Program-made: the position numbers and the translations under genes | The notes under the pieces: generated by a model | The model's input: the letters and a program-made list of their open reading frames with translations, nothing else | Told to the model about the DNA's origin: nothing | The model's database searches: none | Part shown: positions 1-64,000 of the stretch, one piece after another | How the letters are laid out: each line of letters begins with the position of its first letter | Numbering within the stretch: the first letter of the stretch is position 1 | Assembly (NCBI GenBank): GCA_036744855.1 | Contig: DAIOHF010000014.1 | Coordinates: 45,287-109,286, forward strand | Direction: 5' to 3' | Source of the DNA: Sedimentisphaerales bacterium | GTDB lineage: Bacteria; Planctomycetota; Phycisphaerae; Sedimentisphaerales; Anaerobacaceae | Length of the DNA stretch: 64,000 bases

Positions 1-30
1 GCTGGAGCCAAGTTCGACTGGATGAAGCAC

Positions 31-58
31 GGATTTCGAGTTTCGGATTTCGGATTTT
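31..58. repeat. Partial AT-rich TTTCGR-periodic repeat (window-edge copy of the 858-1008 family)
   Basis: GGATTTCGAGTTTCGGATTTCGGATTTT read directly. It has the same TTTCGA/TTTCGG periodic motif as the arms of the 858-1008 palindrome. Confidence 0.35.
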
Positions 59-93
59 CTTGAAGTGAGGATTCAGCCATTCAACCGGAACAC

Positions 94-846
94 TTGAGAC
101 AACTGTTGGAGCAGGTCAAGGGCGGCCATGTCGACGTCGATCAGGCCATGGAGCGTCTGCGCAGCCTGCCGTACGAGGACCTGGGATTTGCGAGGGTGGA
201 TCACCATCGGCAGCTCCGCAAGGGGTTCCCCGAGGTGATCTTCTGCCCCAGCAAGACCACCGAGCAGATCGTCCGCATCTTCGAATCGCTCGCCTCGCGA
301 GGCAACAACGTCCTGGCGACGCGAGCCCGGCCGGAGGCGTTCGAGGCCCTCGTCAAGGCCGGCACGTGCCCAGGCGTTGAATATGACGAGTCAGCCCGCA
401 CGATCACGCTCAGACAGAAGGAGCTCCCCTCGTCCAGGAGCGTGCTGCCGATCGTCACGGCCGGCACCGCGGATCTGCCGGTGGCGATGGAGGCCAAGGT
501 CACCGCCGAGATCATGGGCCAGCGGACGGAGCTCGTCTGCGACGTGGGCGTGGCCGGCCTGCACCGGCTCCTCGGATCGGTGTCCAGGCTCAATGAAGCC
601 AACGTGCTGATCGTCGTGGCCGGCATGGAAGGCGCGCTGGCCAGCGTGGTGGGCGGGCTGGTGAGCTGCCCGGTGATCGCGGTCCCGACGAGCGTCGGGT
701 ACGGAGCCAACTTCCAGGGCGTCTCGGCCCTCCTGACTATGCTCAATAGCTGCGCCTCAGGCGTCACTGTGGTCAACATCGACAATGGCTTCGGTGCCGC
801 GGTCACCGCCACGATGATCAACCGAAAGATCGATGGAGCCGCGTAG
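94..846 (+). CDS. larB: Nickel-pincer cofactor biosynthesis protein LarB (PurE/AIR-carboxylase-like)
   Basis: 250-aa ORF with a TTG start. N-terminal DHHRxxRxGFPEVIF motif. C-terminal PurE-like IVTAGTADLPVA...VVAGMEGALASVVGG...PVIAVPTSVGYG block, typical of the LarB family. Confidence 0.8.
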   Translation: MRQLLEQVKGGHVDVDQAMERLRSLPYEDLGFARVDHHRQLRKGFPEVIFCPSKTTEQIVRIFESLASRGNNVLATRARPEAFEALVKAGTCPGVEYDESARTITLRQKELPSSRSVLPIVTAGTADLPVAMEAKVTAEIMGQRTELVCDVGVAGLHRLLGSVSRLNEANVLIVVAGMEGALASVVGGLVSCPVIAVPTSVGYGANFQGVSALLTMLNSCASGVTVVNIDNGFGAAVTATMINRKIDGAA

Positions 847-857
847 TGCGACAAATG

Positions 858-1008
858 CGAAATCTGAAATACGAAATCCGAAACAAATGCAAATGACCAA
901 AGCTCAAAGTACCAAACGACTCATCCGGCGGGCAGCAGCAGTTTTCGTCATTTGAATTTGGTGCTTTGGATTTGTTTCGAGTTTCGTGCTTCGAATTTCG
1001 AGTTTCGG
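858..1008. repeat. About 150-bp imperfect AT-rich palindrome (CGAAAT/TTTCG periodic arms) in the larB-nnrD spacer
   Basis: The left arm CGAAATCTGAAATACGAAATCCGAAACAAATGC...ACCAAACGAC (858-920) is approximately the reverse complement of the right arm GTCATTTGAATTTGGTGCTTTGGATTTGTTTCGAGTTTCG...TTTCGG (947-1008). The base composition contrasts with the GC-rich flanks. Confidence 0.7.
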
Positions 1009-1017
1009 GAGTGGAGA

Positions 1018-1881
1018 ATGAATGCGATCACTGCGATTCCTGAGCTTCCGCCGCGACCTGTCGAGGGTCACAAGGGCACATTTGGCCGGGTCCTGGTGAT
1101 CGCCGGAAGCGTGGGAATGACCGGAGCCGCGGCCCTGGCGGGCCGGTCGGCGCTGCGGACGGGCTCGGGACTTGTCCGCGTGGCCACGTCTCGAAGCGCC
1201 CTGCCGATCGTCGCGGCCATCGAGCCCTGCTACACCACGATTCCTCTGGCGGAAGATGGCGAAGGACGCGTCTCTGCGAAGGCCCTCCACACGATCCTGG
1301 ACGCGATCCAGGACAATGACGTCGTCGCGATCGGACCGGGCATGGGCCAGAGCGACGGCCTGCGGTCGGTTGTCGAGACACTCGTGCAGCAGGAGGGATT
1401 GCGGCTGCTCATCGACGGCGACGGCCTGAACAACCTGAGCCGTCTGCGGGATTGGCCCAGGAAGTGCAGAGCGCAGATCGTCCTGACGCCGCACCCAGGC
1501 GAGATGAAGAGGCTCTGGACGGGGCTCTTCCGGAAAGAAATGCCCAAGGATCGCCAGGAAACCGCCGGACGAATGGCTCGGGAGACAGGGGCCGTCGTCG
1601 CCCTCAAAGGGGCAGGCACCGTCGTCACCGACGGCCGCCACGTCTACGTGAACCGCACAGGCAATCCCGGCATGGCCACCGCCGGATCGGGCGATGTCCT
1701 GACCGGCGTTGCCGCCGCCCTCTGGGGCCAGGGCCTGAGCCGGCTCGACGCGACCGTCCTCGGGGTCTACGTTCATGGTCTGGCCGGCGATATCGCGTCG
1801 AACCGCTTCGGCCCCATCAGTCTCATGGCCACCGACATCCTCGACGCCCTTCCCGAGGCGTTCAAGACAACCGTCTCTTAG
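1018..1881 (+). CDS. nnrD: ADP-dependent NAD(P)H-hydrate dehydratase (YjeF C-terminal / Nnr2 family)
   Basis: GHKGTFGRVLVIAGSxGMTGAAALAGRSALRTGSGLV and GNPGMATAGSGDVLTG motifs. I start at the ATG at 1018 because the ORF-track N-terminus (952-1017) is a translation of the palindromic repeat. Confidence 0.85.
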   Translation: MNAITAIPELPPRPVEGHKGTFGRVLVIAGSVGMTGAAALAGRSALRTGSGLVRVATSRSALPIVAAIEPCYTTIPLAEDGEGRVSAKALHTILDAIQDNDVVAIGPGMGQSDGLRSVVETLVQQEGLRLLIDGDGLNNLSRLRDWPRKCRAQIVLTPHPGEMKRLWTGLFRKEMPKDRQETAGRMARETGAVVALKGAGTVVTDGRHVYVNRTGNPGMATAGSGDVLTGVAAALWGQGLSRLDATVLGVYVHGLAGDIASNRFGPISLMATDILDALPEAFKTTVS

Positions 1882-2062
1882 CCTCCGCCTGGGCGGGATG
1901 TTCGGTCTCTTGGTCATGACTCGGCTGGACATCGAGTCAACGGTCTGGCTTGCTATCTCCTTGGCAAGACAAGGATTTAGTTGCAGCCCCACATGGACCC
2001 GATATAATGCCTCGCCGTGCATTACTCAACGTTTGGAGAGCCCTGCAAGGAAAGGATATGCT

Positions 2063-3970
2063 ATGTCGGCTCTTGACATCGTCGTATTCGTCGCATTTGT
2101 GGTCTCCGTGGTGACCATCGGCCTGGTCAAGAGCCGGAAGGAGAAGACCGGCGAAGACTACTTCCTCGCGGGTCGAGGCCTGTCCTGGTGGCTGATCGGT
2201 TTCTCCCTCATCGCCGCGAACATCTCGACCGAGCAGTTCGTCGGCATGAGCGGCCAGGCCGCCGACTGGCTGGGCATGGCCATCGCCAGCTATGAATGGA
2301 TGGCGGCCATCACGCTGATCGTCGTGGCCTTTCTATTCCTGCCGACCTTCCTCAAGAGCGGCATCTACACGATCCCCGAATTCCTGGAGTACCGATACAA
2401 CGCCTTCGCGCGGACGATCATGGCGATCTGCACTATGATCATCCTCGTCGGCGTCCCGACCGCCTCCGTCATCTATTCCGGCGCCAAGGTCGTCGGCGTG
2501 TACTTCCAGGGACAGACCATCCTGGGTCTGGACCTTGGCAACATCACCGTCGGCTGCTGGATCATCGGCGTCGCAGCCGCGGTCTACGTTTTCGCGGGCG
2601 GACTGAAGGCCTGCGCCTGGGCCGACCTGATCCAGGGTTCGGCCCTGGTCATCGGAGGCGCGATCGTCATGTTCCTTGCGATGCAGGCCCTGGGCAGCGC
2701 CGACCCGGCCACCCTGGTCTCGACCGCCGCGGATCCCCAGGTCACAGCCGACCAACTCACCAATACCGGCGCCTGGGGGCGGTTCATGGCGCTGAACAAG
2801 GCCCCTCTGCCGGAAGGGAAACTGCACATGGTCCGCCAGCTCTCCGACCCGGCCATCCCGTGGTCGGCGCTGGTCATCGGCCTGTGGATTCCGAATTTCT
2901 TTTATTGGGGCCTCAATCAGTACATCACGCAGCGCACGCTGGGCTCCAAGTCGCTGGCCCAGGGGCAGAAAGGCATCGTCTTTGCCGCGTTCCTGAAGCT
3001 CCTGATCCCGTTCGTGGTGGTCATCCCCGGCATCCTCGCCTTCAACCTGTTCCACAAAGACCTCCAGGCCGAAGCCGCCCGCAAGAACAGAGACACCTTG
3101 GCCGCCTTCGAACAGAAGCAGCAGATGGTCTTCGAGTTCACGCCCTCCTATGCCCAACTGAACGCGGACATCGCCACCGCCATGGCGGCGCACAACGCGA
3201 CCATGGTCCAGGCTCCGCTGGCCGCGCCCGAATCTCTGACCGCAGACGCTCTGGTCGCCAGGAACACCGAGTTCATCGCGGCCGCCAAGACCAAAGGCGT
3301 CAAGATCTCGCAGAAACTGGTCGGACACGATTTCGACGCGGCCTTCCCCACCCTGGTCCGCAACCTCGTATCCAAGCATCACGGCATCCTCGGCTTCGTT
3401 CTGGCGGCGCTGTTCGGCGCGGTGGTCAGCTCCATCGCGGCCATGCTCAACGCAGCCTCCACCATCTTCACCATGGACATCTTCCGCAAGGTGAAAAAGG
3501 ACGCCTCTCAAACCGCCCTGGTCACGTGTGGGCGGATCTGCATCGTGGTCTTCGTGCTCATCGCGATCTCCATCGCACCGAAGCTCGACAGTCCCAAGTT
3601 CGGCGGCATCTTCACCTTCATCCAGGAGTTCCAGGGGTTCATCTCGCCGGGCATTCTGGCCATCTTCCTGTTCGGCCTGTTGATCCACCGCGCCCCTCGT
3701 CACGCGGGAACCGTCGGTCTGATCCTGAACCCGATCCTCTACGGCACGCTGAAGTACGCCGCACCGCAGATCGCGTTCCTCAACCGCATGGCCATCTGCT
3801 TCGGCGTCATCCTGGCCGTCTTGACCGTCATGACGCTGGTCAAGCCGTTGCCCGAGCCGATCGTCCTGCCGATAAATCCCAAAATGGACATGACCACCTC
3901 TCGCGGCGCCAAGCTGGCCGGCGTGGGCGTCGTGATCCTGACGCTGGCGCTCTACGCGATCTTCTGGTGA
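2063..3970 (+). CDS. Sodium:solute symporter family (SGLT-like) transporter with a ~110-aa hydrophilic insert
   Basis: N-terminus DYFLAGRGLSWWLIGFSLIAANISTEQFVGMSGQ is the SSF signature. The protein is multi-pass hydrophobic. ATG at 2063 is preceded by AAGGAAAGGA. The upstream part of the track ORF overlaps nnrD. Confidence 0.85.
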   Translation: MSALDIVVFVAFVVSVVTIGLVKSRKEKTGEDYFLAGRGLSWWLIGFSLIAANISTEQFVGMSGQAADWLGMAIASYEWMAAITLIVVAFLFLPTFLKSGIYTIPEFLEYRYNAFARTIMAICTMIILVGVPTASVIYSGAKVVGVYFQGQTILGLDLGNITVGCWIIGVAAAVYVFAGGLKACAWADLIQGSALVIGGAIVMFLAMQALGSADPATLVSTAADPQVTADQLTNTGAWGRFMALNKAPLPEGKLHMVRQLSDPAIPWSALVIGLWIPNFFYWGLNQYITQRTLGSKSLAQGQKGIVFAAFLKLLIPFVVVIPGILAFNLFHKDLQAEAARKNRDTLAAFEQKQQMVFEFTPSYAQLNADIATAMAAHNATMVQAPLAAPESLTADALVARNTEFIAAAKTKGVKISQKLVGHDFDAAFPTLVRNLVSKHHGILGFVLAALFGAVVSSIAAMLNAASTIFTMDIFRKVKKDASQTALVTCGRICIVVFVLIAISIAPKLDSPKFGGIFTFIQEFQGFISPGILAIFLFGLLIHRAPRHAGTVGLILNPILYGTLKYAAPQIAFLNRMAICFGVILAVLTVMTLVKPLPEPIVLPINPKMDMTTSRGAKLAGVGVVILTLALYAIFW

Positions 3971-4033
3971 TCGCAGGAAAACATCACGTCGGATCGGTCC
4001 ATCGACCGAAGTAACAAGTGCCACTTCACCAAC

Positions 4034-4066
4034 GGCCCTTCAAGAACATCTGAAGGGCCATTTTTT
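4034..4066 (+). terminator. Intrinsic terminator after the symporter gene
   Basis: GGCCCTTCA-(8 nt loop)-TGAAGGGCC followed by A and TTTTTT, 64 nt after the stop codon. Confidence 0.7.
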
Positions 4067-4097
4067 CTTCAATGATCCATTCCAAGGCTAAGTTCGG

Positions 4098-4403
4098 CCA
4101 CAGAGGTCACAGAGGAACACCGAGCGGCCTTCGGCCCCAACCCAAAGAGCAGTAGCCGAAAAAAGCGAAAAAGGGACGAAAGAAGAGGGACCTGCAGAGT
4201 CGCCCGCCTCCTGGTCTTCTTTTTTCGCCTTCTTTCGTTTCTTTCGGCTCACTTCTCCTTCTCTCTTGCGGCTCTCCTTGCCCCGAAGACAAGATGTCGC
4301 GACTTTGCAGTACAGCGCAAGGCGAACGAGTATGATGTCTCACGCGTGAAGTTCGATCTCCAACCGTGCTTCACATTCTCTGTGACCTCTGTGACCTCTG
4401 TGG
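4098..4403. repeat. About 306-bp palindromic element bounded by a perfect 18-bp inverted repeat CCACAGAGGTCACAGAGG
   Basis: 4098-4115 is the exact reverse complement of 4386-4403. The inner purine-rich (GAAAAAAGCGAAAAAGGGACGAAAGAAGAGGGACC) and pyrimidine-rich (GGTCTTCTTTTTTCGCCTTCTTTCGTTTCTTTCGG) arms are also roughly complementary. Confidence 0.75.
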
Positions 4404-4421
4404 CTTCCCTTCTTGGCTTCT

Positions 4422-4593
4422 TATACGGATTCGGATTGATGCGTGCGCGGGTCTTGTCATCCTGAACGCAGCGCAGCGAAGTGAAGGATCTGGCTCGCGA
4501 ACGAGAGAGACCTCTCGTCGTGTGCCCAGGTCCTTCGGCTGTGCCTCAGGACGACAAATCCTCGCCGCGCACGAATCACTCCGAATCCGTATT
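4422..4593. repeat. About 170-bp nested palindromic element (outer arms TATACGGATTCGGATTGATGCGTGCG, inner GTCATCCTGAACG...CCTCAGGACGAC module)
   Basis: Outer arms 4422-4447 and 4568-4593 are near reverse complements. The inner module at 4456-4555 belongs to the same family as 24524-24632. The right arm overlaps the stop codon of the GH28-like gene. Confidence 0.7.
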
Positions 4594-6001
4594 AGTCGCG
4601 GCGGACTCGCGTGACATCCTTCAGCATCAGGGGATTCGCCACTCCCTCGTATCGGGGGAATCGGACGGTGTCGAGCGTCAGATCGTTCACGTCCTCGCAG
4701 ATCATCACCGGCCGCAGGTCGGGCTTCTTGCAGGTCAGGCGGACGTCCTCCAGCGTGAGCCGCTCGACGTTGCGGGCGTAGAAGCCCCAGGCGGGAAGCG
4801 GTCGAGCGTCCACGCCGGGAGACTTGACCTCGCGCGCGACCGCGTCGGCGGCCCCGCCGCCTTCGAACTCGATGTCCACGTCGCGAAAGACCACGTCCTT
4901 GAATGGAGTCTCCGCCCAGCTTTCGACCGAGCAGGCGGCGCGATAGACGCCGGTCGCTGAGGCCCGCGTGACGGTGATCCGCCCCGCGGTGTTGCCCGGC
5001 TTCATCATGAAGTGGAACGGCGTCGTCACGTTCGTCATTGCGACGTCGCTGATGAACACGTCGTCGAGTTCGCCCTTGGTCGCGTCCCACGCCCCCGGCT
5101 GGAGGTTGATGCCCGCCAGCATGTTGTAGCGGTTCGACGTGCGGTGCGGGTGGAGCCCTGGGCCGTAGAACAGGCAGTCGCGGATGATCAGGCGTTTGGC
5201 CGGACCGATCAGGCGGATGCCGTTGCAGGCGGAATTGATGATGCAATCGGAGATGACCGTGTCCTCCCAGTACCGGCCGGCGATGCAGTCGTCGCCCGTG
5301 TAGAACCGGCAGTTGGTGATGCTCACGTCCCGGCACGGACGCTCCGGGGCCCCGCGCCAGTGGACGCCGTCCCAGCCGCCGGTGAACTTGACGTTGCGAA
5401 TGTCTACGTGGTCGCTGATCTGAAAGAAGATCGCGTAGTTGGCGGAGTCCACGAACGACACGTCGCGGACCGTCACGTTCTTGCAGTTGACGAACACGAA
5501 CGTGTGCGGCCCGCGCATCCGCTCTTCGCCCCGAGGGTCGAAGACCTTGTTGCCGTCGATGACGCCCCCGCCGGCGATGCCGATATCCTCCAGCCCCTCG
5601 CCGAGGATCAAGGCCCGATGCCACCTGCCCCACCTCGCCTCCGGCATGAAGTCCGGCACCCTCGGCTGCTGGTACGAATTCGGGTCCGGCGCCCCGACCA
5701 GCACAGCCCCGGGCTCCAGCAGCAGCGTCACACGGCTCTTCAGATGCACGGTAGCCGAAAGATACCGCCCAGGCCCAAACCGCACCTGTCCGCCCCCGGC
5801 CTGGGCGCAAGCCTCCACCGCCTTGTTGATCGCGACAGTATCGAGCGTCTTGCCATCCCCCGCCGCCCCATACTCGCGAACATCGAACACCCCCGCCCCA
5901 GCCGCGATAGCGACACGCGACGCAATGAGCACCGTCGCCACAACGCCCAGCCAACCGCCCATCGAAGAATGCCTCTGGGTCTTCCCGTTTGCTCGAATCA
6001 T
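4592..6001 (-). CDS. Secreted right-handed beta-helix glycoside hydrolase (GH28 / pectate-lyase-fold family)
   Basis: Signal-like N-terminus. FDVREYGAAGDGKTLDTxAINKAVEAC...GGGQVxFPxGxYL start typical of this fold. Repeated beta-helix turns (NCKNVTVRDV, VDIRNVKF, VSITNCRF, VISDCII). Confidence 0.7.
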   Translation of the reverse strand: MIRANGKTQRHSSMGGWLGVVATVLIASRVAIAAGAGVFDVREYGAAGDGKTLDTVAINKAVEACAQAGGGQVRFGPGRYLSATVHLKSRVTLLLEPGAVLVGAPDPNSYQQPRVPDFMPEARWGRWHRALILGEGLEDIGIAGGGVIDGNKVFDPRGEERMRGPHTFVFVNCKNVTVRDVSFVDSANYAIFFQISDHVDIRNVKFTGGWDGVHWRGAPERPCRDVSITNCRFYTGDDCIAGRYWEDTVISDCIINSACNGIRLIGPAKRLIIRDCLFYGPGLHPHRTSNRYNMLAGINLQPGAWDATKGELDDVFISDVAMTNVTTPFHFMMKPGNTAGRITVTRASATGVYRAACSVESWAETPFKDVVFRDVDIEFEGGGAADAVAREVKSPGVDARPLPAWGFYARNVERLTLEDVRLTCKKPDLRPVMICEDVNDLTLDTVRFPRYEGVANPLMLKDVTRVRRD

Positions 6002-6092
6002 AAGATGATCTCCCAGGACAACAGCCCCACAAGCGGCTTAACCACGTTCGGTCTTCAGCAAGTCCGATTCGAACGGCTGGTCAACAAGTACT

Positions 6093-6503
6093 TCACACAC
6101 CCATTGATAGGAACAAGCACTCCAGGGTACAAAAGTTCACACAAGTACAAAGAGAGCCTATCAACATAACCCTGGACATACGCCCATGTCTTCTCCAGAA
6201 CAACAGGAGTGTTGTTGTAGCCATTGCTCCGGACAATGACCAAACAAGTGGCCGTTCAATCGTTCTCAGAGGCTGCGCAAGCACAGAATTCATCATCCAT
6301 CCAATGATTGGTGGAGAAGTAACAAGACCTAGCACCCAGTACACAGGGATAGCCAGCATGAGAGATGCGATTGAAGACACATTGCCAAATTGGTCTCGAG
6401 CATAGCTGTAACACACCGGAGAAAAACGAATGTATGTGACTCCCAGCAACAGGTTCATAAGAAACAATATTGCCGCAATAGCCAGCACTTTCCTCATTTG
6501 CAT
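6093..6503 (-). CDS. Hypothetical small membrane protein (low-GC islet)
   Basis: ORF with about 4 hydrophobic segments, starting MQMRKVLAIAAILFLMNLLLG. The region is clearly more AT-rich than its surroundings. I recognise no family. Confidence 0.3.
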   Translation of the reverse strand: MQMRKVLAIAAILFLMNLLLGVTYIRFSPVCYSYARDQFGNVSSIASLMLAIPVYWVLGLVTSPPIIGWMMNSVLAQPLRTIERPLVWSLSGAMATTTLLLFWRRHGRMSRVMLIGSLCTCVNFCTLECLFLSMGV

Positions 6504-6616
6504 CGCCAACGAAAGCCCACCATCGCCGCGGCAAGGCTCTTCACACCCTTGCCGTCCGGTTAAGGACATGGGTGTCGGTCCTTATGTTTCTTGACGCCCT
6601 TATGACCGAGAAGCTC

Positions 6617-6787
6617 CTAGACGGTACTGATATCATACCCGCTTTTCAGGATTTGTGTGGTGAAGAAATGCGGGAATCGAAAGGTCTTCCTCAAGCGACC
6701 CAAAAGCCGAAGGCTATTCGGAAACACCTCCTCGACTCGCCCGGAGTCTGTCACCGCCGCATTGCCTTGACTGCCTGCCGCCTGCAT
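6617..6787 (-). CDS. Possible 56-aa ORF using the repeat-borne RBS and ATG
   Basis: Its RBS (AAGGGGA) and start codon lie inside the 236-bp repeat and are identical to those of the GNAT gene at 8785. The downstream sequence is unrelated and unrecognised. Confidence 0.2.
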   Translation of the reverse strand: MQAAGSQGNAAVTDSGRVEEVFPNSLRLLGRLRKTFRFPHFFTTQILKSGYDISTV

Positions 6788-7016
6788 CGAGTTCCCCTTC
6801 ACACGTGACCGGGATTCTAGTCCATTCCTGCGGCAGGGTCAATACGAACGACGGAGAATCTCGCGGCGATTGCACGTGACCGCGGCTGCAAGGTGTCGAG
6901 GGCGTCCCGCCCTCGAATCGCGGGCAAGATGCCCGCGACACGGGAGTCGTCCAACGATTGGCGACGCCACACGCAATTGCCCTGCGAGGAATCTCGGGGG
7001 GGTGCCTGGGTGTCTG
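6781..7016. repeat. Copy A of a ~236-bp composite repeat (REP hairpins plus outward RBS/start codon)
   Basis: Near-identical to 8779-9016 by direct reading. Contains hairpins GAGGGCGTCCCGCCCTC (6898-6914) and GCGGGCAAGATGCCCGC (6920-6936). Confidence 0.85.
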
Positions 7017-7319
7017 TGCAGAGTCCCAGGCATGGGAAGTCCCGTGGACGGCACGCCCGAGACGGTCGTGCGAGGGACATTTTGCCGCTTTGCACCAATG
7101 GCATGAAACGATGATTCGTGGCCCGTGACTCGTGATCCGGGCCACCGGTCACGGGTCACCAGCCACGCGTGCGAAGCACGCCCATCATGCTGCTGGCCCA
7201 ATGCGGAGAATGACCGCCGCCCCGCCGCGAAACGCCGCTGCGCGTCACGGCGGCGGAATCCGGATCGGTCCGTCGCTTCCTTGAGCGGACCGTTATCGCG
7301 GACACGCGATTGGCAGGCA

Positions 7320-7928
7320 TCAGGGCTCCTTTGCCTGTTTGCTGACTCCCCGGCCCTCGCACCGCGCGAGGGCCTCGCTCATCGCGTGAACGAGCTTGTC
7401 GGACACAGCCGCCGAGTATCCAAGCGCGCGAGCCTTGCGAAAGGCTTCCTCAGCGGAGGCGACTTCCCCGCGCACCTGGAGAATCACGCCGAGATTGTGC
7501 CATGGGAGCGGAGCCTGCGCGTCGTGTTCCATCGCAGCCCGCAGGTGGTCCTCCGCGGCGTCGAGTTCCCCCAGGCGCATGCGAGCCGCACCGAGGTTCG
7601 TTTGCGTCATCACTGCGATGTCACGCGTGTAGATCCCCCAACTCAGCCAGATCAGCTTTTTCAGCCACGGCCTGGCCGCAAGTTGTTTAAGGAAGCGCGT
7701 GAAGCACGTGATCGATTCGGCTGCTCGATCTTCCGCAAGCAGCCGACGGCCCCGGAAGAAGTCGCGCCAGAAGTAGCCCTGAACCCGTCCGGGAACCAGG
7801 AAGACGCCGGCGGCAAGAACAAGCGTCATGGGATGAACATCGGTCGACAACACGACGATCGCCACTCCGGCACAGAGAGATGAGATCAAGGCTGCGTAGA
7901 AGACCTTGTATCGCGATGTTCTGTTCAT
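7320..7928 (-). CDS. Membrane-anchored TPR-like protein
   Basis: Two N-terminal hydrophobic helices, then TPR-like helical repeats (NLGAARMRLGELDAAEDHLRAAMEHD...WHNLGVILQVRGEVASAEEAFRKA). The ATG overlaps the upstream stop codon (ATGA at 7925-7928). Confidence 0.55.
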   Translation of the reverse strand: MNRTSRYKVFYAALISSLCAGVAIVVLSTDVHPMTLVLAAGVFLVPGRVQGYFWRDFFRGRRLLAEDRAAESITCFTRFLKQLAARPWLKKLIWLSWGIYTRDIAVMTQTNLGAARMRLGELDAAEDHLRAAMEHDAQAPLPWHNLGVILQVRGEVASAEEAFRKARALGYSAAVSDKLVHAMSEALARCEGRGVSKQAKEP

Positions 7929-8785
7929 TGTTCCGTCCCGATGTCTAACGTGAGGGATGAACCGCTCCGGCGAGAACGCCGTCCGCTACGGCCTTGCCGC
8001 AGTTGTGTTCGATCCGGTTGTTCTGCATTCTCACGCATGATGTTCATGAATCTCGTCGCGCTGACCGGACGGTCCGCGATCAGCTTTCCATTGCAGACGA
8101 TGCTGAACATGCCATAGGGCGTCGGAAGCTCCCTTGACGCCTCGGCGCTCGTGACGGGAACCACCTTCGGCTTCAACCCCAGGGCTCGGGCCGCCTGCGA
8201 AATCTCCTGGACCCACTTGGGAACCATCGGGCATTGATCGGCAGCCAGGATCGTCAGGCCCTTCTTGTACTTTCCCGGCAATCGCTCCCTTTGGACGATG
8301 AAACGAGGATCGGGGGCTGCTTTCTTCAGCTTCTTGACGAGCAGTTCATAAGGACCGATGCGGTCCACCGAGACGAAACCCGCTTTGAGGAAGAAGCCGC
8401 TGCCTGCCATGAAGCTGTCCTCGCTGGTCACGACCGCGACCCCTCGGCACTTGCTCTCCTTCGCGTCGCCCAGGCAACTATCCAGAAGGAGGACGCCGAG
8501 CCCTTTGCCCTTGTGCCTGCTGTTGACCATCAGGCAATGGATGACAAGATAACCCTCCGCCTCCACCGGTCTCCAGGCATGGTTGCCCAGGGCATACTCG
8601 ATCATCCCGATATCGCCGAATTCACGCGAGCGGAGCACCTTGAACCTCAAGCCTTCCGCGTAGCGTTCCTTGAGCCAACCAACCTTCCGGCGATGCCCCT
8701 CGCTTCTCCCGGCTTTGTAGCCACAGAAGCCGCAGTCGCTGATATTCCCGGCGTTCGTGTCGATGATCTCGTATTCGCCCTGCAT
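7925..8785 (-). CDS. GNAT-family N-acetyltransferase with YoaP-like C-terminal domain
   Basis: LVIHCLMVNSRHKGKGLGVLLLDSCL...GVAVVTS...GFFLKAGF resembles a GNAT acetyl-CoA site. The C-terminal half (QCPMVPKW...TPYGMFSIVCNGKLI) resembles the YoaP-like domain. I prefer the ATG at 8785 (MQGEYEII). Confidence 0.6.
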   Translation of the reverse strand: MQGEYEIIDTNAGNISDCGFCGYKAGRSEGHRRKVGWLKERYAEGLRFKVLRSREFGDIGMIEYALGNHAWRPVEAEGYLVIHCLMVNSRHKGKGLGVLLLDSCLGDAKESKCRGVAVVTSEDSFMAGSGFFLKAGFVSVDRIGPYELLVKKLKKAAPDPRFIVQRERLPGKYKKGLTILAADQCPMVPKWVQEISQAARALGLKPKVVPVTSAEASRELPTPYGMFSIVCNGKLIADRPVSATRFMNIMRENAEQPDRTQLRQGRSGRRSRRSGSSLTLDIGTEQ

Positions 8786-9016
8786 CGAATTCCCCTTCAC
8801 ACGTGACCGGGATTCTAATCCACTCCCGTTGGAGGGTCAATGCGGGCGACGGCGAATCTCGCGGCGATTGCACGTGACCGCGGCTGCAACGTGTCGAGGG
8901 CGTCCCGCCCTCGAATCGCGGGCAAGATGCCCGCGACACGGGAGTCGTCCAACGATTGGCGACGCCACACGCAATTGACCTGCGAGGAATCTGGGGGCGG
9001 GGGCCTGGGTGTCTTC
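8779..9016. repeat. Copy B of the ~236-bp composite repeat
   Basis: Near-identical to 6781-7016. Hairpins at 8896-8912 and 8918-8934. It ends at the start codon of the GNAT gene. Confidence 0.85.
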
Positions 9017-9274
9017 GCAGCGTGCGTTTGGCGCGTTGCGGATACCCGCGGGGAGAGAGGGAAAGGCCCGACACGAAACGCGGACCATCCACCAGTGAAG
9101 AGAGGCTCTTCTCGCAGCGCTTCACCTAATCCGTCTCACGCTTCACGAGACCCGCTTCACGCCTCTGCCCCTCTCCGCTGGTATCCCCAAAGCGATAAAC
9201 GCACCCCTCGAATCCGGCGGGACGCCCCGACTCCGAGGAAACCGCAAGAACGGCCGCACGCCTCGATTTGGGGC

Positions 9275-9303
9275 TTGATAGCCCGGCCAGCTTGGACTAT
9301 AGT
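9275..9303 (+). promoter_or_regulatory. Sigma-70-like promoter upstream of the galK-pyrK-pyrD unit
   Basis: TTGATA, 17-nt spacer, TATAGT, located 55 nt upstream of the ATG at 9358. Confidence 0.5.
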
Positions 9304-9357
9304 CAGCGCCGTTGTGACGGTGCGTGCGACGGATGAACCTTTTGTGCAGAGGTCGGG

Positions 9358-10674
9358 ATGGAGTTGGCAAGGGAAGACCAGGCAGCGGTGGAGAAGCTCC
9401 GCCAGTTGGCGAAGGAGAACCAGATCGACATTGCCGGCGGCAAGCTGCGGCGGACTTCGTCGCGGTTCTGCCTGGGCGTCGAGCACGGCGACTACAACGG
9501 CACCGAACTCTTCGGCGTCGGGACCGACCGCTTCATCTGGATGGCCTACAAGCCCAACGGCACCAAGAAAGTCCGGCTCTTCAGCGGCAACTTCCCCGCC
9601 GACGGCGTCGTCGAGTACACGATCGGCAACGTCCCTGCCCCCAAGTCCGCGGCCATCGCCGACACCTGGGGCCGATTCCCCTACGGCATCGACTACATCC
9701 TGAAGCGCGAGGGCTTCCAACTCAAACAAGGCATCGACGCGGTCCTCTTCGGCAACATCCCCGGCGGCGGCATGAGCCGCTCGGCCTCGCTGTGCATCAA
9801 TCTGATCCTCTCGCTCTTCGACGCCAATGGCGTGGAGGTTCCAAGTTTGAAGTGTCAAGTTTCAAGTGCGGAGGACGCAACCTCCAAGCTTCAAACTTCA
9901 AACTTCAAACTTCAAACTCCTATGCAGATCGTCGATCTCGCCCAGGCGGTCGAGAACGACTACATCGGCTCCCCCTGCGGCAAGCTGGATCAGACGATGG
10001 TCCTGTTCGCCAAGGAAGGCATGGGAACCTACTACAACCCCCAGGACCGCTCGATCGAGTACGTGCCGATCGGCAAAGGGGCCATCGATTTCCGCATCGT
10101 GGTCCTCGACACCGGCACCGACCGGCCGGGCCTGGAGAAGGCGACCTACGCCGTGCGGCGAAGGCAGTGCGAGGAACTGGTCGGCATCCTTCAGAAGGCC
10201 GGCTACAAGATCACCTGCCTGGCCGACGTCAAAGACGAGGCGATGTACAAGAAGATCCTGGACCAGTTCGGCCGCAGCCACGCGGACCTCTGCGACCGAC
10301 TCAATTACATCTACCATGCTCAGCAGCGGTTCTATCAGATGATGGACGCCTGGCGATCCGGCGACGTCGAAAAGGTCGGCGCGATCTTCCGCCAGGACGG
10401 ACTGGGTCTGCGCGACGACTACAAGATCTCCGGGCCGGAACTTGAAACGATGTGCGACGTCGTCCGCACGGTCCCCGGCGTCCTCGGCGAACGCATGCTC
10501 GGCGGCGGCGACAAAGGCGCCTCCGGCGCGCTGGTCCGGGCCGAGAGCGTCGAAGCGGTCAAGCAGGCGGTCGACGCCGCGTATCCGCGAAGCCGGCCCG
10601 CTTTCGCGAACAAATACGCCGCCCACGTCTGTAAAGTGGTGGATGGCGTTCGACTGTATGAGGGCGTCCTTTGA
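9358..10674 (+). CDS. galK: Galactokinase-like GHMP kinase carrying an in-frame palindromic insert
   Basis: GHMP motif GNIPGGGMSRSASLCINLIL and GalK-like AVENDYIGSPCGKLDQ. C-terminal GGGDKGASGALV. A ~25-codon low-complexity insert lies between the two motifs. Confidence 0.75.
   Translation: MELAREDQAAVEKLRQLAKENQIDIAGGKLRRTSSRFCLGVEHGDYNGTELFGVGTDRFIWMAYKPNGTKKVRLFSGNFPADGVVEYTIGNVPAPKSAAIADTWGRFPYGIDYILKREGFQLKQGIDAVLFGNIPGGGMSRSASLCINLILSLFDANGVEVPSLKCQVSSAEDATSKLQTSNFKLQTPMQIVDLAQAVENDYIGSPCGKLDQTMVLFAKEGMGTYYNPQDRSIEYVPIGKGAIDFRIVVLDTGTDRPGLEKATYAVRRRQCEELVGILQKAGYKITCLADVKDEAMYKKILDQFGRSHADLCDRLNYIYHAQQRFYQMMDAWRSGDVEKVGAIFRQDGLGLRDDYKISGPELETMCDVVRTVPGVLGERMLGGGDKGASGALVRAESVEAVKQAVDAAYPRSRPAFANKYAAHVCKVVDGVRLYEGVL
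9842..9918. repeat. About 77-bp imperfect palindrome (TTCAAACTT-periodic arms, GGAGG-ACGCAA-CCTCC centre) inside galK
   Basis: CAAGTTTGAAGTGTCAAGTTTCAAGTGCGGAGG / CCTCCAAGCTTCAAACTTCAAACTTCAAACT read directly. AT-rich relative to the gene. Translated as SLKCQVSSAEDATSKLQTSNFKLQT. Confidence 0.75.
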
Positions 10675-11618
10675 GCCACACGACGACACAAAAAGGAAAC
10701 TTCACCGCGACGGTCCTGTCCAACCGCAAGATCGGCGAATGCTTCTGGCGGATGGACCTGGAATTCACTGGCGACGGCGCCAGGGCCTTCGCGGGATTTC
10801 AGCCGGGACAGTTTCTCCAGATCGACGTATCCCAGGTCGGTCTGCCGCCGGAGGACCGAATCCCGGCGCACCTGCGCGACGCCTGCAAGCGCAACGTCAT
10901 CCTCCGACGGCCGTTCAGCTTCGCGGATGTGACCGCCGAGATCGGCAGAACGACGGCTGAGCTGCTCTACTGCGTGCTCGGACCGGCGTCTGTGCGATTG
11001 ACTACCCTTGCAGCCGGCGATTCCGCGAGCATCATCGGACCGCTGGGCAACGGCTTCTCCATGCCCAGGAACAAGAGACTGGCCCTGCTGGTCGCGGGCG
11101 GCATGGGAATCCCCCCGATTCGTTGCCTGGCCAAGTACCTGCCGACCGCGTATCCCGAGCTGAAGATCATCGCCTTCGTGGGGGCCAAGAGCATCGACGC
11201 ATTGCCGTTCGAGGGCGATCAGGGCGAGATCCCGTCCGAGGTCGGCCCCTTCCTCCCGGCCTTCGCCAAGTACGGCATTTCTTCGGCCGTGGCTACCGAC
11301 GACGGTTCTGCGGGTTACTGGGGCTTCGTCACCAACCGTCTGGCCAAGTGGCTCGACGAAGAGAAGGACTGGTCCCCCGCCGGCACGATCCTCTACGCCT
11401 GCGGCCCCGAGCCCATGCTGGCGGCGGTCGCCCGTCTGGCCGGGGAGCGGAACATCGATTGCCAGGTGAGCATGGAGCGACGGATGGCCTGCGGCATCGG
11501 CCTGTGCCAGAGCTGCGCCGTGGAGTGCAAAGTCGAGGGCTCGCAGGAGACGGTCTACAAACTCTGCTGCCAGGACGGCCCGGTCTTCGACGCAAGAGAG
11601 GTCGTGTTCGGCGAGTGA
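10671..11618 (+). CDS. pyrK: Dihydroorotate dehydrogenase electron-transfer subunit (PyrK)
   Basis: FAD/NAD-binding fold (RRPFSF, GPLGNGF, LVAGGMGIPP). C-terminal 2Fe-2S motif MACGIGLCQSCAV...CCQDGPVF. The TTG start overlaps the galK stop codon (TTGA). Confidence 0.85.
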   Translation: MSHTTTQKGNFTATVLSNRKIGECFWRMDLEFTGDGARAFAGFQPGQFLQIDVSQVGLPPEDRIPAHLRDACKRNVILRRPFSFADVTAEIGRTTAELLYCVLGPASVRLTTLAAGDSASIIGPLGNGFSMPRNKRLALLVAGGMGIPPIRCLAKYLPTAYPELKIIAFVGAKSIDALPFEGDQGEIPSEVGPFLPAFAKYGISSAVATDDGSAGYWGFVTNRLAKWLDEEKDWSPAGTILYACGPEPMLAAVARLAGERNIDCQVSMERRMACGIGLCQSCAVECKVEGSQETVYKLCCQDGPVFDAREVVFGE

Positions 11619-11622
11619 ATCG

Positions 11623-12561
11623 ATGACAAAGACAGGTACTGACATTTCGCTGGATTTTGCGGGGGTTCGGCTGAGGAACCCCGTGTTCACGGCCTCGGGC
11701 ACGTGCGGGTACGGCGATGAGTTGGGCGACTTCATGGACGTCAACGCGCTGGGCGGGTTCATCACCAAGAGCATCACGCTCAAGCCCCGCAAGGGCAACC
11801 GCACGCCGCGGATCGTCGAGACCGACGCCGGCATGCTCAACGCCATCGGTCTGGCGAACGTCGGACTCGACCGCTTCCTGGCCGAGAAACTGCCGATCAT
11901 CGCGGAGATGACCGTGCCGGTGTTCGTGAACGTCGCAGGCGAGCGGATCGAGGAGTATGTCGCGGTCACCGAGCGTCTGGCCCAGGAGAAGGCCATCGCA
12001 GGCTTCGAGCTGAACATCAGTTGCCCGAACGTGGCCAAAGGCGGCATCAGCTTCGGCCGGGACCCGTGCCAGGTCGCCGAGATCACCGCGGCGGTCCGCA
12101 GAGCCGCGGGCGAAAAGACGCTCATCGTGAAGCTCTCGCCGACGGTGACGGACATCAGCGCCACCGCCCGCGCCGCGGTCGAGGGCGGCGCGGACGCCCT
12201 GAGCCTGATCAACACCTTCACCGCGATGGTCATCGACATCGAGACGCGAAGACCCGTCCTGGCCAACCGCACGGGCGGCCTCTCCGGCCCGGCGGTCAAA
12301 CCCATGGCCGTCTACCTCGTGAGCAAGGTCTACAGCGAAGTGACCCGCAGCGCGGGCATTCCGATCCTCGGCCTGGGCGGCATCCGCACGGCCTCCGACG
12401 CCATCGAGTTCCTCATCGCCGGCGCCTCGGCGGTCGCGATCGGCACCGCCAGCTTCATAGAGCCCACGACGGCGATCCAGGTCATCGAAGGAATCCGCGC
12501 CTACTGCGCCAGGCACAACATCGCGAAGCTCACGGACCTGATCGGCTCGCTGTTCACATAG
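11623..12561 (+). CDS. pyrD: Dihydroorotate dehydrogenase catalytic subunit, class 1B (PyrD)
   Basis: NPVFTASGTCGYG, GFITKSIT, NAIGLANVG, ELNISCPNV and LSGPAVKP motifs. Confidence 0.9.
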   Translation: MTKTGTDISLDFAGVRLRNPVFTASGTCGYGDELGDFMDVNALGGFITKSITLKPRKGNRTPRIVETDAGMLNAIGLANVGLDRFLAEKLPIIAEMTVPVFVNVAGERIEEYVAVTERLAQEKAIAGFELNISCPNVAKGGISFGRDPCQVAEITAAVRRAAGEKTLIVKLSPTVTDISATARAAVEGGADALSLINTFTAMVIDIETRRPVLANRTGGLSGPAVKPMAVYLVSKVYSEVTRSAGIPILGLGGIRTASDAIEFLIAGASAVAIGTASFIEPTTAIQVIEGIRAYCARHNIAKLTDLIGSLFT

Positions 12562-12603
12562 TCAATCGCAAATTGTAGATAGTCCATTCAAAGGGTTTCA
12601 CGG

Positions 12604-14094
12604 ATGAGACGCCGCGACTTCCTCAAGACGGTCGGCTGCGGGACGGCGGCGATGCTGTCCGGCTGCGCGACCCAAACCAAATCGAAGAAGGCCCGCAAAG
12701 TCCTGCGCCGGCAGGATCGCCCCAACATCCTCTGGCTGATCTCGGAGGATACATCGCCCGACATCGCCTGCTACGGGACCACGCTGGTCAAGACGCCCAA
12801 CATCGACAAGCTCGCGGCCGAAGGGGCCCGGTTCACGAACGCCTTCGTCACGGCCCCTGTCTGTTCGGCGTCCCGCTCGTGCTTCATGACCGGGATGTAC
12901 CAGACCAGCATCGGCGCGCACCATCACCGCAGTCATCGCGACGACGGCTACAGGCTCCCGCCCCCGGCGACGGTCATCACCGACTACTTCCGCCGGCTCG
13001 GCTACTTCACCAGCAACTGCGCGGGCCTGAGCTACAAGAAGGCGGGCAAGACCGATTGGAACTTCACGCCGAGCGCGCCGCCCTTCGACGGCACCGACTG
13101 GTCCGAGCGAAAACCCCGGCAGCCCTTCTTCGCCCAGATCAACTTCGCCATGACGCACCGGGACTTCAGACGGGACAAGAACAATCCCATCGACCCCGCC
13201 AAAGTCGAACTGCCCCCCTACTATCCGGATCATCCGGTCACCCGGCGCGATTGGGCCAACTATCTGGAGTCGATGCAGGTCCTCGACGCGGAAATCGGCG
13301 TCGCCCTGCAATGGCTTCAGAAGGAAGGCGAGGCCGACAACACGATCGTCGTGTACTTCGGGGACAACGGCCGGCCGCACGTCCGCTGCAAGCAGTGGCT
13401 CTACGAAGGCGGGATTCGCGTGCCGATGATCGTCCGCTGGCCCGGCCGGATCGAGCCGGGGACGGTCGTGGACGATCTTGTCAGCACGGTGGACCTGGTC
13501 CCGACGCTCCTGGCGGCGCTCGGAGTCGAGCCTCCCGAGCACCTGCAAGGCTACAACATTCTGGGCGCCAAGAAGCGGACCCGCGAGTACGTCTTCGCGG
13601 CCCGGGACCGCTGCGACGGCACGGTCGACCGCATCCGCTGCGTCCGCTCCAAGCGATACAAGTACATCCGCAATTACCACCCGGACAAACCGTATGCGCA
13701 GTTCAACGCCTACAAGAAGCTCCAGTACCCGGCCCTGACGGTGATGCAGGTCCTGCACAAACAGGGCAAGCTCACGCCGGACCAGGCCAGATTCATGGCC
13801 CCGACTCGTCCTCGCGAAGAGTTCTACGACTTGCAGGAGGACCCGCACGAACTGCGGAACCTCGCCGATGACCCCAAGCACAAGAAGCTCGTGCAGACGC
13901 ACAGCCGCAAGCTCGACGAGTGGATCAAGGCCACCGGCGACCAGGGTGAAACGCCCGAGGACCCGAAGGTCGTCGAGCGGGAGCAGAACAACATGGCCAA
14001 GAACTTCGTCGAGTCGATGGAAAAGAGGGATCTCTCCCCCACCATCTCCGACGAAGGCTATCTCAAGTGGTGGGAGCAGAAGCTGCTCGGCTGA
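12604..14094 (+). CDS. Sulfatase (formylglycine-dependent arylsulfatase family), TAT/lipoprotein signal
   Basis: MRRRDFLK...LSGCA signal. NILWLISEDTS metal site. CSASRS (C-x-A-x-R) formylglycine motif. Confidence 0.9.
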   Translation: MRRRDFLKTVGCGTAAMLSGCATQTKSKKARKVLRRQDRPNILWLISEDTSPDIACYGTTLVKTPNIDKLAAEGARFTNAFVTAPVCSASRSCFMTGMYQTSIGAHHHRSHRDDGYRLPPPATVITDYFRRLGYFTSNCAGLSYKKAGKTDWNFTPSAPPFDGTDWSERKPRQPFFAQINFAMTHRDFRRDKNNPIDPAKVELPPYYPDHPVTRRDWANYLESMQVLDAEIGVALQWLQKEGEADNTIVVYFGDNGRPHVRCKQWLYEGGIRVPMIVRWPGRIEPGTVVDDLVSTVDLVPTLLAALGVEPPEHLQGYNILGAKKRTREYVFAARDRCDGTVDRIRCVRSKRYKYIRNYHPDKPYAQFNAYKKLQYPALTVMQVLHKQGKLTPDQARFMAPTRPREEFYDLQEDPHELRNLADDPKHKKLVQTHSRKLDEWIKATGDQGETPEDPKVVEREQNNMAKNFVESMEKRDLSPTISDEGYLKWWEQKLLG

Positions 14095-14315
14095 GAGCCG
14101 AACCGCAACTCAGCATGAGGGACGCCGAACAAGATCAAGCCTGCCTCCCCAGACCGGCAGGCACAGGCGATTCCTACCGATCTCCCGCCGGGCGGACTTG
14201 GGACCCGCCCAGAACCTGCCGCAGCTCTCATGTCGAACGACAAAGTTCACGCGGCGGGCGCGTTCGACATTGACTTCAAAACCGACGTAGCCGCCCGCTC
14301 GCGTGCAACGCCTGG

Positions 14316-14969
14316 TTATGCGATTTGTGTCACTTCGATTCCATTGTCACTGAGTATCTGCAACCAAGTCTGGAAAACACTTTCACAGAGACCAGCAGCG
14401 TTGCCCAGTGAGTTGCCATCTTTGTCGGTAATGGTACACGAAAACGTCCATGTAAAGTCGGTGAACTGGAATTTGAGTTCGCCCACCGAAGCGGATCCGA
14501 CGAATTCAAATTCCGGGATCGATTCGCCCCACATGATTAAGGTCGGTTTCAGGCGATGCGGAAAGCTGTGCATGACCCCGTGAACGTACGGTTTGCCGTA
14601 TCGAGGTTCGAGGTCGACGGCCCAACGCTGCGAATTATCGGTGCCCGCATGCTTGTATTCGTTTGCGAGATAGCTGACGACTTGGACGTCGCGGGATTGG
14701 GTGATGTAAGTATTGACAATCCGTCCCGGCTCAGTTTCGCCGTTTTCTTCCAGAATCTTTTTCACATAGTCGCGGCAGTGCCAAGTGTACTGCATCAACA
14801 CCTTGCAGCGCTGGGAGACTTTGTCGGCTGGCCTCAAAGGCCGAATTTGATATCCGCGCGAACCATCGTCGTGCTGAATGGGCTCGATCAACTGCGAGAA
14901 TTCAGCGAGGTCGGCGGCGGCGATCTTTCGGTCCGCGAGGAAGTTTGTGAAGGCTACGAGCTTCGACAT
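14316..14969 (-). CDS. Hypothetical protein (orphan, low-GC islet)
   Basis: Clean 217-aa ORF from the ATG at 14969 (GAAAGG lies 7 nt upstream). The composition is AT-richer than the flanks. I recognise no domain. Confidence 0.45.
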
Positions 14970-15311
14970 GCGAGACCTTTCATCGCATAACAATAATTAG
15001 ATGGACCCGCACAAGATGCGGGAATGTCCGTTTCGGTCCGCATAAGCAACCTTTGGATTTCTTGCCAAAAACGCCAGAAGATGTGCTCCTTCAAGGACTT
15101 GCTGTCGGTCCGCACTCTTATCCGGGAATGCTATACGGATCCGCATAGGAACCTCCAAATCAAAGCCCGTCCGGCGGCTGTAATGCCTGGACCGCAATGG
15201 CTCCCGCAACCGATCCCGGCGTGTAAGCACACCTGCTGGAGGGGTTTCAATGGCGGCTTGTGGGGCAACCGTCTGCACCGCCGGGGCTCCGCTCAGACCC
15301 GCCGAGGCGGC

Positions 15312-15521
15312 TCACTCACTGCTCTTGCCCGGCCCCAAGTAGTCGGCGATGCGCACTTCGTCATTGATGGCACATTTGGCCGGATCCCAGAGGATCATCG
15401 TACGACTCGGGTTAATTTCGAATTTTGCCCGCTCCTCCGGGCTGGCCCGTGTTTCATGAAGAGCATCGCAACTGTGAAACCAGAAGATCAGGCCACCTTC
15501 TTCAAGCACCTTCGGGCTCAT
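15312..15521 (-). CDS. Small protein, tentatively DUF4160-like
   Basis: 69-aa ORF. MSPKVLEEGGLIFWFHS...AKFEINP loosely resembles the DUF4160 pattern (MPTVLRxGxYRFFFYSNE...AKFWLxP), but the His motif is absent. Confidence 0.3.
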   Translation of the reverse strand: MSPKVLEEGGLIFWFHSCDALHETRASPEERAKFEINPSRTMILWDPAKCAINDEVRIADYLGPGKSSE

Positions 15522-15873
15522 GACGTATCAGCCCCGCCTTTCTCAAGGAAGCGCCCTAGCCGCCGAACTCGGCCATCTGTCTTTTGCACTCCCAACATCG
15601 GGTCGCCTTTACTTGTCGCAACGATTATACCGTGCCGGGCAGGGGAAGGCAAGACCGCCGGCGAAGAGGATCGCCTCTCCTGCGGCTGCGGTCACAATAC
15701 GGCGGCAGGACTTGTACAAATTTCGGCATATTTTCGGTTTTTGTGCAACACACAACCATCATCGAGCGTCTTAATGATGAGCGACTTGGAGGGACCGCCA
15801 GGGCCTTAGGGCCCGGTCGCAGGCTGGACCAGGGTTTCTGCGAACGCGTATGAGAAGCGCTCTTCGTCGTGTC

Positions 15874-15939
15874 GCGGGCGTCCCGCCCGCGCGTGACGAG
15901 GCCATCTTGGCCTCGCATTTCCGCGGACAAGATGTCCGC
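15874..15939. repeat. Cluster of three REP-type 7+3+7 hairpins
   Basis: GCGGGCG-TCC-CGCCCGC (15874-15890), GAGGCCA-TCT-TGGCCTC (15898-15914) and GCGGACA-AGA-TGTCCGC (15923-15939), followed by the GACACG tail. Confidence 0.8.
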
Positions 15940-16089
15940 GACACGTTCTGAATGGCAAAGGCACGATATCTTGTTTTCCGGCTTCTTGAGACAATGGACC
16001 GCGACAATCACACTGACACAGTAGGGATTCATGCTTTCATTCGCACCACCCAGGCTCTTCGTCGTTCACAAGCCGCCAAGCTCGCGAAA

Positions 16090-16293
16090 TTGGGTTTGTT
16101 TCGCACAGTTGGCCTCTGGGCCTGGGCCGGGCTTTGCGACATTGGCTTCGTTTCGCACAATCGGGCTTTGGCCACGGCGGGGCGACCGCGTCGGGGCACG
16201 ACTGTGCGAAACAAAGCCAATCTACGCTGGACCAAGTGGCACGCGGGCCGGCGAAGGGACTACGACCGGTCAAATTGTGCGAAACGAAGCCAA
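16090..16293. repeat. Nested inverted repeat made of four 18-nt units TTGGSTTYGTTTCGCACA (F,F,R,R)
   Basis: Units at 16090-16107 and 16142-16159 are forward. Units at 16203-16220 and 16276-16293 are reverse complement. All were read directly. Confidence 0.8.
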
Positions 16294-16593
16294 TTCCCGC
16301 TCTTGGGGCCAAGACGCCCCATCCTGTGTCCGCCACCGCAGGCCGGGTGCACCCTCTCCTGCTCTGCCCCGACGAAGGCGGGTCGGGCCGAGACCGAAAT
16401 TGATGTTTCACAGGCGATGGGGTATCCTGGGCCCGTTATGAGATCGCCAAGAGACAAGACAATTGAGAACCAGGCACCTACCAATCGTGGGACGGTCGGC
16501 CTCCCAAACCCGGCGTATCGCCTTTGGGGACCCCAAGCACAAATCCCAAGTCAATTCGGATTCCAGAATCCAAGACTCAAGACGGAGGATTCG

Positions 16594-17724
16594 ATGGGCA
16601 CGTTCTCGGTCGCGTTAATCCTATTGATCGCCATGTTGCCAAACGCGGCCGAGGCGGCCGCCGAGCGAATGACGTACACAGAGGCGAAGGGCAGGATTTC
16701 CCAGCGACGGTTGCCGGACTTCTGGGTCGGCGACCTCAACGGGCTGACCTCTCGCCTGGAGAGCCTCAATCGAGGCCGGGCAACGGCGATTGGCATCACG
16801 CCGGGCGGGCGTCCGATGCATCTGGTCTCGTATGGCGAGAAGGAGCCGGTCACGCATCTGGCGAACTACAACTCGGCCATCGGGGCCCGCGAGCCGTCCG
16901 CCTACATGGACAAGGCGGCCCGCAAGAAACCCGTGGTGTTCCTCGTCGGCCCGGTTCACGGCCACGAGGTCGAGGCCCTCACCGGACTGGTCAACCTGAT
17001 CCAGATCATGGAGACGGGCAAGGACCTGCGAGGCAAGGACCAGACCTCGTTGCGACAACTCGGCGACCGCTGCCGCCTCCTGATCATCCCGGCGGGCAAT
17101 CCGGACGGCGTCGCGCGCTTCGAGCCGCGGTCCTTGCAGGGAATGACGGGCGAAGACCTGCGATTCTGGGGCCAGGGGACGTGGAAGGACGACACGCTCT
17201 GCGGCTGGCCCGGCTGCAAGCGCCAACATCCGATGACCGGCGACAACGTCGGCTTCCTCGGCGGTTACTTCAACGACGCCGGCATCAATCCGATGCACGA
17301 CGAGTTCTTGGCGCCGATGGGGCCTGAGGCGCCGGCGATCCTGAAGGTCGCCATCGAGGAAGGACCCGACCTGGTCGTCTCGCTGCACAGCCATGAGCCG
17401 GCGCCTGCCCTGCTTCGTCCGGCGTATGTTCCCACCGAGGTCCAGCAGGACATCCGCTCGCTGGCTGCGGAATACTATGCCCTTCTGGACAAGCGAAATC
17501 TCCCTCATGACAGTCCTTTCGAGGCGCGTCCCGAGGGCGGCAAGAACCCCGAGTCCTTCAATCTGACCAGCGCTCTGCACCACGTCTGCGGGGCCGGCAG
17601 CTTCACGTTCGAATGTCCCCACGGCCTGTCCGACGGATGCCCGGTGACGTTCGAACAGATCCTCGACATCCAACTGACCCTCTATGAGGCCATGCTGCAA
17701 CATGAACTCGACAAGAAACATTGA
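16594..17724 (+). CDS. M14-family zinc carboxypeptidase-like secreted protein
   Basis: GGAGGA RBS 4 nt before the ATG at 16594, then a signal peptide. GPVHGHEVEA (HxxE), IIPAGNPDG and SLHSHE motifs. The upstream part of the track ORF is translated repeat DNA. Confidence 0.6.
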   Translation: MGTFSVALILLIAMLPNAAEAAAERMTYTEAKGRISQRRLPDFWVGDLNGLTSRLESLNRGRATAIGITPGGRPMHLVSYGEKEPVTHLANYNSAIGAREPSAYMDKAARKKPVVFLVGPVHGHEVEALTGLVNLIQIMETGKDLRGKDQTSLRQLGDRCRLLIIPAGNPDGVARFEPRSLQGMTGEDLRFWGQGTWKDDTLCGWPGCKRQHPMTGDNVGFLGGYFNDAGINPMHDEFLAPMGPEAPAILKVAIEEGPDLVVSLHSHEPAPALLRPAYVPTEVQQDIRSLAAEYYALLDKRNLPHDSPFEARPEGGKNPESFNLTSALHHVCGAGSFTFECPHGLSDGCPVTFEQILDIQLTLYEAMLQHELDKKH

Positions 17725-17827
17725 TTCGCTTGCCGGCCCGTCCCGATCTGTCCTCCCGAGCGAAACGAAGGACCTGGCCGGCGAACACGACGATACTATC
17801 GAGATTGACATTTCACACGAGGGTCAG

Positions 17828-20230
17828 ATGCTTCACTCCGTTCAGCATGACAAGATGAACAGCCGCTCGCAGGTCGCTGCTGGTGGTCCTCTGCAGATCG
17901 CTCTGGTTCTTTCCCTGGCCCTGCTTCACTCGGCGGATGCACAATCGCTGCAACTCGATCAGCGGCCGGCCGAGCCCGGCACGTGGGGCTATCGACCCGA
18001 GACGGGGGCAGTCTCGCAGACAGACCCGCCGAGCTTCAGTTGGCGGCCGCAGCAGCGCTTGACGTGGGAGATCGAGTGCGCCCGCGACGCCGATTTCGCG
18101 AGCGTCGTGTACAGGCGCGAGGGGATCGAGTTCAACGTCCACTGCCCGCCGAGGACTTTCGGTCCGGGAAGCTACTTCTGGCGATATCGCGGGAAAGACT
18201 CGCAGGGGCAGGTCACGGCGTGGAGCCGGACACGCAGCTTCACCATTGCGCGGAACGCCGTGTCGATGCCGCTGCCCGAGCGAAGCGAGTTGATGGCGAG
18301 AATCCCCAAGACGCACCCGCGGCTCTTCCTGCGACCTGAGAATCTCGACCGGCTGCGGGAACTGGCTCGCGGGGAGTTGAAGAGTCAGTACCAGGATCTC
18401 GTGAAGGAGTGCGATCGAATCCTGGCGAATCCGCCCTCGACGCAGGAGCCGCCAAAGTATCCGCCGGGGATGGAGACCAAGAGCGAGGAATGGCGGGAAA
18501 TCTGGTGGGGCAATCGGACGTACACGATCAAGGCCCTCGACAGCGCCGCGACGCTGGCCTTCACCCGCCTGCTCGGCGGCCAGGACAAGTACGGCCAGGA
18601 GGCCCGTCGAATCCTGCTCGAATGCGCCAAGTGGGACCCCAAGGGCAGCACCGGGTACCGCTACAACGATGAAGCGGGCATGCCCTACAATTACCTGTTC
18701 TCGCGAACCTACACGTTCGTCAATGACCTGCTGACGGACGACGAGAAGTCCCTCTGCCGCAAGGTGATGAAGATCCGCGGCGACGAGATGTACAACCACC
18801 TGTGCCCGCGGCACCTCTGGCAACCCTACGCCAGCCACTCGAACCGAGCCTGGCACAAACTCGGCGAGATCGGCATCGCCTTCCTGGGCGAGGTCGAAGG
18901 GGCGGAGGACTGGGTGTGGTTCGCGACGAACGTGTTCTTCAACGTCTATCCGGTCTGGAGCGACGAGGACGGCGGGTGGCACGAGGGCTCCTCGTACTGG
19001 GCCAGCTACCTCAGTCGCTTCACGTGGTGGGCGGACGTCATGCGGGAGGCGATGGGCATCGACGCCTACGACAAGCCCTTCTTCTCGAAGGTGGGCTATT
19101 ACGCGATGTACCTGATGCCGCCGGGCAAGGCGGACGGCGGCTTCGGCGACCTGGCCGCGAACAAGACCTCGAAGTCAAACGTCCCGCTGATGAGCATCCT
19201 CGCGGCCCAGGCGCAGAACCCCTACTGGAGATGGTACGTCGATCAGCACGGCGGCCCGGTCCCCACGGGCGGCTACGTCGGCTTCATCCGTGGCCAACTG
19301 CCCAAGGTTCAGCCCAAAGCCCCCACCGACCTGCCTGCGTCGCGACTCTTCGAGGGCACCGGCCAGGCCTATCTCAACACGAACCTCACGAACGCGGACG
19401 ACAGCGTGCAGGTGGTCTTCAAGTCGAGCCCGTTCGGCACGCAGTCGCACGGCTACGAATCGAACAACTCCTTCCTGCTCTGGGCTTTCGGCAAACGCAT
19501 GCTGATCGGCTCGGGGTACCGCGACATCTACGGCAGCGACCACCATCAGAACTGGATGTGGACCACCCGCTCGACCAACTGCATCACGATCAACGGCCAA
19601 GGCCAGAAGAAGCACACCGTCGGCGCCCAGGGCCGGATTACCGCATTCCTGACGACCCCGCAGGTGGACGCGGTCATCGGCGACGCGAGCGACTCCTACG
19701 GCCCGCCGGTCCAGCGATTTAAGCGGGCGATCCTGTTCGTCAAGCCCGACCTGATCGTGATCTACGACCGCTTGAAGGTCAGCGAACCCTCGACCTATGA
19801 ATACTGGCTCCACGCGGTCAACCAGTTCGAGATCCGCGATCAGCAGAACATCACAACCCAAAACGGCGACGTGACCTGCGACATCACCATCCTGACGCCC
19901 CAGAAGCTCACGTTCACCCAGACCAACGAATACGACCCGAATCCCCGCGAGCGCATCAAGCTCCGCGAATGGCACCTGACAGCCAAAACCGCGGACAAGC
20001 AGGACCACATGGAGTTCGTCACGCTCTACCGACCGCACAAGGTCGGAGGCAGATCCATGCTCCAGGCCGTCCTGGAATCGTCATCATCGGGCGATCATGT
20101 GCTGAAGATTGGTACACCGGGAGATGAATTGACTGTGCGCCTTCCACGGGACAGTGGCATACCCATCAAGCTCAGGCGTGAACACCCGGAAGGTTCCGTG
20201 CAGATCATCGAAGTCAACGAGCAGGATTGA
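17828..20230 (+). CDS. Heparinase II/III-like polysaccharide lyase (DUF4962 plus Hepar_II_III C-terminal domain)
   Basis: Signal peptide. SHSNRAWHKLGEIGIAFLG...GGWHEGSSYWASY and QSHGYESNNSFLLWAFGKRMLIGSGY...TRSTNCITINGQGQ blocks, typical of this family. Confidence 0.75.
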   Translation: MLHSVQHDKMNSRSQVAAGGPLQIALVLSLALLHSADAQSLQLDQRPAEPGTWGYRPETGAVSQTDPPSFSWRPQQRLTWEIECARDADFASVVYRREGIEFNVHCPPRTFGPGSYFWRYRGKDSQGQVTAWSRTRSFTIARNAVSMPLPERSELMARIPKTHPRLFLRPENLDRLRELARGELKSQYQDLVKECDRILANPPSTQEPPKYPPGMETKSEEWREIWWGNRTYTIKALDSAATLAFTRLLGGQDKYGQEARRILLECAKWDPKGSTGYRYNDEAGMPYNYLFSRTYTFVNDLLTDDEKSLCRKVMKIRGDEMYNHLCPRHLWQPYASHSNRAWHKLGEIGIAFLGEVEGAEDWVWFATNVFFNVYPVWSDEDGGWHEGSSYWASYLSRFTWWADVMREAMGIDAYDKPFFSKVGYYAMYLMPPGKADGGFGDLAANKTSKSNVPLMSILAAQAQNPYWRWYVDQHGGPVPTGGYVGFIRGQLPKVQPKAPTDLPASRLFEGTGQAYLNTNLTNADDSVQVVFKSSPFGTQSHGYESNNSFLLWAFGKRMLIGSGYRDIYGSDHHQNWMWTTRSTNCITINGQGQKKHTVGAQGRITAFLTTPQVDAVIGDASDSYGPPVQRFKRAILFVKPDLIVIYDRLKVSEPSTYEYWLHAVNQFEIRDQQNITTQNGDVTCDITILTPQKLTFTQTNEYDPNPRERIKLREWHLTAKTADKQDHMEFVTLYRPHKVGGRSMLQAVLESSSSGDHVLKIGTPGDELTVRLPRDSGIPIKLRREHPEGSVQIIEVNEQD

Positions 20231-20291
20231 AGCGAACATGCAGATCCACAGGGCCATGGAGCGAGTCCATCCTACACGTCGCATCTGCCCA

Positions 20292-20606
20292 TCAGGTCTT
20301 CGGCTCGTCCTTCATGCGCTGCCTGACTATGTGCAGGAGCATGCCAAACAGAAACCCAATCGCAGAATTCGCGATGAAGGTGCACACAACCGACCCTACG
20401 AGCCCTGATCCGTCCGAGAAAGGGGGCCGAAGAAGACTCCACAGCGCATGGCCTGGCAAGAAGATGGAGAAGGACAAAGGCATGATGACGCACCAACCAT
20501 ACGGACTCTCGCCCATATTAAGACCCGGAATCACAAGAAGCCACGATATCGCGGTGACTATGAATGCCAGGCCCACACACCGCCGGATAATACGGGATCC
20601 GCGCAT
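20292..20606 (-). CDS. Hypothetical small membrane protein (low-GC islet)
   Basis: 104-aa ORF with 3 hydrophobic segments in an AT-richer stretch. No recognised family. Confidence 0.25.
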   Translation of the reverse strand: MRGSRIIRRCVGLAFIVTAISWLLVIPGLNMGESPYGWCVIMPLSFSIFLPGHALWSLLRPPFSDGSGLVGSVVCTFIANSAIGFLFGMLLHIVRQRMKDEPKT

Positions 20607-20878
20607 ACCGACATGGGTATGTGTCGAAGAGACACTTGAAGGCGGCTTGTGCGGGTTCGGCTCCGTCTGGCTCTCTCCACTTCACTTCAGGCCGCAACGA
20701 GGCGGCTTCAAGTCGTCGGCAGCAACTACAGTCATCATACCGTGAATCGCAGGGCCTACAATAACTTGTCGTCACGATGAGCTCTGAGTGTCCAGCACAC
20801 ACTCATCATAGGAACATACATTAATCGGGCACACAGGATCCTCCTGTTTCCATCGGGGCCGGCACCAAAACAGCAGGA

Positions 20879-21286
20879 TCACCAAACTGTCACGCTCAGG
20901 TCTTCGATCTGCTGGAAATGGGTATCGCGTGTCACAAGCGACAGATCATGCTGGCGGGCAAGCGCGGCGATCCAGATGTCATTTTCAGGCAAGGGTCGTC
21001 CCTTCATACGCAATGCGTTCTTGATCTCACCGTATTCCCGCGCGGTTTCAAGATCGCACGCCAGCACGACGTTTGTGAGCACCAGTTGATCGATGCGTGC
21101 GAGATTCTGCTGCGGCCGACTCGACTTTCTTGCCCCATAGCACAGTTCACCGACCGCGACACCAGAAAGGAACACCTCGTCAGCCTCATCAAAGCCCTTC
21201 TTGACTCCTCCGTCACCAGCGAAGAACGCCACAATAACGTTGGTATCGAGCAGGTATCTACCATTCATTGGTGTCCACCTGTTCAC
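20879..21286 (-). CDS. vapC: PIN-domain toxin VapC
   Basis: YLLDTNVIV...GELxYG...NDIWIAALARQHDLSLVTRDTHF carries the PIN acidic residues. The likely start is at 21268 (MNGRYLLD), overlapping the antitoxin gene. Confidence 0.85.
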   Translation of the reverse strand: MNRWTPMNGRYLLDTNVIVAFFAGDGGVKKGFDEADEVFLSGVAVGELCYGARKSSRPQQNLARIDQLVLTNVVLACDLETAREYGEIKNALRMKGRPLPENDIWIAALARQHDLSLVTRDTHFQQIEDLSVTVW

Positions 21287-21506
21287 AGCCTCGCTCGATG
21301 GCTTCGCGCATCAACTCGGCGTCCTCTGGCGATATCGTACCCGCAAGGTGCAATGATTGTCGGCCCGGAACACCCCGAGGAGTGGACTGAGCCAGAGCCC
21401 GTGTGAACTCCAGCACCCGCCATTGCAGGTCCTGCGGCAGGTCCTTGAGTTCCTCGACCACCTTATCAACAATCGGCCTATCCATATGGCTCCCTTCAGT
21501 CATCAT
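21258..21506 (-). CDS. VapB-type antitoxin (small acidic helical protein)
   Basis: Short ORF overlapping the vapC start. GGGAGGA lies adjacent to the ATG pair at 21503/21506, and another ATG is at 21485, so the start is uncertain. Confidence 0.55.
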   Translation of the reverse strand: MMTEGSHMDRPIVDKVVEELKDLPQDLQWRVLEFTRALAQSTPRGVPGRQSLHLAGTISPEDAELMREAIERGCEQVDTNEW

Positions 21507-21733
21507 TCCTCCCGGCGACCAACGCGGACTCGGAACACGGCCCGTGTTGACCATTGTAGCACGACGATCGGGTCGGGGCAATTATTGACTGTTGATGTAC
21601 CGGCTAGGCCGCGGTATGCTGGGCCTGTCGTGCGGGCGGGTGGCCCAGTGGATTTGCGGTTTTCGCGGCCGACCTCGGCGGCCAAAAGCGCAAATCGTCA
21701 ATCGTAAATGGTACATGTCAAGGGGTTGATGCG

Positions 21734-23182
21734 ATGCCGCAGGATATGGAGCAGCTCTATCAGCAGCGATTGAACCGATACGTCACGGCCATGCGGAACG
21801 AGAAGCCGGACATGATCCCCATCCGTCCGTTCGTGGCCGAGTTCACGGCCAAGTACGCCGGCTTCACCTGCCAGGACGTGGCCCACGACTACGGCAAGGC
21901 GTTCGAGGCCGCGGTCAAAACGGCCAAAGACTTCCAGTGGGACGCGGTTGTCGCGAACATGGTCTACGTCTGGACCGGTCTGGCCCAGGCCGCGGGGCTG
22001 AGGTACTACGGCATCCCCGGCGTCGGCATCCCGCACACGGTCGGCTTCAACTACATCGAACCGCCCGAGGACAAGGCCTTCATGAAGGAGGACGAGTACG
22101 ACGAGCTGATCGACGATCCGACCGCCTTCCTCTACAACACCTGGCTGCCGCGGGTCTCGACCGAGGTCAGCACCATCGGCGAGGCGTCCACCTATCGCAA
22201 CAACCTGGCCCTGGTCAAAAGCGCGATGGCCATGCTACAGTACTTCTACGCCTTCGGACCCCAGTCGGCGCGGCTGCGCTCCGAGTGCGGGGTCGCCGGC
22301 GCGATCGCGGGCATCTTCAAGGCGCCCTTCGACATCCTCGCCGACAAGATGCGAGGCTACATCGGCCTGACCATGGACATGCAGACACAGCCCAAGAAGG
22401 TGCTCAAAGCCTGCGAGGCCCTCATGCCGCACCTGGTCAACGTGGGTCTGACCACCGCCGATGCGACCAACCACGTCCCGATCGGCTACTGGATGCACCG
22501 CGGCTGCGTGCCCTTCGTCAACCCCAAGCAGTTCGAGTCGCACTACTGGCCGACGCTAAAGCCCTGCATCGAGGAGTTCTGGAAGAACGGGCACCAGACC
22601 CTCTTCTACGCCGAGGGCCGCTGGAAGCACCACTTCGACGCCTTCCGCGAACTGCCCGACCGGAGCATCGTGTTCCACTGCGATCAGGACGACATCTTCG
22701 AGGTCCACAAGAGGCTCCACGACAAGTTCGCCATCAGCGGCGGCATCCCCAACATGCTCTTGAGCTACGGCTCGCCCGAAGAGGTGCGAGATTTCGTGAT
22801 GCGGGTGATCCAGGAAGTGGCCAAAGACGGCGGCTACATCCTGGACGCCGGCGCGATCATGCAGAACGACACGAGCGTCGAGAACATGAAGATGATGACG
22901 CAGGTCTGTCGCGAGCATGGCGTCTACTCCTCCGGCTCGTACAAGACGCCGACCGCGACGCCGCCGTGCGATCTGCCGTCGTCGGTCGAATCCCGCAAGA
23001 AGGTCAAAGGCATGGCCGGCAGGACGGCGCCGCGAGTCAAGCCCGGCGTCTGTTTCCCCTGGGAGGAGCGCGTCAAGGACCTCCCCGACATCACCGGCGA
23101 CAAGGCGATGATCCAGCGGATCTGGGAGAACATCGACGCGCTGGGCAACATGTACATCTGGCAGCTTCTGCTGTCGTTCTAG
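21734..23182 (+). CDS. Uroporphyrinogen-decarboxylase (URO-D)-fold family protein (MtaA/CmuA-like)
   Basis: 482-aa ORF. The C-terminal ISGGIPNMLLSYGSPEEVRDFVMRVIQEVAKDGGYILDAGAIMQNDTSVENMKMM block is typical of the URO-D fold. Function is unknown. Confidence 0.55.
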   Translation: MPQDMEQLYQQRLNRYVTAMRNEKPDMIPIRPFVAEFTAKYAGFTCQDVAHDYGKAFEAAVKTAKDFQWDAVVANMVYVWTGLAQAAGLRYYGIPGVGIPHTVGFNYIEPPEDKAFMKEDEYDELIDDPTAFLYNTWLPRVSTEVSTIGEASTYRNNLALVKSAMAMLQYFYAFGPQSARLRSECGVAGAIAGIFKAPFDILADKMRGYIGLTMDMQTQPKKVLKACEALMPHLVNVGLTTADATNHVPIGYWMHRGCVPFVNPKQFESHYWPTLKPCIEEFWKNGHQTLFYAEGRWKHHFDAFRELPDRSIVFHCDQDDIFEVHKRLHDKFAISGGIPNMLLSYGSPEEVRDFVMRVIQEVAKDGGYILDAGAIMQNDTSVENMKMMTQVCREHGVYSSGSYKTPTATPPCDLPSSVESRKKVKGMAGRTAPRVKPGVCFPWEERVKDLPDITGDKAMIQRIWENIDALGNMYIWQLLLSF

Positions 23183-23208
23183 CAGTTCGGGCATCTGTGG
23201 AGGACATA

Positions 23209-24504
23209 ATGAACCATCCAGTCGGGCGCAGGGTTTTCCTGAAAAGAACGACTGCCCTCGTCGGCGGCGTCGCCCTGCCGTACTTCGTGCGTCCCTCGGC
23301 GCTGGGCATGGCCGGAAGCGTCGCGGCCAGCGAGCGGATCACGCTGGGCATGATCGGCACAGGCGACCACGGCCGACAGGTGAACCTCAAGACCTTCCTC
23401 ACGCACTCCGACGCCCACGTCCTGGCGGTCTGCGACGTGGACAAGGCGCAGCGGGAGATCGCCCGCAAGATGGTCGACGACAAGTACGGCAACAAGGACT
23501 GCGCGGTCTGCAACGACTTTCGCGAGGTCCTCGCCCGCGCCGACATCGATGCGGTGATGATCTCGACGCCGGACCATTGGCACGTGCCGATTGCGATTGC
23601 CGCCGCCAAGGCGGGCAAAGACATCGAGTGCGAGAAGCCCACGCTGACAATCGAGGAGGGCCGCAGGCTCGTCGAGACGATGAAGCGGTACAACCGCGTC
23701 TTCCAGTGGTCCACCGAGGACCGCGCGGTGGACGTCTATCATCGCATGTGCGAACTCGTCCGCAACGGCAGGATCGGCAAGGTCCACACGATCCGCGTGG
23801 AGCTTCCCAGCGGGCCGGACACGCCGGGCAATCCCGAGCCGATGCCGGTGCCGGAGGGCTTCGACTATGACATGTGGCTGGGACCCGCGCCCTGGGCACC
23901 CTACACGAAGGACCGCTGCCACTGGAATTTCCGCTGGATCTTCGACTACTCCGGCGGCATGCTCACCGACTGGGGCGCCCACCTGCTCGACGGCGCCCAG
24001 TGGGGCAACGACACCGAGCGCACCGGCCCGGTCGAAGTCGAGGGCAAAGGCGTCTTCTGGAATGAGGGTCTGTTCAACACGGCCAGGGAGTTCCGCATCG
24101 AGTACACCTACGCCGACGGCGTGAAGCTGATCGTGACATCCGGCACGCCCAGCCTGAGATTCGAGGGCAGCGAAGGCTGGATCGGCAATCGCGGCTGGCG
24201 GGCCCCCCTGCAGGCGGAGCCCGCATCCATCCTGACCTCGGCCATCGGGCCCGATGGGGTCCGCCTGTTCACCTGCCCCCAGGGCGAGCAGCGGAACTTC
24301 CTCGACTGCGTCAAATCGAGACAGGAGTGCTACTTCCCGCCGGAGATCGGACAGCGATGTTTCACGATCGCGCACATCGGCAACATCGCCATGCTGCGAG
24401 GAAAGAAGCTCAAGTGGGACCCGCAGGCCGAGCGGTTCACGAACGACGACCAGGCCAACCGCATGCTCGGACGGAGCATGCGAAGCCCGTGGAATCTGCT
24501 GTGA
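23209..24504 (+). CDS. Gfo/Idh/MocA-family oxidoreductase with TAT signal
   Basis: GGAGGA RBS. MNHPVGRRVFLKRTTALVGG twin-arginine signal. ITLGMIGTGDHG Rossmann motif. VMISTPDHWH and ECEKP motifs. Confidence 0.85.
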   Translation: MNHPVGRRVFLKRTTALVGGVALPYFVRPSALGMAGSVAASERITLGMIGTGDHGRQVNLKTFLTHSDAHVLAVCDVDKAQREIARKMVDDKYGNKDCAVCNDFREVLARADIDAVMISTPDHWHVPIAIAAAKAGKDIECEKPTLTIEEGRRLVETMKRYNRVFQWSTEDRAVDVYHRMCELVRNGRIGKVHTIRVELPSGPDTPGNPEPMPVPEGFDYDMWLGPAPWAPYTKDRCHWNFRWIFDYSGGMLTDWGAHLLDGAQWGNDTERTGPVEVEGKGVFWNEGLFNTAREFRIEYTYADGVKLIVTSGTPSLRFEGSEGWIGNRGWRAPLQAEPASILTSAIGPDGVRLFTCPQGEQRNFLDCVKSRQECYFPPEIGQRCFTIAHIGNIAMLRGKKLKWDPQAERFTNDDQANRMLGRSMRSPWNLL

Positions 24505-24523
24505 AGATCATGGAATTGACTTT

Positions 24524-24632
24524 GTCATGCTGAACGAAGTGAAGCATCCGGCCTGCGAAGGGAGAAACACCCCTGGATTCGGGGCTTCCTTTCTCGCTCG
24601 ATGCCCGGATCCTTCGCTTTGCTCAGGGTGAC
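24524..24632. repeat. 109-bp palindromic element GTCATGCTGAACGAAGTGAAGCATCC...GGATCCTTCGCTTTGCTCAGGGTGAC
   Basis: The terminal arms are approximate reverse complements. Same family as 4456-4555. Lies in the spacer between the oxidoreductase gene and the DUF1080 fusion gene. Confidence 0.75.
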
Positions 24633-24656
24633 AGAGGAAGAAGGAGGACTCGCGTC

Positions 24657-26219
24657 ATGGCAAGATGTGCTTTGGCTATCTTCGCAATCGTGGCTTTCCT
24701 GGCCTCGCCCCTTACCGCAACAGCGAAGGATTGCAGCGAATGTCACAAGCTCCCGATCACAGGCGACGACCTCTCCCCCTGGCGGAGTCCGACGGGAGAC
24801 TGGACCGTCGTTGGGGACGCGACGCTCGCGCCCGGCAACGAGACGATGCTGACGGCCACGCCGGGAACCGGAGCCATCCTCAACGGCTCGACCGGCAGAA
24901 CCGTCAACCTCCTGAGCAAGCAGGAATTCGGCGACGTCCGCGCCCACGTCGAGTTCATGGCCTCGAAGGACTCCAACTCGGGCGTGTACTTCATGGGCCG
25001 CTACGAGGTCCAGGTATTCGACAGTTGGCAGAAGCCGTCGGCCTATCCCGGCATCGAGTGCGGCGGCATCTACGAACGATGGGATGAAAGCCGCGATCCC
25101 AAAGGCTACGAGGGCCATTCACCGCGTGTCAACGCGTCGAAGTCGCCCGGCCAGTGGCAGAGCTTCGACGTGGTCTTCCGGGCCCCTCGCTTCGACAAGA
25201 CCGGCCGCAAGATCGCCAACGCCCGTTTCGAGAAAGTGGTGCACAACGGGGTCCTTGTCCACAGCGATGTCGAACTGACCGGACCGACCCGCGCCAGCAC
25301 GTACGACGACGAAAAGCCGCTCGGCCCGCTCATGCTCCAGGGCGACCACGGACCGGTGGCCTATCGCAACCTCTGGTTCGCCCCTGCGGGCCCGAACCCC
25401 TTCTTCGCGATGGACACCGCGACCCAGGACGCGAACCACAAGACCGCCTCGCAACAGGCGCAAATGCTCAAGGATCTGGGCTACGCCGGCATCGGGCCGG
25501 GCTACACGGGAGTGGCTCCGCTGGCGGAGATGCTCAAGGAGCTCGATGCACGCGACTTGCAGCTCTTCGCGGTCTACGCCGGCATCAATATCGACGCCGG
25601 AACCCAGCCGTATGATCCATCATTGAAAGAGGCCATGAAGGTCCTGGAAGGCCGCAACGCGATTCTGTGGATCTTCGCGCAGAGCAAACAGTTCGGTCCC
25701 TCGAACGTCGAAGGCGATGCCCGAGCGGTCGAGCTCATCCGCGAACTGGCGGACGCGGCTGCTTCCCACAGGGTTCGCATCTCGCTGTATCCTCACAACG
25801 CCTTCTGGATGGAGACGATCGAGGACACCGTGCGAATCGCGGAGAAAGTGAAGCGCCCGAATGTGGGCGTCACGTTCAACCTGTGCCACTGGCTGCGAGT
25901 CAGCAAGAGCCGGGACGCCAGAGCGGCCATCGAGAAGGCGATGCCCTATCTGTCCGTGGTGAACATCAACGGCGCGGATTCCGACGGCAAAGACTGGAAC
26001 ACCTTGATTCAGACGCTCGATCGCGGTACCTTCGACATGCGTGGATTCCTGGAGATCCTTCGGGACGCCGGGTACACCGGCCCGATCGGGTTCCAGGGCT
26101 ACGGCATCGGCGGCGATGCCCATGAGAATCTCAAACGCACGATGGCCGCCTGGGAGAAGCACTGCCAGGTCCTTCGCGGCGATGTGAAACCATTCGGGGA
26201 GTTGAAAAAGGCACCCTGA
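24657..26219 (+). CDS. Secreted fusion: CXXCH motif plus DUF1080 (3-keto-disaccharide hydrolase-like) plus xylose-isomerase-like TIM barrel
   Basis: Signal peptide, then CSECH at 24732-24746. DUF1080 hallmarks (GDWTV..., SNSGVYFMGRYEVQVFDS, LQGDHGPVAYRNLWF). The C-terminal half resembles sugar-phosphate isomerase/epimerase TIM barrels. Confidence 0.7.
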   Translation: MARCALAIFAIVAFLASPLTATAKDCSECHKLPITGDDLSPWRSPTGDWTVVGDATLAPGNETMLTATPGTGAILNGSTGRTVNLLSKQEFGDVRAHVEFMASKDSNSGVYFMGRYEVQVFDSWQKPSAYPGIECGGIYERWDESRDPKGYEGHSPRVNASKSPGQWQSFDVVFRAPRFDKTGRKIANARFEKVVHNGVLVHSDVELTGPTRASTYDDEKPLGPLMLQGDHGPVAYRNLWFAPAGPNPFFAMDTATQDANHKTASQQAQMLKDLGYAGIGPGYTGVAPLAEMLKELDARDLQLFAVYAGINIDAGTQPYDPSLKEAMKVLEGRNAILWIFAQSKQFGPSNVEGDARAVELIRELADAAASHRVRISLYPHNAFWMETIEDTVRIAEKVKRPNVGVTFNLCHWLRVSKSRDARAAIEKAMPYLSVVNINGADSDGKDWNTLIQTLDRGTFDMRGFLEILRDAGYTGPIGFQGYGIGGDAHENLKRTMAAWEKHCQVLRGDVKPFGELKKAP

Positions 26220-26231
26220 CAGATGGAGTCC

Positions 26232-26297
26232 AATAGGTCCTATCGGTCTTATTCGTCCTATAGGACCGATGGGACCGATAGGACAAATAGGACGAAC
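26232..26297. repeat. 9-bp-periodic palindromic tract (TAGGTCCTA / TAGGACCGA units)
   Basis: AATAGGTCC TATCGGTCT TATTCGTCC TATAGGACC GATGGGACC GATAGGACA AATAGGACG read directly. The orientation flips at the centre. Confidence 0.75.
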
Positions 26298-26298
26298 G

Positions 26299-26601
26299 AT
26301 GGACACTCTCAAGCTCTTGCGCGACTACTTTCCGACCGCGGTCTACACGGGAAAATGCCTCGTGTTCATCAGCGAGGACTGGCGGGTCGAGCTGACCGAA
26401 CACAAGGACAGCGACTTCAGCAAAGTCGCGGCACACCCTTCGATCATCCGCGTGCGGATCTTCAAACGAGCGTTGAACGGGGAGTTCGCCGCCGGCTTCT
26501 ACGAGGATTTTCAGTTGCCCTCGCTGGGCGAACTGGCCGAGCAGATCGAGAAATACGTCCAGATGGCCATCGGCGCGAATCTCCGCGAGAACGTCGAGTG
26601 A
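26299..26601 (+). CDS. Hypothetical protein
   Basis: 100-aa ORF from the ATG at 26299, immediately after the periodic tract and 3 nt before the DUF167 gene. No recognised family. Confidence 0.45.
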   Translation: MDTLKLLRDYFPTAVYTGKCLVFISEDWRVELTEHKDSDFSKVAAHPSIIRVRIFKRALNGEFAAGFYEDFQLPSLGELAEQIEKYVQMAIGANLRENVE

Positions 26602-26604
26602 TCT

Positions 26605-26907
26605 ATGCCGAAACCCGCCATTCAGGAAGACGCCGGGGGCGTGGTCTTCACCGCCAAGATCGTACCGGGCAGCAGCCGAACGACCATCGCGGGCGTCCTG
26701 GACGACATGGTCAAGATCCGCGTGGCGGCCCCGCCGGAAAAGGGCAAGGCCAACCAGTGCCTGGTCGCCTATCTGGCCGGACAGCTCGGCGTCAAGAAGA
26801 GCCAGATCGACATCGTCGCGGGCCAAACGAACCCAATCAAACAGGTGCGAGTCGAGGGAATCTCCGCGGCGATGCTTCTTGAGAAGCTCGGCCTGAGCGA
26901 ACCATAG
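26605..26907 (+). CDS. DUF167 (YggU-family) protein
   Basis: KIVPGSSRTTIAG...VKIRVAAPPEKGKANQCLVAYLAGQLGVKKSQIDIVAGQTNPIK matches the YggU pattern. Confidence 0.8.
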   Translation: MPKPAIQEDAGGVVFTAKIVPGSSRTTIAGVLDDMVKIRVAAPPEKGKANQCLVAYLAGQLGVKKSQIDIVAGQTNPIKQVRVEGISAAMLLEKLGLSEP

Positions 26908-26928
26908 GTTGCTGGATAGCCCCCTTGT

Positions 26929-27759
26929 CTACTCCGACAGCTTCTTGAGACGGATGTCGCGAACCGCGCCGGTCGTGATCCAGGTAGCAATCCCCAGCGG
27001 CTGACAGAGATCGACCTCCGCACGAATCCCGATCTTGTGGTCGGTGGTGTCGAAGTTCACCAGCTCCTCGTCGTCGAGCCAGGCCAGAATGGTCTTGTCC
27101 TCCACGCGTAGTCGGACATGGTACCACTTGCCTCTCTCGAAACTCATGATGCGGGTGGTCTCGTTCTCGGAGGCGTCGAAGTAATCGATGGTCGAGAGGC
27201 CGCAGACGCTGCCGCCCCAGCCGCCGAGGACCAGAGTGCAGGGCTTGTCCCCAACTGGGAACGTCAGGCCGCAGAAGAAGTCATTGCCCTCGACCCGCAT
27301 CGCCTCCAGGCTGATCTCGTAATTCTCCCGAACGACCGGCCCGGTCCAGGTGATCCCGGTCATATAGCTGCCGATCTCCATATGGATCGCGCCGTCTTTG
27401 ACATGGACCTTCCCCTGTCCGCCAAAATCCGTCGGCTTCCAGAGCCCCAGATTCTCTCCGTCGAACAGGCTGATCTCTCGATTGGGGGCGACGGAAGACC
27501 CTGTCGCCGGCTTGGACTCCTGGACCGGTTCGGGCCGGACCGGCTCGACGGATTCGATTTTCGCACCCTGTTCACTCGAAGGCTGTGCAACAGGCCGAAC
27601 TTGGGCAGGCTCCTCGGCTGACGGTTGCGCCGTGGACCGGCACCCCCCCGCCAACACCCACCCCAACACGAGGAGAATGCTCAAGACCATCACGTTATGG
27701 GTCTGGCTGGACGATTTGACACATACCCCACGATTTTCCGCTGAACCGGCCGAACTCAT
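26929..27759 (-). CDS. Secreted DUF1080/LamG-like beta-sandwich protein
   Basis: GGAGGA RBS before the ATG at 27759. Hydrophobic anchor with Cys, a Pro/Glu-rich linker, then ISLFDGENLGLWKP...GAVRDIRLKKL, typical of DUF1080. The longer track ORF would overlap the divergent TPR gene. Confidence 0.65.
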   Translation of the reverse strand: MSSAGSAENRGVCVKSSSQTHNVMVLSILLVLGWVLAGGCRSTAQPSAEEPAQVRPVAQPSSEQGAKIESVEPVRPEPVQESKPATGSSVAPNREISLFDGENLGLWKPTDFGGQGKVHVKDGAIHMEIGSYMTGITWTGPVVRENYEISLEAMRVEGNDFFCGLTFPVGDKPCTLVLGGWGGSVCGLSTIDYFDASENETTRIMSFERGKWYHVRLRVEDKTILAWLDDEELVNFDTTDHKIGIRAEVDLCQPLGIATWITTGAVRDIRLKKLSE

Positions 27760-27936
27760 GGTGTCCTCCTGACAACTCGGGTTTTTGGTTGAATAAGGTA
27801 AACGCGCCGGTACAATTGCACAAGGGGAAACTGGAGGTCCCTTCCGCATGGCGGGCCATGACGTCTTCGCCTCAAGCAGGCTGAACCTCATGACGATAAC
27901 AGGCGTATAGCCAAGTACTTGTGATAAGAGGGCTAC

Positions 27937-29559
27937 ATGAAAAGAGTCCTTCTGAGCATAACGATTCTCCTGGTTCTCTCGCCTTTGACGGCTTCCGGGC
28001 AACGGGTCCGCCTGGCCAACGTCAGCAAGGCGGGTCTGAACGTCACCTCCCTGGAGCAGGTGCTCCGGCTCTCGGACGACCAGATCGATTTGGCCACCGC
28101 CACGCTGATCGCCTCGGAATACTGGAGCAAGGTGGTTGCCGGACGGCAGTATATCGAGCAGTTGGACGCCATGGCGACGGAGATCCTGGTCCGCCTGCGG
28201 CAGCAGCGGATACCGACGGACGTCCGGGCCATCCCGATCATCAATCAGTATCTCTTCGACGAACTGGGCTTCAAACCGGTCGCCCACGCGGACGATCCGA
28301 ACGATTTGTTCCTCCATTCCGTCCTGGACCGTCGGCAAGGCTACTGCCTGAGTCTTTCAGTGCTCTACCTCGCCGTCGCCGAGCGGGTGGGGGTGAGCCT
28401 CCACGGGGTCGTCGTCCCCGGCCATTTCTTCGTCCGCTACGACAACGGGCGAACCCGCTGCAACATCGAGACCACCAGCGGCGGGGCCAATCCTCCCGAC
28501 GACTACTACCGGACGAAATTCAACGTCCCCGAGAACAGCCGTGACACCATCTACATGAAGAACCTCAACAAGCGTCAGAGTCTCGGCTGCTTCTTCAACA
28601 ACCTCGGAAACGTCTACAACGAGATCGGAGACGTGGACACCGCCATGCTGGCCCTGGAGCGGGCCGTCACGATCAACCCGACTCTCTCGGAATCGCGGTC
28701 CAATCTGGGCAACATGTACCTGCAAAAGAACCGTCTCGGCGATGCGATCCAGCAGTATCGGTCCGCCCTGAACCTCAACCCCGGCGACTCCAAGACCCAC
28801 TACAATCTCGGCAACGCCTACATGGCCAGCGAAGAATTCAACGCCGCCGCGTCCTCCTATCGACAGGCCATCATGCTGGACCCGAACTGCGTCGACGCCT
28901 ACCGGAAGATCGCGGTGCTGCTGTGCAAGCAGGAACGATACAGTCAGGCCCTGGCGCAACTGAACGTGGCCCTGTCCCTGAACCGAGACAATCCGGATGT
29001 CTACGGCCAACTCGGCGACGTATACTACCGGATGCAGGATTACAGCAACGGGTTGGCGAGCTTTCGCAGAGCGGTGGATCTGAAGCCGGACTGGGCGGAA
29101 GCTCATTACGGCCTGGGCATCTGCCACGGCGCGCTGAACCAGACCGTCGATGAGATCCGCTCCTATCAGCAGGCGCTGGCGATCAATCCGACGCTGCTGG
29201 GGGCCCTCGTGGACCTGGGCGGCGCGTATTTCAACCAGGGGAATTACGACCTGGCGGTGCAGTACTATCGGCAGGCGGTGACGGCCAGTCCGGAAGACGC
29301 GAGAATCCTGTATAATCTGGGCTCGGCCTATCTGAAGAAGGATCAGTACGATCTGGCGGTCAAGGCCTACCTCCAGGTGGTCCGGATCGATCCCAAGACC
29401 CCCGACGCGCACCAGGGCCTGGCCTACGGATTCTACATGCTGGGCAAGTACCCCGAAGCTTTGCGACACGCCAACACCGCCAAGCGGCTTGGGGCCCAAG
29501 TCCCTGAGGATCTGGTCAAAGCGATCGAGAGCCGCCTCGCGCTGCCGGCCAGGGGCTAA
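27937..29559 (+). CDS. Transglutaminase-like (SirB1-type) N-domain fused to TPR repeats
   Basis: Signal peptide. RRQGYCLSLSVLYLAVAERVGVSLHGVVVPGHFFVRY block. More than 8 TPR units (YNLGNAY, AHYGLGICH and others). Confidence 0.75.
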   Translation: MKRVLLSITILLVLSPLTASGQRVRLANVSKAGLNVTSLEQVLRLSDDQIDLATATLIASEYWSKVVAGRQYIEQLDAMATEILVRLRQQRIPTDVRAIPIINQYLFDELGFKPVAHADDPNDLFLHSVLDRRQGYCLSLSVLYLAVAERVGVSLHGVVVPGHFFVRYDNGRTRCNIETTSGGANPPDDYYRTKFNVPENSRDTIYMKNLNKRQSLGCFFNNLGNVYNEIGDVDTAMLALERAVTINPTLSESRSNLGNMYLQKNRLGDAIQQYRSALNLNPGDSKTHYNLGNAYMASEEFNAAASSYRQAIMLDPNCVDAYRKIAVLLCKQERYSQALAQLNVALSLNRDNPDVYGQLGDVYYRMQDYSNGLASFRRAVDLKPDWAEAHYGLGICHGALNQTVDEIRSYQQALAINPTLLGALVDLGGAYFNQGNYDLAVQYYRQAVTASPEDARILYNLGSAYLKKDQYDLAVKAYLQVVRIDPKTPDAHQGLAYGFYMLGKYPEALRHANTAKRLGAQVPEDLVKAIESRLALPARG

Positions 29560-29579
29560 GAAGAAGTTCCGCCGGCCTC

Positions 29580-29608
29580 TTGACAGAATGGCGGCCCGCC
29601 GGTAGAAT
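29580..29608 (+). promoter_or_regulatory. Sigma-70-like promoter upstream of coaE
   Basis: TTGACA, 17-nt spacer, TAGAAT, located 39 nt upstream of the GTG at 29647. Confidence 0.55.
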
Positions 29609-29646
29609 AGCGGCAAAGTGGGAGTCGGCAGCAGAGCTGCCTGAAC

Positions 29647-30264
29647 GTGGGCAATTCCAGAAAAAAGCCAATTATCGGAATCCTCGGCGGCATTGGCTCA
29701 GGCAAAAGCACTGTGGCCGCGGAGTTCGAAAAACTGGGCTGCGCGGTCATCTGCGCCGACGCCATCGCTCACGATCTGTTGACAGAGGATTCCGTTCGCG
29801 ATCGGGTGTGTGAGCTCTTCGGACGAGAGACTCTGCAGCCTGACGGCCGGATCGACCGCGGAAAACTGGCGGCAGTGGTCTTCGCGGACTCGAAGAAGCT
29901 GGCCGCCTTGAATGAGGTGATCCATCCTCGCGTGTTCGAGCGAACCGAGAAATTGATCGTCCAGTATGAGCAATGCGCGCACGTCAAAGCGATCGTACTG
30001 GACATGCCCCTGCTGATGGAAGTGGGATGGGCGGATCGGTGCGATCGGTTGATCTTCGTCAAGTGCGATCGCAAACAGCGTGCCGACCGGGCGAAACACA
30101 GGGGTCTCATCGACGAACGCGAAATTGAAATTCGTGAAAATTTTCAGATTTCTCTGGACAAGAAGGCAGAGCTGGCCGATAATACCATAGACAACAATTC
30201 TGACTTCTTGACACTGGTCAGGCAAATCCAAGATATCTTCTCTGACATAGCTGAAAGCAGTTAG
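29647..30264 (+). CDS. coaE: Dephospho-CoA kinase
   Basis: IIGILGGIGSGKSTVA P-loop, ICADAIAHDLL, IHPRV and VLDMPLL motifs. Confidence 0.9.
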   Translation: MGNSRKKPIIGILGGIGSGKSTVAAEFEKLGCAVICADAIAHDLLTEDSVRDRVCELFGRETLQPDGRIDRGKLAAVVFADSKKLAALNEVIHPRVFERTEKLIVQYEQCAHVKAIVLDMPLLMEVGWADRCDRLIFVKCDRKQRADRAKHRGLIDEREIEIRENFQISLDKKAELADNTIDNNSDFLTLVRQIQDIFSDIAESS

Positions 30265-30481
30265 TGTGTTTCGTTCGGAAGCAGCGCCGCCGACCGCATC
30301 TTTGACAGGCCGTATTCGTCTTGGTTTTGCGTGAGGCGACACCCCCTCGGAACCACTCGAGAGAAGAGGGTTCACGTCGGCGACAGGCGTGTTGCCTGCA
30401 TCTGTTGCGGAGGCAGGTGCGTATCTGCACAAACCGGGGCAAGGGTGAGGTAGTGTTTCGTATCTTGCAAAAGGAGTAGTT

Positions 30482-31996
30482 ATGGCCAAGGCCAAGACAA
30501 CGAGAAGAAAAGGCGGGAAGAGGAAAGCTTCCGCGGAAGAAGTGGCGGAAGAACAGCGCGAGCAGCCTCGCGAGACGGAGCTGCAAGCCTCCCCCGTTGC
30601 CGCCCTGGATGAAGAAGCAGGCGAGAGTCGTTCGGCCGACGAGGAGTTTCAGACCGACGGTCTTGAAGTCACCGACGGCGTCGAGACCGGGGATGAGGAA
30701 TCGACGCACGCCAAGTACGAGCGAATCAAGAAGGGCAACCTGTACCTCACGGACCTGCAGCGGCTCACCGTCGGCGACCTGCACGAGATGGCCAAGAAGG
30801 AGGGCATCACCGAGTACAGCGCCCTGAAGAAGCAGGACCTGATCTTCCGCATCCTCAAGGAGCGCATCCGACAGAGCGGTCTGATGTACGGCGAGGGCGT
30901 CCTGGAGGTCCTCCCCGACGGCTACGGCTTCCTCCGAAATCCGACGTACAATTATTTGTCGTCCTCCGACGACATTTACGTGTCGCCGTCCCAGATCCGT
31001 CGTTTCGGCCTGCGGACCGGCAACATCGTTTCCGGACAAATCAGGCCCCCAAAGGATTCGGAAAAGTACTTCGCCCTGCTGCGCGTCGAGGCGATCAACT
31101 TCGAGAACCCCGACCTGCTGGCGGACAAGATCGTCTTCAGCGATCTGACTCCGCTGCATCCCGAGCAGCGGCTCATCCTCGAAACCGGTCATGACGAGCT
31201 GAACATGCGGATCATCGACCTGGTCACCCCGGTCGGCAAGGGCCAGCGAGGCCTGATCGTCGCTCCGCCGCGAACCGGCAAGACGATCCTGCTCCAGAAG
31301 ATGGCCAACGCCATCAGCACCAATCATCCGGAAGTGAAGCTGATCGTGCTGCTGATCGACGAGCGGCCCGAGGAAGTGACGGAAATGGAGCGCAAGACCG
31401 CCGATTCCGTCGAGGTCATCAGCTCGACGTTCGACGAGCCCGCCGCCCGTCACTGCCAGGTGGCCGAGATCGTCATCGAGAAGGCCAAACGCATGGTCGA
31501 ATACGGCCAGGACGTCGTCATCCTGCTGGACTCCATCACGCGTCTGGCGCGAGCCTACAACAACGAGACGCCCCACTCCGGCCGTATCCTCACCGGCGGC
31601 GTCGACGCCGGCGCGATGCAGATGCCCAAGAAGTTCTTCGGCGCCGCCCGAAAGGTCGAAGAAGGCGGCTCGCTGAGCATCTTCGCCACCGCCCTGATCG
31701 ACACCGGGTCCAAGATGGACGAAGTGATTTTCGAGGAGTTCAAGGCGACCGGCAACATGGAGCTGCACCTGGATCGTCGGCTCGTGGATCGGCGCGTCTG
31801 GCCGGCCATCGAGATCACCCGCAGCGGAACCCGACGCGAGGAACTGCTGCTGGATCCCAAGGAACTCGAACTGGTGTACCGCCTGCGGCGCGTGCTGAGC
31901 GACCTGAACCCGGTCGAGGCCGTCGAGCTGCTCAAGAGCCGTCTGGCCAAGACGCGAAGCAACGCCGAGTTCCTGATGACCATGAACCTCGACTGA
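30482..31996 (+). CDS. rho: Transcription termination factor Rho (with acidic/basic N-terminal extension)
   Basis: AAGGAG RBS. GYGFLR RNA-binding motif. [26 protein letters not shown] Walker [27 protein letters not shown]-type block. Confidence 0.95.
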
Positions 31997-32110
31997 GGTT
32001 CGCGGCCCGTCGCCGGCGAGATGACACAGGCGATCTGTGAAATGTCTCGACGCGGCGAGGCGATAAAATCGAGCCCTTTACAGGGCGTCCCTGTGGGATT
32101 AACATGACTT

Positions 32111-32142
32111 CCGGCAGACATCGTGTCTGCCGGAATTTTTTT
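32111..32142 (+). terminator. Intrinsic terminator / leader hairpin between rho and valS
   Basis: CCGGCAGACA-TCG-TGTCTGCCGG, then AA and TTTTTTT. It ends 27 nt before the valS ATG. Confidence 0.65.
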
Positions 32143-32168
32143 AGGCTGTCTTTACGTTTGGATGGGTC

Positions 32169-35100
32169 ATGGCTGAGTTGTCGAAGGTGTACGATCCGAA
32201 GGCCGTCGAGGAGCAGATCAACAAGCTCTGGCAGTCGGGGTCCTATTTCCATGCCGAGCCGTCGCGCGACGGGAACAAACGCCCCCCGTTCACGATCGTG
32301 ATCCCCCCGCCGAACGTCACCGCGGCCCTGCACCTGGGACATGCCCTCAACAACACGCTCCAGGACGTCCTGATCCGGTTCCGCAGGATGCAGCAGCGCG
32401 AGACGCTCTGGATGCCCGGCACGGACCACGCCGGCATCGCGACGCAGACGGTCGTCGAGAAGCGAATCCTTTCGGAGGAAGGCAAGCGGCGCACCGACTT
32501 CGCGCGGGAGGAGTTCGTCAAACGCATCCAGGCATGGAAGGACGAATACGAAGCGACGATCCTCGGCCAGCTCAAGGCGATGGGTTGCTCGTGCGACTGG
32601 CAGCGGACCCGCTTCACGATGGACGAGGTCTGCGCCAAGGCGGTCCGCGCAACGTTCTTCAAGCTCTTCCAGGACGGCCTGATCTATCGCGGCAAACGCC
32701 TCGTGAACTGGGACCCGGCCACCCAGACGGTCCTTGCCGACGACGAAGTCGAGCACGAGACGGTCCAAGGCCACTTTTGGTACCTGAAATACCCGCTCGT
32801 TGAGCCGGTCGAGGTGCCGCGTGATGCGGGCATCCTGCCCGCACGTGTCGCGGACGTCCCGTCCGCGAGTGCCGAGGGCGTCCCGCCCTCGGAAATTGGG
32901 CGAGAGCCAACCATCGAGAAGCGAATGGGCCGCTACCTGCCTCACTGGTCCAAGGATGATGCTGTGTACGCCGTCACTTTCCGTCTCGCGGACGCGGTCC
33001 CAGATGACATCTCCGAGGACTGGCGTCTTCAGCGACAGAATATCGTGCAACGTGCCCAGCAACAGGAACATCCACTCAGCTATGACGAACGGGTCGAGCT
33101 GCAAAGACTCCACTCGGCGAAGATCGAAGCCTTCCTCGATGCAGGGCATGGCGATTGTCTTCTCCGAGACCCGCAGGTCGCCCGAATTGTGCAGAATGCA
33201 GTGCGGCACTTCGACCATGAACGGTATGAGATCGTCGCCTGGGCGATCATGCCCAATCATGTGCATGTGGTCGTCAGACCCTTCGCCGGACAGGAGCTAT
33301 CCAAGATCGTTCAGTCCTGGAAGTCTTTTGCAGCCAAGGAAATCAACCGATTGCTCAACCGCCAGGGTTCCCTCTGGATGGATGAGTATTATGACCATCT
33401 GATTCGTGATGAAAAGGACCTCGGGAACCAGGTCAGCTACACGCTCGCAAACCCTGAGAAGGCCGGTTTGCAGAATTGGCCGTGGTATGGCACTATACAC
33501 GGTGAAGAACGAGGGCAGGATGCCCTCGACACGCAAGGGCGGGACGCCCTCGCCACGATGACCTACGTCACCGTCGCCACGACCCGGCCGGAGACGATGC
33601 TGGGCGATACCGCTGTCGCCATGAACCCGGCCGATCCGAGAGCGAAGTCCCTCGTCGGCAAAATGGTCCGCCTGCCCATCGTCGGGCGCGTCATCCCGAT
33701 CATCGCCGACGAGCACGTCGTGCTGCCGAACCCCGAGAGCGAGGACGAGAAGGCCAGGTTCTCCACGGGCTTCTTGAAGGTCACGCCCGCCCACGACCCG
33801 GACGACTGGGCCATCGGGCAAAGGCACAATCTGTCGGTGATCAACGTGATGGCGCCGGACGGCTCGATCAGCGACAAGCACGGCTGGCAGGACGCGACCG
33901 AGCCCGAAGCCCGCAACCTGCTCGGCATGGACCGCTTCGAAGCCCGCGAGGCCATCGTCGAATGGTTCCGCCAGGAAAACCTGCTGGAGGAGATTCGCGA
34001 CTACACCCACGAAGTCGGCCACAGCTACCGCAGCCACGTCCCGATCGAGCCCTACCTGTCCGATCAGTGGTACGTCGCGGTCAAGCAGCCGATCCCGCAC
34101 TTGGCTGAGAAATTCGGTAGCGGCACGATCGAAGGAACCGATGTCCCCGTAAACTCGCTCGCAGGTCTGGCGCTCAAGCCCCTACTCGACAGCCGCCTGC
34201 GGTTCATCCCCGAACGATACGCCAAGACCTATCAGACTTGGCTGGAGAACCTGCGGGACTGGCCGATCAGCCGCCAGCTCTGGTGGGGACACCGCATTCC
34301 GGTGTGGTCCAAGCCCGGCCAGCAGAATGGAACTGCCCTGCCCGCCGGCGTCCATTCCGTCCAAGCGGACACCGACGAAGGTCCGATCGTCTTCGCCTGC
34401 GTCGCTCCTGGTCACGAGGACGTGGAGAAGAAACTCGAATCGCAGGGATGGAAGCGCGACTCCGACGTTCTCGACACGTGGTTCTCGTCGGCCCTCTGGC
34501 CGTTCAGTACGCTGGGCTGGCCGCAGGAGTCACCGACGCTGGAGACCTTCTACCCGGGCGACGTGCTGTGCACCGCCCGCGAGATCATCACGCTGTGGGT
34601 CTCCCGCATGGTGATGATGGGCCAGTACTGCGCGGGCGACATCCCGTTCCGCGATGTGTACATTCACGCGATGATCCAGGACGGCGAAGGCCGTAAGATG
34701 TCCAAGAGTCTGGGCAACGGCATCGATCCGCTCGTCGTGATCGACAGCCACGGCGCCGACGCGATGCGGTTCACCCTGGCGACCATGACGACGGACACGC
34801 AGGACATCCGCATGCCGGTGGCGTCCATGACGCTGCCGGATGGGCGGACCGTGAACACCTCGCCCAAGTTCGACGTCGGCCGCAATTTCTGCAACAAGCT
34901 GTGGAACGCATCGCGGTTCGCGATGATGAATCTCGAAGGGACGGATCCCGCGGGCTTCGACGCGAGCCGACTGGATGTCACCGACCGCTGGATCCTGTCC
35001 CGCCTGGCGACGACCCGCCACGAGGTGACCGCGGCCGTCGAGTCGTTCAAGTTCAGCGAGCCGGTGAACCTCTTGTACCGCTTCTTCTGGAACGACCTGT

Positions 35101-35831
35101 GCGACTGGTATCTCGAATGGGCCAAGTACCGTGTGCGGGACGAGGCCGCCAAGGGAGTGGCCCAGAATGTCCTGGCCTTCGTGCTCGACCAGACCCTGCG
35201 TCTGCTGCACCCGTTCATTCCGTTCATCACCGAGGGCATCTACCAGAACCTCAAGGAACTGGCGCCCGTTCGGGAACTGCGTGGCGTCGCCTCCGGCGAC
35301 AACCCGGACGCTCTCGCTGTCGCGCCGTGGCCGCAGAGCCTGGAATCGCTGAAGGACGCCGTGGCCGAGGCGGAGATCCAGGTCGTCCAGGACGTCGTGC
35401 GGGCGATCCGCGACCTGCGAAGCAAATACAACATCCCGCCCAGCGCGAGACTCAAGGCTTCCGCCGCAGCGCCGCAAGTGATCTCCGACGTGCTCGAAAC
35501 CGGGGGCGATCTGGTCTGCCAACTGGCGGGACTCGAATCGTTCCAGGCCGCAGAGGGGCTCGCCAAGCCGAACAACGCCGCGACGGCCATAGTAGAAGAC
35601 ACGCACGTGTACGTGCATGACGTGATCGACCCCGAGGCCGAACGCGCTCGACTGACGAAACAGAAGCAGGAAATCGAACAGGCGAAAAAGGGCGTCGAAG
35701 GCAAGCTGGCCAACGAGAACTTCGTCGCCAGGGCCAAGCCCGAAGTGGTCGCCCAGGCCCGGGAGAAGCTCCAGCAGCTCCAGGACCAGTTGCAGGCGGT
35801 CGAGAAGCACCTGGCCGAACTTGGCGGATAG
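32169..35831 (+). CDS. valS: Valine--tRNA ligase interrupted in frame by a RAYT/REP module (1220 aa)
   Basis: PPPNVTAALHLGHA (HIGH), ATTRPETMLGDTAVA and KMSKSLGN motifs, plus a C-terminal coiled coil. About 240 extra residues lie between YPL and YVTVATTRPE. Confidence 0.9.
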   Translation: MAELSKVYDPKAVEEQINKLWQSGSYFHAEPSRDGNKRPPFTIVIPPPNVTAALHLGHALNNTLQDVLIRFRRMQQRETLWMPGTDHAGIATQTVVEKRILSEEGKRRTDFAREEFVKRIQAWKDEYEATILGQLKAMGCSCDWQRTRFTMDEVCAKAVRATFFKLFQDGLIYRGKRLVNWDPATQTVLADDEVEHETVQGHFWYLKYPLVEPVEVPRDAGILPARVADVPSASAEGVPPSEIGREPTIEKRMGRYLPHWSKDDAVYAVTFRLADAVPDDISEDWRLQRQNIVQRAQQQEHPLSYDERVELQRLHSAKIEAFLDAGHGDCLLRDPQVARIVQNAVRHFDHERYEIVAWAIMPNHVHVVVRPFAGQELSKIVQSWKSFAAKEINRLLNRQGSLWMDEYYDHLIRDEKDLGNQVSYTLANPEKAGLQNWPWYGTIHGEERGQDALDTQGRDALATMTYVTVATTRPETMLGDTAVAMNPADPRAKSLVGKMVRLPIVGRVIPIIADEHVVLPNPESEDEKARFSTGFLKVTPAHDPDDWAIGQRHNLSVINVMAPDGSISDKHGWQDATEPEARNLLGMDRFEAREAIVEWFRQENLLEEIRDYTHEVGHSYRSHVPIEPYLSDQWYVAVKQPIPHLAEKFGSGTIEGTDVPVNSLAGLALKPLLDSRLRFIPERYAKTYQTWLENLRDWPISRQLWWGHRIPVWSKPGQQNGTALPAGVHSVQADTDEGPIVFACVAPGHEDVEKKLESQGWKRDSDVLDTWFSSALWPFSTLGWPQESPTLETFYPGDVLCTAREIITLWVSRMVMMGQYCAGDIPFRDVYIHAMIQDGEGRKMSKSLGNGIDPLVVIDSHGADAMRFTLATMTTDTQDIRMPVASMTLPDGRTVNTSPKFDVGRNFCNKLWNASRFAMMNLEGTDPAGFDASRLDVTDRWILSRLATTRHEVTAAVESFKFSEPVNLLYRFFWNDLCDWYLEWAKYRVRDEAAKGVAQNVLAFVLDQTLRLLHPFIPFITEGIYQNLKELAPVRELRGVASGDNPDALAVAPWPQSLESLKDAVAEAEIQVVQDVVRAIRDLRSKYNIPPSARLKASAAAPQVISDVLETGGDLVCQLAGLESFQAAEGLAKPNNAATAIVEDTHVYVHDVIDPEAERARLTKQKQEIEQAKKGVEGKLANENFVARAKPEVVAQAREKLQQLQDQLQAVEKHLAELGG
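32826..33551 (+). mobile_element. REP-RAYT-REP module (REPtron-like, IS200/Y1 HUH transposase) in frame within valS
   Basis: Internal ATG at 32925 (MGRYLPHW). HUH motif MPNHVHVVV (33258-33266). Tyr motif SYTLANPEKAGL (33438). Three hairpins at 32826-32890 and two at 33511-33551, in opposed orientation. Confidence 0.7.
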
Positions 35832-35836
35832 AGGAT

Positions 35837-36010
35837 GGATTTCCGAAAAACGGCCATTCGACCTATATTCTTCAAGGAAATCTGTTTCACGATTTCCTTG
35901 GAGAATCGATTTAGAGTGTACTCTGGTATGGACGAATTTTCAGGAGGGAGGAATTGCAGGGCAAATTCTTCCCTCCTAAAGTAGGCCGAATAGCCGTTTT
36001 TCGGAGATCC
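35837..36010. repeat. 174-bp AT-rich element with 29-bp terminal inverted repeats (MITE or structured RNA candidate)
   Basis: GGATTTCCGAAAAACGGCCATTCGACCTA (35837-35865) versus TAGGCCGAATAGCCGTTTTTCGGAGATCC (35982-36010). Internal hairpins GGAAATC...GATTTCC and GGAGGGAGGAATT...AATTCTTCCCTCC. Confidence 0.7.
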
Positions 36011-36034
36011 CGTTAGCAGAGTCAGGGGGAACGA

Positions 36035-36430
36035 ATGGAAGTCGAAGTTGAACTGTCGCGGATCATCATCAATGAGACGTCCGACCAGCAGATCATCGTG
36101 CTGAAGGAGCGTCACGGCACGCGCGGCTTCCCCATCGTGATCGGGATCGTGGAGATCTTCGCGATCGACCGAAGGCTCAAGGGAATCAAGCCGCCCCGCC
36201 CGATGACGCACGACCTCCTGGCCAACGTGATCGACGGCCTCGGCGCCAAGGTCGAACGGATCGTGATCAGCGACCTCCGCAACCACACGTTCTACGCGAA
36301 GATCCACCTGAGCATCGACGGGCGCACCGTCCAGGTCGATTCCCGCCCCTCCGACGCCATCGCGCTGTGCGCGGCCCTGCAGGCCCCTATCTTTGTGGCC
36401 GAGCACATTTTCGATCTGACGAATCAGTGA
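36035..36430 (+). CDS. Bifunctional nuclease family protein (DUF151/BFN)
   Basis: PIVIGIVEIFAI...RPMTHDLL...FYAKI...DSRPSDAIALC...APIFV matches the BFN domain pattern. Confidence 0.8.
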   Translation: MEVEVELSRIIINETSDQQIIVLKERHGTRGFPIVIGIVEIFAIDRRLKGIKPPRPMTHDLLANVIDGLGAKVERIVISDLRNHTFYAKIHLSIDGRTVQVDSRPSDAIALCAALQAPIFVAEHIFDLTNQ

Positions 36431-36971
36431 CGAAGGTCGCCACGATCAGAAGCCCGACCGCGATGCACAACCAGGCGTCGGCCACGTTGAACGTGTGCCA
36501 GTGCCGGCCGGGCCAGTAGACCACGTCGATGAAGTCCCGAACCCGTCCGTCGTTGAAGATGCGGTCCCACAGGTTGCCGCTGACGCCCGCCGCGAAGAGC
36601 CCCAGCGCAACCTGAATGACGCGCTGCCTGGCGGTCCCGAAGAAGAACACGCCGAGAATGATGAGCATCGCCATCGCGGCCACCCCGATCAGGAACGGCC
36701 GCTGTCCGCCGGCGATTCCGAAGGCCGCCCCTTCGTTCAGCGCCAACTGAAACGACAGAAAACCGTCGATGATCGTGACCCTCTGACCGGGCTTGTCCCA
36801 CAGCCAGGCAAACACCGCGTGCTTGGACCACAGATCCGCAGCCAGACCGAGGAGCATCATGGGCCAGAAGATCAGGTGTCCCGTCGCGTCGGGCAGTTCG
36901 ATGCGTTGACGGAGATTCAGCGGACAGCTCGGTGCGATGGGTTCGATCCTCTCTTGGTTGCCGGTTTCCAT
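36387..36971 (-). CDS. lspA: Lipoprotein signal peptidase II
   Basis: NEGAAFGI, GNLWDR and FNVAD motifs with 4 TM segments. The 3' end overlaps the convergent BFN gene by 44 nt. Confidence 0.85.
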   Translation of the reverse strand: METGNQERIEPIAPSCPLNLRQRIELPDATGHLIFWPMMLLGLAADLWSKHAVFAWLWDKPGQRVTIIDGFLSFQLALNEGAAFGIAGGQRPFLIGVAAMAMLIILGVFFFGTARQRVIQVALGLFAAGVSGNLWDRIFNDGRVRDFIDVVYWPGRHWHTFNVADAWLCIAVGLLIVATFVTDSSDRKCARPQR

Positions 36972-37003
36972 GGTGTCGATAGCTCAGTCCCTGCCAAAAT
37001 TTT

Positions 37004-37975
37004 TCATCTGACGTTGTCGCGAATCAGCTTCTCCAGCGCCTGGCGTTTGGGCTGGTCCGGATTGATGACCAACGATCGACGCCAATGGGCGACGCCCTGT
37101 TGACGCCAGCGGTCGTCCCCGGTCTGGTCGGCCTTGAGCGTGCAGGCGACCCCCAGGCCGCGATACGCCTCCCAGTCGTTGCCGTCCAGCTCGATCGCTT
37201 TCTGATAGGCAAGCATCGCCTGACCCAGATCGCCCAGCTTGATGAGGCAATACGCCAGGTGGCGGAAAGCCGCACCGTCTCTGGGGCGCAACTGCGTCGC
37301 CGAGACCAGAGCCTGTCGGCCCTGCTCATACCGCTCGGCCTTGACACTGGCTACGCCCAGCGCGACCAGAACGTTCGGATCGGGCGATTCGGAGGACGAC
37401 ATTCTTTCATAGACCCCGATCGCGCGAACGTAGTCCTTCTGGCCTTCGTAGGCCTGCGCCAGCACGGGCAGCAATTCCCGCGATCGGTTCTCGCCCGCCT
37501 GCTCGCAGTAGGCTTGCGCCTTGGCGTACTGCCCGGCCTTCACGGAAGAACTCGCAGCCCCCGCCAGGGCCTCGAAACTGTTGGGGTCCAGCTCCACCGC
37601 CCGTCCGTACGCGTCGGCCGCCTGGGGATGCCTCTTCAGGTCCTCGTACGTCCGCGCCAGATTCAACTGGTGCTCGAACGACCAGGCGTCCAACTTGACC
37701 GCCTGTCTGAACGCGGCCAGGGCCTTTTCGTGTTCCCCCAGCTTCCGACAGGTCTTTCCCAGTTCCGCATACGCCAGGACGAACTTCGGATCGGCCTTGA
37801 TCACCTCGTTGAGCTTGTCGATCGCGAGGCGGTCCTGGCCCAATTCGCGAAGCGCCACCGCGTCCAGGTAGAGATTCACCACAGGTTGTCGCGGAACGCA
37901 CCCGAACAACAGGCACATCGCCACCCCCAACACGACGAACCCTGTCGAATCGATTCCGCTCTTGACCGCGTCCAC
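37004..37975 (-). CDS. TPR-repeat lipoprotein
   Basis: AAGGAAG RBS, then a GTG at 37975. LGVAMCLLFGC lipobox-like signal. About 7 TPR units. The start is uncertain. Confidence 0.65.
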   Translation of the reverse strand: MDAVKSGIDSTGFVVLGVAMCLLFGCVPRQPVVNLYLDAVALRELGQDRLAIDKLNEVIKADPKFVLAYAELGKTCRKLGEHEKALAAFRQAVKLDAWSFEHQLNLARTYEDLKRHPQAADAYGRAVELDPNSFEALAGAASSSVKAGQYAKAQAYCEQAGENRSRELLPVLAQAYEGQKDYVRAIGVYERMSSSESPDPNVLVALGVASVKAERYEQGRQALVSATQLRPRDGAAFRHLAYCLIKLGDLGQAMLAYQKAIELDGNDWEAYRGLGVACTLKADQTGDDRWRQQGVAHWRRSLVINPDQPKRQALEKLIRDNVR

Positions 37976-38117
37976 CAACAGGCTTCCTTTCCAGACGCCC
38001 GCACGCCAACCGTTCTGTACACCGCACCTTGCCGGAGGACGGATTATACCAGAACGCCTCCCCCAGTCAAAACCATTGGCCGGCCGGTCCCGAATCCGGG
38101 AAGCACCCTCCAAAGAT

Positions 38118-38146
38118 TTGACACGCTTCCCTGCCGGCTATATGAT
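38118..38146 (+). promoter_or_regulatory. Sigma-70-like promoter upstream of gpmI
   Basis: TTGACA, 17-nt spacer, TATGAT, located about 107 nt upstream of the ATG at 38253. Confidence 0.5.
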
Positions 38147-38252
38147 ACCAAGCCCGCAGACTTTCCGGCGGGTCGTTTCTGCGCTTCGAATCGGGCCCGA
38201 GACGCTATGCGTCCCAGGGGCCCCTTGGACTTGTTTGAAAGGCATGCTCTAG

Positions 38253-39827
38253 ATGACAAAAGAGAAAACCGCCCTGAAGAAGAGGCCGTGTGTGCTCATC
38301 ATCCGCGACGGCTGGGGCTACAACCCGGACCCGAGCGAAGACCCGTACAACGCGATCAAGCGGGCCAATACCCCGACCGACGACATGCTCATGGCGGAAT
38401 ATCCCCACTGCCTCGTGCACACCTACGGGGAGTGGGTCGGCCTGCCTGACGGGACCATGGGCAACAGCGAAGTGGGCCACCAGAACATCGGGGCCGGCCG
38501 GGTCGTGCCCCAGGAGTCGGTGCGTCTGACCTTCGCCATCCGCGACGGCTCGTTCTTCACGAACGAAGAATTCCTCAAGATGATCGAGTTCGTCAAGACC
38601 CGCAAAGGCAAAGTGCACTTCATGGGTCTGGCCAGCGACATCGGCGTACACTCGCTGCTCAACCATCTCTACGGCCTGCTGGAACTGGCCAAACGCAACG
38701 ACCTCAAGGACGTCTTCATCCATGCCTTCACGGACGGACGCGACTCGCCGCCCGACAGCGGCCTGGGCTACATCACCGCCATCGAGAAGAAGGCCGGCGA
38801 GATCGGCGTCGGCAAGATCGCCACGATCTCCGGACGGTTCTACGCGATGGACCGCGACAGCCGCTGGGACCGCGTGCAGAAGGCCTTCGAGTGCCTGCGG
38901 TTCGGCAAAGGCCAGAAGGCCCGCAGCGCGACCGAAGCGGTCAAGAGCAGCTATGAGAAAGGCGTGACGGACGAGTTCATCGAGCCGACCGCCATCGTCA
39001 GCGAGGAAGGCGAGCCGATCGCGACGATCGCCGACGGCGACGGCATCGTGTTCTTCAACTTCCGCGGGGATCGACCTCGCGAGCTGGCCCGCGCGTTCGT
39101 CGATCCGGACTTCAAGGAGTTCACCCGGACGCTCAAGCCGGACGTATACTTCGTCTGCATGACCGAGTACGACGCCTCCCTTCCGGCGCCGGTGGCCTTC
39201 CCCAAACCCGGCAAGATGAAAAACACGCTCGGCGCGTACTGGGGTTCGCTGGGGCTCAAGCAGTTCCGCTGCGCCGAGACCGAGAAGTACGCCCACGTGA
39301 CGTTCTTCTTCAACGACTACAACGAGAAGCCCTTCAAGGGCGAGGATCGGCAGATCGTGCCGTCCCCCAAGGTGCGAACGTACGACCTCAAGCCCGAGAT
39401 GAGCGCGTACGAGGTGGCCAACGTCGTGCTGGAGCGACTGGAGTCCGACAATTACGACGCGATGGTGATCAATTTCGCCAACCCCGACATGGTGGGCCAC
39501 ACGGGCGATTTGAACGCCGCGATCAAGGCCGCCGAGACGGTCGATCAGTGCGTCGGCAAGATCCTCGACAAGGTCAAGAGCATGGGCGGGGCCGCCATCG
39601 TCACCGCCGACCACGGGAACTTCGAAAAGATGATCGACGGTTCGCCGACCAGCCCGCACACGGCGCACACCGTGGGGGATGTGCCCTTGATCATCTTCGA
39701 CGACGAGTTCAAGGGCCGCAAGCTCCGCGAAGGCGGCACGCTGGCCGACATCGCGCCGACGATGCTGGAAGTGATGGGGTTGCCGCAACCCAAGGAGATG
39801 ACCGGCAAGAGCCTGCTGCAATCGTAA
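38253..39827 (+). CDS. gpmI: 2,3-bisphosphoglycerate-independent phosphoglycerate mutase
   Basis: LIIRDGWG, GNSEVGHQNIGAGRVV, FTDGRDSPP, NFANPDMVGHTG and TADHGN motifs. Confidence 0.95.
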   Translation: MTKEKTALKKRPCVLIIRDGWGYNPDPSEDPYNAIKRANTPTDDMLMAEYPHCLVHTYGEWVGLPDGTMGNSEVGHQNIGAGRVVPQESVRLTFAIRDGSFFTNEEFLKMIEFVKTRKGKVHFMGLASDIGVHSLLNHLYGLLELAKRNDLKDVFIHAFTDGRDSPPDSGLGYITAIEKKAGEIGVGKIATISGRFYAMDRDSRWDRVQKAFECLRFGKGQKARSATEAVKSSYEKGVTDEFIEPTAIVSEEGEPIATIADGDGIVFFNFRGDRPRELARAFVDPDFKEFTRTLKPDVYFVCMTEYDASLPAPVAFPKPGKMKNTLGAYWGSLGLKQFRCAETEKYAHVTFFFNDYNEKPFKGEDRQIVPSPKVRTYDLKPEMSAYEVANVVLERLESDNYDAMVINFANPDMVGHTGDLNAAIKAAETVDQCVGKILDKVKSMGGAAIVTADHGNFEKMIDGSPTSPHTAHTVGDVPLIIFDDEFKGRKLREGGTLADIAPTMLEVMGLPQPKEMTGKSLLQS

Positions 39828-39982
39828 TGCCGGACAGGAAATGTCGAATCGCACGGCCAGACTCCTCGCGTCTGGCCGTGTTTGCTTGGAGCGCAATGGA
39901 GTCTGACGCGCGTTCGTAGCCGTGGAGGCGCCGGGACCTCGAAGAGAACGCACCAGACGACCGTCGGGGCTGTATCACGCTT

Positions 39983-41803
39983 ATGAGTCGCATCATCGTC
40001 CTCGATCGCAACATGGTGAACCTGATCGCCGCCGGCGAGGTGGTCGAACGTCCGGCCAGCGTCGTCAAGGAACTGGTGGAGAACAGCATCGACGCCGGGG
40101 CCACGTCCATCACGGTGACGATCGAAGACGGCGGCCGCAAGCTCATCGCCATCAGCGACAACGGCAATGGCATGGACGCGAACGATCTGGAAACCGCCTT
40201 CGAGCCCCACGCGACGAGCAAGGTCAAGGAAGCCGACGACCTGAACCGGATCGCGACGCTCGGATTCCGCGGCGAGGCGCTGGCCAGCATCGCGTCGGTG
40301 TCGCAGGTCCGCGCGGTCAGCCGTACGCCGGACAGCGACCAGGCCCACTGCATCGAGATCGACTGCGGCGAAAAAAGCCCCGTCGCTCCGTGCAGCGGAG
40401 ACGTCGGCACGACGATCCAGGTCCGCGACCTGTTCTACAAGACCCCCGCCCGGCGAAAATTCCTGCGTACCGCCAACACCGAGCTGGGCCACATCACCGA
40501 GCAGTTCGCGAGGATCGCCCTGCCCCAGGGCAACCTGGACCTGGCGTTGATCCACAACGGACGGGAACTGTACCGCCTCTCGAAGACCGAGAGCCTCAAG
40601 CAGCGGGTCGGCCAACTCTTTCCGATGCTCGTCTCGGGGACCGGCGACGACCTGATCGAGACCGAGACCCACGAGAAAGGCATTCGCATCCGAGCCCTGC
40701 TCGGTCTGCCCGGCCTGTCGCGAACGAGCAACCAGTTCCAGTACGCGTTCGTCAACGGCCGCTTCATCCGCGACAAATTCATCTCGCACGCCATCAAGGA
40801 GGCCTATCGCGGCATGCTCGACGCCAACCGCTTCCCGGTGGTGTTCCTCTTCATCGAGATGCCGTTCAGCGAGTACGACGTGAACGTGCATCCCACGAAG
40901 ATCGAGGTTCGGTTCTACAACTCGAACCTGATCCATTCCCAGGTCCTCGGCGTCCTGCGCGAGCGTCTCTTGGGCACCAATCTCAACATCGCGGCCCAGT
41001 TGCCCGCCAGGGAGTCGCCGCCGGGGGACGAAGAAAGCGTCGGTCGGGACCTGCGAAGGCAGCAGATCGCCGACGCGATGGCCGAGTTCTTTCGCAAGCA
41101 GCGACCGGTCCATCAGCAGCAGCAATTCGATCTGCGTGCCGAAAGCGTTCCCGACCGCCGGGAGACGGAATACAGAAGAACGACGATCGACCGGCCCGCT
41201 CCGACTGCGATGTCGTTCCAGGTTCCGGCCCCGGACGTCAGGTATCTGCAGATCCACGACAGCTACATCATCGAGCAGACCGACGAGGGCTTCGTCATCA
41301 TCGATCAGCACGCCCTGCACGAGCGAATGCTCTACGAACTCATGCGGCGACGACTGGAACGAGAACACCTCGAATCCCAGAGACTTCTGCTACCCGAGAG
41401 CTTCGACGTCACCGAGGCGCAGGCCGGGGCGATCGAAAGCCACGCCGACATGCTGACGCAACTGGGCGTCGAGCTGACCGCGTTCGGCCCGCGGACGTAC
41501 GCGATCCAGACCTTTCCGACGATGCTGGCCTCCGTCTCTCCGCTGGAGTTCGTCCACGACCTGCTCGATCTGCTCGTCGAGCGCGGCGACGCGGTGGCCA
41601 GTCGCGACCTGTTCGACGACGTCCTGAACATGGCCGCCTGCAAAGCGGCGATCAAAGCCGGACAGAAACTCACGGACACGGAGATCCGGCAGTTGCTCGC
41701 GGACCGCGAACGGTTCGAATCGACGAGCCGGTGCCCCCACGGCCGGCCGACGACGATCCGATTCTCGATCAGCGAACTGGAGAAGCAATTCAAGAGAACC
41801 TGA
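39983..41803 (+). CDS. mutL: DNA mismatch repair protein MutL
   Basis: LIAAGEVVERPASVVKELVENSIDAGA, DNGNGM and GFRGEAL motifs. C-terminal endonuclease-type domain (QIHDSYII, CPHGRP). Confidence 0.95.
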   Translation: MSRIIVLDRNMVNLIAAGEVVERPASVVKELVENSIDAGATSITVTIEDGGRKLIAISDNGNGMDANDLETAFEPHATSKVKEADDLNRIATLGFRGEALASIASVSQVRAVSRTPDSDQAHCIEIDCGEKSPVAPCSGDVGTTIQVRDLFYKTPARRKFLRTANTELGHITEQFARIALPQGNLDLALIHNGRELYRLSKTESLKQRVGQLFPMLVSGTGDDLIETETHEKGIRIRALLGLPGLSRTSNQFQYAFVNGRFIRDKFISHAIKEAYRGMLDANRFPVVFLFIEMPFSEYDVNVHPTKIEVRFYNSNLIHSQVLGVLRERLLGTNLNIAAQLPARESPPGDEESVGRDLRRQQIADAMAEFFRKQRPVHQQQQFDLRAESVPDRRETEYRRTTIDRPAPTAMSFQVPAPDVRYLQIHDSYIIEQTDEGFVIIDQHALHERMLYELMRRRLEREHLESQRLLLPESFDVTEAQAGAIESHADMLTQLGVELTAFGPRTYAIQTFPTMLASVSPLEFVHDLLDLLVERGDAVASRDLFDDVLNMAACKAAIKAGQKLTDTEIRQLLADRERFESTSRCPHGRPTTIRFSISELEKQFKRT

Positions 41804-42759
41804 TGCGTAAATGGTGGCTTCTATCGGCGGCGACGGTGCTGTGGATGGCGTCCGGATACGCCCTCGTGCGATCCAGCGCCGGCCCCAAAAGGGGACATTC
41901 TACTCTTTCACACGAAGGCGGCCCCGCGGCTCAAGGGAACGAGGGAAAAGTAGAATGTCCCCTTTGTCCGCAAATCCCGGCACGGATCGTCTCGATGGCG
42001 CCGAACCTCACGGAGATCCTCTTTGCCATCGGTCTCGGTCCCAGCGTCGTCGGCGTGACGCAGGACAGCGACTACCCCCCTGCTGCGAAGGACAAGCCTC
42101 GGGTCGGCACGTTCTGGCAGCCGAACATCGAGGCGATCATCGCGACCCGCCCCGATCTGGTCGTAACCGAGACGTTCGAGCAGCACAGGGACCTGGCCAG
42201 GAGACTGCAACGCATGGGCTACGACAGCCTGATGGTCGACGTGGACACGATCCGCGGGTTGTACGAGGGCATCCTCGCGATCGGCCGGACCGCAGGCTCA
42301 ACTCGACAGGCCCAGACGCTGTGCGAAGACATGCAGACCCAGATCGACCGGCTCGTCGCCGCGACCGCCGGGCGGCCCCGCGTGAAAGTGCTCTGGGTCG
42401 TCCAGAGAGAACCGCTCCGAGTGGCGGGACGGGCGACGTTCGTCAACGAAATGATCGAGCTGGCCGGCGGGGAGAACGCCGTCGGCCCGACCCTGCACGT
42501 GTATCCCGCCATCGGGGCCGAGCAGGTGATCGCCGCAGCTCCCGAGGTCATTATCGAGCCGGCCATGCTGCCGGGCACGCTGGACGAGCAGCGGATTCAG
42601 GCGACATCGTATTGGAACCGATTCGCGAATGTCCCGGCCGTCCGAACCGGACGCATCTGCGTGATCGACGGCGACGTCGTTTCCCGGCTGGGCCCCCGGC
42701 TGCCCGAGGGCGTCGAGACGATTTCCCGGTGTCTTCACCCGGGCTTGTTCGGAGACTGA
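41803..42759 (+). CDS. ABC-transporter periplasmic binding protein, BtuF/FecB (PBP type 2) family, with an in-frame palindromic insert after the signal peptide
   Basis: ATG overlaps the mutL stop codon (TGATG). RIVSMAPNLTEILFAIGL...VVGVT...PDLVV pattern of the PF01497-type family. Confidence 0.8.
   Translation: MRKWWLLSAATVLWMASGYALVRSSAGPKRGHSTLSHEGGPAAQGNEGKVECPLCPQIPARIVSMAPNLTEILFAIGLGPSVVGVTQDSDYPPAAKDKPRVGTFWQPNIEAIIATRPDLVVTETFEQHRDLARRLQRMGYDSLMVDVDTIRGLYEGILAIGRTAGSTRQAQTLCEDMQTQIDRLVAATAGRPRVKVLWVVQREPLRVAGRATFVNEMIELAGGENAVGPTLHVYPAIGAEQVIAAAPEVIIEPAMLPGTLDEQRIQATSYWNRFANVPAVRTGRICVIDGDVVSRLGPRLPEGVETISRCLHPGLFGD
41888..41965. repeat. 78-bp palindromic element (perfect 16-bp arms AAAGGGGACATTCTAC / GTAGAATGTCCCCTTT) inside the binding-protein gene
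   Basis: The arms at 41888-41903 and 41950-41965 are exact reverse complements. Length is 26 codons. Translated as KRGHSTLSHEGGPAAQGNEGKVECPL. Confidence 0.85.
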
Positions 42760-42762
42760 CGA

Positions 42763-43794
42763 GTGCACCCATCCCTGACGCCCAGAATGCTGCTGTTGCG
42801 AACGAGCCTCGCGGCCATCCTGCTCGCGGCGGTTCTGCTGGCCTGCTCGCTGGTGGGCCCGCAGGAGATTTCGCTGAAGGCGGCGCTGCAAGGCGGTCAA
42901 GTCGCAGGGGTTCCCAATCCGGATTATGAAATCCTCGTGCAGGTTCGAATTCCGCGAGTGTTGCTGGCTGCGATGGTCGGAGCGGCGTTGGCTGCTTCCG
43001 GCGTGATCTTCCAGGCCTTGCTGCGGAATCCGCTGGCCGATCCCTACATCCTCGGCGTTTCCAGTGGAGCGGGTCTCGGCGCGATGCTCGCTGTGATCGG
43101 CGGCTTGGGCTGGACCCTCTGGGGACGGTCCCCCATCGCGGTCTTCGCGTTCCTCGGGGCCCTGGGCACCGTCTGGCTGGTCTGGGCCCTCGGGCGCATC
43201 ACCGGAAAGTACCAGGTCACCGGACTGCTGCTGGCCGGGGTGGTCGTCAACGCGTTCTTCTCGGCGATGATCATGTTTCTCATTTCGATCGCCAAGAGCC
43301 AGCATCTCTACGCGACCCTCTTCTGGCTGATGGGCAACATGACCGAGGAGGATTGGTTCGTCCTCTGGGTCGGCGGCGGCTGCATCCTGGCCGGCATCGT
43401 GGCGCTGTTCTTTCTCGGTCCGCAACTCAACATCATCAGCGTCGGACGCCAGGACGCGCGGAGCGTCGGCGTTCGCGTTGAACGGGTCGAACTGGTCGCT
43501 TTCGCCATCTCGGCGTTCATCACCGCTGTGGCGGTCAGTCTCAGCGGACTCATCGGGTTTGTCGGCCTGATCGTGCCCCACGCGGTGCGACTGGTCTTCG
43601 GACCCGACCATCGCCAGCTCGTGCCCTTGAGCAGCCTGGTCGGAGCGATGTTCCTCGTCGTGGCCGACACGTTGGCGAGAATGGTCGTGGCGCCCGCCCA
43701 GTTGCCGGTCGGGGTGGTCACCGCCATGATCGGCGGCCCGTTCTTCCTATTCCTGCTCGTTACGCACAGCAAGAAGGTATACTGGGCGACATGA
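42763..43794 (+). CDS. Iron-siderophore/cobalamin ABC transporter permease (FecCD/BtuC family)
   Basis: About 9-10 TM segments. RIPRVLLAAMVGAALAASGVIFQALLRNPLADPYILGVSSGA signature. Confidence 0.9.
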   Translation: MHPSLTPRMLLLRTSLAAILLAAVLLACSLVGPQEISLKAALQGGQVAGVPNPDYEILVQVRIPRVLLAAMVGAALAASGVIFQALLRNPLADPYILGVSSGAGLGAMLAVIGGLGWTLWGRSPIAVFAFLGALGTVWLVWALGRITGKYQVTGLLLAGVVVNAFFSAMIMFLISIAKSQHLYATLFWLMGNMTEEDWFVLWVGGGCILAGIVALFFLGPQLNIISVGRQDARSVGVRVERVELVAFAISAFITAVAVSLSGLIGFVGLIVPHAVRLVFGPDHRQLVPLSSLVGAMFLVVADTLARMVVAPAQLPVGVVTAMIGGPFFLFLLVTHSKKVYWAT

Positions 43795-44651
43795 CTCCCG
43801 CGATCGAGGTCAGACAGGTGAGCTTCGAATACGGCCCGCACAGGCCGGTCCTGACGGGCCTCGATCTCGGCGTGCGTTCCGGGACCTTCCTGGCAGTGGC
43901 CGGTCCGAACGGGGCCGGCAAGAGCACCCTCATCCATCTCATGGCCGGGATGCTCAGGCCCCAGTCCGGCGCCGTGTTTCTGGAGGGCAGGGACCTGCGT
44001 TCCTACAGCGCGCGAAACCTGGCCCGGAAGATCGCACTGGTCCGACAGGAGTTCGTTCCGGCCTTCGGGTTCTCGGTCTACGAAACCGTCCTGATGGCCA
44101 GGACCTCCTGCTACGGCCAGTGGGGTTTCGAGAGTCGCAGGGACCGCGAGACAGTCGCCAGGGCTCTCGAACGAACCGACACCGCGAGATTCGCCTCCCG
44201 ACCGCTGGGCAGCCTCAGCGCCGGCGAACGACAACGCGTCTTCATCGCCAGGGCCCTGGCCCAGGACACCCCGATCCTGCTCCTGGACGAGCCCACGTCC
44301 TTCCTCGACATCAGACACCAGGTCGGCATCTACGATCTTCTGAAATCCATCCAGCAGGAGAAGGCTTCCACAATCGTCGCGGTGACCCACGAGATCAACC
44401 TGGCCTCGCAGTACTGCGACGAAGCCCTGTTGCTCTATCCCGACCGGCGAGACGATCCTTCTTCAGCCGATCCGGCCTCTTCTGCGAACTACCGCATCGG
44501 CTCGACCCGCGAGGTTTTCGCGCCCGGAGAGATCCGGCGGGCATTCGGCGTCGGCATCTTCTCCGGCGTCCTGGGCTCGGAACGGTTCGTCCTGCCTCTG
44601 GGCGAAAGAGCCAAAGACGCCAACCTCCTGCGCCCTCCCAACGTAGTATAG
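43791..44651 (+). CDS. ABC transporter ATP-binding protein (FecE/BtuD-like)
   Basis: GPNGAGKST Walker A, LSAGERQRV signature and LLLDEPTS Walker B. Overlaps the permease stop codon by 4 nt. Confidence 0.9.
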   Translation: MTPAIEVRQVSFEYGPHRPVLTGLDLGVRSGTFLAVAGPNGAGKSTLIHLMAGMLRPQSGAVFLEGRDLRSYSARNLARKIALVRQEFVPAFGFSVYETVLMARTSCYGQWGFESRRDRETVARALERTDTARFASRPLGSLSAGERQRVFIARALAQDTPILLLDEPTSFLDIRHQVGIYDLLKSIQQEKASTIVAVTHEINLASQYCDEALLLYPDRRDDPSSADPASSANYRIGSTREVFAPGEIRRAFGVGIFSGVLGSERFVLPLGERAKDANLLRPPNVV

Positions 44652-44779
44652 GCAAGGTCTTCGCGAAGGCCTCGCCGTCGGCAGTCCGAGCCATTATGGG
44701 ACGCCTCGGAAAAGTCTTGCGGGCCTGTCGAGACCTGGCGTTTTTTCGTGAAATTGGGCTAGGAAGAAAGACGAACATA

Positions 44780-44788
44780 TGGTATAAT
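44780..44788 (+). promoter_or_regulatory. Extended -10 element (TGGTATAAT) upstream of the DksA-like gene
   Basis: TGn-TATAAT read directly 60 nt before the GTG at 44848. No good -35 element. Confidence 0.35.
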
Positions 44789-44847
44789 ACGGTGTTCTAT
44801 CGATGTGATCATACTTGGTTGTCAACAAGTGAGAGGTAGATACGGAC

Positions 44848-45303
44848 GTGGCTGAGAAACGAAAGAAAACATCCAAGAAGAACGTCGCAGCGGAGCAGAA
44901 TCCGAAATCGCCCCTCAGCGCAAAGGAAATTGCAGCGTTCAAGACGTTGCTCCTGCAAAGACGTCGCGAGATCCATAGGAACGTCCACGAGATCGAGGGC
45001 GAAACGCTCCGAAAATCGAGGCTGGACGCCAGCGGTGATTTGTCGAGCATGCCGATCCACATGGCGGATCTGGGAACCGACAACTTCCAGCAGGAATTCT
45101 CTCTGGGATTGATGGACAGCGAACGACAAATCATCACCGAGATCGACGACGCCTTGCACCGCATCGAGGCCGGAACGTATGGAATCTGCGAAGGCACAGG
45201 CAAGCCGATCGCCAAAGCCAGGCTCGAAGCGCAGCCCTGGGCCCGGTATTCCGTGGAGTACGCCCGAATGATGGAACAGGGGCACATCCGGCAGATGGAC
45301 TAG
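44848..45303 (+). CDS. DksA/TraR-family regulator lacking the C4 zinc finger
   Basis: Coiled-coil region plus C-terminal GTYGICEGTGKPIAKARLEAQPWARYSVEY. This aligns to CxxC-17-CxxC, but only one Cys is retained. Confidence 0.7.
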   Translation: MAEKRKKTSKKNVAAEQNPKSPLSAKEIAAFKTLLLQRRREIHRNVHEIEGETLRKSRLDASGDLSSMPIHMADLGTDNFQQEFSLGLMDSERQIITEIDDALHRIEAGTYGICEGTGKPIAKARLEAQPWARYSVEYARMMEQGHIRQMD

Positions 45304-45340
45304 GCGACAGAGGATCTCGACGCATGAGGAAGGGATTGGC

Positions 45341-45607
45341 ATGACGGACCGAGACCGAATGAGGAACGATCATTTGGAATCGACCCGGCAATTCGTGTGC
45401 CCGAAATGCAGCCGTCCGGTGGCGATGCGTCAGGAAGGCTTCGGAGGCCTTCCCCGCTTCTTCCCGTTCTGTTCCGAGCGGTGCAAGCTGATCGATCTGG
45501 GCGCGTGGTTCGACGCCGACTATCGCATTGCCTCCAAACCGGATGAAGATGGCGAAGAATCCGCCGGCGAGATCCCCTCCGTCGGCCGCGAGAACACCCC
45601 CGAATAG
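45341..45607 (+). CDS. yacG: DNA gyrase inhibitor YacG (zinc finger)
   Basis: CPKCSRPV...FPFCSERCKLIDLGAW matches the YacG CxxC...FCSxRCxxIDLGxW pattern. Confidence 0.8.
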   Translation: MTDRDRMRNDHLESTRQFVCPKCSRPVAMRQEGFGGLPRFFPFCSERCKLIDLGAWFDADYRIASKPDEDGEESAGEIPSVGRENTPE

Positions 45608-45715
45608 CGGCGTCTTCTTGTGGACACCGCGGCCCCCACGCAGTACCATACCCGCGATTCATTCGATCGTTCCGTATTGCCGCGATGCGGTGACTTGGTC
45701 TTGAAAGGAGGCATC

Positions 45716-47041
45716 ATGGCCAGCGCAGGAGAACCCCGGTCGCCCCTGACGAGCTTTCTCTTTCCCCACATCTTCCAGTCTTTCCGCATGGCGATTCAAC
45801 CCTCCCGTCTGACCCTGGCATTCGCCGCCCTGACCGTCATCTGCCTGACCGGATGGCTGATGGACCTGAACCGCACGGTGGTCGTCTCGGCCCAGAGCCA
45901 GGTGGCGCTCCCCGGAGGAATTTCGGGACGATGGCCTCAAGGCGGGATCTCCGAACTCCAAGCCTACCTGTGTTCCCCGGCGCAGTGCGAAAGCCTCATC
46001 GATTCCCCTTCCTCCTCGCACACCAAGACCGGCGTATTCAGCGCACTGGCCGGCTTCGCGGACGCGGAGCTCCAGACCGTGACGGCCGCCCTGCTGTCTC
46101 TGGACATCCGTCAGTTCGTCACCGGTCTCATCCACAGCATCCAGCGGTCCGCGAAGGCGGTGATCTGGGCTTTCACGTACCATACGCTCTACAGCCTGGT
46201 CTTCTTCGCGGTCGCTCTGGTCGTCCTGTCCGCGGCCGGAGGGGCGATCTGTCGACTCAGCGCCCTGCAATTCGCGCGCGGGACTCATCAAGGTCTCACG
46301 AAGGCGTGCCGCTTCAGCAGGCGAAAACTGGCGAGCCTCGTCGCCGCGCCGATCGGCCCGTTGGTCATTGCGTTTCTTCTGGGTCTGCCGATCATCCTGC
46401 TGGGCGTCGTCGGGAACATCCCCGTCGCAGGGGAGCTTCTCGCGGGCCTGCTTCTGCCCTTGGCATTCGTGCTGGCCCCTTTTATCGCGGTGGTCCTCAT
46501 CGGAGAGGCTGCCGGGCTGGGTCTGATGTTCCCTGCCGTCGCCTATGAAGACTCGGACTTCTTCGACGCGGTCGGCCGGTCGTTCAGCAGCGTCTACGCC
46601 AAACCCTGGAGGCTGGGTTTCTACACGCTCCTGGCCACGGTTTATGGGGCTCTCTGCCATCTGTTCGTCCGTCTCTTCGCCTGGGTCCTGCTCTGGGTCA
46701 CAAGGTGGTTCCTCCAGTTGGGCCTCAGCGACGCGAAATCCCTGACGCTCTGGCCGACGCAGGACGCCGCCGGCCTCGAAAGGATGGCCACGGCGCCGGA
46801 CACCTGGTCCCTGTGCATCGGAGCGTTTCTCGTGCGACTCTGGACCCTGGGGATCGCCGGACTGACCGTGGCGTTCCTCATCAGCTTCTATTTCACCGCC
46901 AATACGATCATCTACGCCCTCATGCGCCGCCACGTCGATGGGACCGAGCTCGAAGAGGTGTACGAGACCCGCGAAGAGGGCGCGGGCCATCCCAGTATGA
47001 CGGCCGCCGATCCCGAACCGACGGACACAACGTCCGAATAA
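45716..47041 (+). CDS. Hypothetical multi-pass membrane protein
   Basis: AAAGGAGG RBS before the ATG at 45716. About 8 hydrophobic segments. No recognised family. Confidence 0.5.
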   Translation: MASAGEPRSPLTSFLFPHIFQSFRMAIQPSRLTLAFAALTVICLTGWLMDLNRTVVVSAQSQVALPGGISGRWPQGGISELQAYLCSPAQCESLIDSPSSSHTKTGVFSALAGFADAELQTVTAALLSLDIRQFVTGLIHSIQRSAKAVIWAFTYHTLYSLVFFAVALVVLSAAGGAICRLSALQFARGTHQGLTKACRFSRRKLASLVAAPIGPLVIAFLLGLPIILLGVVGNIPVAGELLAGLLLPLAFVLAPFIAVVLIGEAAGLGLMFPAVAYEDSDFFDAVGRSFSSVYAKPWRLGFYTLLATVYGALCHLFVRLFAWVLLWVTRWFLQLGLSDAKSLTLWPTQDAAGLERMATAPDTWSLCIGAFLVRLWTLGIAGLTVAFLISFYFTANTIIYALMRRHVDGTELEEVYETREEGAGHPSMTAADPEPTDTTSE

Positions 47042-47159
47042 CCGCATCTCGTTCGGCTGCAAGTGAACTCCCCCTGAACCTGTGCCGATGATAGGGACGG
47101 ACCCGTGTGAGGGTCTGCTTTGCCATAGGACCCGAAACAGCCGTTGACGCGAAAAACAG

Positions 47160-49154
47160 GTGCGATGCCGGGGGAATATGCCTGATCCACATACCAACAC
47201 CGACGCCAGGCCCGGCGAAGGCGGGCGTCCGCGGTTGCCCGTCTCCCAGGCCGGCTTCCTGTTGACTTTCCGCAAACCGCTGATCGTCCTGGCCCACATC
47301 CTGGCATTCGCGGCTTCGCTGATGTTCTCGTTCCTGGTCGCCAACAACATGCAGTTCCGCCAGGAATGGTTCGTCAGGCAGTATCCGTTCCTCCTGCTGC
47401 TCGTGCTGATGATCAAACTCCCGGTCTTCGGGTTCTTCAAGCAGTATCGCGGGTGGTGGCGGTACGTGAGCATCGCGGATCTTCTGGGCATCCTGAGGGC
47501 CTCGCTGGTCAGCACGCTGATCCTTGTGACCCTGTGGTTCATCGTGATCCTCCAGATCTCCGCGATCCGGCGGGCCCTGCCCTCGGGGATCGCAGCGATC
47601 AGCCAGGGCGTGTTCATGGCCGACCTGTTCGGCACGATCCTCCTGCAGGCCGGACTGCGGATGATCACCCGCCTGTACCACGAGGAATTCCGCACGACGC
47701 AGACCCATCGGCTGACGCGTTTCCTGATCGTCGGCGCGGGCAACGCCGGAGAAGCCCTCCTTCGCGAGATCCACAGAATGCGGGTCGGTCGGTACGAAAC
47801 CATCGGCTTTATCGACGACGATCCCATCAAACAGGGCACCAGCATCCATGGAATCCCCGTCCTGGGACCCGTCGCGGAACTGCCCAGGATCTGCAAGGAA
47901 CACAACATCGAAGAGATCGCCATCGCCATCCCCTCGGCCACCCGCCAGCAGCTTCGCCGGGTCATCCAGGTCTGCGAAGGCACTCAGATCCGGTTCCGAA
48001 CCGTTCCCTCCATCACCGACATCGCCTCCGGCCGGCTTCGGGTTTCCGAGATCCGCGACGTGGACATCAACGACCTGCTCGGCCGGGAAGTCGTGCAGCT
48101 CGACCTCGATCGGATCGAAGCGTTCGCTCGGAATCGAGTGATTCTGGTCACCGGCGCCGGCGGCTCCATTGGCTCGGAGATGTGCCGGCAGATCTGCCGC
48201 TATGGTCCGCGGATGCTGCTGCTCGTTGAACACGCGGAAAACCCTCTGTTCTATGTGGAACGGGATCTGCGGCGACGATTTCCGGACGTACAGACGACGC
48301 CCCTGATCTGCGACATCACGGACCGGGCCCGAGTCGAGGCGGTCTTCGCGGAACACAAACCCCAGGTGGTCATCCACGCCGCGGCGCACAAACATGTGCC
48401 GCTGATGGAGCTCAATCCGAGCGAGGCCGTCAAGAACAACGTGCTGGGCACGCAGACCGTCGCCGACGCAGCCGACCGCCACCGAGCCACGCGTTTCGTC
48501 ATGATCAGCACGGACAAGGCGGTCAACCCAACCAGCATCATGGGCTCGTCCAAGCGGGTCGCGGAGATGTACATCCAGGACCTGGCCAAGACCAGCAGCA
48601 CGCAGTTCATCACCGTCCGGTTCGGAAACGTTCTGGGCTCCGAGGGCTCGGTCGTGCCGATCTTCAAGAGGCAGATCGCCGAGGGCGGACCCGTCACGGT
48701 GACGCATCCGGACATGAAACGCTACTTCATGACCATCCCGGAGGCCAGCCAACTCGTGCTCCAGGCGGCCGGCATGGGCCAGGGCGGCGAGATCTTCGTC
48801 CTGGACATGGGCGAGCCGGTAAAGATCGTGGATCTGGCCAAGGAACTCATCACCCTCAGCGGTTTCCGGCCCGGCGAGGACATCGAAATCGTGTTCACAG
48901 GCCCCCGTCCCGGCGAGAAACTCTTCGAAGAGCTCCGCATCGAGGGCGAAGACATGCAGCGGACCTGCCATCCCAAGATCAGCATCTGGAAGAACATCCC
49001 GATGGACCGTGCGGCTCTGCGGGCGGGGATCGAAGATCTCATTGAACTGGCCTACCTGCCCGACCGGGATCCCACTGCGATCGCCGCCAGAATCAAGGAC
49101 CTCGTACCTGAGTACACAACCGCGGCATCGGTCCCGTCTGCGGTCTCCCGCTAA
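47160..49154 (+). CDS. Polysaccharide biosynthesis protein CapD/WbpM/PglF-type NDP-sugar 4,6-dehydratase
   Basis: 4 N-terminal TM helices. Two Rossmann motifs (LIVGAGNAGE, LVTGAGGSIGSE). YGxSKR-like MGSSKRVAE. The alternative start is at 47178. Confidence 0.85.
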   Translation: MRCRGNMPDPHTNTDARPGEGGRPRLPVSQAGFLLTFRKPLIVLAHILAFAASLMFSFLVANNMQFRQEWFVRQYPFLLLLVLMIKLPVFGFFKQYRGWWRYVSIADLLGILRASLVSTLILVTLWFIVILQISAIRRALPSGIAAISQGVFMADLFGTILLQAGLRMITRLYHEEFRTTQTHRLTRFLIVGAGNAGEALLREIHRMRVGRYETIGFIDDDPIKQGTSIHGIPVLGPVAELPRICKEHNIEEIAIAIPSATRQQLRRVIQVCEGTQIRFRTVPSITDIASGRLRVSEIRDVDINDLLGREVVQLDLDRIEAFARNRVILVTGAGGSIGSEMCRQICRYGPRMLLLVEHAENPLFYVERDLRRRFPDVQTTPLICDITDRARVEAVFAEHKPQVVIHAAAHKHVPLMELNPSEAVKNNVLGTQTVADAADRHRATRFVMISTDKAVNPTSIMGSSKRVAEMYIQDLAKTSSTQFITVRFGNVLGSEGSVVPIFKRQIAEGGPVTVTHPDMKRYFMTIPEASQLVLQAAGMGQGGEIFVLDMGEPVKIVDLAKELITLSGFRPGEDIEIVFTGPRPGEKLFEELRIEGEDMQRTCHPKISIWKNIPMDRAALRAGIEDLIELAYLPDRDPTAIAARIKDLVPEYTTAASVPSAVSR

Positions 49155-49220
49155 TGTGAGAACGCTTCGCGCCGCTCGTCTGCACATTACTCCGCGAAGA
49201 CCCCCCAGAAAGAGATTTAT

Positions 49221-49417
49221 CCCGGAATTTCCGGGATCATCGCAACCGCCGGAGTGGCACGCCCGGAACGGTCGTGCAAGGGAAGTTTGTCGCGTTGAGG
49301 CCTCCGGCTTGGACGCGAACGAGGCGTTCGCTCGCGGGGCCGAACAGTGCGAAGGGGCGTGCAACGCCCCTCCATGCTGATGGCCCCAAGGCGACACACT
49401 CCCGACGCGAAGCGTCG
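49221..49417. repeat. Cluster of four short perfect hairpins in the convergent capD/xer spacer
   Basis: CCCGGAA-T-TTCCGGG (49221-49235), GCGAACG-AGG-CGTTCGC (49315-49331), GGGGCG-TGCAA-CGCCCC (49354-49370) and CGACGC-GAA-GCGTCG (49403-49417). Confidence 0.6.
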
Positions 49418-49458
49418 GAATCCGTGTCCGCTCGTCCCCCACAGTCCCGTGAAGTGCC

Positions 49459-49484
49459 AAAAAAAAGCCGCTCCTGGGAGCGGC
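49459..49484 (-). terminator. Intrinsic terminator of the recombinase gene
   Basis: On the minus strand: GCCGCTC-CCAG-GAGCGGC followed by TTTTTTTT, about 30 nt after the stop codon at 49513. Confidence 0.75.
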
Positions 49485-49512
49485 TTGAGAAGATCCGACC
49501 TTCGATCACGCC

Positions 49513-50595
49513 TCACGCATGACCGTTGTTTCCGATGGACGTTTCGGGGGCGTAGCTGTCCTGCGTCATGTTCTCGCGAGGATGGGCGTTGTCGTAGACT
49601 TCCTTGAGCTTCTTCGTCGTCAGGTGCGTGTACACCTGGGTCGTCGAGAGCGACTGGTGCCCGAGCAGTTCCTGCACGCTCCGCAGATCCGCGCCGTTGT
49701 TGAGCATATGAGTCGCGAAGCTGTGCCGCAGCGTGTGCGGGCTGATCGCAGGGTCCAGCCCCGCCGTCTTGAGGTACTTGTCCATCTTCCGGCGGACGCT
49801 TCGCGTGCTCAGACGCTGTCCGTGCTTGTTGACGAACAGGACCTTGGAATCGAAGTGGCTGTTGCTCTGTGACCGCCGATTCCGGTATTCCATGTAGTGC
49901 TGGATCGCCTGCAGGGCCGACGAGCTGATCGGCGTGATCCGCTCCTTCTTGCCCTTGCCGCGGATGTGAATGACTTCGCCCAGGAAGTCGATATCGTCCA
50001 TGTTCAGCCCGACCAACTCGCTGACGCGGATGCCAGTACTATAAAGGGTCTCGAGAATGGCCCGGTCCCTGGCGCCCAGCCAGGAGTCGGTCGAGGGGGT
50101 TTCGAGGAGCCGTTTGACCTCTTCGAACTCCAGGAAGCGAGGGAGCTTCTTCTCCTGCTTGGGAGTGCGGATCGCGGTGAGCGGGTTGGAGTCCCGGCGG
50201 CCCGTCTTGACCACGAACTTGTAGAAGCTCCGCAGCGTCGCCAGCTTGCGGGCGATCGTCGCCTTGGAGTAACCCTTCTCGTTCAGATAGGCCAGGTAAG
50301 TCCTCGCCTCGTCCACGTCCACGGCCAGCAGTCGCTGGTCCACTTCCTGCTCAGTCTGCGTGGCGACCGCGGTGGCGACGCCGCCCTCGTGGTGCCCCAG
50401 GGGAGCCAGATCCGAAGAGGAGCCATCCGATGGGGTGTTCAGCAGGAACTCGGAGAACTGCGACAGGTCGGCGCCGTAGCACTTTGCCGTGTGTTCCGAG
50501 AACCGCTTCTCGAACTTGAGATAATGCAGGAATTGTTCAACGATCGCGCTGCTTTCGTCCATAGTCCACCTGTTTATCTGATCCATCGGCATCAT
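49513..50595 (-). CDS. xerC: Tyrosine site-specific recombinase, XerC/XerD family
   Basis: ARDRAILETLYSTGIRVSELVGL, HTLRHSFATHML and LLGHQSLSTTQVYTHL motifs. I cannot distinguish XerC from XerD by eye. Confidence 0.85.
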   Translation of the reverse strand: MMPMDQINRWTMDESSAIVEQFLHYLKFEKRFSEHTAKCYGADLSQFSEFLLNTPSDGSSSDLAPLGHHEGGVATAVATQTEQEVDQRLLAVDVDEARTYLAYLNEKGYSKATIARKLATLRSFYKFVVKTGRRDSNPLTAIRTPKQEKKLPRFLEFEEVKRLLETPSTDSWLGARDRAILETLYSTGIRVSELVGLNMDDIDFLGEVIHIRGKGKKERITPISSSALQAIQHYMEYRNRRSQSNSHFDSKVLFVNKHGQRLSTRSVRRKMDKYLKTAGLDPAISPHTLRHSFATHMLNNGADLRSVQELLGHQSLSTTQVYTHLTTKKLKEVYDNAHPRENMTQDSYAPETSIGNNGHA

Positions 50596-50697
50596 CGACC
50601 ACCTTTATCCTTGACGACCTATGTTTCGTGCTTGACGGTTCGCGACCGACAACTCCGAGTCAACCGCACAGCGATCGCGAATCGCAAAGATCCCCTG

Positions 50698-50934
50698 TCA
50701 GGACGCCGCATGGACGTCCGAACCATCCTGAAGAAGTTGTTCGGCGCAGCCGATCAGGGACTGCGTCAGCTTGAAACTGAGCACAGCCGCATCGAACCAG
50801 TCGAAATCCGTTCGCTTGTCTTTCACTTGGTCGATCAAAGCGTCGAGAAGCTCGTCCTCCCGCCCTTGTTCGTAGCGGAAGATATACTTCTCCGACCCCT
50901 TGTTGAGCACAAGTTGTCTCTGCGGTCTTTTCAT
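50698..50934 (-). CDS. Hypothetical small protein
   Basis: 78-aa ORF from the ATG at 50934 (MKRPQRQLVLNKGSEKYIFRYEQG...). No recognised family. Confidence 0.35.
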   Translation of the reverse strand: MKRPQRQLVLNKGSEKYIFRYEQGREDELLDALIDQVKDKRTDFDWFDAAVLSFKLTQSLIGCAEQLLQDGSDVHAAS

Positions 50935-51177
50935 TGAGTACGCCTTACGAGTGACGTTCACCGCCGTTTGCCTCGCTGCCGAGGCCTTCGTGCGGCTCCT
51001 ATAACGTCGCAAGGCTTCGTCCATCCACATGCCGATTGGCCTCAGCGAAACGTTACAACGCTTTTATCGGCCAATGGAACGTCCGGCTTTACAAAAAGTG
51101 GACGTACACACAACCCATTTATGCGGTCCTGGAGAAGGAATTCTCGCGGAAGGCCTGAAAGGGCCGGACCGGGCGGA

Positions 51178-52131
51178 CTATCCGGCGTCCGGGCGAACGT
51201 GAAAATAGGCAACCTCTCCTCGCGACTCGGAAATGACGACTCCCGCCTCTTTCAGCCGGGCGATGTGCTTGACGGCCTCGTTTTGGGTGATCCCCAAACC
51301 CGCGCAGATATCCTCGATCGTGCAGGGCCTGCGTTTCAGGACCGAGACGATGTCCGCCTCAGCGCGGACCTCGTGACGGCCGCTCGGACCGGCCGGGGCT
51401 TCTCCGACCACCTCGCAGGTCCCTCCGATCTGCTGAGCAATTCGATCGAGGACCTCCCGCGGCACGGCCACGACGTCCGCCTCAGCCGGCGGGCGAACCG
51501 CGGTGTTCAGATGGACCTTGTCGGGACCGATCCGTTCGATCAGGCCCTTGATCAGATCGATCTGCCTGGCGTCCGTGTTCACCCCTGCGATCAGGAAGAC
51601 CTCGAGCCAGATCTGCCCGGAGTATTCCCTGCGAAACTGCTCCAGCCCCCAGACCAGCTTCTCGATGGTGATATCGCGATTCGGACGGTTCACAGCCTCG
51701 AACGTGGCCGCGTCCCCCGCGTCCAGGGACGGGGCCACCATGTCGGCCTTGGCGCATTCGCGCCGGACATCCTCCCGGTAGAACAACGTCCCGTTGGTCA
51801 GGACCGCCACCGGTATGTCCGTGAGACGGTGGATACCGTCGATCATGTCTCCGAGGCGAGAGTTCAAGGTAGGTTCGCCCGAACCACCCAATGTGATGAA
51901 GTCCGCCTTCAGGCCTGCGTCGAGTTTGCCTTGGATCTCCGCCAGGACCGCTTCGATATCGACGAAGTCCTCCCTCGCGACGCTGCTCCTGGTCGTGCGT
52001 CCGATCTGGCAGTAGACGCAATCGAGCGTGCAGATCTTCGGCGGGACGATGTCCACGCCCAGACTCATGCCCAGTCGGCGCGACGGCACGGGGCCGTAAG
52101 TGAACCAAGTCTGCTGTTTCTTCTCAACCAT
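51178..52131 (-). CDS. Radical SAM protein (COG0731-like) with C-terminal winged-helix domain
   Basis: YGPVPSRRLGMSLGVDIVP...CTLDCVYCQ (Cx3Cx2C) and GGSGEPTL motifs. C-terminal HTH-like TIEDICAGLGITQNEAVKHIARLKEAGVV. Confidence 0.8.
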   Translation of the reverse strand: MVEKKQQTWFTYGPVPSRRLGMSLGVDIVPPKICTLDCVYCQIGRTTRSSVAREDFVDIEAVLAEIQGKLDAGLKADFITLGGSGEPTLNSRLGDMIDGIHRLTDIPVAVLTNGTLFYREDVRRECAKADMVAPSLDAGDAATFEAVNRPNRDITIEKLVWGLEQFRREYSGQIWLEVFLIAGVNTDARQIDLIKGLIERIGPDKVHLNTAVRPPAEADVVAVPREVLDRIAQQIGGTCEVVGEAPAGPSGRHEVRAEADIVSVLKRRPCTIEDICAGLGITQNEAVKHIARLKEAGVVISESRGEVAYFHVRPDAG

Positions 52132-52996
52132 GGACGATCTCGAAAATGCCCCTGCAATCCTGCACCAACCCCTCCAGCCAATCCAGCGGCAACATGGTCG
52201 CAGCGTCGGAGAGCCCCTTCTCGGGCTCCGGATGAACCTCGAGGAACAGGCCGTTGACGCCCGCCGCGACCGCGGCCCTGGCCAATAGAGGCGCCATTTC
52301 CCGCTTGCCCCCGCTGGCGGAACCCAGCCCGCCGGGCTGCTGCGTGCTGTGCGTGGCGTCGAACACCACCGGGCACCCGAACCCCTGCATGATCGGGATG
52401 CCGGTCATGTCGTTGACCAGGCGGTTGTACCCGAAGAAGGTCCCCCGCTCGGTGAGAATCACCTTGTCGTTCTTGCAGGACCGGATCTTGTCGGCGACGT
52501 TGCCCATCTCGCCGGGGGAAACGAACTGCCCTTTCTTGACGCTGATCGGTTTTCCGGTCTCGGCGCAGGCGACGAGCAGATCGGTCTGGCGGCACAGGAA
52601 CGCCGGGATCTGGAGGCAATCGACGGTCGCGCCCGCCTCGGCCGCCTGGGCGGGTTCGTGAATATCCGTCATGACCGGCAACCCGGTCTCGGCTCGCACC
52701 CTGGCCAGGATCTTCATGCCCTCGGTCAGACCCGGTCCGCGAAAGCTCGAATAGCTGCTGCGGTTAGCCTTGTCGAAGCTGGCCTTGAAGATCATCGGAA
52801 CGCCCGTCCGCTCGGAGACCTGAACCAGCCGCCTGGCGATTTCGAGACACAGCTTCTCGCTCTCGATCACGCACGGCCCGGCCATCACGAACAGCGGAGC
52901 GTCGAGTCCCGCCACCACGTTGCCGATCTGGAAACTGGTCCCTGTCGTCACTCCTGCCCCTTCTTCGTCAAACTTCCGATCACAGATAGATCTCAC
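52124..52996 (-). CDS. kdsA: 3-deoxy-8-phosphooctulonate (KDO-8-P) synthase
   Basis: AGPCVIES, FKASFDKANRSS, TDIHE, LQIPAFLCRQTDL and VFDATHS motifs. The true start may be an internal GTG. Confidence 0.9.
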   Translation of the reverse strand: MRSICDRKFDEEGAGVTTGTSFQIGNVVAGLDAPLFVMAGPCVIESEKLCLEIARRLVQVSERTGVPMIFKASFDKANRSSYSSFRGPGLTEGMKILARVRAETGLPVMTDIHEPAQAAEAGATVDCLQIPAFLCRQTDLLVACAETGKPISVKKGQFVSPGEMGNVADKIRSCKNDKVILTERGTFFGYNRLVNDMTGIPIMQGFGCPVVFDATHSTQQPGGLGSASGGKREMAPLLARAAVAAGVNGLFLEVHPEPEKGLSDAATMLPLDWLEGLVQDCRGIFEIVHG

Positions 52997-53537
52997 GTTC
53001 CTTGATCGCCAATTGGGTCAGCCGCTCGCCGATCATGCAGGCGTAACTGGCCATGATGTGTTGCGAGCCCGACAGACCCAACGACGACTGCACCTCTGCT
53101 ATCGTGCCGGAGTCCGGCCCCTCGATCTCCACGAACACGCCGAGCAGCGGAAGCTCGTCGAGCGCCACTTCGCAGCCCTGCAACTGCCACAGACGTCGCC
53201 TCTTGTTGAACGCCAGAGCCTTGACGTACCCCAGCATCGCCAGGAGTTGCTCCATCGTCTCGGCGTCGCTCACCTCGGTCTCGAGTTCGACGCGCCGCTT
53301 ATAGTCGTCCTGCTCCTTCGGGCCCTTGTACGCCAGGATGAACCGCTCCCGGCCGCCTTTGCTGTCGGACCGCAGACGCAGCGCCTTGTCGGTTCGCGTC
53401 AGGTCCCGGCCGACGGTGTCGTAGTAGCGGTCCGTCTGGATCGTCTCGCGAAGAAACGTCGCCCCGCAACGGACGAGGCTCTGCTCGACCGCCTCCAGCG
53501 AATCCACCTTCAGCTTGGCTTCAATCTCAGAACGCAT
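52980..53537 (-). CDS. CYTH-domain protein (class IV adenylate cyclase / triphosphate tunnel metalloenzyme)
   Basis: MRSEIEAKLKV N-terminal ExExK motif. About 185 aa, with a TDRYYD...LRLR...YKGP...R.E.E pattern. Confidence 0.8.
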   Translation of the reverse strand: MRSEIEAKLKVDSLEAVEQSLVRCGATFLRETIQTDRYYDTVGRDLTRTDKALRLRSDSKGGRERFILAYKGPKEQDDYKRRVELETEVSDAETMEQLLAMLGYVKALAFNKRRRLWQLQGCEVALDELPLLGVFVEIEGPDSGTIAEVQSSLGLSGSQHIMASYACMIGERLTQLAIKEREIYL

Positions 53538-53543
53538 GAATCG

Positions 53544-56198
53544 TCACACCACGATGTTCACCAATCGGCCTTTGACCACGAGCACCTTCTTGGGCGTCTT
53601 GCCTCCCAAAGCGAAGACCACCTTCTCGCTGGCCAGCGCAACCGCCTTGACCGACTCGTCGTCCGCCTCGGCAGCCACGACGATGCGGTCCTTCACCTTG
53701 CCGTTGACCTGGACCGCCAGTTCGAGCTGCTTCTCGCGGGCCAGCTCTTCGTCATACTGCGGCCACGGCTCGTACGCCAGGCTGCGATCGTGTCCGAGAC
53801 GCGACCACAACTCCTCGGCCACGTGCGGCGCGAACGGCGCCAGAATCAGGATGAAAGACTCGACCACCGACTTGGGCCGGACTTCCTGGCGAGCCAGGTG
53901 GTTCACGAAGATCATCATCGCACTGATGGCGGTATTGAACCCGAACGTCTCGACGTCGCCGCCGACCTTGCGAATCGTCTGGTGCAGCAGCCGCAGCGTC
54001 TCTTCATCGGCCTGGGCCTCGCGGACCGCCGAGTCGAGTTCGTTCGTCTCCTCATTGACCACCATTCGCCAGGTCTTCTGGAGGAACCGGTACACGCCTT
54101 GGACGCCCTGCATGCTCCAGGGCTTCATCGCCTCCAGCGGGCCCATGAACATCTCGTACAGACGCATCGAGTCGCCGCCGAACTCAGCGATCACGTGGTC
54201 GGGGTTCACCACGTTGCCGCGGGACTTGCTCATCTTCTGGCCGTCCTCGCCGAGGATCATGCCCTGGTTGATCAGCCGCGTGAACGGCTCGGCTGTGCTG
54301 ACGTAACCTCGATCGAACAGAAACTTGTGCCAGAAGCGAGAGTAGAGCAGGTGCAGCACCGCGTGCTCGGCGCCGCCGATGTAGAGATCGACCGCCATCC
54401 AGTACCGTTCCTTGGCCGGGTCCCAGCCCTGCTGCGGATTCTTCGGGTCGATGTATCGCAGGTAGTACCAGCAACTTCCGGCCCATTGGGGCATCGTGTT
54501 GGTCTCCCGCCGGGCCGGCCCGCCGCAGCGGGGACATGTGGCGTTGAGCCAGTCGGTCGCTTTGGCCAAAGGCGGCTCGCCCGTCACCGGAGGCGTGTAG
54601 TCCGTCACCTCAGGCAACGTCAGCGGCAGCGCCGATTCTGGAAGCGGCACGACGCCGCACTTCTCGCAGTGAACGACCGGGATGGGCTCGCCCCAATACC
54701 GCTGCCGGCTGAACAACCAGTCCCGCAGTTTGAAGTTGATCGCCTTGCAGCCCAGCCCGTTCTCCGCAAGCCACGCCGTGATCTTGGTCTTGGCCTCGGC
54801 GGTCGGCAGCCCGGTGATGGAGACCTCCGGCCCAGTGGAGTTCACTGAGGTCCCATCGTCCACGAAGCCCTTCCAATCCGTCTTCGAGTCCGGCGGCTGA
54901 ACCACCTGGATCACAGGAAGGCAGAACTTCTGGGCAAACTCATAGTCGCGAGTGTCATGTGCAGGCACCGCCATGATCGCGCCGGTGCCGTAGGTGGCCA
55001 GCACGTAATCCGCGATCCAAATCGGGATCTTCTCCCGATTGACCGGATTGACCGCATAGTTGCCGGTGAAGACACCGGTCTTCTCTTTGTCGAGCGAGGT
55101 GCGCTCCAGTTCGCTCTTGCGGGCGGCCTCCGTGCGATAGGCCTGGATCGCCTCCCGTTGCTGGGCTGTCGTGATATTCTCGACCAGCGGATGCTCGGGC
55201 GACAGCACCATGTACGTGGCGCCGAAGAGCGTGTCGGGTCGGGTGGTGAACACGCGGAGCTTCTGCCCGGCCGCAGGGCCTTCAGCGATTTCGAAGTCCA
55301 CCTCCGCGCCTTCACTGCGGCCGATCCAGTTGCGCTGCATCTCTTTGATCGACTCAGACCATGTGACGAGCTTGAGGTCTTCGAGCAATCGGTCGGCGTA
55401 GGCTGTGATCCGAAGCAGCCACTGACGCATCGGCTTGCGCACCACGTTCTGATGCCCCTTGCGGTCGCACTTGCCGTCTTTCACCTCCTCGTTGGCCAGC
55501 ACCGCCTTGCAGCCTTCGCACCACCAGACAGGGACCCAGTTCTCGTAGGCCAGCCGCAGATCCGAAACGGTCTTGCGAAGGAACGCCTCCCTCTTGTGAG
55601 GATCGCCGCCTGCGGCCTGCGCCGCCTTGTGCCACGACGTCAGGAACGCGCTGGACTCCCATTCGGACCTGCGCCGGGGCTTCTGGGCCAGCGCATCTTC
55701 AAGCAGCGAGATGTCGGCCGCCTTGCCCCACGAGGGATCGTAGTAGCTGTTGAACAGCTTCAGGAAGATCCACTGGGTCCATTTGAAGTAGGCGGGGTCG
55801 GTGGTGTCCACCTCGCGGTCCCAGTCGTACGAGAAACCCAACATCTTGATCTGGCGGCGGAACGTGTTGATGTTCTTTCCCGTCGTGACCGACGGATGCG
55901 TGCCTGTGTCGATGGCGTACTGCTCGGCAGGCAGGCCGAAGGCGTCCCAGCCCATCGGGTGCAGGACGTTGAACCCCTTCATCCGCTTGTATCGCGCGAC
56001 GATGTCGCTGGCGGTGTAGCCCTCGGGATGCCCTACGTGCAGACCCTGGCCGCTCGGATAGGGGAACATGTCGAGAACATAGTACTTCGGCCGGGAGGCG
56101 TCGCAATCCCCGGCCCGGAAGGTCTTGTTCTCTTCCCAGTGCTTCTGCCACTTCGGCTCGATCGAACCGAAATCGTACGTGCCCTGCTTTTCGCTCAT
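53544..56198 (-). CDS. leuS: Leucine--tRNA ligase
   Basis: [18 protein letters not shown] (HIGH) and KMSKSRGN (KMSKS) motifs. 884 aa with typical LeuRS blocks. Confidence 0.95.
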
Positions 56199-56415
56199 CG
56201 CTGTAGGAAACCTCTTTCAAAACCCGCCGCACCGCGTCCATTTGCGAAACGGCCTGCGATCCCGTGGCCGGTTCGCCGGACCATCCGGGGCCATCCCATC
56301 CACGTTCGCCGAACCCGCTCAACAGCAGGGGTCCGCGACTGTACAAAGACCGTTACTATACTCGATCTACCGCCGCCGGTGTAGGGAAAGTTCACACCCT
56401 CGTCCAGGAAATGCC

Positions 56416-56458
56416 GATGGCGGCGTCGGGACCGAAACCGGGTCCTGACGCCGCCATC
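56416..56458 (-). terminator. Long GC hairpin after the LTD-protein gene (terminator-like, no clear U-tract)
   Basis: GATGGCGGCGTC / GACGCCGCCATC 12-bp perfect arms with an inner GGACC/GGTCC extension. Lies 32 nt downstream of the stop codon at 56490. Confidence 0.3.
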
Positions 56459-56489
56459 GCGGTATCTGATCGATTCGAGCGGGTCGCTG

Positions 56490-57545
56490 TCAGAGCGAGA
56501 AACCGAAGAAATCCACCATCGCCGAGGCCAAGGGGCTGCTGATGATCGTGAAGGCTGCGTCGCTCACGTCGAACACGCTCGGACGGGTCGTGCTCGACAC
56601 GCGGACAAGCGCCTTGGGGGCGTCCACGAGGGGAACGAGCCACTTGTAGCTGCCGGTGTTGCCGGTGTTTCGCGGGAAGACCTCGTTCCAGGAGTGGCCG
56701 TTGTCCAGAGAGAACTCCACGCAGACGGGCTCGCTCACGCTCGTGCTCTCCCACTTGATGTCCACGATGTCGCCCATGGCGAGGGCTTCGCCGCCGTTGG
56801 GCGCGAGCACCTTCAAAGAGGCGCCGGTGGCGGGCGTAACGACCTCGCGCAGCTTGCCGAGGCCCTGGCTTCCCCACCGGTTCGGCGAGCCGAACGTGCT
56901 GAAGTCGGCGCCGTCGTCATACTTGGTGGAATTCGCGGTGATGGTGGCGTCGGGATCGGCCTCCAGGCGGAAGATCTCGGTCCCGCTGACGCCGCTGGCC
57001 GGGCTGATGCCTTCGCCCGCCGGACCGAAGACGACCTGGCCGGCCTTGTCGCGAATTCGCAGTTGCCAGTTGTTCGAGCTGACCGGGAAATTCGACTTCT
57101 CGATGTACAGGCCGTCGCCGTTGTTGTTGGCCTGGACGTTGATCCACCAGTCGCCGGCGGCGGGATTGTAGCTGATGTCGCTGGGCACGTCCTCGGAGAT
57201 CGTGATGATCGTGCCGGCCCGAAGGTCCTGCCAGATCGGATGGGCGGTCAGGACGAGCGTCTCGTCGAGGATCTTGTTCTCGTAGATGTCGAGCTGCCAG
57301 CCGCGGATGTCCAGATGGTCCTTGATGACGACCAGTTCGAACCAGTCGCCGCCGTTGCCGCGGACTCGGCCGAAGTAGCTGTCGGAGGCACGGCCGCCGT
57401 CCTCGTCCGCCGAGGCGGTGCCGCCGCCGAGGAATTCGTTCGCGTCGACCGCGTTATACTCGTTGAGAATGATGTCCGCCGCCCACCCGTTCATCGACAA
57501 CAGGGTCAGCACGATAAGGATGCTCGTGATCCTTCTGATGTTCAT
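56490..57545 (-). CDS. Secreted lamin-tail-domain (LTD) protein
   Basis: Signal peptide. ILNEYNAV...GGDWFELVV LTD signature. C-terminal Ig-like module (KVLAPNGGE...DIKWEST...SYKWLVP). Confidence 0.65.
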   Translation of the reverse strand: MNIRRITSILIVLTLLSMNGWAADIILNEYNAVDANEFLGGGTASADEDGGRASDSYFGRVRGNGGDWFELVVIKDHLDIRGWQLDIYENKILDETLVLTAHPIWQDLRAGTIITISEDVPSDISYNPAAGDWWINVQANNNGDGLYIEKSNFPVSSNNWQLRIRDKAGQVVFGPAGEGISPASGVSGTEIFRLEADPDATITANSTKYDDGADFSTFGSPNRWGSQGLGKLREVVTPATGASLKVLAPNGGEALAMGDIVDIKWESTSVSEPVCVEFSLDNGHSWNEVFPRNTGNTGSYKWLVPLVDAPKALVRVSSTTRPSVFDVSDAAFTIISSPLASAMVDFFGFSL

Positions 57546-57638
57546 GGTCCACCCTTTCCTTCTCTAGAATCAAGAAACCAACGGGCCGTGTCCGCCGGAT
57601 CACGGCCATCCGTGTATCCACAATCATTATACCGCCTG

Positions 57639-59276
57639 CTACCTCCCGGGCCGCATCGTTTCTTCCGTCGAGGGCTTCCGAGCCAGCGGAATCGACGCGG
57701 CGCCGATCTCCCACATCCCGTCCGGGCGAACCTGCATCACATCCGTATCCCGGTAGAAATTCACCGTGGCGATCGCATAATCGGTCAGAGCGTCGGCCAG
57801 TTCGTTCTTCGCGTCGTGCAGATGCTGAAGGCCGTCGAGCACGCGCCGACTGCTGACTCGCCCATACTCCAGCAACAGGTAGTTCTTTTCGATGCGCTCC
57901 TGAGCCAGCTTCAGACCTTTGGTCAGGATCAGATAGCGTTCGGCGGTCTCCAGCAGCTTTCGATGGGCCTCGCGGACTTCCAGGCGGACGGTGTCCGCCA
58001 TCTGGTCATAATCCCGCTGACGCTGATTCAGAAGAATCAGGGCGTTGCGATAGGCGACCTGCTCCGGAACGCGGTCCAGAGGCAGATCCAGGACGGGTCC
58101 GGCGGTCACGGCCCCCTGGCCTCGCGAACTGACGTCCACGCTGCCGGCCACCGCCAGTCCGGTCCTCAAGGCGTCCGCCGCGACGTAGACTCCGCGTTGC
58201 GCGTCCAGGACTCTGTCGGCCTGATTGATCAGGTCCAGTCGCCGGGACAACCCGGTCTCAACCGCCTCGCTGACCGCGAAATCGGGCTGGGGGATGCCTC
58301 CGTTCTTGAGGGCTTCGAAAACGCCCTGGTCCAGCTCGAACTCGCTGGTTGGCGGCACGCCAAGCGTGATCTTGAACGCGTCGAGGAATCGATCATGTTC
58401 CCTCTGGGCCAGGACCCACCGGTCGCGTGCCCGAAGCAGTTCCTGCTTGATGCGATCAAGTTCCTCGGATTCCAGCCTCGCGGCGTTGACGAGCTTTTCG
58501 ACGCGGTCGTGCAGCGCCAGCAGGGAGTTGTAGTACTCCTCGGTGTTGGAGGCCAGAGTCCCCTGCTCCAGCACTTCGTAGTATTGCGTGATCACCGACA
58601 CGACGAACGTCTTGCGGAACCGGTTGAAGGACCGGATCTGATACAGCGTGTCGCGTTTGGCCTGGGTCAGAGGCTCCAGGACGACCATCCGGTCGCTGCC
58701 TCGCAGCAATGGCTGGGCCACCGTCGCACCGAACACCGACGCAAAGCCATGATTGCCCTGCCCGAGCAGGACATCGACCCATTGAATGCCGACTCGGGTG
58801 CTGATCAGAGCGCCTGAGGCCAGGAGGCGGTTGAAGCCGACATTGGCCTCCGCCTGCACCGCTTCGTCGGTACCGTCGTTGGAATACAGAAGGCTGCCTC
58901 CGCCGAACAGTTGCGTCTCGTAGCCATGACGCACGAGTCGTTGATTGAGAGCGGTCGTGTAGAGCAACTCCTTTTGGGTCTGGTACTCGCGATTGGCGGC
59001 CGTGGCGATGGCGACGGCGCGGGGCAGCGTCAGCACGCCGGGAATGGGCGCGTATCGATCAACCGCAAGATCGTTCGGGGACGAAGAGACATCGCTGACC
59101 CGGTAGTTGGCCTTGGAGCCGAAGGACGGGTCCCACTGGGCGTCGATAACGTCGTAGGCTTGTTTGTCCGCGTCGAGTTTGTAGTTGCGCTGCGGACAAC
59201 CGGCCGCCAGAGCCGCCAGAGCCAGAGACATCGCCAGCAGTGCAGTACGAACCATCGCGTTCATCACCCCAACCAT
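57639..59276 (-). CDS. TolC-family outer-membrane channel (OEP) lipoprotein
   Basis: LALAALAAGC lipobox. Two repeated halves rich in heptad-like helices (LLEYGRVSSRRVLDGLQHLHDAKNELADALTDYAIATVNFYRDTD). The start follows the HlyD stop codon by 11 nt. Confidence 0.7.
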   Translation of the reverse strand: MVGVMNAMVRTALLAMSLALAALAAGCPQRNYKLDADKQAYDVIDAQWDPSFGSKANYRVSDVSSSPNDLAVDRYAPIPGVLTLPRAVAIATAANREYQTQKELLYTTALNQRLVRHGYETQLFGGGSLLYSNDGTDEAVQAEANVGFNRLLASGALISTRVGIQWVDVLLGQGNHGFASVFGATVAQPLLRGSDRMVVLEPLTQAKRDTLYQIRSFNRFRKTFVVSVITQYYEVLEQGTLASNTEEYYNSLLALHDRVEKLVNAARLESEELDRIKQELLRARDRWVLAQREHDRFLDAFKITLGVPPTSEFELDQGVFEALKNGGIPQPDFAVSEAVETGLSRRLDLINQADRVLDAQRGVYVAADALRTGLAVAGSVDVSSRGQGAVTAGPVLDLPLDRVPEQVAYRNALILLNQRQRDYDQMADTVRLEVREAHRKLLETAERYLILTKGLKLAQERIEKNYLLLEYGRVSSRRVLDGLQHLHDAKNELADALTDYAIATVNFYRDTDVMQVRPDGMWEIGAASIPLARKPSTEETMRPGR

Positions 59277-59287
59277 GAATGGACCGG

Positions 59288-60526
59288 TCACAGCCCCCGA
59301 ATGCCGACGAGTTCGCCCGGAATGATGGCCAATCCCGCCGGAACCTCGATCACCACCGGCCTGCCCCACTGGGGGGCGGTCGGACTTCGCCAGAGCCGCT
59401 GCGGCATCAACTCGACCGTCGGCCCGATGGACAGGACGCGGGACTGCGCGATCTGGGCCGGATACCTCATCTTCACCAGCTCGACGTTCATATCCTCTTC
59501 CAGGAATCCGACCTGCTGTTCGCTGGCGTAGGCGATGATCTCGGTCGGCTCGGTCTGCGCCACGGCGAGAATGGGATCGCCCGCCGCGACGACTTCCCCC
59601 GCCCGTCGGATCGTCTCTTCGCCCTGTCGCTTGAGCAGCGTTTCGTTGGCTTTGCCGGAGATCGGGATGACGACGCCGTCGATCGGCGACTTCAGCTCGA
59701 CCGCTGTGCGGGTCTTGAAGGCGACGATCTGCCCCTGGAGACCTTTGATCAGCTCCTCCTGGACCCTCGCTTCTTTGCGGATGGCCTCCAGCGCGTCGTC
59801 GACGGACGTCCTCGGCAATTCCTGGCGGGCGAATTCGTCGCGCCTGCGTTCGGCTTCCGCTTGATCCGCCTGGGCCTGCTTGAGCGTTTCCTGATACTCG
59901 CGGATCTTCTTGGCGGCGCTCTCGTGGTCGATTCGGATCTTCTCCAGCTCGAACGACACGACGACTTTTTCCTGCACCAGTTTCTCGGTGCTCTGGAGTT
60001 GAATGGCCAGACTGTTCAGCAGGATCTCCGCATCGGCGATCTCCGTCTGCACCTTCAGCACATTGAGTCGGGCCGCCTCGACGTCCACAGCGAACCGTCT
60101 CTGGTTGTCCGCATGGCTGATCTGAAGATTCGCGGCGTTGGCCAGCAGTTCCTCCTGCGTGGGGATGAGCAAGGCCATCAGCCGCTCGATCTCCGCCGCA
60201 GCGGTGGCGATCTGGCTCTTGAGTTCCACTTCGGTCATCCACTCGTTGGCCGGAACGGTGTTGAGGATGGCGAGCGTCTGTCCGGCCTTGACGGGCTGGA
60301 ACAGCTCCACCGGAATGTCGGCAATGCGCGCGACGCAGTCCGACGCCACCTGTCGAACCTCGCTCTGCGCGATCCCGACCATCTGGAAAGTCTCCGAGCG
60401 CTGATAGAACAGCCATCCCACGACCGCCACCGCGCCCAGCCAAACGGTCATCGGCGCCACGTGACGCAGATAGGAGCGCTTGACCACGTAATCCTTCTTG
60501 GCTTGCTTCTCTTTCATCATGGCCAT
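59288..60526 (-). CDS. HlyD-family membrane-fusion (periplasmic adaptor) protein
   Basis: N-terminal TM anchor. Lipoyl-like VKAGQTLAIL. About 150-aa coiled-coil hairpin. Beta-barrel C-terminal half (IDGVVIPI...). Confidence 0.75.
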   Translation of the reverse strand: MAMMKEKQAKKDYVVKRSYLRHVAPMTVWLGAVAVVGWLFYQRSETFQMVGIAQSEVRQVASDCVARIADIPVELFQPVKAGQTLAILNTVPANEWMTEVELKSQIATAAAEIERLMALLIPTQEELLANAANLQISHADNQRRFAVDVEAARLNVLKVQTEIADAEILLNSLAIQLQSTEKLVQEKVVVSFELEKIRIDHESAAKKIREYQETLKQAQADQAEAERRRDEFARQELPRTSVDDALEAIRKEARVQEELIKGLQGQIVAFKTRTAVELKSPIDGVVIPISGKANETLLKRQGEETIRRAGEVVAAGDPILAVAQTEPTEIIAYASEQQVGFLEEDMNVELVKMRYPAQIAQSRVLSIGPTVELMPQRLWRSPTAPQWGRPVVIEVPAGLAIIPGELVGIRGL

Positions 60527-60531
60527 ATCGC

Positions 60532-61227
60532 TCAGACTTCGAGCAACTTCTCCTGCATCGTCAGATTGATGCTCTCCATCCCATCGACTTTCTCCAGCTC
60601 CGCGATGAACTCCTCATTCATGGCTGTGTTCCTGACCATGATCTGATAGGCATATTCGGCCGGCCCGCCGAACCCGCTGTCCTGCGCGGAGATCAGCGTG
60701 AAGTTCCCGCAGAACCGACGCAGGATGCCCGGCACCGGATGGTCGGTCCCGATCGGACCCCGCAGGCTGAACCGCAGGAATCCATTGTGCGGCTCATGGG
60801 AGCCGAAGTCCGTGAAATGCAGATAGATCGCAATCGCGCCGAGGATCACCGTGCCCAGGATCGCCGTCATGTAGCGATGCGAGCCGCACGCCATCCCGAT
60901 CACCAGCGACGAGAAAATGAACACGATGTCCCGCGTGTCCTTGAGCACGTTGCGGAACCGAACGATCGCCAGGGCGCCCATCAGCCCGACCGCGGTGATG
61001 ATGTTGTTGCCGATCACGGTCATCACCATCGCTATGACCACGGTGATCAGGATCAGGGACTGTACGTAGGAGCGGGAATAGGACAGCCCGCTGTGCGTCA
61101 TGTAGTACACCCAGGCAACGACCTGTCCGAGCACGAACGCCAGCAGCAGCGCCAACAGCACGTCCTGCGGGCCGAACGACGCGCCGCCCAGCGGCGTCTC
61201 CTCGATCAGTTGCCACCATCTATCCAT
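60532..61227 (-). CDS. DUF4956-family inner-membrane protein
   Basis: 4 TM segments with the conserved LMGALAIVRFRNVLKDTRDIVFIFSSLVIGMACG core, plus a soluble C-terminal domain. The start overlaps the VTC stop codon by 8 nt. Confidence 0.7.
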   Translation of the reverse strand: MDRWWQLIEETPLGGASFGPQDVLLALLLAFVLGQVVAWVYYMTHSGLSYSRSYVQSLILITVVIAMVMTVIGNNIITAVGLMGALAIVRFRNVLKDTRDIVFIFSSLVIGMACGSHRYMTAILGTVILGAIAIYLHFTDFGSHEPHNGFLRFSLRGPIGTDHPVPGILRRFCGNFTLISAQDSGFGGPAEYAYQIMVRNTAMNEEFIAELEKVDGMESINLTMQEKLLEV

Positions 61228-62155
61228 TCCACACGCTCCTCATGGCCGGACCGCAGAACCCCAGCCGGTTCGATTGCTCCATCGACGTAACGAATTTGGA
61301 GATCGAACGGGCCTCCAGATTGAACAGCCGCACCAGCCGGCTCAGCCATTCGGGGTACACGCCCGTGAACTTGATCTCCAAGATCGCATAGCCTGTCGTC
61401 AAATCGTTGTGTTGCCAGCCGGTGCCGCCCAGGCGAACGCAGGGTTCGCTGGTCACCTTGTAGTACAACTCCCGGTCGAACGTAATCCTCACGCGATTCT
61501 CCGACGTGCTCTCGAAGGCCTGCCTGAGGTATCGGATCAGGATCATCGGTCCGGCCTGGACCGACGCGACGTAGAGCTGAAACTGGCTCAACGCCTTCTC
61601 GTCGGTCGTATACCCCTGAGGCGGCAGCAATTTGCCCTGCAACAGGGTCGCGACGTCCTGATCCATGACCCGGGCCCGGCTCTTCAAGATCACGCGGTTG
61701 ATCCGGCGCTTGATCTCGAAGAACCGCGGATACTCCGGCTCGTCGGTATAACTTCGAATCCGCAGTTTGAACCGGTTCTTCTGGCCCTGCTGGCTCTCCC
61801 GGCACAACTGCAAATCCTGCGAATCCAGATACAAACTGACAATCGGGTAACTTCCCCCGCGTTGCAGCTTCGAATACTTGTCGTATTCCAGAAACGGACG
61901 AATGTAGCTGGTAATCCTGGCGGCCTCGATCTCCGTCACGAGGTATTTCATCTCGTAGCGACAGGCAAGCATGCCGTCGACGGAGATCTTTTTCACCGGC
62001 GCAGGACGCGGTTTCGGTCCGCCCTTCGGTTCCCCTCTCACCGCGACTGCCGGCACCGCCGGCGGCCTTAGAGGCACTGCCCCCTGCCGCACAGCGTTCG
62101 TCCGCGCGATAAGGTCCGATACGACCGGCCCTCTGTCAGTCCTGCTGCTGTCCAC
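61220..62155 (-). CDS. VTC-domain (polyphosphate polymerase / triphosphate-tunnel) protein
   Basis: RYEMKYLV tunnel-entry motif, YPIVSLYLDS, RFKLRIRSY, FFEIKRR and ILEIKF beta-strand motifs of bacterial VTC (PF09359-type) proteins. The alternative start is at 61972. Confidence 0.75.
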   Translation of the reverse strand: MDSSRTDRGPVVSDLIARTNAVRQGAVPLRPPAVPAVAVRGEPKGGPKPRPAPVKKISVDGMLACRYEMKYLVTEIEAARITSYIRPFLEYDKYSKLQRGGSYPIVSLYLDSQDLQLCRESQQGQKNRFKLRIRSYTDEPEYPRFFEIKRRINRVILKSRARVMDQDVATLLQGKLLPPQGYTTDEKALSQFQLYVASVQAGPMILIRYLRQAFESTSENRVRITFDRELYYKVTSEPCVRLGGTGWQHNDLTTGYAILEIKFTGVYPEWLSRLVRLFNLEARSISKFVTSMEQSNRLGFCGPAMRSVWNG

Positions 62156-62278
62156 CTTGCTTCATTTCCTTCTGCAAATCCCCAAGATGAGGCAATACCC
62201 CTCCTGAGGCAGGTGCTTCCGCAGACACCATTTTCCGCACTGGGGGCAGGGTCCTGCTGTAACCCAAATCCCTTGTCT

Positions 62279-62308
62279 ATTTTAACACAAACGCGGGTTC
62301 ACAGTCAA
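62279..62308 (-). promoter_or_regulatory. Sigma-70-like promoter for the VTC-DUF4956-HlyD-TolC operon
   Basis: Minus strand: TTGACT, 18-nt spacer, TAAAAT, in the spacer between CotH and VTC. An imperfect hairpin plus TTCTGTTT at 62333-62371 could terminate CotH. Confidence 0.5.
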
Positions 62309-62387
62309 GCAATCTGTTAGATCCGTGTTAGGCAAACAGAAGACGCGCGTCGTTCTGCGCAGAACCGCGTCACGACGCCGACGGCGC

Positions 62388-64000
62388 TCAGTTCCCCTCG
62401 ACCGCCAGCGGCCCGGCGTTCGCCCCAAGCGGCGTGGGGACCGACGACACCTGCATGACGCCGGTTCCGTCCGGATAACGGGCGCAGGACTGGTCGCCCG
62501 CGAGACGGCCGATCGTGACCGAATCCAGGAGAATATGCCCGTTCTCGATGGTGTCGAACAGCCAGATCGTCTCTCCCTGAGCTGAAAGCTTGAAGTTGGC
62601 GTGCAGGCCGGGCTCATCCTGGCCGTCCTCGTCCGCCCAGATCAGCAGGTACTGCCCCGGCTCCAGAACCCTCCCTTCGGGAAACCGCCACTTGAGCGGT
62701 TTGTCCGGACTGTCGCTCAGGTACATCCCAGCCAGGTTGATCGCCTGATCGCTGATGTTCTTCAGTTCAATCCAGTCGTCGTACTCGCCCTGGGGATCGG
62801 CGACCACAGCCACGTTCTTGCTCATGACCTCGTTGATGACGATTCCGGAATAGGCCGCGTGCGGATACGTCACAAGATGGCGGTATACATCGTGCTCGGC
62901 GCCCTCGGGGCTGTAGGCCACGGTGCCCGCGGAATCGGTCGCTGTCGCCTCGACGTAGTAGCGAAGCACCGTCCCGGCGGGGTAATCGCCCAACGCCAGG
63001 GAAAAGACGCGTTCCGACGCCCCCTCGGCAGTCTGCACGCCCTGATGGATCATGGACGTGGGCGCGAAGAGCGCAAACGGCCCCGGCGCGACGTACAACT
63101 GGACGCCTGAAACCGGAACCGCGGTGCCAAGCCGGGCGGTGACGAAGAGGCTCTGACCGGTCGGAGTCTCCGTGACTTCCTGCTCGACCGAATTGATGAC
63201 GGGGGACGCTCGATTGACCTCGCTATTGGCCAGCAGCGTCGTGCGACGGGTCTGGACGAAGTTCCTGAGGGTCGTGACGCCTGTCTGAAACGCCTGGGTG
63301 GTGTAGAGCTTCTTCGTGTCGGCCGCGACCTCCGCCTCGATCAAGGCGCGGTAGGCGTCGATCTTGGCGTTGAGCACGTCCGGCGTGAAGTGGCTGCTCA
63401 GGATCGTGCGGACATGGGCGAGATACCGCTGGCGGTACTTCGGAATCGACATGAGCCGATACATCACCGGCACCGACGAGTCGTCGGCCCGGTAGAAGAT
63501 GGACCAGTTGGCCGTGCTCATCGATTCGTTGCCGTCATACTGCATCAGGTGGATGCGTCCGGTCTCGGGTTCGTAGTAGAGGCCGTAGTCGCTGCCGCGT
63601 TTGTTGACGTAGCCGTCGTCGTCTTCGAAGATGATCTCGAAGGCGCACAGCCACAAGGCGCCGTCCACGTTGAGCACGGATTCGACGTTGTCGGGCAGTT
63701 GAGCCAGAGGCGTGTTGTTCAGGACGTCGCACGTATGAATCAGGCTCGCCCAGGGGTCCGCCTGGTGAGTGCTCTTGAGCTCGTAGGCCGACTGGTACGT
63801 CGCCACGTTGGCGCCCTGCCAGGTCAGAGCTGCAACGCCTGCGGTCACCCCGCCCTCGGCCACGCCGACGTCGCCGACGGATCGACGGATGGGCGTCACG
63901 CCGCCACCGCCCGGCGTGCCGCCACCCATGTTGCCTCCGCCTATGGCCCGCATGCCGTCGCCGCGCCATTGGGTGCCTTCGTTGCTCGGGAACCAGTCAT
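62388..64000 (-). CDS. CotH-family (atypical kinase fold) secreted protein with C-terminal lamin-tail domain; 5' end outside the window
   Basis: CotH core blocks (VNKRGSDYGLYYEPETGRIHLMQYDGNES, YRLMSIPKYRQRYLAH). C-terminal LTD (IVINEVMSKN...DDWIELKN...LSDS). The reading frame stays open to position 64000. Confidence 0.75.
   Translation of the reverse strand, partial: DWFPSNEGTQWRGDGMRAIGGGNMGGGTPGGGGVTPIRRSVGDVGVAEGGVTAGVAALTWQGANVATYQSAYELKSTHQADPWASLIHTCDVLNNTPLAQLPDNVESVLNVDGALWLCAFEIIFEDDDGYVNKRGSDYGLYYEPETGRIHLMQYDGNESMSTANWSIFYRADDSSVPVMYRLMSIPKYRQRYLAHVRTILSSHFTPDVLNAKIDAYRALIEAEVAADTKKLYTTQAFQTGVTTLRNFVQTRRTTLLANSEVNRASPVINSVEQEVTETPTGQSLFVTARLGTAVPVSGVQLYVAPGPFALFAPTSMIHQGVQTAEGASERVFSLALGDYPAGTVLRYYVEATATDSAGTVAYSPEGAEHDVYRHLVTYPHAAYSGIVINEVMSKNVAVVADPQGEYDDWIELKNISDQAINLAGMYLSDSPDKPLKWRFPEGRVLEPGQYLLIWADEDGQDEPGLHANFKLSAQGETIWLFDTIENGHILLDSVTIGRLAGDQSCARYPDGTGVMQVSSVPTPLGANAGPLAVEGN

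Follow-up and report, generated by a model that had tools for sequence, protein, structure and literature searches.

The presence of a perfect palindrome within a coding sequence raises the question of where such an element comes from and how the protein that carries it remains viable. This is the case of a stretch of 64,000 nt from a Sedimentisphaerales bacterium (hereafter, the window), whose genome comprises 7.28 Mb in 231 contigs with 61.8% GC and is 98.5% complete (G000). In a first-pass annotation, made from the sequence alone, a 78-bp palindrome was described as having inserted in frame behind the signal peptide of a BtuF-like binding protein, and it was proposed to be a MITE- or REP-like element tolerated in a linker. 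The features of the locus are collected in Table 1.

Table 1. Features of the mutL-btuF-fecCD region in the window (positions counted from the first nucleotide of the window).
Feature	Positions	Strand	Basis or remark
mutL (606 aa)	39983-41803	+	ORF; TGA stop overlaps the ATG of the btuF-like gene
BtuF/FhuD-type periplasmic binding protein gene, host of the element (318 aa)	41803-42759	+	Translation
N-terminal hydrophobic helix (aa 4-23), signal peptide or membrane anchor	41812-41871	+	AlphaFold, orthologue conservation
87-nt block in place of the 24-nt empty linker of the G004 type (CGGGCGTCCGAGGTCCCGCGGCGA)	41884-41970	+	L007 against L010 codon by codon, flanks conserved; net +63 nt, 21 codons
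Palindromic element (78 bp, aa 29-54), putative dimer of transposase-element terminal inverted repeats	41888-41965	.	
Left arm, AAAGGGGACATTCTACTCTT (family consensus AAAAGGGGACATTCTRCTTTTTC)	41888-41907	.	Arm comparison
Variable centre	41908-41945	.	Most like its counterparts in other btuF copies (L001: 27/38 nt identical)
Right arm, AAAAGTAGAATGTCCCCTTT	41946-41965	.	In the autonomous element, its GTAG supplies the TAG that ends the transposase gene
First conserved strand, RIVSMAPNLTE (aa 61-71), beginning of the folded domain	41983-42015	+	Invariant alignment columns; AlphaFold strand 62-64
FecCD-type ABC permease gene, same operon	42763-43794	+	ORF; Pfam FecCD at orthologous loci
ABC transporter ATPase gene, same operon	43791-44651	+	ORF; Pfam ABC_tran at orthologous loci

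To begin with, the coding status of the element was considered. The orthologous loci of the upstream gene carry the MutL domains HATPase_c_3, DNA_mis_repair and MutL_C (Pfam), and the product of the host gene matches Pfam Peripla_BP_2 at aa 62-290 (E 1.1e-31), its closest PDB entries being BtuF and heme- or iron-binding proteins, with matches starting at aa 58-61. The mutL stop and the start of the btuF-like gene form an ATGA overlap, with the ATG at 41803, and the N-terminus read from this start (M.KWWLL..LW..) is kept in more than 100 orthologues. Therefore, the element is part of the coding sequence, not of a 5′ UTR or leader, as the first-pass annotation had expected from the overlap with the mutL stop. 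A true start further downstream, which would turn the element into a 5′ UTR, could use the ATG present at M65, inside RIVSMAPNLTE; such a start would truncate the first conserved strand and drop the hydrophobic N-terminus required in a periplasmic binding protein, and with the N-terminus conserved from the ATGA overlap in more than 100 orthologues this option is extremely improbable.

The palindrome itself was found as originally described, with AAAGGGGACATTCTAC at 41888-41903, its exact reverse complement at 41950-41965 and 46 nt between them. Moreover, the arm pairing reaches 20 nt at 95% (41888-41907 and 41946-41965), and the conserved arm, (A)AAAGGGGACATTCTRCTTTTTC, exceeds the 16 nt initially noticed. 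According to shuffled sequences, 0.02 matches of the 16-nt arm would be expected by chance, none of 100 shuffles giving two, and further copies of AAAGGGGACATTCTAC were not found elsewhere in the window. The total of 78 nt is a multiple of three, and the codon register of the insert (41887-41964, aa 29-54) reads KRGHSTLSHEGGPAAQGNEGKVECPL, between the signal peptide and RIVSMAPNLTE and ahead of the Peripla_BP_2 fold, again in agreement with the earlier description; a tryptic peptide of the protein is GHSTLSHEGGPAAQGNEGK. In the AlphaFold model, the helix at aa 4-23 is followed by a stretch with pLDDT below 50 (aa 23-52), which covers the inserted peptide, predicted to be disordered, and the fold begins at aa 61, the Pfam and PDB matches starting only from aa 58-62. 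Thus, the linker tolerates the insert. At the RNA level, the palindrome region folds with -45.2 kcal/mol (z = -2.9). A known RNA, an intrinsic terminator and a promoter were discarded as candidates, as no covariance model of Rfam 15 matched 41700-42150 with E up to 1, a consensus scan of 41500-42400 found no terminator-like site (the loop is 38-46 nt long, with only three T after the stem), and a consensus scan found no promoter-like site.

The genome-wide search for the arm that had been suggested resulted in 22 exact matches in the genome of the window, which were arranged as 15 arm pairs (55-87 bp long, with 78 bp in six of them) and two solo arms. The stretch between the arms had 13-45 nt and differed among most copies, few sharing a centre, and no consistent flanking repeat was found among the 15 copies. 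Furthermore, the number of arm pairs across 24 congeneric genomes ranged from 0 to about 100, with about 100 in G007, 55 in G003, 35 in G022 and 28 in G013, and the dominant length class of arm pairs was specific to each genome of the genus. In the 55-bp class (28 copies), positions 1-22 were paired in 86-100% of the copies, with a variable centre, and in G007 the 55-bp core often formed the middle of a larger palindromic repeat, some 190 bp long. Across the order, 18 of the 251 sampled genomes had the exact arm at low copy, for the most part as solo arms in other families. The 78-bp element thus belongs to a dispersed repeat family. A phage origin was also considered and rejected, as no viral contig contained the exact arm.

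An artefact of assembly, or a chimera, might be feared in a metagenome-assembled genome of 231 contigs with an estimated contamination of 7.5%. Nonetheless, identical arms occur at the same position of the gene in assemblies made independently from different samples (L001, L004, L005, L055 and G007), which leaves this explanation with practically no likelihood.

A candidate partner for the repeat was found in other genomes of the order. In G130 (L257), arms at 1580-1601 and 2299-2321 flank an ORF of 222 aa (1641-2309) that matches Pfam Y1_Tnp (IS200-like, E 2e-13) and reads MPRTAR..NHFHLVL..RYVESNALRA..LGLEYTIRPRGRPRKRAEK, its stop codon TAG being the TAG of the GTAG in the right arm. As read from the sequence, NHFHLVL would be the HUH motif and RYVESNALRA the catalytic-tyrosine motif. 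Shorter units bounded by the same arms are internal-deletion derivatives, namely one of about 395 bp in G051 and two of about 270 bp in G126, the latter keeping the start (MPR..) and the last ~50 codons, so that the units form a size series of 745 bp (G130), ~395 bp (G051), ~270 bp (G126) and 55-90 bp in the genus. Among the congeners, G013 retains a frameshifted, decayed remnant of a Y1 transposase gene that ends in the arm. Hence, the arms are linked to a transposase gene in related genomes, which gives a concrete origin to the in-frame palindromes of these Planctomycetota, i.e. the end-repeats of a Y1/HUH transposase element.

Within the genome of the window, none of the five Y1_Tnp matches had an arm within 2.5 kb, and they were discarded as partners. 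The nearest intact homologues in the genus had 41-47% identity and a different terminal inverted repeat (TIR), GAATTAAAGGTGTCCGGTAC... Two other mobilisers were rejected: the RAYT nested in valS, whose REPs (of the GCGGGCATCCTGCCCGC type) are unrelated to the arms, and a parent IS of the DDE type, as a search for arm pairs 0.5-5 kb apart and for genes beside solo arms in G007 yielded only ordinary genes.

According to the published description, a TIRtron consists of a RAYT-like TIRYT transposase gene flanked by TIRs, copies of which form repeat families, and a subset of these TIRs shares the motif GGGGWSAS (Di Nocera et al. 2013, PMC3733652). Since the same arms flank a Y1/HUH transposase gene elsewhere in the order, the sequence comparisons identify the element as a putative non-autonomous, REPIN-like dimer of TIRtron (TIRYT/RAYT element) terminal inverted repeats. 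The likeness includes the inverted repeats around a Y1/HUH RAYT-like gene (in G130, and as a remnant in G013, not within the genome of the window), the dispersal of single or inverted-dimer copies (15 dimers and two solo arms in the genome of the window, about 100 in G007, and solo arms in other families), the overlap of the 3′ TIR with the gene end and the occurrence of some copies in ORFs. The TIR also has a GGGG-led motif that may correspond to the published one, as the arm reads GGGGACAT and fits seven of the eight positions of GGGGWSAS, a motif that is not universal among the published TIRs. Unlike the described TIRtrons, the repeats belong to a new sequence family from Planctomycetota of the Sedimentisphaerales type, a cognate transposase was not found in the genome of the window, the copies in genes are frequent and always in frame, and 21-45 nt of target are replaced.

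The element was further compared with other known systems. It shares with the REPINs and REP-RAYT systems of Pseudomonas and E. coli the inverted arrangement of conserved units around a less conserved spacer with a long hairpin, the lack of target duplication, the link to a Y1 transposase, the variable copy number and the preference for sites downstream of genes. Thus, it has the form of a REPIN, an inverted doublet with a variable spacer that folds into a single hairpin. A REP, in contrast, is an imperfect palindrome of 20-40 nt with a GTAG end tag, and the arm (AAAAGGGGACATTCTACTTTTTC) is not self-complementary, its GTAG/CTAC being internal to the arm and not a 5′ tag. With regard to the classical MITEs (Correia/NEMIS, RUP, ERIC, Nezha), the element is similarly short and non-coding, with TIRs in the range of 15-30 bp and the possibility of fusing with ORFs, and the series of 745, 395, 270 and 55-90 bp resembles their origin by internal deletion from an autonomous element. 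However, the parent is a Y1/HUH and not a DDE transposase, and no target-site duplication was found, 23, 26 and 24 nt having been lost instead. The first-pass proposal of a MITE- or REP-like element therefore stands as regards a repeat family tolerated in a linker (the arm recurs, with 0 to about 100 pairs among congeners, most orthologues lack the insert, and its peptide is predicted to be disordered), but not as regards a classical MITE of the DDE type, because the target-site duplication is absent and the arms are TIRs of a Y1/HUH element.

The behaviour in genes resembles that of the Rickettsia palindromic elements (RPE), which lie in frame in unrelated housekeeping genes and add a peptide at positions compatible with the fold (Ogata et al. 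2000, reviewed in PMC10969869). The RPE are CGTC-tagged and have no dedicated transposase linked to them (PMC3733652), unlike the elements studied here, for which a Y1 transposase partner was found. Moreover, RPE are about 100-150 bp long, and their sequence and host phylum are unrelated, so that only the in-frame insertion at fold-compatible positions is shared. Consequently, the element is classified as a new sequence family of TIRYT/RAYT-associated inverted-repeat dimers with RPE-like behaviour in genes, which extends the "selfish DNA inside genes" of Rickettsia to free-living bacteria with large genomes.

In the genome of the window, four copies were located well within genes, encoding the BtuF-like protein, a member of the HGD-D family, a CBS-GGDEF-HD protein and an MMPL/RND transporter. 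Each of these copies was 78 bp long, read KRGHS(T/A)FS..K(V/A)ECPL and was placed between Pfam domains. Two further copies lay at gene ends, where they encoded the final codons together with the stop, in one case of a TolC-like OEP. The idea of a genome-wide phenomenon, advanced in the first-pass annotation, was borne out by these three additional genes with in-frame 78-bp copies and by an in-frame copy of a separate repeat family at 9835-9917 of the window.

The suggested bias in the length of intragenic copies was also detected. Taking the genome of the window together with samples from G007, G013 and G003, the copies located deep within genes were multiples of three in all cases (14/14), compared to 10 out of 54 intergenic copies (Fisher P = 1.6e-8). 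Beyond the window, genes were called by an ORF and GC3 filter plus Pfam, and three more "inside" copies that were not multiples of three lay 17-42 codons from a crudely extended ORF start, being probably upstream of the true start. Regarding the frame, ten intragenic copies read KRGHSTFS..KVECPLF and four read KGTFYFF..KSRMSPF, and the third frame hits the TAG of the arm. Thus, the intragenic copies are selected for length and frame. These two peptides should be expected in proteins annotated from these genomes, and they should not be taken as functional motifs. As to the age of the insertions, both the MMPL and GGDEF copies were missing in relatives with about 97% DNA identity, which indicates recent activity. 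The MMPL copy was unique among 120 orthologues.

Filled sites were compared with their empty counterparts in six cases. The MMPL gene, with a relative 96.9% identical and more than 100 bp of identical flanks, had lost 23 nt (AACCTGCAGCGGACTCCCTGGGT) against an insert of 92 nt (net +69), and the GGDEF gene, with a relative 97.1% identical, had lost 26 nt against 95 nt (net +69). For btuF, the window against the G004-type linker, with codon-aligned flanks, showed a loss of 24 nt and an insert of 87 nt (net +63), followed by L005 against L021 (21 lost, 81 inserted, net +60), L004 against L020 (~33 lost, 84 inserted, net +51) and G007 against L018 (45 lost, 60 inserted, net +15). No target duplication or direct repeat was found at any of the six sites, at which 21-45 nt of target had been replaced. 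The earlier view of a 78-bp in-frame insertion is accordingly kept for the frame and corrected for the size, as no clean addition of 78 nt took place and the 87-nt block stands in place of 24 native nt.

In the two near-isogenic pairs (MMPL and GGDEF), both the loss and the gain were not multiples of three, and only the net change was, so that a single event is likelier than an insertion with a later compensating deletion. A replacement of the target in one step is suggested by the six comparisons, only two of which are near-isogenic. A broader scheme, in which the palindrome would be swapped for about 21-45 nt of target in one step with few extra bases, would later collapse to a footprint of 18-21 nt, and permissive inter-domain linkers would be repeatedly overwritten with their length kept, is put forward as a tentative one that we would rather doubt as a whole. 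If the one-step swap were true, the Y1 enzyme might have exchanged strands at two sites, or the template might have been switched at the hairpin; the two mechanisms are speculative. Elements of the IS200/IS605 type insert beside a short target, which stays intact, unlike the 21-45 nt replaced here. To our knowledge, replacement as a mode of insertion is undescribed for REP, REPIN, TIR or MITE elements, and the loss of target DNA is possibly a new feature. Two other routes were rejected. A capture by Ku-dependent end joining at a double-strand break was discarded, as no Ku homologue was found in the genome of the window (98.5% complete). The insertion of arms around native sequence was considered for the slight likeness between GGPAAQ in the centre and the native APAVRR, and it was discarded as a general mechanism because one centre type is shared by three unrelated loci (C2:174354, C2:239816 and C26:48990).

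We therefore consider it highly probable that a dimer of TIRtron ends inserted into the linker of the btuF-like gene and was tolerated as a stop-free, in-frame, disordered stretch. Mobilisation would be due to a Y1 transposase that acts on hairpins of single-stranded DNA, and a copy of the element would have landed in the unstructured linker that joins the N-terminal helix to the fold of the binding protein, replacing about 24 nt of native linker in one step. Three observations weigh against this reading, namely the five Y1_Tnp matches of the genome having no arm within 2.5 kb, the loss of target, which is atypical of IS200/IS605 elements, and the occupation of one and the same linker in scattered lineages. 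The copy would survive because it is free of stops, has a length that is a multiple of three and adds only 26 disordered residues, presumably with no function for the host.

The history of this linker was followed in the orthologues, most of which lacked the peptide (297-298 aa compared to 318 aa), in line with the comparison originally proposed. The copy was present in only two out of the 22 congeners having the btuF gene, and none of the fetched Phycisphaerae representatives outside the genus had an insert. When 116 btuF orthologues were placed on a maximum-likelihood tree built from the mature domain, intact, decayed or collapsed copies occupied the linker of no fewer than six or seven lineages scattered over the tree. 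Intact copies appeared in at least five separate places, involving P0001 (whose starred sisters P0003 and P0009 were empty), P0002, P0034 (the same as G007), P0021/P0029/P0033, P0032 and P0045. Decayed copies were found in P0039, sister of P0032, and in the clade P0062/P0046/P0079; in L056 the copy had decayed, compared to perfect arms in its sister L055. Collapsed footprints were observed as ..AKGECPFF.. in P0054-56, P0065, P0080 and P0098 and as GAAAGGGGAGTGTCCCTTTTT in G021; with a footprint (18-21 nt in L022 and the P0054 clade), the linker was back to 51-52 residues, a length shared with about 100 orthologues, distant Phycisphaerae among them. Altogether, the copies in frame (14/14), the two near-isogenic pairs and the series of intact, decayed and collapsed states at a single linker provide a natural data set on gene entry, selection and linker rewriting.

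The copies differ in length and at the left junction, and the native linker is intact in sister lineages, all of which argues for several independent insertions into btuF. Alternatively, all btuF copies could descend from one old insertion, or have spread as an allele by homologous recombination, with most lineages having lost the copy. The copies have the same frame and an almost constant right junction (..ECPL F P[SA]RIV), and the four best centre matches to the copy of the window include L001, L055 and L005, all of them in btuF, as would be expected from a common origin. However, the similarity of the centres comes in part from the extended arms and the shared reading frame, the left junctions vary (aa 23-31), and so do the lengths (57 bp in G007 vs. 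78 bp). Moreover, the insert-free sisters hold the native linker of 50-51 aa, the sequence and length of which are conserved far beyond the genus, and this counts against many losses, because a native linker could not be regenerated after its replacement. A single origin is accordingly held to be rather unlikely, and several independent insertions would be the likelier, if tentative, history.

The recurrence of the element at the same linker, at a minimum of six or seven distinct points on the tree, could also be taken as a sign that the host recruited the hairpin, with selection keeping it to attenuate, process or stabilise the mutL-btuF-fecCD mRNA, or to slow translation just past the signal sequence. 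Such a use would fit the comparison between the window and L001, in which 39 out of 40 arm positions were identical, compared to 27 out of 38 centre positions and 83% over the remainder of the gene, as well as the centres of the btuF copies being each other's best matches and the intergenic copies lying mostly just past gene 3′ ends, often between convergent genes. Nevertheless, most orthologues do without the element, the closest ones included, sister lineages show its decay (L056 compared to L055) or its collapse to 18-21 nt (L022 and the P0054 clade), and neither an Rfam match nor a site resembling a terminator or promoter was detected. Recruitment by the host is thus judged quite improbable compared to the tolerance of a mobile repeat. 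Furthermore, the linker of the HGD-D gene has received at least three events of this arm family along with inserts of other, unrelated repeat families, which speaks for permissive sites. Since this second linker behaves alike, the reuse of the btuF linker seems to reflect the permissiveness of such linkers when the flux of insertions is high, and not a function specific to btuF.

Besides lying in frame inside genes, copies of the palindrome family were found at a gene end and at a possible gene junction. In the window's own genome (G000), the stop codon and last ~20 codons (..EKGDILLFSLSAPPTDDSLGKK) of a TolC-like OEP gene come from a 78-bp copy. Moreover, a three-arm copy (left, left, right) in the congener G007 lies within one open frame of 558 aa, where it joins an alcohol-dehydrogenase-like N-terminal half to a glyoxalase/VOC-like C-terminal half, and this frame may represent a gene fusion by read-through of an intergenic element. 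At the G007 loci L029-L047, the 55-bp core is embedded centrally in a larger palindromic repeat (~190 bp), with outer ends GGGTGCATGACCGTTCCTGCGCGGG.. and ..GCAAGAACGGTCATGCACCC; since a few G007 copies had different outer modules around it, the core is modular.

Translated peptides recurred in HGD-D, the gene family whose linker is hit repeatedly by repeats. The REP hairpins flanking the RAYT nested in valS are read as ..GRDALDTQGRDA.., which is resembled by GRDARDTRGQ, a linker insert of orthologues P0266 and P0345. On this peptide similarity only, REPs of the GCGGGCATCCTGCCCGC type are a further candidate for in-frame entry into linkers. Furthermore, SEDSACRCRP appeared in the N-terminus of the above TolC-like protein, and its recurring form SSEDSACRCH was an insert in orthologues P0334-P0336; this peptide looks like another translated repeat family.

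The window's genome harbours many palindromic repeat families, with three more unrelated elements found in the 64-kb window. Another family, the AT-rich palindrome GTTCCAAGTTTGAAGTGTCAAG.., was observed in frame within a 445-aa ORF with GC3 typical of coding sequence, where it is translated as EVPSLKCQVSSAEDATSKLQTSNFKLQT and the frame stays open.

Coordinates of repeat copies and related features
Feature	Position
Three-arm copy	L032:943-2619 (G007:C274)
78-bp copy, TolC-like OEP gene	G000:C22:57160-57237
~190-bp repeat, example	L031:2850-3050
REP hairpins (GCGGGCATCCTGCCCGC type) flanking RAYT nested in valS	window 32820-32891 and 33510-33557
AT-rich palindrome	window 9835-9917
Palindromic repeat element, sequence unrelated	window 16089-16294
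Palindromic repeat element, sequence unrelated	window 26228-26293
Palindromic repeat element, sequence unrelated	window 35837-36010
Second TIRtron type	L259:1424-1452 / 2153-2181 (G000:C30); also L258, L260

The second type of TIRtron (TIR-flanked transposase gene) in the genus had TIRs of 27-29 bp, GAATTAAAGGTGTCCGGTACGTTTTT, around a RAYT-like gene of ~220-245 aa, and these TIRs shared the layout AAAGG..TAC.TTTT with the arms of the btuF-type 78-bp element. Finally, in the empty allele of the CBS-GGDEF-HD gene (L059), AATCTCA units form a short tandem repeat (..SEISDLKSQISDG..) coinciding exactly with the place of the 26 nt replaced by the element in G000.

Follow-up and report, generated by a model that had tools for sequence, protein, structure and literature searches.

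A pump-less Planctomycetota operon joining a VTC-domain enzyme, DUF4956, a periplasmic adaptor and a TolC-family channel looks like an undescribed polyphosphate export machine

Within the window, i.e., the whole stretch of 64,000 nucleotides analyzed in this study, a Planctomycetota operon was identified in which the genes for a VTC-domain enzyme and for the membrane protein DUF4956 stand together with those for a periplasmic adaptor and a TolC-family outer-membrane channel. It carries no pump gene and looks like an undescribed machine for polyphosphate export. To the reading that this operon exports inorganic polyphosphate through a system spanning the envelope and coupled to the polymerase, we assign a probability of roughly 0.5. 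A published description of a module composed of VTC, DUF4956, adaptor and outer-membrane factor (OEP) was not found in the literature. The export interpretation put forward in an earlier sequence-only reading of this DNA is supported, having survived every in silico comparison able to contradict it; polymerization by the VTC protein, the channel function of DUF4956 and polyphosphate as the cargo are what we infer.

The four genes are close-packed on the minus strand in the order VTC, DUF4956, EmrA/HlyD-type adaptor and TolC-family lipoprotein, with junctions of −8 nt, 5 to 11 nt, and 11 nt, and with one conserved promoter in front. The sequence-only reading had described four tightly coupled genes with an 8-nt overlap and gaps of 5 and 11 nt, and these coordinates and spacings hold. 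Its minus-strand promoter was likewise recovered exactly at 62308–62279 as a sigma-70-type element (62279..62308, minus strand; TTGACT, 18 nt, TG-n-TAAAAT; 10 of 12 matches), the TG extension being part of the TTGACT-18-TAAAAT element. The stretch CTTGAC...TGTTAAAATAG is unchanged in six orthologous loci, though the flanking sequence has diverged. Furthermore, two direct CTAAC repeats, located exactly 11 bp apart and touching the −35 hexamer (62310..62331, minus strand), are kept in the window and in three related loci (L012, L014, and L007), and represent a candidate site for a response regulator, possibly of the OmpR/PhoB type. Terminator-like hairpins were found on the minus strand 3′ of the CotH gene that lies upstream of the operon (62344..62361), and between the OEP gene and the following gene for a 351-aa protein (57578..57598), inside a 93-nt spacer.

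The first gene (61220..62155, minus strand) starts with GTG and encodes a triphosphate-tunnel enzyme of 311 aa with a pI of 9.8. Its sole Pfam match is the VTC domain (PF09359; 134.4 bits with a cut-off of 23, E = 6e-39, profile positions 2–233 of 235); an SPX regulatory domain and the VTC-type three-helix membrane domain are absent. A profile built from 47 bacterial VTC homologues matched the catalytic domain of yeast Vtc4 (3g3q) with E = 2.7e-25, and the inactive Vtc2/3 more weakly (1e-12 to 1e-13). Invariant in these 47 homologues are E68, K70, R132, R134, E147, K149, K158, Y209, R211, R223, E260, K262, and K287, which align to the Vtc4 tunnel motifs TKY, RLR, ERK, VKAR, YNR, RVR, LEVK, and SKF. 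The tunnel residues of Vtc4, in what we take to be the numbering of Hothorn 2009, are K200, R264, R266, K281, K294, Y359, R361, R373, E426, and K458, and were mapped by alignment onto K70, R132, R134, K149, K158, Y209, R211, R223, E260, and K287. The residues holding the growing chain in Vtc4 are among those invariant in the bacterial homologues. Triphosphatases of the same superfamily carry the tunnel residues, too. The protein is predicted to be a cytoplasmic polyphosphate polymerase.

The DUF4956 gene (60532..61227, minus strand) overlaps the end of the VTC gene with its ATG by 8 nt and encodes 231 aa (PF16316; 46.7 bits with a cut-off of 30.6, E = 4e-12). At E ≤ 1e-3, the family numbers 5450 cluster representatives, and its full-length matches have 225–235 aa. 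The protein features four to five transmembrane helices followed by a C-terminal domain of beta-alpha-beta-beta-alpha-beta order, which matches ACT folds; the membrane part was predicted at a pLDDT of only about 50 and gave no structural match. Y41, R90, D100, G115, and the motif RFRxxxKDTRD are invariant throughout the family, and DUF4956 is the most conserved and slowest-evolving protein of the operon, with 77–89% identity where the adaptor has 53–78%. The match to MgtC (PF02308) reached 17.7 bits and stayed below the cut-off of 31.4, and sub-threshold MgtC matches were obtained for 31 of 59 DUF4956 members (best E = 1.6e-5); DUF4956 is a distant relative of MgtC and not a member of that family. 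In the literature, MgtC was described as a regulator and not as a transporter. For DUF4956, the role of an inner-membrane conduit and dock is proposed, in which it would act as a channel.

The third gene (59288..60526, minus strand), placed 5 nt after DUF4956, encodes an EmrA/HlyD-type periplasmic adaptor of 412 aa; gene callers favour the ATG at 60520, resulting in an 11-nt gap. It matched Pfam HlyD_3 (31.6 bits with a cut-off of 22.2, E = 3e-7), and all NCBIfam subfamilies compared remained below their cut-offs (RND_mfp 35.4 against 94.9, type_I_hlyD 22.2 against 208.65, and CzcB 20.6 against 319.3 bits). The AlphaFold model (pLDDT 84; helix 11–44, hairpin 98–274, barrel 318–410) consists of an N-terminal membrane helix, a lipoyl domain, an alpha-hairpin of about 88 residues per arm and a beta-barrel, without a membrane-proximal domain. 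In Foldseek, EmrA (4tko) was the best match (E = 7e-16), followed by EmrAB-TolC, MacA, and HlyD. Adaptors of the EmrA/HlyD type touch their inner-membrane partner via the membrane helix, and here this helix is conserved as strongly as the folded domains, W29 and L39 being 92–95% conserved across phyla. The fourth gene (57639..59276, minus strand), 11 nt further on, encodes an OEP/TolC-family outer-membrane factor of 545 aa (PF02321; 61.4 bits with a cut-off of 22, E = 1e-16, in two stretches). It is a lipoprotein with the lipobox LAAGC, the Cys of which is kept in all Planctomycetota orthologues. An HMM check against Pfam bore out the VTC, DUF4956, HlyD, OEP, and CotH assignments made at first from the sequence.

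To evaluate the linkage of these genes across genomes, 84 DUF4956 loci were compared, the 80 surveyed being the best-scoring of at least 586, and the fractions obtained do not represent family-wide frequencies because of this selection. Within this set (the best-scoring 80 of at least 586), a VTC gene was present in 82 of the 84 loci, a CotH gene in 63 of 84, and an HlyD-like adaptor gene directly 3′ of DUF4956 in 40 of 84, while the latter arrangement was found in 0 of 26 single-membraned loci. In the 40 loci, DUF4956 and the adaptor gene are separated by a few nucleotides or, often, overlap. These loci belong to at least seven double-membraned phyla, and the lineages represented are Planctomycetota, Fibrobacterota, Acidobacteriota, Verrucomicrobiota, Deltaproteobacteria, Delongbacteria, and Balneolales. 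The adjacency outlasts changes in gene order, as in Fibrobacter with DUF4956-HlyD-OEP-VTC-CotH, and 41 adaptor-linked DUF4956 proteins fall into one clade of 42 leaves. The linkage of VTC, DUF4956 and adaptor is not due to chance, and the conserved association with adaptor and outer-membrane factor genes that the sequence-only reading depended on was thus observed. The gene behind the adaptor codes for an OEP protein in 23 loci, and about one third of the adaptor-linked operons with enough sequence are without an adjacent OEP gene. VTC-DUF4956-CotH without an adaptor also occurs in other double-membraned lineages, namely Myxococcota, Gemmatimonadota, and some Verrucomicrobiota.

According to the proposed mechanism, the basic, cytoplasmic, Vtc4-like VTC enzyme would polymerize the gamma-phosphate of ATP into polyphosphate while docked on a DUF4956 oligomer, whose RFRxxxKDTRD loop and ACT-like domain would be located at the cytoplasmic face. 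The growing chain may then be threaded across the inner membrane through DUF4956, driven by polymerization and by the inside-negative membrane potential, in parallel to the eukaryotic VTC complex, in which synthesis is coupled to translocation. Above DUF4956, the EmrA-like adaptor would form a sealed periplasmic tube and open the TolC-family lipoprotein, so that no conventional ABC, RND or MFS pump would be needed for the polymer to arrive at the cell surface. In the most speculative step, the exported polymer might be a partner or a substrate of the secreted CotH-family kinase and LTD proteins, e.g., a phosphoryl donor in places lacking ATP; both the polyphosphate cargo and the role of CotH are inferred here. 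A wider claim is made tentatively, at somewhat below even odds: this would be the first bacterial machine dedicated to the secretion of polyphosphate, with a VTC-like polymerase and DUF4956 as translocase delivering the chain to the EmrA-type adaptor and onward to the TolC-type duct; the polymer would be the extracellular phosphoryl donor or substrate of secreted CotH kinases, and the VTC/DUF4956 pair would represent the prokaryotic counterpart, perhaps even the origin, of the eukaryotic VTC complex. If true, synthesis of polyphosphate and its extrusion through the two membranes would therefore coincide in a single step.

The same machine may also handle a cargo other than long-chain polyphosphate. 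Synthesis or hydrolysis of another phosphate compound by the tunnel enzyme is conceivable, for instance of a short oligophosphate or of a product derived from a nucleotide; alternatively, the enzyme could energize DUF4956, with export of this product or of a counter-ion, e.g., a metal–phosphate complex, through the duct. The linkage evidence speaks for this explanation as much as for polyphosphate export, triphosphate-tunnel enzymes are known for many chemistries, and neither a demonstrated activity nor a published assay of a bacterial VTC-domain protein was found in the literature. Furthermore, the adaptor and the OEP protein are mildly acidic and not basic, and the ACT-like domain of DUF4956 suggests control by a small ligand. 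Nevertheless, the nearest solved relative of the enzyme is the active polymerase Vtc4, the inactive paralogues match less well, and the chain-holding residues are invariant, and we regard a different cargo as rather unlikely.

The sequence-only reading had stated that no ABC, RND or MFS gene is present, and none was detected within 10 kb on either side of the operon on the same contig; the ABC genes located elsewhere in the window are of the FecCD/periplasmic-binding importer type alone. The operons of the 40 related loci also contain no energized transporter (ABC, RND, MFS or PET), and no ABC, RND or MFS gene comes after the operon in close or distant relatives. No exporter family recurs nearby, as no family was found in more than 3 of the 97 flanking ORFs of 26 adaptor-linked loci. 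These results bear on an explanation that we consider improbable: DUF4956 would be an MgtC-like regulatory membrane protein, the polyphosphate made by VTC would stay in the cytoplasm, and the adaptor and OEP protein would serve an unlinked pump and merely be co-regulated, e.g., under phosphate or metal stress. In systems of the E. coli type, adaptors and TolC can be encoded away from their partners, and DUF4956 shares with MgtC, besides the sub-threshold similarity, the architecture of a membrane region plus ACT domain. Deletion of the homologous genes in Streptococcus intermedius caused no clear phenotype, and the authors of that work suggest that polyphosphate remains cytoplasmic. In addition, a canonical OEP-adaptor-ABC2 operon lies about 2 kb off the Fibrobacter loci; however, this system has its own adaptor and OEP. 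The adaptor immediately 3′ of DUF4956 in 40 loci of at least seven phyla despite rearranged gene order, the single clade of adaptor-linked DUF4956 proteins, the missing recurrent pump family and the restriction of the linkage to double-membraned bacteria all argue against a regulator with unlinked partners.

Upstream of the operon, the window contains the 3′ part of a gene for a secreted protein with CotH and C-terminal LTD domains (62388..64000, minus strand), the frame being open to base 64000. The sequence-only reading had named both domains correctly, but the gene exceeds the end of the window, and the full protein, encoded on the same contig (6723–8840 of locus L001), has 705 aa and a Sec signal peptide, MTTKALVVLSVAAALWGVCAASGA, in agreement with the proposed action of CotH outside the cell. 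It matched PF08757 with 82.8 bits (cut-off 23.8, E = 4e-23), the LTD domain with E = 2.5e-17, and CotH of B. cereus (5jd9) with E = 4e-4; as regards the catalytic residues of the kinase, in a single pairwise alignment of the CotH protein with 5jd9, the DG..HNY / WD region lies opposite DDDGYV..SDY / YD, with a four-residue insertion. As to the co-occurrence of VTC, DUF4956 and CotH assumed at the outset, CotH proved to be frequent, but not obligatory, in adaptor-linked operons, since it is absent beside two of them (L005 and L009). Downstream, after the 93-nt spacer, a gene (56490..57545, minus strand) encodes a secreted 351-aa protein with a pI of 4.4 and the signal peptide MNIRRITSILIVLTLLSMNGWA; it occurs 3′ of the OEP gene in ten loci, all Sedimentisphaerales-like, and is order-specific. 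The former designation of this product as an LTD protein was not confirmed: Pfam PF00932 gave nothing even at E ≤ 10, an iterated LTD profile from 66 domains missed it, and hhalign gave a motif-level match alone for the N-terminal region (P = 0.007, probability 5%), leaving the label unproven, although the order INE...DWxEL...GW of the weak LTD-like motif agrees. That the adaptor/OEP pair secretes the CotH and LTD neighbours in a type-I-like manner, with VTC/DUF4956 for energy or regulation, is suggested by the frequency of such neighbours (CotH in 63 of 84 loci, from the best-scoring 80 of at least 586) and by the general use of HlyD-type adaptors in type I protein secretion, but is very improbable, as CotH and the 351-aa protein carry cleavable Sec signal peptides and not C-terminal type I signals, the ABC ATPase is absent, several adaptor-linked operons have no adjacent CotH, and CotH is such a neighbour also in single-membraned bacteria, where no adaptor is present.

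Compared to known systems, the polyphosphate export machine proposed here shares with EmrAB-TolC and type I HlyBD-TolC the architecture and fold of the adaptor (best matches EmrA, MacA, and HlyD) and an OEP-family factor, but has no MFS or ABC partner, either here or in 40 related operons. With the MgtC/SapB/YhiD family, DUF4956 has in common a C-terminal domain resembling ACT and, over the membrane region, a sub-threshold sequence similarity, whereas the invariant RFRxxxKDTRD is its own and it is almost always paired with VTC. CotH, a VTC-like polymerase and DUF4956 were previously reported as uncharacterized accessory genes beside Gram-positive pel operons, with CotH predicted to be secreted, VTC to be cytoplasmic and DUF4956 to be a four-helix membrane protein with an MgtC-related ACT domain (PMC7112168; bioRxiv 10.1101/2024.04.20.589940). 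The same three families are adjacent in both cases; however, the pel-linked trio was reported only in pel operons, in single-membraned bacteria and without adaptor or OEP, while the present one is pel-independent, distributed over many phyla and, in one DUF4956 clade, joined to an outer-membrane route.

An electrochemical gradient is required for the yeast VTC complex, in which the translocation of polyphosphate is coupled to its synthesis (PMC10657179). The operon resembles the eukaryotic complex (Vtc4 with Vtc1/2/3/5) in the catalytic domain family with its tunnel residues kept, in the pairing of this domain with a small multi-helix membrane protein (82 of 84 loci, from the best-scoring 80 of at least 586) and, presumably, in the polarity from the cytosol to the positive side of an energized membrane (PMC10657179). 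It differs in lacking SPX and the VTC three-helix domain, its partner being a separate MgtC-like DUF4956 with an ACT-like tail, and in adding an adaptor and a TolC-family channel over a second membrane, with an activity that is predicted. Systems composed of polymerase, adaptor and TolC are known for cyanobacterial cellulose (Maeda 2018) and for the rhizobial mixed-linkage glucan made by BgsA/BgsB/TolC (PMC13438883), in which, as in the operon, an inner-membrane polymerizing machine with an HlyD-type adaptor and a TolC-family channel replaces the ABC, RND or MFS pump. Unlike these integral-membrane family-2 glycosyltransferases, which make a neutral glucan, the operon, in which no glycosyltransferase is encoded, features a soluble tunnel enzyme and a separate membrane protein for what is presumed to be an inorganic polyanion; it is not a member of the BgsA/BgsB/TolC type, but resembles it in its way of working.

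Comparative genomics provided the decisive evidence for the module. A search with a 14-sequence DUF4956 alignment found at least 586 loci, of which the best 80, from species-representative genomes, were surveyed; the fractions obtained describe these closest relatives of the window DUF4956 rather than the whole family. Loci were analyzed by clustering of all open reading frames (ORFs) and by profile searches; greedy longest-ORF calling errs in GC-rich loci. Taxon names follow the database entries, many of which are metagenome bins. DUF4956 is a membrane protein nearly always partnered with a VTC-domain enzyme: VTC genes were present in 82 out of 84 DUF4956 loci, being directly upstream of DUF4956 in 65 of them, and CotH-family genes occurred in 63/84. 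A HlyD-like adaptor gene directly followed DUF4956 in 40 of the 84 loci (nearby in 43), with gaps of a few nucleotides or an overlap at the junction, and a gene for a TolC-family outer-membrane factor (OEP) came after the adaptor in 23, so the VTC-DUF4956 link to adaptor and OEP proposed from the window is conserved. Several operons stop at the adaptor gene, and past it lie unrelated genes in convergent orientation.

The adaptor-linked loci are labelled Planctomycetota, Fibrobacterota, Acidobacteriota, Verrucomicrobiota, Deltaproteobacteria, Delongbacteria, and Balneolales; all 26 loci of Actinomycetota, Chloroflexota, and the candidate phyla radiation lacked the adaptor. In a neighbour-joining tree, 41 adaptor-linked DUF4956 proteins formed one clade of 42 leaves, the sole exception (L043) having lost an adaptor still present in its nearest relatives. 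Orthologous operons, with adaptors down to 53% identity, keep the order VTC-DUF4956-adaptor-OEP-(351-aa gene), the upstream CotH gene being present in some and missing in others. The Fibrobacter order is DUF4956-adaptor-OEP-VTC-CotH, and that of one Desulfobacterium locus is CotH-adaptor-OEP-VTC-DUF4956; the DUF4956-adaptor adjacency thus survives rearrangement. Across 97 ORFs flanking 26 adaptor-linked loci, no family recurred more than three times; those that did recur were VWA proteins and two-component regulators rather than exporters, and the operons of relatives also lack a pump. The adaptor and TolC-type channel are tied to one DUF4956 clade, occur only in double-membraned bacteria, and come without a pump.

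Several loci depart from this arrangement. A TOBE-domain ABC ATPase near nine loci was rejected as a pump and judged a chance neighbour, being of importer type and, in adaptor-linked loci, on the opposite strand. Five Fibrobacter loci (L035, L039, L040, L045, and L046) carry a separate canonical operon, OEP (637 aa)-HlyD (332 aa)-ABC-2 permease, which thus supplies its adaptor and OEP itself, approximately 2 kb downstream of VTC/CotH (about 15.7–20.6 kb in the loci). In one Planctomycetales locus, a type I phosphodiesterase/nucleotide pyrophosphatase (PF01663; L024:12027-14045) replaces the OEP after the adaptor. Adaptor-less loci (L052, L054, L057, L060, L062, L068, L070, L075, L077, and L084) were found in double-membraned Myxococcota, Gemmatimonadota, some Proteobacteria, Verrucomicrobiota, and one Phycisphaerae member; here, a CotH protein of about 900–1140 aa adjoins VTC-DUF4956, with a right-handed beta-helix in both examples scanned. 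Since other double-membraned lineages combine VTC-DUF4956 with this ~940-aa CotH/beta-helix protein and no adaptor, the outer-membrane duct is not universal. Apparent VTC-CotH fusions of 838–1400 aa (L032, L043, and L078) were rejected, VTC being solely C-terminal or absent; these are over-extended ORFs in GC-rich DNA.

In the window, the four genes form a translationally coupled minus-strand operon, and the gene coordinates of the sequence-only reading for 56490-64000, all on the minus strand, agreed with our analysis. The VTC gene (61220-62155; GTG start, 311 aa) is followed by DUF4956 (60532-61227), the ATG of which lies 8 nt inside the VTC stop region, by the adaptor gene (59288-60526) after a 5-nt gap (11 nt with the ATG at 60520 favoured by public gene calls), and, after a further 11-nt gap, by the OEP gene (57639-59276). 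A 93-nt spacer holding a terminator-like hairpin precedes the 351-aa gene (56490-57545), and another such hairpin (62361-62344, minus strand) divides the operon from the CotH gene upstream. The promoter, TTGACT-18-TG-n-TAAAAT (10/12 matches), was located at exactly 62308-62279 (minus strand), where the sequence-only reading had placed it. Its block CTTGAC...TGTTAAAATAG is unchanged in six orthologous loci with diverged flanks, and because of this phylogenetic footprint it represents more than a consensus match. Two CTAAC direct repeats (62310-62331, minus strand), exactly 11 bp apart, abut the -35 hexamer and are kept in four of the six loci; response regulators of the OmpR/PhoB type typically bind sites spaced in this way, making the repeats a candidate site. 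In most actinomycete loci, and in some of the adaptor-linked ones, VTC-DUF4956-CotH is flanked by pairs of an OmpR-type regulator and a histidine kinase. No known RNA family was detected by Rfam in 56000-64000, including the 5' leader.

The operon is surrounded on the contig by the housekeeping genes hisS, leuS, and kdsA, and no ABC, RND, or MFS exporter gene occurs within 10 kb, a distance over which the absence of a pump noted from the sequence holds. Elsewhere in the window, ABC genes are confined to a FecCD/periplasmic-binding importer. The functions encoded at window positions 1-50000 are ordinary ones, comprising besides this importer a sodium:solute symporter, a sulfatase, 3-keto-disaccharide hydrolases, Rho, and a class I tRNA synthetase, with no exporter family among the top hits. 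A second triphosphate-tunnel enzyme, a CYTH protein of 185 aa (52980-53537, minus strand), is encoded two genes downstream, past leuS; its synteny recurs in two further loci (L007 and L009), and its nearness may be mere gene-order conservation within the order. Sources label close homologues Sedimentisphaerales or Phycisphaerae (Planctomycetota).

All domain assignments were corroborated by Pfam, namely VTC (E=6e-39), DUF4956 (E=4e-12), HlyD_3 (E=3e-7, passing the cut-off), OEP (E=1e-16, two repeats), and, in the upstream protein, CotH (E=4e-23) together with LTD, the lamin tail domain (E=2.5e-17), as previously proposed. For a profile built from 47 diverse bacterial VTC-domain proteins, the best solved relative was the active yeast Vtc4 catalytic domain (E=2.7e-25), while the inactive Vtc2/3 scored 1e-12 to 1e-13. 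The invariant residues K70, R132, R134, E147, K149, K158, Y209, R211, R223, E260, K262, and K287 align with the Vtc4 tunnel; judged by its residues, the VTC protein is a Vtc4-like enzyme with the tunnel intact. Its residues 1-65 (61960-62155) form a Pro/Lys/Arg-rich N-terminal extension outside the VTC domain; orthologue lengths vary with this extension (279–311 aa), and the real start codon may lie further downstream than 62155.

DUF4956, a family of about 5450 sequence clusters, is the best conserved operon protein within the order (77–89% identity versus 66–76% for VTC, 53–78% for the adaptor, and 53–61% for OEP); it evolves much more slowly than its neighbours, identity being 78% or higher throughout its best 120 database clusters, and adaptor orthologues drop to 53%. 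Four to five membrane helices are predicted, and the C-terminal beta-alpha-beta-beta-alpha-beta domain resembles ACT folds, this ACT-like tail being the sole Foldseek match. Y41, R90, D100, and G115 are invariant family-wide, and the motif RFRxxxKDTRD sits between two short helices. The AlphaFold model (42 close homologues) reached a pLDDT of 56.5, its membrane part being unusable, and a profile search of PDB sequences gave nothing significant.

The adaptor was modelled confidently (AlphaFold, pLDDT 84), with an N-terminal membrane helix, a lipoyl domain, hairpin arms of ~88 residues, and a beta-barrel, lacking a membrane-proximal domain; EmrA, EmrAB-TolC, MacA, and HlyD were the closest structures. 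Its membrane helix is conserved equally to the folded domains (W29 and L39 at 92–95% across phyla), which would fit a specific intramembrane partner. The lipobox Cys of the OEP is kept in all Planctomycetota orthologues.

The CotH gene exceeds the window; its complete product, read from the same public contig, is 705 aa long and bears a Sec signal peptide. Just past the window end, upstream of CotH, lies a 176-aa protein (L001:6102-6632) that begins HYERAFENW, has no Pfam match, and presumably recalls the 'HYExAFE' family; it is conserved beside hisS in L009. The 351-aa protein is secreted, acidic, and confined to this order. The LTD once assigned to it lacked statistical support: nothing significant came from Pfam (E<=10), from BLASTP with the CotH-LTD protein as target, from four rounds with an LTD profile, or from hhalign against LTD.

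With a probability of about one half, we consider the operon to be a polymerase-coupled polyphosphate export system across both membranes. VTC would polymerise polyphosphate on the cytoplasmic side, oligomers of DUF4956 would conduct the chain through the inner membrane, aided by the inside-negative potential, the adaptor and OEP would take it to the cell surface, and secreted CotH/LTD proteins might use or bind it there. Yeast VTC, similarly, depends on the V-ATPase gradient (PMC10657179). Distinctly less probable is that the same VTC/DUF4956/adaptor/OEP machine carries another phosphate cargo: no published assay of any bacterial VTC member was found, and the duct proteins are not basic. An unusually basic duct, as for a polyanion conduit, was in fact rejected, median net charge being -1.7 to -2.7 per 100 aa, similar to that of a control ABC2-linked OEP. 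Somewhat more doubtful still is DUF4956 as an MgtC-like regulator, with polyphosphate remaining cytoplasmic, as the Streptococcus authors suggest, and an unlinked pump. DUF4956 does resemble MgtC; the match is sub-threshold, as it is for 31 out of 59 diverse family members, and DUF4956 is therefore a distant relative and not a member. However, a clade-specific, rearrangement-resistant adjacency in seven phyla is hard to square with a regulator. Type-I-like secretion of the CotH/LTD proteins is very improbable, because these have Sec signal peptides and the ABC ATPase is missing.

Bacteria have been reported to expose or release polyphosphate, and we know of no bacterial export route; the module offers a concrete four-gene candidate, open to expression and knockout. 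If polyphosphate export is correct, a triphosphate-tunnel polymerase acting with an MgtC-like membrane protein would join ABC, RND, MFS, and glycosyltransferases as known inner-membrane partners of adaptor/TolC ducts, DUF4956 and bacterial VTC-domain proteins would gain a function, and a phosphoryl donor outside the cell for secreted CotH-type kinases would be accounted for. The module also bears on how the eukaryotic VTC complex arose.

The CotH/VTC-like/DUF4956 trio is known as accessory genes of Gram-positive pel operons, including streptococcal biofilm operons (PMC7112168; bioRxiv 10.1101/2024.04.20.589940), and from a Clostridium perfringens pathogenicity locus. Outside pel operons, it was not found in one study. 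No function has been assigned to it, in line with the sequence-only reading, which called these co-occurring bacterial genes uncharacterised, and deletions gave no clear phenotype. As in the cyanobacterial cellulose and rhizobial mixed-linkage glucan systems, the adaptor and TolC would serve a polymerase and not a pump. Given these precedents, and since no description of VTC-DUF4956 joined to adaptor and OEP was found in the literature, the module is probably a new version of tripartite, polymerase-coupled envelope export, built on a new inner-membrane pair and with an inorganic polymer as cargo.
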